A program made the position numbers and the translations under genes. Source: Takakia lepidozioides (lineage: Eukaryota > Plantae > Bryophyta). From it: 31,779 nt of DNA. The stretch lies in the NCBI GenBank assembly GCA_030704615.1, contig JAKLZA010000322.1:1-31779 (forward strand). The letters run 5' to 3'. This document shows, piece after piece, positions 1 to 31,779 of the stretch. Numbering within the stretch: position 1 is the first letter of the stretch; each line of letters begins with the position of its first letter. The notes beneath the pieces are model-generated. The model was not told the origin of the DNA and did not search any database. It worked only from the letters and a program-made list of their open reading frames with translations.

Positions 1-1123
1 TTGAACATACTCTACAAGTCCATGTATATTAACTTATGGAGGAGTTGTGGAAAACAAGAACTAAGGGGCATATGGCCCTTTCTGGAGGTTCACCAAGCAA
101 TGATCAGATCACCACTCGCTGCAACGACCAAAAACGGACTTGGAAGAATGAGAAGTGCTTAAAGCAGGAAAATCTTAGATAGGTCCTACTATTTGTCTAG
201 ATAAATTTATTTATTCAATCTGATGTTGCAGTGTCATTCCACTTTCTTTGGCATTGGCCACTGTACAGACAAGATTGATGCCCCAGCATGAGATCTAAGA
301 GGACTCGTCAAATTCTGCAGAATGATATGCAGCAATGTTGTTTGACGTTTTGCAACAATCAGTTGGCAAAGACTCAAATCAGACAGGATATTTTGTATCC
401 AGGCTACATGTTAGGGCTACTATTTCCTTCTCGAAGGTTGCTCACGAACATAGGGAGGAAGAGGATTGCAGAGTCTAAGATTCGTTGCTTAAGCACAAAC
501 CCTCATTCTCTCAATGCTGGCTGTGGGAGGGCCCAAGATGGAAAGTTACTGATATGGCTGTACTTCTCATGCCTTGCAAGTCAAGAAAACAACAATGGCC
601 AAGCCTTGGAAACCACACGCATAAAGGGGAGACATGCATAAAGTAGAGAATCCTGTCCACAAATACTTGTCTGCTCAGTTTTGTATGAATTATAGCACAA
701 TTTCCTTTCTCCTTGGTGAAATTTCCATCGTTTCGCCTCCTGGTGAACTTACTTGCCTTCTGCCAGTACTAGAGCTCTGTCCCTCAGTGTGGAATGATTC
801 TAGTTCCTCAGCCCTTGTCTTTGATCTACATGAAGCACTAGAAATCCTCAAAAACTACCAAGGGGTGAGGACAGAGAAGTTGAGGAGCTGCCGAAGTTCT
901 TATGTTAGTAGTTCTTGGATGCAGTTCAAGCTATGAACAAAGACCGGTTCTGGCAGGACTTCTCGGATCCTTCACGGCAGTGGGACAACAATTGGGACAC
1001 CAATTTGGAGAAGCTAAGGCTATAATCTTCATGAAAATGAAACATTTAGTCAAATGGCCTGTGACTGGATTGTATCTCCAGTTGCTTACTGATAATATCG
1101 GATGCTTGGAACATTGGTGGTTG

Positions 1124-1752
1124 TAGCATAGTCTGTGCAAGGCTGTAAATGAACCTATGGCTGCTCAAGGGCCCAGTGATGGTTTTTACAGAGAAGTCCA
1201 AGAATACCAGACTTAAGAGTAAATTGTGCATAGGAGGTCCTTTGGATTGAAAGGTGGTTGAGGTGATTAAAACAGAACTAGCTGCTATCATACAAGTTCA
1301 AGAACAATCTGGCGATGGTTCTAATTTCAATGTACACCATGCAGCTCCACGTCGAGAATTTCAGAGGTATTGTAGATGATGATGATTCAAGGGTGCCAAC
1401 TCAACCAGACGTACTTGCGTACAGCTTATTCTCAAAGTCGATAACTTGGTACTTTTGTAATCCTGTTAGTATGTAGCGAGAAATTTTCCTTGTGAAAGAG
1501 ATCTGTCTTAAAATTCTAGGAGCTGCTATATGAATCGAGCACTTGAGAAAATTTGTAACTAAAGTATTGAGTCTGTGGGATTGAAACAGGCAAAGTTATT
1601 TCTTGGGACTTCAGACTGGTGGCGGGGGTAGCTTCTCCGCCATTGCTTTTGAAAGAGGACCAAGAGAGGGAGTCAACAAGAAATGTTCTGGTTCTTGTGG
1701 AGAAGGGAGGACTCTTTGTAGGGCAGGGCGACTGAAAGAGGCACTACACCTA
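1124..1752 (+). pseudogene. Degenerate 5' fragment of a PLS-PPR gene, paralogous to the reverse complement of ~11120-11721
   Basis: Direct DNA similarity to the minus-strand PPR 5' region. ggtttttacag|agaagtccaa matches ggtttcacag|ggaagtccaa. GAA CTA GCT GCT ATC ATA CAA GTT matches GAG CTA GCC GCC ATT ATA CAA GTT (ELAAIIQV, synonymous changes only). FERGPREGV...GRLKEALHL matches VERGAREEV...GRLKDTLHF. The start codon appears mutated (ATG>AGG), there are indels, and similarity stops before the PPR array. Confidence 0.75.
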
Positions 1753-3247
1753 ACTTATGGCGTCACTCGACCCCAAAGGGCTACCACCTTCCTGTGGGAA
1801 GGTAGACATCTTTATGACATTTAACATTTGGTTAATCCAGAACCACTAGAGAGGCGGCTTGGGCCCTTACTAATGGGCTAAATGTGGGTTGTTTAATTCC
1901 GTGAAAATTATGAAAGAAGACACAATTTGACATATGTAAGCAGTGAAATCATGGAGTCCTTGTTGCAGAGCAAACAAGTGTGCAAGTATCAAGAAACCCT
2001 GAGGTAGAAGGGTTGAAAGTTTTGCAGCAAACTCTGAACCGGGTTTCCCACATGATTGAGGAAGTCTTGTATTTCATGATCACTCCCAGCAAAGCCAATA
2101 ACAATACTAGTACCGAACACTGAATGCCACTGCTGCAAACATTCTTGACTTGACAATCTGGCGTGAGAGTAAATATTTTGTTAATTCATGTAGCCTAGCA
2201 TAAAAAGTTACAAATTTTCATGGCCATATCCCATTGATCTGAGAGGTTGAGCTCAGTACAAAATTGTCATGCTATTGTCTTTATTGTGTGAAGCTAAGAT
2301 GTGGTCAGTCAATTGTGACCAACATTTATAGCTTTGTATGCATAATTTCCGTGTTGTTATACACCAAGAGTTGCAATGATGGAGATTTTTTGGTTCTCTT
2401 CCTGGTGGATTTCCTGGCTGCTTTGTGTTAAGGAACAATTTGCAAAAGCAAGTGTGAATGAGAGCATAGTAACATTACCAAACCTGCAGAGAAAGCAAGA
2501 TGTGCAAGGTCTGCCGATTGCTGATGTAGACATCAAAGTTAAGTTGAACACATTAAAGAACACTGTAGGCACACAAAATTGCATCTCAATTGAGGGATTT
2601 TGAAGCCTTGGCAGAACAACTACTCTCATACTTCTCTGTCACAGACTTAAATCTGTTCCTGCTTTCGAGCTGGAAACCAAATCGCCAGAATCTACTTCTC
2701 AAACCAGGAGAGATGGAAGGAAACTCTGATCCCTCAACAAACACCGGCGTACGTTTGTCTGGTATTTGGCCTTCTGACTTAATGTTTTGGTGCCAAGTAC
2801 GTTACTTTTCTGTACTTTCTCACTTGGGACTCCGACACTTGGGACTCCGAGGTTCACTTTTGATCCCAGATGTATTCTCCACCCTCCTCGCACCATGGTT
2901 GCTGTCATGTGCCATTGTCAACTATTGTCAATTGCCATGTTCATAACATGCCAGGATATAGGAGACCTCCTGAGTCTCTCTTTCTCATTCTCTTATATCA
3001 TTTTTGTGTGGTTTGGACTCGAACACCAGCTTTCTCTGGGCCTTCAGTAAATTGTGGCCTAGTCTCATAGTAAGTTGTGGCATAGTCTTTGCGACTTCAC
3101 TCACAAGTGAAGGTTTCAAACTCCAGGAATTCATTTTCTTTTTGTGTTGTTGAGTGCAATTCTCCTACAATAAGCTTTTTGCACATATAGACATATAGAT
3201 CAGACCACATATAACAATTGCAGACTGAGAAATAACAAATGCAAGTC

Positions 3248-6200
3248 TTACCCAGCAGAAGAGCAATGAGGGTGCAGGGTCTTTGGCGTACTAGCTCCAG
3301 AACTCTGTCCTTTCCATCTTCTTCTCGCCCGGGCCATCAAGACCCGAGCCCTGTTGCCTGTGATTGATTGAACAAACTCAATTTTCAGTTCGATTCTGTA
3401 GATGTTTGCTGGTGTAAGGACACATTGTCTGAGAATGGGCCCGTTACAATTTCAGAAGTATCAAATCACCACAGCACCTAACATGGAATATTAGAGATGT
3501 ACACCTTGTTGACAATTGGGTTGCTATGCCTTAAGGGCCATCAGCTCTGCAAGGAAGATGATTGCTCTGTTTGAGAATGTGGATGCATCTATGTTGTATA
3601 AGCTTGTTTCTGCTCCGTAGCTTTCACAAGAAAATTTTGGTCAAAAAATAGGTTTTACAGTTGTGCTTGAGGACAAATGCAGACGACGGATAGATGTATA
3701 TGTTCACCCCTATGCAGTAGCGTACTACCCTTCACAGAGGCAAGTGTCGGATTAAATCCACCAGGGCAGCAAGCATCCACATTCACACAGGTGACAACAG
3801 ACCCTAACAGGTGTTGAGTGTTGATATACGAGCTGGCATGTCATGGCCTGTACTTAGCTCAAATGCAACACATGTGACCATGTTACACACTTTACAATGA
3901 GAACAGTGACCATAGCCCTCTGGTTACCACAGATCGCTGTGATTACACTGTCTGTCACACCATGGGTACTTAGAGCGGGAAGAGGAGTGAGAAGGGGGGG
4001 CGGAGACAATGGTGCAAGACTAGAATTACCATAACGGAGTTGGCCTTGGCGGGCGAAGTATACAAAACCACATGCTACCATCCAGTCCGATGCACTGAAA
4101 TCTTTCACCCTCTGCATCCCGAAATCCAATCATCTGGAATTGGGTTATGTGCACTCGGAAAGAAGACACCCTAGAACAGAGTTCTATAAGCATGTAGCTG
4201 GAAAGGCACTGCTTGAAGATTGCTTCTTTGTCAAGAGCTGAGAAGGTCTTACAGTACATTTTGTCACAACTTCAAGCTGACTCTGAAGTTATTCCATCAG
4301 CAGTTTCATCTCAAAAGACAACATTACCTCAGCAACACCCCTTATGCCAGTGGGGTATTCTTTTACATTTTTCCCTCCGTTTGCTGACCATCCTGCAACA
4401 GACACCCCCACAGAAACTAAGTGTCCCATGAAGACCTCATGTGCTGGAGTCCAGTATGTATAGGGCACCTAGACAAGCTCAACTGGATGGGGTACCAGCT
4501 GATATTGAGGAAAAGATGAACTTCGCAAACACAACCACACATCATACCAGAGGCTTTCCTGCCAAAGTCCATTTCCAAGAAACACCAAGTTCCAAACGAC
4601 CCACTGGCAAGCTACTTAAATGTCCCTTGACGTATAAGATGGCTTGTTTTATACCCATGGTGGATACAACCACTGATCACCTGAACCTTTGATTCATTTA
4701 TGATGCAAGGATTGTGAGCTAGAGGGGGTGGAATACATGCCATACCAATCTGGATCAGGCTATACTCAAGGCCACAACTCCCTTCCAGAATATGGTCATC
4801 CATCACTGAATAAAAGCCCTAGCATCCCTCACATGATCACAAATTAGTGGATGCTGCACTTAAATGTGGAATGAGAATTTTCCTGTGAGAACGTCTGAGC
4901 TCATGAAGAAGTGCAAAGACCAGCAGGCATCAGAATCTGTCAGGGAGCCTCAGAGTGGACTCAATAAAGTTTCTTTCATTCTTTCTCTCTATCATCAGGC
5001 GTGAGCTGATGGAACTTCATATTAGTCGGACCTGGAAACCAGTCCATCTATGGGGAGACATTCTTGGTCCTACGCAATGATAGAATCTTACAGCCCAATG
5101 ACTTGTTTGCAACTCTATCTCCATCTCTTTTAAGGGCATAGCGAAGGCGGGTTCCCACAGGCTGCAGACGGAGACTGATAGGTGGGACAACCTGCAGCAT
5201 GCTGACTGCTTGCGCTAGAGATGACAGGAGGGAAACTGAAGGATGTTTCTTCTTTCACTGTCCTCTCTACTATTAGATCCGGGGGAGATACTATTGCCCA
5301 ACCAAGATAGCCAATCCCTTACAGAGGTGTTCCACTACAACGATCAGAAATACTTGGCAGCACATCTGCTGGAGGTGTGAAATCTTAGACAACCCTTAAT
5401 CAAGGGTTATTTCTGGGCTGCTCATTGAGGGCCCCACTCCCTTTCTTGTTTCCTGCTTCCCCTGGTCCTGTAAGCTCTTCGAGCTTTCCACGGAAGTTAT
5501 GACATGTCTGTAGTGTCATTCTCTCTTAATCAGAATTGAGACTTGTGCTGAGGGGGTTGAAATTGTAGCAAACTAGTGCCATTGTGGTGCTGGACATTTA
5601 GTATCACTGATGTGCAAAGGTGCATGAAATATAATTGGTTTTGTGCATGGTATATGTACAAAATGTCCAGTCATCACTAAAGTCTCATTCCTAGAGGAAT
5701 TCTAGTAATGAGCCCAAAATAGGCGTACCTCACAGATAATTGAAGTCTCATCAAAGCGAAGATGTCTAGGCAAATCTGTGTCACATCGCCATCGTGTGTT
5801 TCGGCCATCAGGTCTTATGTTTATACACCGCACCATCTCTGTCCCTCTCAAAAAAAATGTTGTCTCAGCAACTGCAACTCACACCTCTTCATTTGCAACA
5901 TTGACCAGCTTGAGACAATGCCCCATGTCAGCCCATGACGTCAAATCCTTCTATCTCTATATGTGGCTCTGGCTAAGACTCCTCAAATCCAATGTGTCTC
6001 TCTTCATACAGATGTTCACTATTCACTTGCCCCATCCTTCTCCTCAACCCTCAGCCCTCTCCCACTGTGTTCTCTCTATCAATGCCCCTGCTATGTATCG
6101 TGATTGCATGCATGAAACAAGTTTACTTTTCAAATCCCTTGTACATTATCCAGGGCATTCCAGTTTACTCTGCTGCATAGGCCAGTCACCCAAAATTCAT

Positions 6201-6676
6201 CAGTGAAACAAGTTTTTTGGGGGTCCAAATGAACTAATGACTGCTCCCACTCTCCAACAATGAAGGACAGTTTGGTAGAGGGGAATGAGGTGCACTGACG
6301 TAGATAAGCAGCAAACATCGAGGCTCGCAACTTACCATAGGGTAGATCAAACCCTAGATCTGAGTGGTGAGGTGACCTGCAGCTGGAGACATGAAAAATG
6401 GATAGTGTGCTAGCGGTTGAACAGGTCGAAGAAAAGAATATCAATAGGCTGAAAATATGGCCCGGACATACCAGGCTCAAAATCACAGCCCTTTAAACAC
6501 CTGAGCTGAGGAATGGGCGACGATCTTCGGTACGTGGTATCACGGCCTTTGTAGAAAAACAAAGTCTTCGCACTTTCCAGAAGAAAAGGCCGCCCATGGG
6601 GCGTGTATTGTCCCCTCACCCCTCCCATTACTAGTATGGCTACAATCAATGCATGCAACCCCTTCCTCCATGGCAT
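3248..6676 (-). CDS. SARAF: SARAF/TMEM66-like (DUF1183) protein, ~214 aa. Exons 6676-6472, 5838-5729, 4818-4746 (well supported); 4392-4328, 4111-4030, 3357-3248 (tentative)
   Basis: Phase-compatible GT-AG exons give MPWRKGLHALIVAILVMGGVRG (signal peptide) then QYTPHGRPFLLESAKTLFFYKGRDTTYRRSSPIPQLRCLKGCDFEPEMVRCINIRPDGRNTRWRCDTDLPRHLRFDETSIICEGFYSVMDDHILEGSCGLEYSL. This matches recalled SARAF motifs TTxRRxxPIPQLKC, QWECKTDL and CEGY...VLRGSCGLEY, with all six Cys present. An alternative in-frame ATG lies at 6697. The 3' exons rest only on splice sites and frame. Confidence 0.8.
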
Positions 6677-9057
6677 ATCCCGTGTAATCCAATTCATCGA
6701 AGTGGGAACCTCCTCCCACTGACACAGACTGCCAGCCAGCAAGCTTGAACTTTCCTGCAGCTGCTAAGTAAACACACCTTCTATGCGTCTCTCCCTCCCT
6801 CTTAATCAAACACCCAGCACTTATCTTCTCAATCCAGTCTGGTCCTCTCATCCATTTGCAAATGTTTTCCAAAAGTTGTCTGCAGGACTTCTCCGAAGTA
6901 CGTCCTCTCCAGTCTCCCGGGCTTACACATACCCAGATGCGCTATGAGTGGCAAGATTTGAGTGTAACCCAACTCATGATTTCAGGAACATACACCAGGA
7001 TAGATGCAAAATTTGCAAAAAACGCTTGCATTTGCACCGTCGTCACTGAACCTTCGAACTAGGAACGCAGGCCAACAGTCGTCAGCCTCGAGTACTACCT
7101 TATTGCCATTTGGATCGCGCTGTCGAGATGCAGGGAGGTGTGGCCAAACCCGCACAAGATCATTGCCACTGCACGACGGTTCCCACTGGATTGAACGTTT
7201 TCTAATGAAATGCTCCCTATCAAAAACTGGCCACAGCTTATATCATGGGCGAACGTTAAGACAGATGTGTTCCCATTGCGCTCTAGTGAAACAGCCCACA
7301 TTCTCAAATCCCCCATGACAAAAGAATTTGCTTTGGTACTCCGCCATCCTGTCTCTCGACCTGAATTTGAATGAGCAGGAGGAGGTACATAGCTGAGGAG
7401 CTAGGCCGGTCGATGGAGCCCACCTTCATCCCCTGGGCTCATGGATTGTCATCTTGCATGACAACAGCTCCTCCTGTAATTCCAACCATAGCTCTGAAGC
7501 TTTCGAAGCATGCAATTGTGTACTTTGAAAAAGACGACGGAGGAAACCTTGTCGGATTCCCTCCAGCATTACATATCGATCAAAGAAACAGAACAGATTC
7601 ACAGTCCACAGGCTCATTACATGGGATCTAGAAAAGAAAGGAGTACTGACTTTGTTGGGGAGGAGTTGGTGGTATTTGCAGTTGTAACATAAATGCATAG
7701 GGACATACACTGACTGAGAGTGTGCTGCATTTTGTGAAAGGATGAAGATCATGAGCCCGCATGTTCTTCTCTGCTCACAATGTGGATCCATCCTGGCCAT
7801 GTCATCTTTAAAGAGATGGGTTAACCAAAATGGGCGGTGAATCAGGAGGGGCCTCTTCCTGACAGCCTTCGGGAGAACTTGTGGGAGAACTTGTGGGTAT
7901 ATGGCCACAAGGCACAGCAACTGAGTACCATGATCAATGATGGTCTCGGCGATTGCGGACCCAAAAATCAACTCTTCTGTGAGGTTGCAGACAGACAAGT
8001 ATATTATATTCAGAATATCCATACTTACATCAGGGAATGCACAAAGCAAGGAGTTCGTTCACATCTGCTTCCTCATCAAAATGATCCAATAATACATCCT
8101 TAAAATGGCAACCTTCGAAAACGTTATATTTTCAGACGTGTCCTCAACTCATGTATCGATAACTGTTTGCCACATGGCATCTGCCAGGTGGCTGTCAGCA
8201 TATGTTCCAACACAATGATATTGATCTCCAGCGATGCTCCCAGGGGTGGTCACATCTGCACAAACCATACCAAAATTTTATTTTCACTTGAGAGCATGAA
8301 TGAGAAACACACCCCTCACCGCATCTGATATCCACTTCAGCAGTCTAAGCAAATATCTAGAAGCCACTAAAGATGTATATCAGCACAAAAGGCAGCGGCG
8401 CCAAGATAAGTACTTTCTCTTCTTCCACATCTCGAAACCCCACTGCAGCGGTGTCTCTATTAGGGCACAAACTTTGCCTTTAGGATGATATGGGCAATGA
8501 ATGTCAAAAATTGCATCATTGACCAGTGTGGGTACATGGCATCTGCAATCTATCCCCAACCAACGAACAGAGTCAATTACACAAAGACAAAGGAAAACAC
8601 CACGCATCTGCACAGCTTTTAAATCTGACATTTTGATGTATTTCTAGTATTATACTTGGGGTTAGATCATCTCAATTATTTATTTGAGCTACATCGCAAT
8701 CGCAAGAGGAAGGAGAGATCAGTAGTGACACTTCAGAGTCCAGCAGTAGCATTTCCACTCTGGAACATCAACATGTAAAAACAGCAGCTCACTGTTGAGA
8801 GTCTCATTTTTACCAGGTAAGAGTTCTACTAACAGGTATGATCACACAGGGGGAGACAGAGGGTATCCAATTATTTGCATAGGGAGGTGTGAGGAGTTCC
8901 AAATACTAGGCCTCCTAAGCTCCATGCTGGTGGGAAACTTGGCAAGGGTCCCACCTTCTCCGTTGACTATATGTAAATCTCTGGAGTACTTGAGGATTTC
9001 ATACCTTAAACAGCAGCGTCACAAGAACATCATGCACTTCTTTTCATATGGCTTGTT

Positions 9058-11610
9058 TCACCAGTAATCCCCACAAGAACAAACCCCGTCTTGGAAGTGG
9101 TGAAAGCGGTTGGCATCCCTTACAACAACTGCTCGCCCAACAAGCTTTGAGATGAACTTGGTGGCGGTGTGACAGTCACCACACACCCGGAGGTTCTTGA
9201 TGACACGGATAGGTGTCCCAGGGGCCATGCTTATGAGTCCGAAAGAAATGGCCAGCCTCTCACTGTGGTAGCAAAGACAGATTTCCTTTCGCTCCTCCTC
9301 CACATCACGCAATAAAAACCGTGTCTCGGGCACGTACCCAGCCTCTTTCATTTGCCAAGTCAGTCTCTTCAGCTCAGCATGGATTTCCTCAATTTGTGGA
9401 TGCAACTCGTCTTCTACCACAAATGTATGCACCTGGTTGTTGACCTCGATGCAGCTGCGCCCTGGCTCCTTTCTGATCCCTCTGTCCTCCATCATTTTCC
9501 TCACCTTTGCTTTATCCTCCCACCTGCCAGCCGCCGCATATATGTTCGAAAGCAGCACATAAGTTGCAGCATCCTGTGGATCCCGATCCAAAAGGCATTT
9601 TGCAGTATGTTCTGCTAACTTCACATCACCATGAATTCTGCACGCACCAAGCAAGGCCCCCCACACCGAAGCATCTGGTTCAACTGGCATTTTATTAATG
9701 AAGTCTTCTGCCTCATGCAATCGCCCTCCACGGCCAAGAAGGTCCACCATACTGCCAAAATGCTCCACTGCAGGACTGAAGCCATGATCTCGACTCATGG
9801 AATCAAAGTAATGACGCCCTTCATCCACAAGGCCCATATGGCTACATGCACATAGAACACATGTAAATGTGATACCATCCGGCTTGAAACCTTCACGTTT
9901 CATTTGTTCAAATAGACGAAGGGCCTCTATTCCACACCCATGCTGAGCATATCCTACAATCATTGCATTCCATGACACCACATCTCTGTTGGCCATATTG
10001 TCGAACAATTGACGTGCTTCGTTCATGTTCCCACATTTTGCATACATGTTGACAAGGGCAGTCTTCAGAATGACATTTGGCACAATGCCAGCTTTCACAA
10101 TGGCAGTGTGAACCTGTTTGCCCTTTTCCAGGGCCCCTAGGCTGGCACACGCATCGAGAACGCAGGTGAATGTGACCCTGTCAGGCGTGAACCCTTCCTG
10201 TATCATTTGCTCATAGGTGTCGAAGGCCTCCCTACCACACCCTTGCTGGGCATATCCTGCAATCATCACGTTCCATGAGACCACATTTCGTTTTGCCATT
10301 TTGTTGAACACTTCATGTGCGTCGTTGATGCTCCCGCATTTGGCATACATGTCAGCAAGGGCAGTCTCCAGAATGATGTCTGGCTGAATTCCAGCTTCCA
10401 TGATGGCAGTATGGACCTGTTTGCCCTTATCTAAGTCCCCTAGGGTGGCACATGAATTGAGAATGCAAGTGAATGTGACCCTGTTGGGCGTCACCCCTTC
10501 TTGTATCATTCGCTCATAGATATCCAAAGCCTCCTTACCACACCCATGCTGAGCATATCCTGCAATCATTGCATTCCATGAAACCACATTTCGTTTAGCC
10601 ATATTGTCGAACACTAGACGTGCATCCTTTATGCTCCCGCATTTGGCATACATATCAGCTAGGGCAGTCTCCAGAATGATATCTGGCTCAATTCGAGCGT
10701 CCATGATATCAGCATGAATGTTTTTGCCTCGTTCGAGAGCCCTGAGGCTGGCACATGCATTGAGAATGCAGACAAAGGTGACCTTGTTGGGCACCACCCC
10801 CTCCCGTTGCATTTGCTCATAGATCTTGAAAGCCTCCCTACCACACCCATCTTTGGCATATCCCACAATCATTGTATTCCACGTAAACATATTTCGTTCA
10901 GGCATTTTGTCAAACACTTGTCGTGCATCCACCACACTCCCACACTTAGCATACATATTGACAAGGGTGTTTAGCAATGAGATGCTTGGCTTGAATCCAC
11001 TCTGGATAATGTGGGCATGCACCTGTTTTCCCTCTGTTAGGTCTTTCATATTGATGCACTCCAGCAAGACACTGACGTAAGTATGGAAATCTGCCTGCAT
11101 GCCTTGTTGGTTCAAAAAATGCAGCGTGTCTTTCAGTCGTCCTGGCTTATGTCGTGTCACCTCATCCTCAGAAGTGGCGGAATTCCTGCTGACCTCCTCT
11201 CTTGCACCTCTTTCAACAGTAGTAGTGAGAATGGAGGTGCTACGCCTGTCACCAGTATGATGTTGAACAAACTGATCTTGGTGCAACCCTGCCATCCTGC
11301 ATGCCTTGTCAGATACAGACATTTGACTCAGAGTTGCAGAGCACTGCACAGCTCCTCAACACTTCAATGAAAAATATCGGGCTTGTTGATGCATATTGAC
11401 AGGGATACAAACTACTGTAGGTACATCATGTGTTTAAGTTAGAAATCTTGAATCATGATCATGACAATACCTGTTGTATTCTCGGTGGGGAGCTCCATGA
11501 CGTACTGATACATTAGAACCACCGAAACATCGTGCTCGAACTTGTATAATGGCGGCTAGCTCTGCTTTCACCGAAGCAGCTTTCAACCTAGCCCCCCATG
11601 CAAATGACAT
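9058..11610 (-). CDS. PLS-class PPR protein with E1/E2 and DYW cytidine deaminase domain (organellar C-to-U editing factor). Exons 11610-11471 and 11296-9058 (~792 aa)
   Basis: The 763-aa ORF 9058-11349 carries 14 P/L/S motifs, E1 ([11 protein letters not shown]), E2, PG box [18 protein letters not shown] and terminal CSCGDYW. The upstream exon [32 protein letters not shown]...EYNR is preceded by an in-frame stop, ends AG|gtattg and fits the acceptor gcatgcag|G at 11297/11296. The main ORF is certain; the 5' exon is of moderate confidence. Confidence 0.95.
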
Positions 11611-12268
11611 CTTTCATGCATTTGTGTCTGAAGTCTAGTGAGATTGGACTTCCCTGTGAAACCAACAGCAGACAGCTGAGCAGCTACTGCTTTAATCCGA
11701 GTCTTGTATAGACGAGGCTAACAGGGATCAACCTTGAACAATCTACATTCATGCCTTACTAATAACGAACAACAACATACTGATAGACACAATAAGCTGC
11801 TATATCATGGTACAGGTGCTACAGGTTCTTGTAGACTTCTCCCAGCCGTATGGATTGACAACCCAATCTCTTTATCTATGGAAGCTCGTCGAGCGCTATC
11901 CTCCCTCTTTGGTCTCGACATTCCTGCTTCAGCTTGTTCCTTCTTAAAAGCCAAATGTTCGCAGTTTTCAAACTTGGCAGATCCTAAGAAAGTGTGTGGC
12001 ACCGTCTTGGTGACATTCGTCAAAGTCTCTTCCGTGTTTCCACCAGTGTTGTATATAGGGCGTCAGGCACTAACAATCTCCCTTGCCTCTCTGCATCTGT
12101 TTAGTGTTCTAAAATAGACTCACTGCCCTGGGTTTAACTTCAGTCTAGAGCCGAGGGTAGGTAGAGTTATTAGAGACAGAGAGAAGAGAGACTCTGACTT
12201 GAGTGGGTACTTGCTGTCAGTGCGACCCTCCATGCGTAACCCTCCCCGGCAAAGTACGTATTATGAGT

Positions 12269-12272
<4 letters not shown>

Positions 12273-12320
<48 letters not shown>
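12273..12320. repeat. (TC)24 microsatellite between the divergent PPR and PIS genes
   Basis: Perfect 48-bp dinucleotide run. Confidence 0.97.
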
Positions 12321-12323
<3 letters not shown>

Positions 12324-12614
12324 CTTTTTTAGTTCTTTTTCTCGTTTTCCGAGGGTTGGAGAGCACCTTCATGACCGGCACATGGTGAAATTTGTAGGGC
12401 GAGAGCCAATGCTGACAATTCTGCGACAATTTCAACAGGTTGGTCCTGTGGAGCTTGCTGGAAGGTTCAGGTGTCTTGATCTGAATTACACCTTCAGCTT
12501 TAGTCTCAATTCTGCAAGACTAGCACTCTGTGAAGACGCATGCGCTCATACCATTCAAGAATTTATACTCAGAAGTTCTGGATATCATTCATTTGCTCAT
12601 TCTGAGATTGAAAG

Positions 12615-15600
12615 ATGAAAGGCAAGGGAGGCCAGGGAGCGTCTCCAGGGCCACAAAGCAACTGGCCTATCTACCTTTACGTTCCTAACCTCATCGGTGT
12701 GCACCTTTGTCCTGATCCTGTACCCCTGCATTTAAGTGCGTCTCTATTGCTGAATCATAGTACTTTATTTTAGTCCGTGCCTAGAACATCCAATGTACCA
12801 GGGACTAAACTTTCTCTCTCTTGAATAATTGAGTCAGGAAGCTCTTGCTCACTACCTCTGCTGCTGCCCTGCCCATCCTCCATATGACAAGTACAAACAT
12901 ACTCTTGCTAGATTTGTGGATGGGACTTCTTGAACGAATTAGGTGTTTTAAAGCATTTTGTGTTGGATGCAGATATTGTCTTGTCATATTGTGTGAAGTA
13001 TAAAATATAAAGCATCTCGTGTGTGGGCATAGGATTGCACTGGGTTCTCTTGCATTGCTTGCAGTCTTCTGGAGTATGAAAGTCACTAGTAAACACTTTT
13101 CTTCTGAACTACCATGTGCAATGTCACAATCAAGGATTTGAGTAGTCCTTTGCTGAAGCAGGCCATAGATAAGTGTTTCTTGCCATGCTTGTGGATGTCA
13201 TTGAAAGGGAAGAAAGAGGCAAAAGTGGTCTGCATGGCTGCAATCAAATGATGGGACTCACATTTAGTACATCAAGACACTTTCAGAATGGACAAGCTCT
13301 GCTACAAACACCTTGGACAATTTTCCCAGCCATGGGGAGGGCGAGGTTGAATGGATGGGGTTTCTGGGGGCCAACAGGATATGCGAGGATTCTGGCAAAT
13401 GTCATAGCTTTTTCACTGGCTTTCACCAACAAGAACATGTTTGTAGCACTATATTTTATAAGGTAAGCTTTGACTTTTATGTATGTGAACAACACTGTAT
13501 CTGTCAAGTTAGCATGTGATACAAAAATCATCATTAGTACACCCAAGCTCCAGAATGGGCATAGTTGGTGTAGGCACTGAGCATCAGTTGGAAGTGCTCT
13601 TGACTGATTCTCGCATCATAGATTAAGGACACATATTAATGTAGAACAGAAGGCCCCCCTGTAGGGTGAGGCTGGAGGATCATGCAGAGCGCCTGTTTTC
13701 AGGGTTCATTGAAGGAGCAGCCTGGGCTTTGTAGACTTAAGGACCTGTGTCTGCAGCTTTCACTGAGGTTGTGCTGTACATGGGTCTCAAATAACAGCTT
13801 TCAGGTACTAGCCTCATGAGGGGGACAGAGGAGACTGTTTGGAAAAAAAATGAACAGGATTCATTTCTCTGCAAAACGGCCCTGTGGTTGATTGATATTT
13901 ACCACTGGTTTGATGGACTTCAGTGCCATCAGCTTTGGTTTAGTGAATCACTTTCTAATTTACCGGTTCTTTTGTTGTTATTTCACTTGTCTACAGCTTC
14001 ATTTGTGATGAACTAGATGGCCGCTTTGCACGTATGCTTAATCAGAGTAAGTGTGCTCTTTCCTATCTTCCCTTCCTTCTCTCCACCTATTGCTTTTGTC
14101 GTTGTGTGTATAAGAGGGAGAGAGGGAGAAAGACAGCCCGCTTGTAGTAGCCGCATGGCAATACATCCCACTCCTGCTTTGGTTGGAGTAGAAACGGGGA
14201 AAGACCGCGAGGGGGACGGAAAGACAGCAGAATGGCCCACTGTCATTGTGGAAGACTTGCTCGAGTAGTGCAACCTATATGTAAGGAATTTAGTTGTAGT
14301 CCTCCACAAGAAAAATGGTTATGTAGAGCTTCTCAAACTGTGCAAAACAGGTGTCTATCCAATGCTTGCAGGAATTTTCAATCAGATGGGTGCCCATTTT
14401 TCATATCTGAAAACATCTGTTATCCTCACTATTGCACCCATGTATTGGGCATCTAGATTCCCCTCTTTTGACCGTATTCAGCTCACAGTACAGAGATAGG
14501 CAAGACAATTTGATGCCCTCCCACAGATCAATATCTTCCTGCCAATGACAGCTTCAGTCACATTCTTGACACCACCGCAATGCACAGTGATTGGAATGTC
14601 AGCCCTGACATTTGCATGTGCTGTTGGAAGCCCCTTAGTAGCATGATCTGTGGGAGGGTTCCTGGGAAGGATATTAACAAGTGTCATTTGATTCCTCACA
14701 CTGAACTCTTTTGGTCTGCTGTATGGCTTGACCTCGCCATAGGTGCCTTTGGATCTGCTTACAACCAGGTTATCCAATAAGATGTTTTCTGCTTAATGAA
14801 GTTTCAAAGGGACCCCTCACCTTTTCTTGGGTTTATTTCATGTGATTTGTGGGGTGACAACAGCCTCGACATTGGGTGCTGTCTTGGACATGGTGACAGA
14901 CAGGTACTTTTCTCTCCTTTCACCTTCAGTTTGAAAGAAGTGCATGTCCTAGTGACAGCTCTTGGGGGTATTGTGGGTTATCTTCTGTTTGGACTTTGTT
15001 TGGGGGGCTGTGACGTAGGGCCCTGGAACGTTCGTAAATTGGGGTGCAATTATTTTTAAGGCACTTGAACATGCGTATGTATGTCATGGGAAGAACCCTG
15101 GAATTTTCTGAACTGGGATTGGGACAGCCACTTGGCCTCGTGAACACCTGGACGTATTCTTTGCACTAGCGATGAAGCTTCTACAATCATGCACCTTCAT
15201 CTCCAGTACAGCCACACACTTGACTGTCAAGGTGTAATATTTATTGCTAACAATGGCATCGTTCATACCAAGAATGGTCTTTTGCAGTTGGTTGTCTTTT
15301 ACATCTCTAATCTCTGTTTTCTCATGTATGCAGGGTTAGCACTGCTGGACTCCTTGTTCTCCTCACACATATGTATAAGTAGGCTTTTTCTCCTCTCAGT
15401 ATATGATATGATATGACATGATATTGATATTGATTTTAAGCCAACTGGGTGTAAAAATTCTTTCAATGTAGTATGAAGGGAGGAAAACTCCTTTGCTTTA
15501 GGGTGTTAGTAACTGCATTCCATTACTTTGACTGATTGCATCATGTGGAAGTGGAATGATAGGTCCTGGTTTGGGCTATTTCTTGGGCTGCTTGCCCTTG

Positions 15601-18600
15601 ACATCTCCAGCCACTGGGTACAAATGTACAGGTGTGTATCAAGTCACAGTGTCATTAAATGGTTTTGTCAACATTGTAGAAGTACCTGCTACCAATTAAC
15701 CAAGTCCTGTTTCTATCTTAGAGATATCTGTGTAGACATGGAATTGTTGTTCAAGTATGTGGTTCAATCAGAATTTAGTAGGCAGGGCGAACTAGGCTGT
15801 GCTGTTGTCACTTTTGTGATGACCATATCCTCTCTATGTCCTCTCTCCAAAAAGCATCCAGATTACATTTCACCAGATTTTAAGTGCAGTCTTTCTGGTC
15901 GACTGCCCTTACTCTCTCACCCCTCAAGGCCAGCCCCCAAGACGAGAAATGAGTTTGCAGGGCTTGATATGTAGCTGAGGGTGGTTCACACGTAAATGTC
16001 CTTGGAGATTTATGTTTTCATTACTAAACTGTGAGGGTTGGGGTGAGTACACAGCACATTTTTAGCAAGTAAGACAAGCCACAAGGAAATGGGAGACAGT
16101 AAGAGCACCCTGCTGCGTCTGTACTACCACCACCGCTTCTTCATGGGCTACTGCGCCATTGGTGCTGAAGTATTGACCCACTTCTCTATACAATTCTCAG
16201 ATTGTTTGCACAATTCTGAATTTGCCTAAATAATATCAATGAACTGACCTGCCTGATTCACAGGTTCATACCTCATACTGTGAGACAAAATTTTGTGGCC
16301 TTGACCCTAAAACTGTTCATCTGTCTCCTCCCTTTTGGCCCTCCTTTCCTTACATCCATTTGTTGCCGTTGCTGCTTGCAGTGTTTGTTTATGCCAAAAC
16401 AAGAGAATTGTTTCATTGATCATCTTATTCACAGACCTCAAGTTACATGAAATCAGCTTTACTCAAGACAGTAACCTTGCTAGCTGTCTACTATCTGACA
16501 GATGAACCTTGGGAGACAGAGAGAGACTTACCTTATTAGGTGTATGGTATATAGGTGATGTGTCACTTCAGCCATTCTGTCCCATGCCAGTTGTGTGGTC
16601 GCAGTATCTGTAACTACCTGTGAACTTTGAATGATTCCAGAATAATTTGAGCCTTCACTCTGCTATTTCGATTGAGATTCCATGTATATTATTTCGTACA
16701 CCAAATATAAAATCTATTTTTTGTTAGAATGAGTTGTGATTAACCTGCTGTATTTCTGTGGGGTCAACTTCCTAGTGGTATGTCTCCGGTCAGGCATTGA
16801 AAGGGTAGTATAGCATGGCTTGCTGCTTGTCACCAGGTACATGCCCCTGTAAAGTGGGCCTGTCACATGGTGACACATGTAATGGGTATTGCAGATAGTA
16901 AGCTGTATGGTGCATTTTGTGGGTCAGGTTATGTATCTGTTTTTGTACATCCTTGCATCAGATGGGCAAAATGAAAGCCCCCTTGAGGTACTCTTCGCAT
17001 CCTTCGTCTTCTGTCATCTTTTGGTGGAGGAGGATCCATGTTCCACACCAATCAATACTTGATTTCAGCTTTGATTTTGGTTCTCCTTCTCTAATCTGGA
17101 AGGCCGCCATCACTCCACGATCTGTATTGTATCAATAATGCAACATGGCATGTCAGGTTACACTAACCTGAAGTATGAGTATGGGACATATCTCCCCTCT
17201 TGCATGGAAAATCAATGGTCCTCATGCTCTTCCTACTGCATAGTGCTGAGATACCCTGCAAACTTAGCCAGTACCAGTTGCCATTGTTGTGAAAGCAGTT
17301 GCAGTCAACATGTGCTTATTGTATTGTAGTTAGAGAGATTCATTCAGGTACACTCATATATGGGGGGGAGTACTTGTCAGCCCAGGGTGAAACTATATGC
17401 ATTTGTAACATATATCAACATGACCGGTTTAGAGCTTTTCAGTTTGCTTTCAAGACTACATTTGGTGGGTGCATCTTTTGTGCAGGTGGTCATGCAGACG
17501 CCATATTATGTGGTGGTTCTCCTTGCTGCCTTACCAGGCTGTGCCATCAAGCAATTAGTCAATCTGGTTCAGGTACTTGTCTACCACGCATTGTAGAGAG
17601 ATGTATTTATTGGCTTGTAGGTCAGTTAGTGACTTGCTGTCACAGGTCTGTCTATTTATAGAAAAAGGTATTCACATTATCATAGTGTAAGTATCACAGC
17701 ATGTTCTCAGCTTTGCACTCTAGGACAGGCCTGTGTCTTTTTCCCCGTCCCGAGTCTTACACAAGTCCCTCCTAAAATACTCCCCAAGGACTCCCCCCCT
17801 TGCTCTAAGGATACCCTTTGGTATCCCTTGCTACCCAAAGGCCTAACACTTGGCCTTTGCCATTCTAACCTAGGCATACTAACCTAGTCTGTGACATTCT
17901 CTACCCCTTCAAGATTGGTCATTGAGCTCATCTTTCTCGAGTGATAAGGCAAGGGAAATGATACAAGTACACAAGCTCTCTCAAACTCACATACTTGCAC
18001 ATGAAAACATCACTCATATATTAAGTCAAGCCAAGTGCACCCCACGCCATGGGGAATCCACACTACGGCGCCATAGCTAGACACGGTGAGGCTCAACTCG
18101 AGAAAGATGAGCCCACCGCGATCTGCCGTGAAGATAACAATGTCAGGTGCCCAAACATTTATTGGCCCCTGGATTGACGGAGTCAAACTCGAAGAAAAAG
18201 CCACGCGGACAGAGGGAGACGGGGAAGTTGTCAAGTTATTTTACCACTAGTGTGAAGTTAGCTAAAAAATAGCTAGCTTTTATATATTGACATTTGGGAT
18301 TGACCCATGACAAAGTCTGGGTACTGCTTCTTGATTGCTTGCTCCGACTCCCAAGTAGCATCCGTAAGAGGAAGCCCATGCCAAGCAATCAAAACTTCCT
18401 TGATGAGCTGATGACGTAACCTGCGCTCTCTTCTATCCAAGATTCGCCACGGTCCATGCTCATCATTGTTAACCTCATGTAGAAGTGTGGTGCCTTCCAC
18501 TAAGTTATCCCCATTGTGCAAGTACTTCTTGAGCTTGCTAACATGAAAAACTGGATGTATCTTGCATAAAACTGGAATTTCTAGGTTGTATGCCACATCA

Positions 18601-21600
18601 TTAACTCGTTTCACAATTAGACAAGGTCCACAATATCTAGGGGATAACTTTTTGCAACTCTTCATTTTACTCTTCCCTTCCTTAAGGGTTGTGGCTGAGG
18701 GTGGGATCAAAAGAAACACTTCATCCCCTTCCTCAAACTCTCTATACGTGCTTTTCTTATCCGCATATGTTTTTGCCCTATCTAAGGCTTTTCGAATATT
18801 CAATCTTGCACTTGCTAGCTGTTCTTGCATCTGAGTAACAAACTCCGTTACACTTGGTACATCATTCTTTGAAATACCAACAGCAATTGGGCTGGCTAGT
18901 CTATATCCATACACTAGCTCAAATGGACTTACTCCTGTAGAAGAATGTTTCTTGTCATTGTAGGTGAACTCCAACAATGACAAATTCTTTTCCCATGTAG
19001 TCTGTTTCTCACCCACATAGGCTCTCAACATATCCTCTAACACTTGGTTGACCCGCTCAGTCTATCCATCACTTTTGTGGATGATCTCCACTGTCATGTT
19101 CAACTTGGTTTCCAGAATCTGGAAAACCCCTGTCCAAAAATGACTTGTAAATCTAGGATCTCTGTCCGACACCATGGAATGTAACTGAAAGATTTCTGAA
19201 TGAACAACTTTGCTACCTCAGGTGCTCCTACCATCTTCTTGGTAGGAATAAAATGTGCCATTTTAGACAATCTGTCCACCACAACCAGAACTGCATCTTT
19301 TCTCCGGAGGCAAGTCAGTAATAAAATCCATAGAAATGCTCACCCACCTACCTTGTGGAATTTCCAATGCGTGTGGATTTTCGCCGTTCTGCCTTAGTAA
19401 CTTGACATGTGAAACAATGTGTCACATACTCCAGAGTGCCCTGCACTAGGGCTATCATGTGATTCTCTAAGAACCTTCTTTCGAAGCTCTTGGAGATTAG
19501 GCACATAGATCTTTCCATTTCGTTTCAGCACCCTGCCTTCAATGGTATATGATGAATACGTCTGAACTTCTGCAGTGGCCTTTGACTGAACCAAACTCTC
19601 CTCTTGTGCATTAGTACTTTGGTTAACCTTGTGGCACACTGTATGGATATACTCATCCTTGTCCCTGGCTACTCTTATTTCATCAATTAGAGTGCTTTCT
19701 ATTATTGTAAAATTCATCTGATACATAATCCGAGATAGTGCATCAGCAACCACGTTCTACTTACCCTTCCTATATAGAATTTCCATGTGGAATTCTTGCA
19801 TCAACTCTGACCATCTAGCTTGACATCCCGAGAGATCAGGCTGGTTACACAAATAAGTAAGGGTCTTGTGATGTGTATAAACTGTGAATATTGCCCCATA
19901 CAGATAATGTCTCCACACCTTCAAATCATAGATTATAGCACATAGCTCTTGCTCATGTGTGGAATATCGTCGTGGATTAAGTTTCCTACTTTCAAAAGCG
20001 ATTGGCCTACCCTCTTGACTGAGAACAACACCAATTGCTATGCCACTTGCATCTATTTCCACTACAAAAGGCTTCTGAGGATCTACAATCGCTAGCACAG
20101 GTGCAGTAGCAACTGCATGCTTCAATAGATCAAAACTTTCCTGTTGTACTTCAGTCCAATCAAATAACCTATTGGCTTGTACAAATCAGTCATTGGGGCT
20201 GCTATCTTTGAGTAATTCTCAACATATGTCCGATAGAACCCAGCCAACCCCAAAAAAGACTTCAAAGGTGTTACCCCAAGGGGCCTAGGCCATTGGAGTA
20301 TAACCTCCACCTTCTTGGGATCCATATTTACTCCCATCACTGACACTATATGCCCAAGATACTCCACCTCTAGTTTGAATTGCTTATATTCGCATAAAGT
20401 TTAGCTTCCCGTAATGTAATCAAAACTTGATGAAGGTGACCAACATGATCCTCAATGGTTCTATTGTAGACAAGAATGTCATCTATAAAATCCACCACAA
20501 ACTTACCCATGAAAGGCCTCAAAATATCGCTCATGAGCATCATGAATGTCGTTGGAGCAATGGTTAACCCAAATGGCATAACTAAAAATCATGGTGACCA
20601 AATCTTGTCCTAAAGGCTGTTTTAAACACATCTTCTTCTCGTATCCTGATTTGGTGGTATCCACTCTTTAAGTCAATCTTACTGAAGATAGTGGCTCCCT
20701 GCAAGGCATCCATCAAATCACCGATACCCGGCATGGGGTAACGGTGTTTAATAGTAATCTTATTCAATCCTTGATAATCAATACACATCCTGTACGACCC
20801 ATCCTTAGGAACTAGAAGAACTGGAGCAGCAAACATGACCTAACCTCAGATAATCCTCTAACATACCTTCTACCACCTTTTCTTCTTTAAAACTGGTCCT
20901 ATAAGGAGGTCTACACACATGACTAGACCCTGAAAAGCCTATGCTCCACATTTCTTTTGGAGGTAATATACTTGGTAGCTCAGAACAGAACAAATCTGAA
21001 AATTCAGCTTGAATTGTATGCACCCAACTAGTTCATGCAATCGAAGTTTCTGAAGTTGTATCAGTATGCTCTTCTAACACCTCTTGCAAAAAGCATAGGT
21101 TTAGATACTTCAAACCTTTTTGGTGCACTCGCATGGCTGTGATTAATGGTGTATCCGGCAAATCTCTCTCCCCACGAAGCAGAATGGTCCTACCATTATG
21201 CTGAAACTGATACACCTGGGTGTTGAATCAATGATAGGCTTCTTTTGGGGCATGCCATGCTTTGCCTATCACCAAGTCATATCTGGCCAGCTTGGTAATT
21301 TAAGCTCAGGTTCTCATTTGATAGATCAACTGGAGACTAGGGCCCATATCTCAGTCCTTTCCCGTCAGCCATCTCTACAGTATATTGGTATTGAGAAGGT
21401 TCCATGGGAAGATTTAGCTTTTTAACCATCCGAGAACTAATCGCATTGTGTGTTGAACCAGTGTCAAACAAGACATTGACCTTCTCTCCAGCCACTTCTC
21501 CGATCATTTTGACAAGATGAGCATAATCAAATTGGTAGCCCTGACTTGCTTCCTGTGACAAAAAACAATCGGCAGCCCTTGCCACTGTCTTCTTCATGAT

Positions 21601-23501
21601 CACCAAACATGGCTTACGGAGACCACTCATAGCTTAAGGGGTGCATTTAGTGTTCAAACGAATGCTGACAAGTATTGAGAGCATACTTTGAAATTATCTT
21701 ATATCATCTCTCAAACCTTGCACAAAGAAGGTCACCTGAACCTGTTCATTAACAACTTCTCGAGGCAATTTCAAAGTATGCTCTCAATACTTGTCAGCAT
21801 ACGTTTGAACACTAAACGCACCCCTCAAGCTATGAGTGGTCTCCGTAAGCCATGTTTGGTGATCATGAAGAAGATAGTGGCAAGGGCTGCCGATCTTTTT
21901 TTGTCACAGGAAGCAAGTCAGGGCTACCAATTTGATTATGCTCATCTTGTCAAAATGATCGGACAAGTGGCTGGAGAGAAGGTCATTGTCTTATTTGACA
22001 CTGGTTCAACACATAATGTGATTAGTTCTCGGATGGTTAAAAAGCTGAATCTTCTCATGGAACACTAAACGCACCTTGTTTTAAGGCCCTCCAAGCCTGG
22101 ATGTTCCGACCCTCCTCATCTGGGGCTGATTGAATTCAGGTCTGATTCCTGGTGCCTCACCCCCTGGATTCTCTGGTTCTTCACCTCCTGGATCTTCCAT
22201 CCTACAGGGCTCCAACCTCCACTAACCTCGCTCTGATACCAAATGTCACAGGTCTGTCTATTTATAGAAAAGGGTATTCACATTATCATAGTGTAAGCAT
22301 GTTCTCAGCCTTGCACTGTAGGACAGGCCTGTGTCCTTTTCCCCCTCCTGAGTCTTACACTGGGTCCTCCTAAAATACTCCCCAAGGACTCCCCCCCTTG
22401 CTCTAAGGATACCCTTTGGTATTCCCTTGCTACCCAAAGGCCTAACACTTGGCCTTTGCCATTCTGACGGTTACTTTCTCTTGCTTAGCCATAAGTCCCT
22501 TCAGCTTCCGTTATGCTTTCTGTCTTCAGCCTTGCTTAGCCACTAACCTAGGCATACAAACCTAGTCTGTGACAATCCCATCCTTGGCTTGCCTATACAT
22601 AGGTAGGACCCATCCTTTAGCCTCGATATAGATGTTTTGACTGCAGAGGCAAATACATTTCAGGAGGAAAAGTTGGTCAGCACTCACATCTTCCTCCCTC
22701 CCGGGTTGATGACCTCTTCAACTGAGCCTTTCAGCTGCATTTCTGGGGAATGCAGCTCCCAGACAAATGCAAGAAGGGAGGACCAGCACATCTTCCCAGA
22801 ACAGTGATCATCAACCTCATCATGGTCGGCTTGGAGTCTTCATACGTGAGATTACCTCTTGATGCCTTCTATGACTCCCTTTAGACCTTCTTCACTATTT
22901 CCCAGTTGTCCAAGTATCTAGAAACGCCAGCACAGGGATGGTTATCCCCTATCTTTATACCAGAGCATTGGGGGCATCCACATTTTCAAAGAGATGGTTC
23001 CATACAATGTCAAATAGGATGGGCCAGGCATCCTGCACTTCGTATAATTATATTGGAAGTTAGTCGGACTGTGTGAAAGGAAAATGGGAACTTGTAGTTG
23101 ATGCCTTTCTGGTGACAAAGTAGCTCGATCATGAAAACACTTTGGATCTTTGTACAAGACATATGACCTTTGTGTTCTATGGGGATCTACACAGTGCAGT
23201 TCCTTGGCAATTGGAGGGGACCGTAATCAAACTTCGAATAGAGATTTTTGACGTGGATGCTGTATTTTAAGAATAGGCCATGCACAAACTTAGTACCAGG
23301 CTGCATGGAGTCAAGTTACAGGGATCTCGTTGGGTCTGGGAGAAGATGTTAGGAGCAGCCACAGTCTGTACTGACCATGCAGCCTAATGCCCTGCCAGAC
23401 CTAAGAATTGCATGGTTCTTGGACATTTGTGGCAGATTAAAACTGCAGCAGATGTGTGCATTTTCTACGACGTCCAACGGCAAAGCGGCAAGAGCCAATA
23501 G
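12615..23501 (+). CDS. PIS1: Phosphatidylinositol synthase (CDP-diacylglycerol--inositol 3-phosphatidyltransferase), 232 aa, 10 exons: 12615-12696, 13378-13462, 13997-14046, 14864-14903, 15334-15378, 15563-15631, 16055-16169, 16928-16987, 17486-17572, 23436-23501
   Basis: All introns are GT-AG and the exons sum to 699 nt in one open frame. The translation contains [14 protein letters not shown], the CDP-alcohol phosphotransferase motif [50 protein letters not shown] and [16 protein letters not shown], typical of plant PIS. Confidence 0.93.
17638..17896 (-). repeat. 3' LTR (259 bp)
   Basis: Direct repeat of 22244-22574 (~11 substitutions, one 8-bp indel, one ~79-bp indel) with 8-bp terminal inverted repeats. 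Confidence 0.93.
17897..17910 (-). other. Polypurine tract (PPT)
   Basis: ttctctaccccttc reads GAAGGGGTAGAGAA on the minus strand and abuts the 3' LTR. Confidence 0.85.
18273..19753 (-). pseudogene. Retrotransposon integrase with GPY/F motif and C-terminal chromodomain (disrupted)
   Basis: HDSPSAGH / CFTCQ zinc finger (split by a deletion and frameshift), [30 protein letters not shown], and chromodomain ILDRR...[17 protein letters not shown]. Confidence 0.88.
19757..20836 (-). pseudogene. Retrotransposon reverse transcriptase and RNase H (disrupted)
   Basis: [68 protein letters not shown] and WRHYL, spread over several frames with stops. Confidence 0.92.
21337..21630 (-). pseudogene. Retrotransposon aspartic protease (original copy)
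   Basis: [13 protein letters not shown]...VEMADG retropepsin motif, in element orientation upstream of RT. Confidence 0.85.
21399..22063. repeat. 297-bp inverted repeat (arms 21399-21695 and 21767-22063, 71-bp spacer)
   Basis: Manual alignment gives 13 mismatches and no gaps (~96% identity). The same protease peptide appears on both strands in the ORF track. Confidence 0.93.
22224..22241 (-). other. Primer-binding site complementary to tRNA-iMet
   Basis: The minus strand reads TGGTATCAGAGCGAGGTT, 2 nt inside the 5' LTR. Confidence 0.92.
22244..22574 (-). repeat. 5' LTR (331 bp)
   Basis: TG...CA-bounded direct repeat of 17638-17896, adjacent to the PBS. Confidence 0.93.
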
Positions 23502-24448
23502 ACAGCTGACCGAACTCAACCTTTATTTTCCTCCCACTGGGTCTTTGGCTGCTTAGAGGTCAGTGTAGAGATGATTGATTGATTAATTTGAAGCCTGCTG
23601 TTGATAGGGGGTAGTCATTAGCTGGGGTTGGATTTGTGGCCCTCCCTTTTCTTCACTATAGGAGCAGAATGTTAGCTTATTCTGGTACAACAGTGCTATT
23701 GTCTTCACAGTATAAGTTTGTAAAAAGTGAAACGATTACAAGGGGAGAGCCAGGCAGTTTTAGGTGAGTTCTGGATATGGCCAAATTGTTGATTTTTGGA
23801 GTAGGTTTTGTGTTGAAAGACAAAAATCGATTGTAAAGCATGGCAGTTTTTGTAGATTTGTATTGATCAGTTGTGAGCTACCAGGATTGACATCCTTTTT
23901 GTGGGATGGTCCTATTGGAGCCAGTTTTGAAGGATGGTTCCCTGCCTGCCAAAGATGAAAGTAATCCGTTGTGGGAGAGCAAAAAACTTCTTAAACTAAC
24001 TTCATTTCTTGTTTGGAGCTCAGTGGGCATTCTTCGGAAAAGGACCTTTGAATTTGGAGACATCATTTTTGCTGTTGTTCTTCTACTCTCAGATAGTTGG
24101 ATCCTTTGTGGCTCCCTGCAGACACATACATCTACAGGAATAATATGTCGAGAAGAGATAATGCAATTACATACAACGGCGGCCTTCGTCTGTATCTGAA
24201 GAGATGGGTCAAGGCCTACCTCGACTTGATGGTACAAACCAATACATCCTTTGGAGCAGAGTGACACACATTCTTGCACATGTTGCCGCATCCACAACAA
24301 TTCCAGTTTGGAAGGTGTTAGAATTCACAGAGGGAGTTTCAAGCTCAGTTTCAAAGTTTAAAGAACATTTTTTCTCAGGAAACAATCTGTATCACTTGCA
24401 AGGGAAATTCTTGTTCCTTTTCTGCTGCCATGTGAAGTCATTAAGCAG

Positions 24449-24467
24449 CACACACACACACACACAC
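24449..24467. repeat. (CA)9 microsatellite
   Basis: Perfect dinucleotide run. Confidence 0.85.
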
Positions 24468-25176
24468 CCTGTACACATAAAATGTTCAATACAAGGTCGC
24501 TCCTCAGTAAAGCATGTTGCCCTGTTGCCCCATTATTCTTTTCAAAGATCAGATAGCATGAACACATTCGAAAGATAAATCTTAGGCAGCTCCAATCTGT
24601 CCGAGTCTTGTCTTATTGAGGAATGCTAGTGTAAGCTTCCCATAACTTCTCTCCTCTCAAGCAGTCTACAATAGCACTGCTCCAATGATTCAGCGATGCG
24701 TAGTAATCCAGTTTGATCTGGTCTCCAGAAGATGCTCATTTCCCGAGTACTATCTTCGCAAGCTCAGATTTTATTCTATGGACGTAGCATCGAAGTGATG
24801 AGACACATGGATACATCATGTTTGTTTGGACACGCATCCTGCGACTCGTATTCGAATACGAGTCAGAGTGACATTCCTGCACATTTCTGTTCTCAAATTT
24901 CTTAGGAAATTCAGGCTTAAGCAAATAAGTACAGTGGTGACGGTATGAACTGCACGTCATTCTGACAGTGTGTCAGAGCCGCTGAAATATCGTTGGTGAG
25001 CTCATGACAACGGAACTGCCGATTTCAAGCGCTTGACAAGGAACAGCTGGAGTGACGAGTAGCGTGTTTTCATTCACACTTTCATGGGGGAGTGTCGAGT
25101 CTGACTAGTAGGCCTTTATAGTGGAACTCTGTGATAAGTACTCGGTTCTTTGGTAGGTCCAATGGCACAGTTGACA

Positions 25177-28314
<3,138 letters not shown>

Positions 28315-29849
28315 CATTGGAGGTCAAATGAAGGGAAGTGAAAATAGGAATGGTGCGTGGCAGTATTTGCGAAGGAATGGTTGATGACAGACTACACATT
28401 AAAGGCCAGTTTTGCAGCCTAATGATGTAATGCAGCTGTGTGATGTGCAGAACCAGTACTGTGTTGAGACCTTGGTAAGAGTTCCCTTGAAATCTTCTTG
28501 TAGAGGTTGCCTGCTACTGCTCTCTCCAGCATTTTTACCTCATTATTTTTTAGCAGCAGTACAAGCTACAAACGTTCCCGGGAGTTGCATTTGATGGCTT
28601 ACATAGTACACCAACAATGCTGTAGGGCCTCAGAGTGATCACCTCTGCCAAACTGCTTCTCTATCTGTTCATGGCTGTGTTGGCTGGGGACGTCAAAGCC
28701 TACCTGCATCTACATCGTCCTAGAGCCAGAGCCAGAGAGGACAAGAGCAGTAAGGATAGAGGGGCATGGCCTGTGTTCCATTTGCGTTCGCCGAAGGAGG
28801 GGGAGGAGCTGGTTAGAACTAGTACAAGTACCCTGTACTAAGCACACTTGATCGACCCATCAATTGTGAAGTTTCAAAAGAACCTGAAAATAAGGGTAGG
28901 TTTCCACCAACCAGGTATGTACAACCATTACTTACATCATGCATTTGGTTGCCACTCCATGGCTCTAACTTAGAGCCGCGTCTTGGGAAAAAGCGGCATG
29001 CAGATGCGTTCCATGTTCCCTTAACTGAACCAAGTAATTAGTGATTGAAGCAGCCCTCGCTTAGTTGTGAGCATTGCATTGTGCAGGCACCAATTGTCCT
29101 CCTCTTGCATCGGCCCAATGCACGCACCAACAAAGCCTGAAACCTCACTAACACTATCCTGACTGCAAACAACAAATTACCAAAGCATGTGCATGCTTCA
29201 ATTGGGAAGGCTGTCTTTCATTTTCTTCAAAAAAATTCTTTACCGACATACTTTTTTGGCGTCCTAAAATTGCTTAGAGGCGTACGGTAGGCGCATACGT
29301 AGTGTACGTACGGATCTACTCCACACCTTCTGCGGTTTCGGATGGAGGAGAGAGAGACAGAGAGACAGAGAGAGACACGGATTATTGACGCTTCTGTTGA
29401 TTGATTGTGTTGATGCATGTGTTTGTGACACAGCTCCTGCTACAGTTTCGAATCGAAAGACATAGTTAAACAGAGTTGGTACGTGGTTTTCTGAAATTTC
29501 GCGGGGGAATAGACGGAGTGAAGGTTGTTTCCCGCTGATTTTGTTGTTGCACTGTGCGAGTTTGAGAGAGGTCTTGTGTACACTTCAGTAACCAGAGGAA
29601 GGGATAAAGAGAGAGGGCATAGGACACAGGATTTTAGGGAAATCCGGTCGGGAGGATACAGAGGGAGAAGAGAGGAAAGGTGCGTACAGACAGGTTTCGC
29701 GATTAGTTGGAATAGAAAGAGTTTGTTGTTTTGAGAAGAATATTGATCGAGTTGGTCGACACTATCTTTCCGAGAGGGAACAGGACGAGTTTCGGAGAGG
29801 ACCGGTTGTATTCATAAAGGTGAGCCTCCTGTTGCCTTTTGTATGGGGT

Positions 29850-31749
29850 AGCGATGCCTAGTAATCCAGTTTGATCTCGGTCTTGAGAAGATGCTCATTT
29901 CCGAGTACTGTCTTCGCCAGCTCAGATTTTATACTATGGACGTAGCATTGAAGTGATGAGACACATGGATACATCATCTTTGTTTGGCCACGCATCCCGC
30001 GATTTTGTCTATATATGTATTCGTCTCCGAGTCAGAGTAACATTCCTTCACTTTTCTGATTCTCAAGTTTCTGATTTTCAGCAAATGAGTACACAATGGT
30101 GAGGTATGAACCGCACTTGATTCTGCCAATGTGTCAAAGCCTAAGCTGAAATCGTTGGATGACCTTCCCAATTTCGTCGGTGAGCTAATGACCATCAGAG
30201 TGAGAACCAAACTGCCGATTTCAAGCGCTTGACAATGAACAGCTTGAGTGACGGGTAGCGTATTTCATTCACACTTCAGTTGGATTTCTTGAACTGGTAG
30301 GTCCAAGGCTACAACTGACAATGCCGGAGACGGAGGTGAGCAACAAGCAGGTGATATTGAAGCATTACATAGTAGGATGTCCCAAGGAATCAGACATGGG
30401 AATCCGCACCAGCAAGCTTCCATTTCAGCTGCAGGCGGGTAGCAAAGACGTGCTGCTCAAGAACCTGTATCTGTCAGCTGACCCGTACATGCGCCATCGC
30501 ATGGCTGACGACCACTCTTCTTACATCCCGCCTTTTACTCCTGGCCAGGTAAATCTCTCTATCTCTCTTAGGCTTTGTCACAGGGGACTAGGCTGAAGTT
30601 TCAACGAAGAGTGGAGACTGGGGACTAGATACGTCCCTATCGTAATTTCAGGCAGTGCCGAAAAGGGTACTTCACATCACACTCTGTAACTGCAACTCCG
30701 TCCTCTTGGTTCAAGAAGCTCCCTGAGACTACTGTGAAAGCTCTGTCCCTCCTTGGGTTTGATGGGGTAAACTCTTGTGCATCCACTTGAGAGTATGGTA
30801 ATGTAGAGGTGTTTGGACAAAACTTGGAAGGTCATAATGGAAGGTAAGCTCCAGTGAGAGTGGGACTTGTCAGCTCTAGTCTGCAACAAGAATGTCTGGT
30901 ACCAAGGCCTGCAACAGATCACTACATCAATGAAATGAGAGCAACACAAAGGGTTGATGTTTTCATCGTTTCTCATTAATAAAAGGACTTTGATGTGCAT
31001 TTCTAATCTTCATAAATGGATATCTTCACTGGATCTTATATTTTCATGAGCAATTTCAGTTTTCTTTGTGTAGGCTTTAGAAGGCTGTGATTACGTACGA
31101 GTATTTGTGTCTTCTTTTGTTTCCCTGTGCACTGAAGCTTCGTTACTGAAATCTACTGCAAACCTTAAGTACTTTGTTGCAGGGAGCACTTTAGAACAGG
31201 TAAAGTCCTACATGCACTAACCAGGGCTGCTCGCTAACAAGGAATGCAGTATCGCGTGGATATGGCTGGCAAATGAAAGGACTATCTGTTCGTCTCTATT
31301 ATGTGCAGCCGCTTGATGGGTTTGGGTTGGGCAAAGTGGTGCTTTCGAATCACCCCGATTTTAAGGAGAATGAATATGTGACAGCATGGACAAGATGGGA
31401 GGAGTACAGTGTGATTCCTGGAGGCAACACGTTGAAAGTTGTGGACCCCTCCGTTGTACCTCTCTCCTATCACTTGAGCTGTCTTGGTAATCCTCCTGGC
31501 AAATTTGTTTGAAAACTCTATGTGCGTCTCTTTCAAGGCTACCTGATCACTGTCTACTTGTCCCAGCAATCATTCTCATCTGTGCCCTATTTATAGGTAC
31601 TAGATAGACCTCCCTCTGGCTACCACTTATCTTATGCTTCCATCTGTCTTTCTATACCCTTCTTCAATGTCTGTTGAGAAGATGATCAGTAAGCTCTGAA
31701 GCACCAAGTGCTCCATCTGATTGGGCAGTGGGATACTGTGGGAGAGAAA
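29850..31749 (+). repeat. Tandem duplication homologous to ~24692-26710
   Basis: Collinear similarity begins at agcgatgc.tagtaatccagtttgatct in both copies and runs through the upstream region, exons and introns. Confidence 0.88.
30321..31486 (+). CDS. 2-alkenal reductase copy 2, partial. Exons 30321-30548 and 31309-31486; the rest lies beyond the window or is lost
   Basis: Near-identical to copy 1 exons 1 and 2 (same lengths, 228 and 178 nt; intact frame and splice sites). Confidence 0.88.
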
Positions 31750-31779
31750 TGAAATGAAATGGTGCTTTATAACGTCCGC

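Follow-up and report, generated by a model that had tools for sequence, protein, structure and literature searches.

A spliced SARAF/TMEM66 homolog gene in the moss Takakia lepidozioides and the missing conserved cytosolic tail of land-plant SARAF proteins

The SARAF family in animals, fungi and plants

Animal SARAF (TMEM66) acts as a brake on the refilling of calcium stores. Its cytosolic C-terminal region binds the SOAR region of STIM1, and the channel is inhibited even without the luminal domain, whose contribution is modulatory only; no calcium site has been seen in the luminal domain, and a redox role has been proposed for its disulfides (PMC8391525). The closest described structures are those of the human luminal domain (6O2U, 6O2V and 6O2W). 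Fungal members of the same family (DUF1183; e.g. Aspergillus fumigatus Afu6g04410) occur in hosts without Orai and STIM (PMC7016017), and an A. fumigatus family member is found among the genes induced by acute ER stress (PMC3197630). For plants, a recent calcium review describes the store-operated machinery as lacking in embryophytes and raises the question of whether they have such entry at all (PMC11894410). The words 'plant' and 'fungi' never occur in the SARAF review cited above (PMC8391525), and SARAF is never mentioned in the paper on the evolution of ER calcium (PMC7016017).

A literature search for SARAF, TMEM66 or DUF1183 in plants found no such paper, and returned fungal and animal papers or authors named Saraf. 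The presence of SARAF in bryophytes is already known to databases: the RefSeq name of the Marchantia protein is 'store-operated calcium entry-associated regulatory factor', and the Ceratodon and Riccia proteins are named SARAF in UniProt. The initial annotation of the DNA studied here knew of no functional description of such a gene in plants; this agrees with the literature search, and the novelty that it saw does not extend to the family name. New here are the spliced model of an apparently unannotated moss gene, a tree that indicates vertical descent, the apparent absence of the family in seed plants, and the finding that land plants have lost the conserved cytosolic tail.

Gene model and family assignment

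The window, i.e. the whole stretch of DNA that was analysed, comprises 31,779 nt of the Takakia lepidozioides genome (GenBank assembly GCA_030704615.1, contig JAKLZA010000322.1, positions 1 to 31,779 of the forward strand). The SARAF gene is located on the minus strand and is represented by three exons (E1-E3) with canonical GT-AG borders and compatible phases (1, 0, 1), supplemented by two proposed exons (E4 and E5); the coordinates of all features are collected in Table 1. Three spliced exons had been recognized at these positions before, within a gene span of 4746-6676, and the three exons were confirmed by their borders, by their phases and by matches of each of them, in order, to the Pfam SARAF profile (PF06682). 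The span itself was revised at both ends. ATG 6697 is the first ATG of the open reading frame, in frame and seven codons upstream of ATG 6676, and it lines up with the N-termini of the Ceratodon purpureus protein and of the ORF called on a related, unannotated contig (L001; see below); from this alignment, ATG 6697 is more likely to be the start codon than ATG 6676. At the other end, the gene appears to extend below position 4746 by at least two further exons, for which E4 and E5 are proposed.

Table 1. Positions of the exons of the T. lepidozioides SARAF gene and of neighbouring features in the window
Feature	Position	Strand	Length (nt)	Acceptor	Donor	Phase at end	Remarks
Exon E1	6697-6472	-	226		GTATGT (GT at 6471-6470)	1	splice borders of E1-E3 checked by script
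Predicted signal peptide in E1	~6697-6611	-
Exon E2	5838-5729	-	110	...GGGACAG (AG 5840-5839)	GTACGC (GT 5728-5727)	0
Exon E3	4818-4746	-	73	...GCTAG (AG 4820-4819)	GTATGG (GT 4745-4744)	1
Exon E4 (proposed)	4392-4328	-	65	TTGCAG	GTAATG		linker exon, luminal domain to membrane segment
Exon E5 (proposed)	4111-4030	-					membrane-segment exon, K-D-F-S-A-S-D-W-M-V-A-C-G-F-V-Y-F-A; 3' end either spliced at GT 4029-4028 or read through to the stop at 3859-3857
PPR-E-DYW ORF	9058-11349	-
Ty3/gypsy chromovirus pieces	18273-20125
Zinc-dehydrogenase exon	27928-28314

E1 encodes a predicted signal peptide, called from its hydropathy and n-region: the n-region is basic, and the hydrophobic core behind it spans 12 residues (ALIVAILVMGGV; Kyte-Doolittle 2.82). 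The luminal domain begins further on in E1, with the motif PIPQLRC and two of the cysteines. E2 encodes the middle part of this domain, with the motif WRCDTDL and three cysteines, and E3 contributes the motif GSCGLEY and the sixth cysteine; the CEG motif is assembled over the E2/E3 junction (C-E from E2, G from E3). All six conserved luminal cysteines are located at invariant or near-invariant columns of the alignment. The signal peptide, the six cysteines and the motifs PIPQLxC, WxCxTDL, CEG and GSCGLEY of the initial annotation were thus all recovered.

The proposed exons E4 and E5 were placed by manual comparison with L001 and with the Ceratodon protein. The comparison provides for E4 a counterpart in L001 of equal length, with identical borders and a conserved W-S-x-N-G...K-E pattern; the E4 region also gave a weak collinear tblastn match from the Ceratodon protein (E about 2), and a Pfam scan of E4 returned no match. 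E5 matches, by position and motif, the transmembrane segments of L001 (K-G-W-T-A-S-W-V-V-V...) and of Ceratodon (K-G-W-S-A-S-W-I-V-I...). A tblastx comparison against L001 and a second related contig (L002) detected nothing convincing past E3 at E 0.01. The complete set of E1-E5 contains zero stops and zero frameshifts, and all of its splice sites are canonical. The membrane segment of E5 is short and contains an Asp; its hand-computed Kyte-Doolittle mean is about 1.1 over 15-16 residues at the homologous position, compared with 1.5-2.3 for the best 15-residue windows in the plant relatives. Given this weak, Asp-bearing segment, this copy of the gene could be impaired or differently anchored.

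For the family assignment, the exons were searched one by one, not as a joined spliced protein, against PF06682 (333 positions; curated cut-off, 30.8 bits). E1 alone matches profile positions 4-54 (E 7.9e-8, 32.8 bits), E2 alone positions 56-101 (E 6.5e-9, 36.3 bits) and E3 alone positions 103-124 (E 5.7e-5, 23.4 bits), i.e. E1 and E2 each exceed the cut-off singly. Furthermore, E2 alone retrieves human SARAF among the crystal structures, namely the luminal-domain chains 6o2u (residues 52-86) and 6o2v, and the E1 region is matched by tblastn with moss, fern, liverwort and Chlorokybus proteins. Three collinear, phase-compatible profile matches on the same strand, all with canonical splice sites, go far beyond what chance would produce. 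On the evidence of its sequence, the locus is a real spliced gene for a SARAF/TMEM66 homolog; the identification made in the initial annotation, for which a profile search had been proposed as a check, is upheld exon by exon.

A comparison with the fold of the human luminal domain had been proposed as well, and was made on the Ceratodon ortholog as a stand-in for the window's own joined protein. In the AlphaFold model of the Ceratodon ortholog (mean pLDDT 80.7), a sandwich of eight strands is followed by a linker of low confidence, by a helix that spans the membrane and by a single helix on the cytosolic side. A Foldseek search of this model against the PDB gave 6o2w and 6o2u as top matches (E about 3e-11; rmsd 2.0 A over 108 columns; 38-39% identity), and no other fold was found below E 0.1, with the next match at E 0.4. 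The likeness to human SARAF comprises the signal peptide, the motifs PIPQLxC, WxCxxDL, CEG and GSCGLEY, and a luminal beta-sandwich whose six cysteines correspond; a single membrane segment may be common to both, judged by the weak segment at the homologous position in E5. Unlike human SARAF, the moss protein is much shorter and has no counterpart of the conserved tail that binds STIM1 SOAR (PMC8391525), and the swapped beta9-beta10 strands of the human dimer are not confidently modelled in the Ceratodon ortholog, for which only eight strands are predicted, residues 131-152 have low pLDDT, and the region of the swapped strands is short. The product of the window gene is predicted to enter the secretory pathway and to have the luminal fold of SARAF.

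Other features predicted in the window comprise an ORF for an intronless PPR-E-DYW RNA-editing factor, of a type typical of land plants, broken pieces of a Ty3/gypsy chromovirus, and one exon of a zinc dehydrogenase. These neighbours have no functional link to the SARAF gene.

Relatives, descent and selection

An exhaustive HMMER search with E1 returned 29 matches in 1.84 billion representatives, including proteins of the moss Ceratodon purpureus (KC19_VG333900), the ferns Psilotum and Adiantum, the liverwort Riccia, and the streptophyte alga Chlorokybus. A profile word search with seven green-lineage queries added Marchantia and Adiantum capillus-veneris, the algae Klebsormidium, Spirogloea, Closterium, Mesotaenium and Mesostigma, as well as fungi and animals; the occurrence of homologs in fungi had been stated in the initial annotation. 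A search with a fern luminal domain returned only fern, alga and liverwort proteins and one unnamed protein. These three protein searches, of limited sensitivity (one with a 68-residue query and two word-indexed), found no SARAF in seed plants, none in Physcomitrium or Selaginella, and no full-length protein close to the window gene. The proposed loss in angiosperms agrees with this result, which is an absence of matches and not a proof of loss. Given that no match was obtained in Physcomitrium or Selaginella, the distribution of SARAF in plants may be patchy or under-annotated.

The closest relatives of the window gene are located on the two unannotated contigs L001 (ENA) and L002 (Logan), in which E1-E3 have identical borders and the introns have diverged. 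The identity is 69-73% to L002 and L001 for E2, and 86% to L002 for E3. The window exons match moss sequences best, and the luminal domain is about 50% identical to that of Ceratodon; E1 and E2 show 41-55% identity to the luminal domain of Chlorokybus.

A maximum-likelihood tree was calculated for 39 family members, from which the window's own protein was left out and in which the Ceratodon ortholog served as its stand-in. The streptophytes form a single clade (98/93) with Klebsormidium as the outermost branch; Chlorokybus with Mesostigma, and Closterium, also split early. The land-plant clade (97/89) is sister to the zygnematophytes Spirogloea and Mesotaenium (support 94/87), so that land plants are placed beside zygnematophytes within the streptophytes in the phylogeny that had been proposed as a further check. 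The tree mirrors the accepted species tree of streptophytes, which indicates vertical inheritance; on this phylogeny, the moss gene is shown to be inherited vertically from streptophyte algae.

The comparison with L002 over 117 codons, with counts summed per exon, gave a dN/dS of 0.16 at a dS of about 1.2. The coding sequence has thus been maintained, and the SARAF gene is under purifying selection.

The cytosolic tail and the proposed role of the moss protein

The streptophyte-algal proteins (Chlorokybus, Mesostigma, Spirogloea, Mesotaenium and Closterium) belong to one clade with the land-plant proteins and differ from these in the cytosolic part, for which the algae have kept the full animal/fungal-type tail. 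The coverage of the Pfam SARAF profile reaches 333/333 in Chlorokybus and Spirogloea, whereas it ends at 139-209 of 333 in the five land-plant proteins that were scanned (including Ceratodon, Marchantia, Riccia and Psilotum); for the window gene, the read-through version of E5 gave zero Pfam match to the SARAF tail (profile ~210-333). A motif check gave a corresponding result: neither a GFWxG-like motif nor the basic ...S-T-R-R-R end is present in any of the six land-plant sequences, and both are retained in six of the seven streptophyte algae. The fungi listed in this check retain the GFWxG-like motif, and a bird SARAF protein ends with ...G-T-K-R-R and is matched by the profile to 333/333. 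The land-plant orthologs (Marchantia polymorpha, Ceratodon purpureus, Riccia fluitans, Psilotum and Adiantum) share with the window gene the luminal domain, the membrane segment, the missing tail and, as far as tblastn shows, the exon pattern; their C-termini differ from lineage to lineage and show no relation in either sequence or length, and the membrane segment of the window gene is weaker than theirs. Fungal DUF1183 proteins differ in that their Gly-rich tail is kept. Land plants have thus retained the half of SARAF whose role is least understood, and have lost the half that bears the known mechanism.

Three other explanations for the moss gene were considered. An acquisition from fungi, animals or protists, which the initial annotation had held possible as an old horizontal transfer, might be suggested by the fact that the best-known members of the family are those of animals and fungi, and by its seemingly patchy distribution in plants. 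Horizontal acquisition is, however, ruled out by the tree, in which the streptophytes form one clade that branches in the order of the species, i.e. early algae, then zygnematophytes, then land plants; the spliceosomal introns at positions common to the window, L001 and L002 also argue against it, and its probability is close to negligible. The gene might also be a relic that is decaying, or has lost its function, in this genome. Such a relic would be consistent with the weak, Asp-bearing membrane segment, with the lack of a recognisable tail, and with the lack of a close full-length protein among the three protein searches; it is very improbable for a gene in which E1-E5 contain no stop or frameshift, the splice sites are canonical, none of the six cysteines has been lost, and dN/dS relative to L002 is 0.16.

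The moss protein might instead be a working part of an animal-like module for store-operated entry, regulating Orai together with a genome-encoded, STIM-like EF-SAM sensor. Orai has been placed in Physcomitrella and Selaginella (PMC7016017), and in the plant calcium review it is traced 'as far as gymnosperms' (PMC11894410), a range that overlaps with the spread of SARAF. This explanation is nevertheless unlikely: the STIM1-SOAR-binding tail is missing from all six land-plant orthologs, fungi retain SARAF without Orai or STIM (PMC7016017), and the three protein searches found no SARAF in Physcomitrium or Selaginella, both of which are cited for Orai. With the STIM1-binding tail missing in land plants, a STIM/Orai mechanism of the animal type cannot be assumed. 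Of the ancestral ER-calcium/Orai module that had been suggested for this gene, the vertical descent from streptophyte algae is upheld, and an animal-type module is not. A variant, in which SARAF, Orai and STIM-like EF-SAM proteins would constitute a plant store-operated entry that is coupled on the luminal/membrane side, not via SOAR and the SARAF tail, and that was kept with swimming sperm and lost toward flowering plants, is considered decidedly unlikely, more so than the animal-like module.

We consider it likely that the gene is a vertically inherited moss SARAF ortholog under purifying selection, which has lost the tail and encodes a luminal factor for the homeostasis of the ER store. The protein would carry a signal peptide and, on the lumen side, a six-cysteine beta-sandwich that a short linker connects to one membrane segment, which is weak in this copy; it would reside in the ER membrane. 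Without the Gly/Pro-rich cytosolic tail and its basic ...S-T-R-R-R end, the region that in animals binds STIM1 SOAR and brings about the inhibition of calcium entry, it would be unable to act as a STIM1 clamp of the animal type. Most likely it would act from the luminal side as a store-homeostasis factor linked to calcium/redox or to ER stress, either through disulfide-stabilised self-association or through contact with luminal parts of a partner. The presence of SARAF family members in fungi, which have no STIM or Orai, and the ER-stress induction of the A. fumigatus family member, support a STIM-independent core role of the family in the ER.

A third component of the animal store-operated system is thus present in streptophyte algae, bryophytes and ferns, of which the land plants keep the luminal half only. 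The family provides a concrete gene for knockout in Marchantia or in a moss. The conserved job of the family would, by the argument made here, lie in the ER lumen, and this has a bearing on what the luminal domain does in animals.

C-terminal tail and domain architecture across the SARAF family

The Gly-rich cytosolic tail of the animal/fungal type is kept in SARAF proteins of streptophyte algae (P0015, P0041, P0043, P0072 and P0074; P numbers denote family members from the protein searches), as is the C-terminal end ...S-T-R-R-R, whereas a motif check of six land-plant sequences found both absent from all land-plant members. Klebsormidium, with a short protein, is the exception among the streptophyte algae.

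For Ceratodon purpureus, the sole ortholog found (P0004) is encoded on the V (male sex) chromosome according to its locus tag, KC19_VG333900, for which six isoforms are annotated (P0004 and P0031-P0035); these diverge after the luminal domain. Two further members have architectures that are unusual within the family, i.e. P0009 (371 aa), with two SARAF luminal domains in tandem followed by one membrane segment, and P0012, with a duplicated N-terminal segment.

Neighbourhood of the SARAF gene

The ORF directly upstream of the SARAF gene had no match in the Pfam scan, and may be a chance ORF or a piece of an adjacent spliced gene. On L001, a related ENA contig with a counterpart SARAF gene, a fragment of a response-regulator receiver gene lies approximately 9 kb downstream of that gene; the window has no counterpart of this fragment.

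Features of the window and of contig L001
Feature	Location	Strand	Remarks
Three neighbouring ORFs	18273-19043, 19394-19753, 19757-20125	-	ORF listing
PPR-E-DYW ORF	9058-11349	-	763 aa, intact, no intron; domain scan
128-aa ORF	27928-28314	+	ADH_zinc_N match below threshold
207-aa ORF	7426-8049	-	directly upstream of SARAF gene, same strand
Receiver-domain gene fragment	L001 14326-14547	+	response-regulator receiver domain

Other predicted genes in the window

The three neighbouring ORFs represent a Ty3/gypsy chromovirus copy, split over separate frames; a domain scan of the outer two ORFs located RT RNase H domains in one, and an integrase SH3 domain and a chromodomain in the other. The 128-aa ORF, whose match to the zinc-binding dehydrogenase domain stays below threshold at 30.4 bits (cut-off, 31.8), is probably a single exon of a medium-chain reductase gene. 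The PPR-E-DYW ORF contains numerous PPR repeats and an E motif; at its C-terminus lies a DYW deaminase domain, whose last residues are DYW. It is a gene of the organellar RNA-editing-factor type; such PPR-E-DYW genes are typical of land plants.
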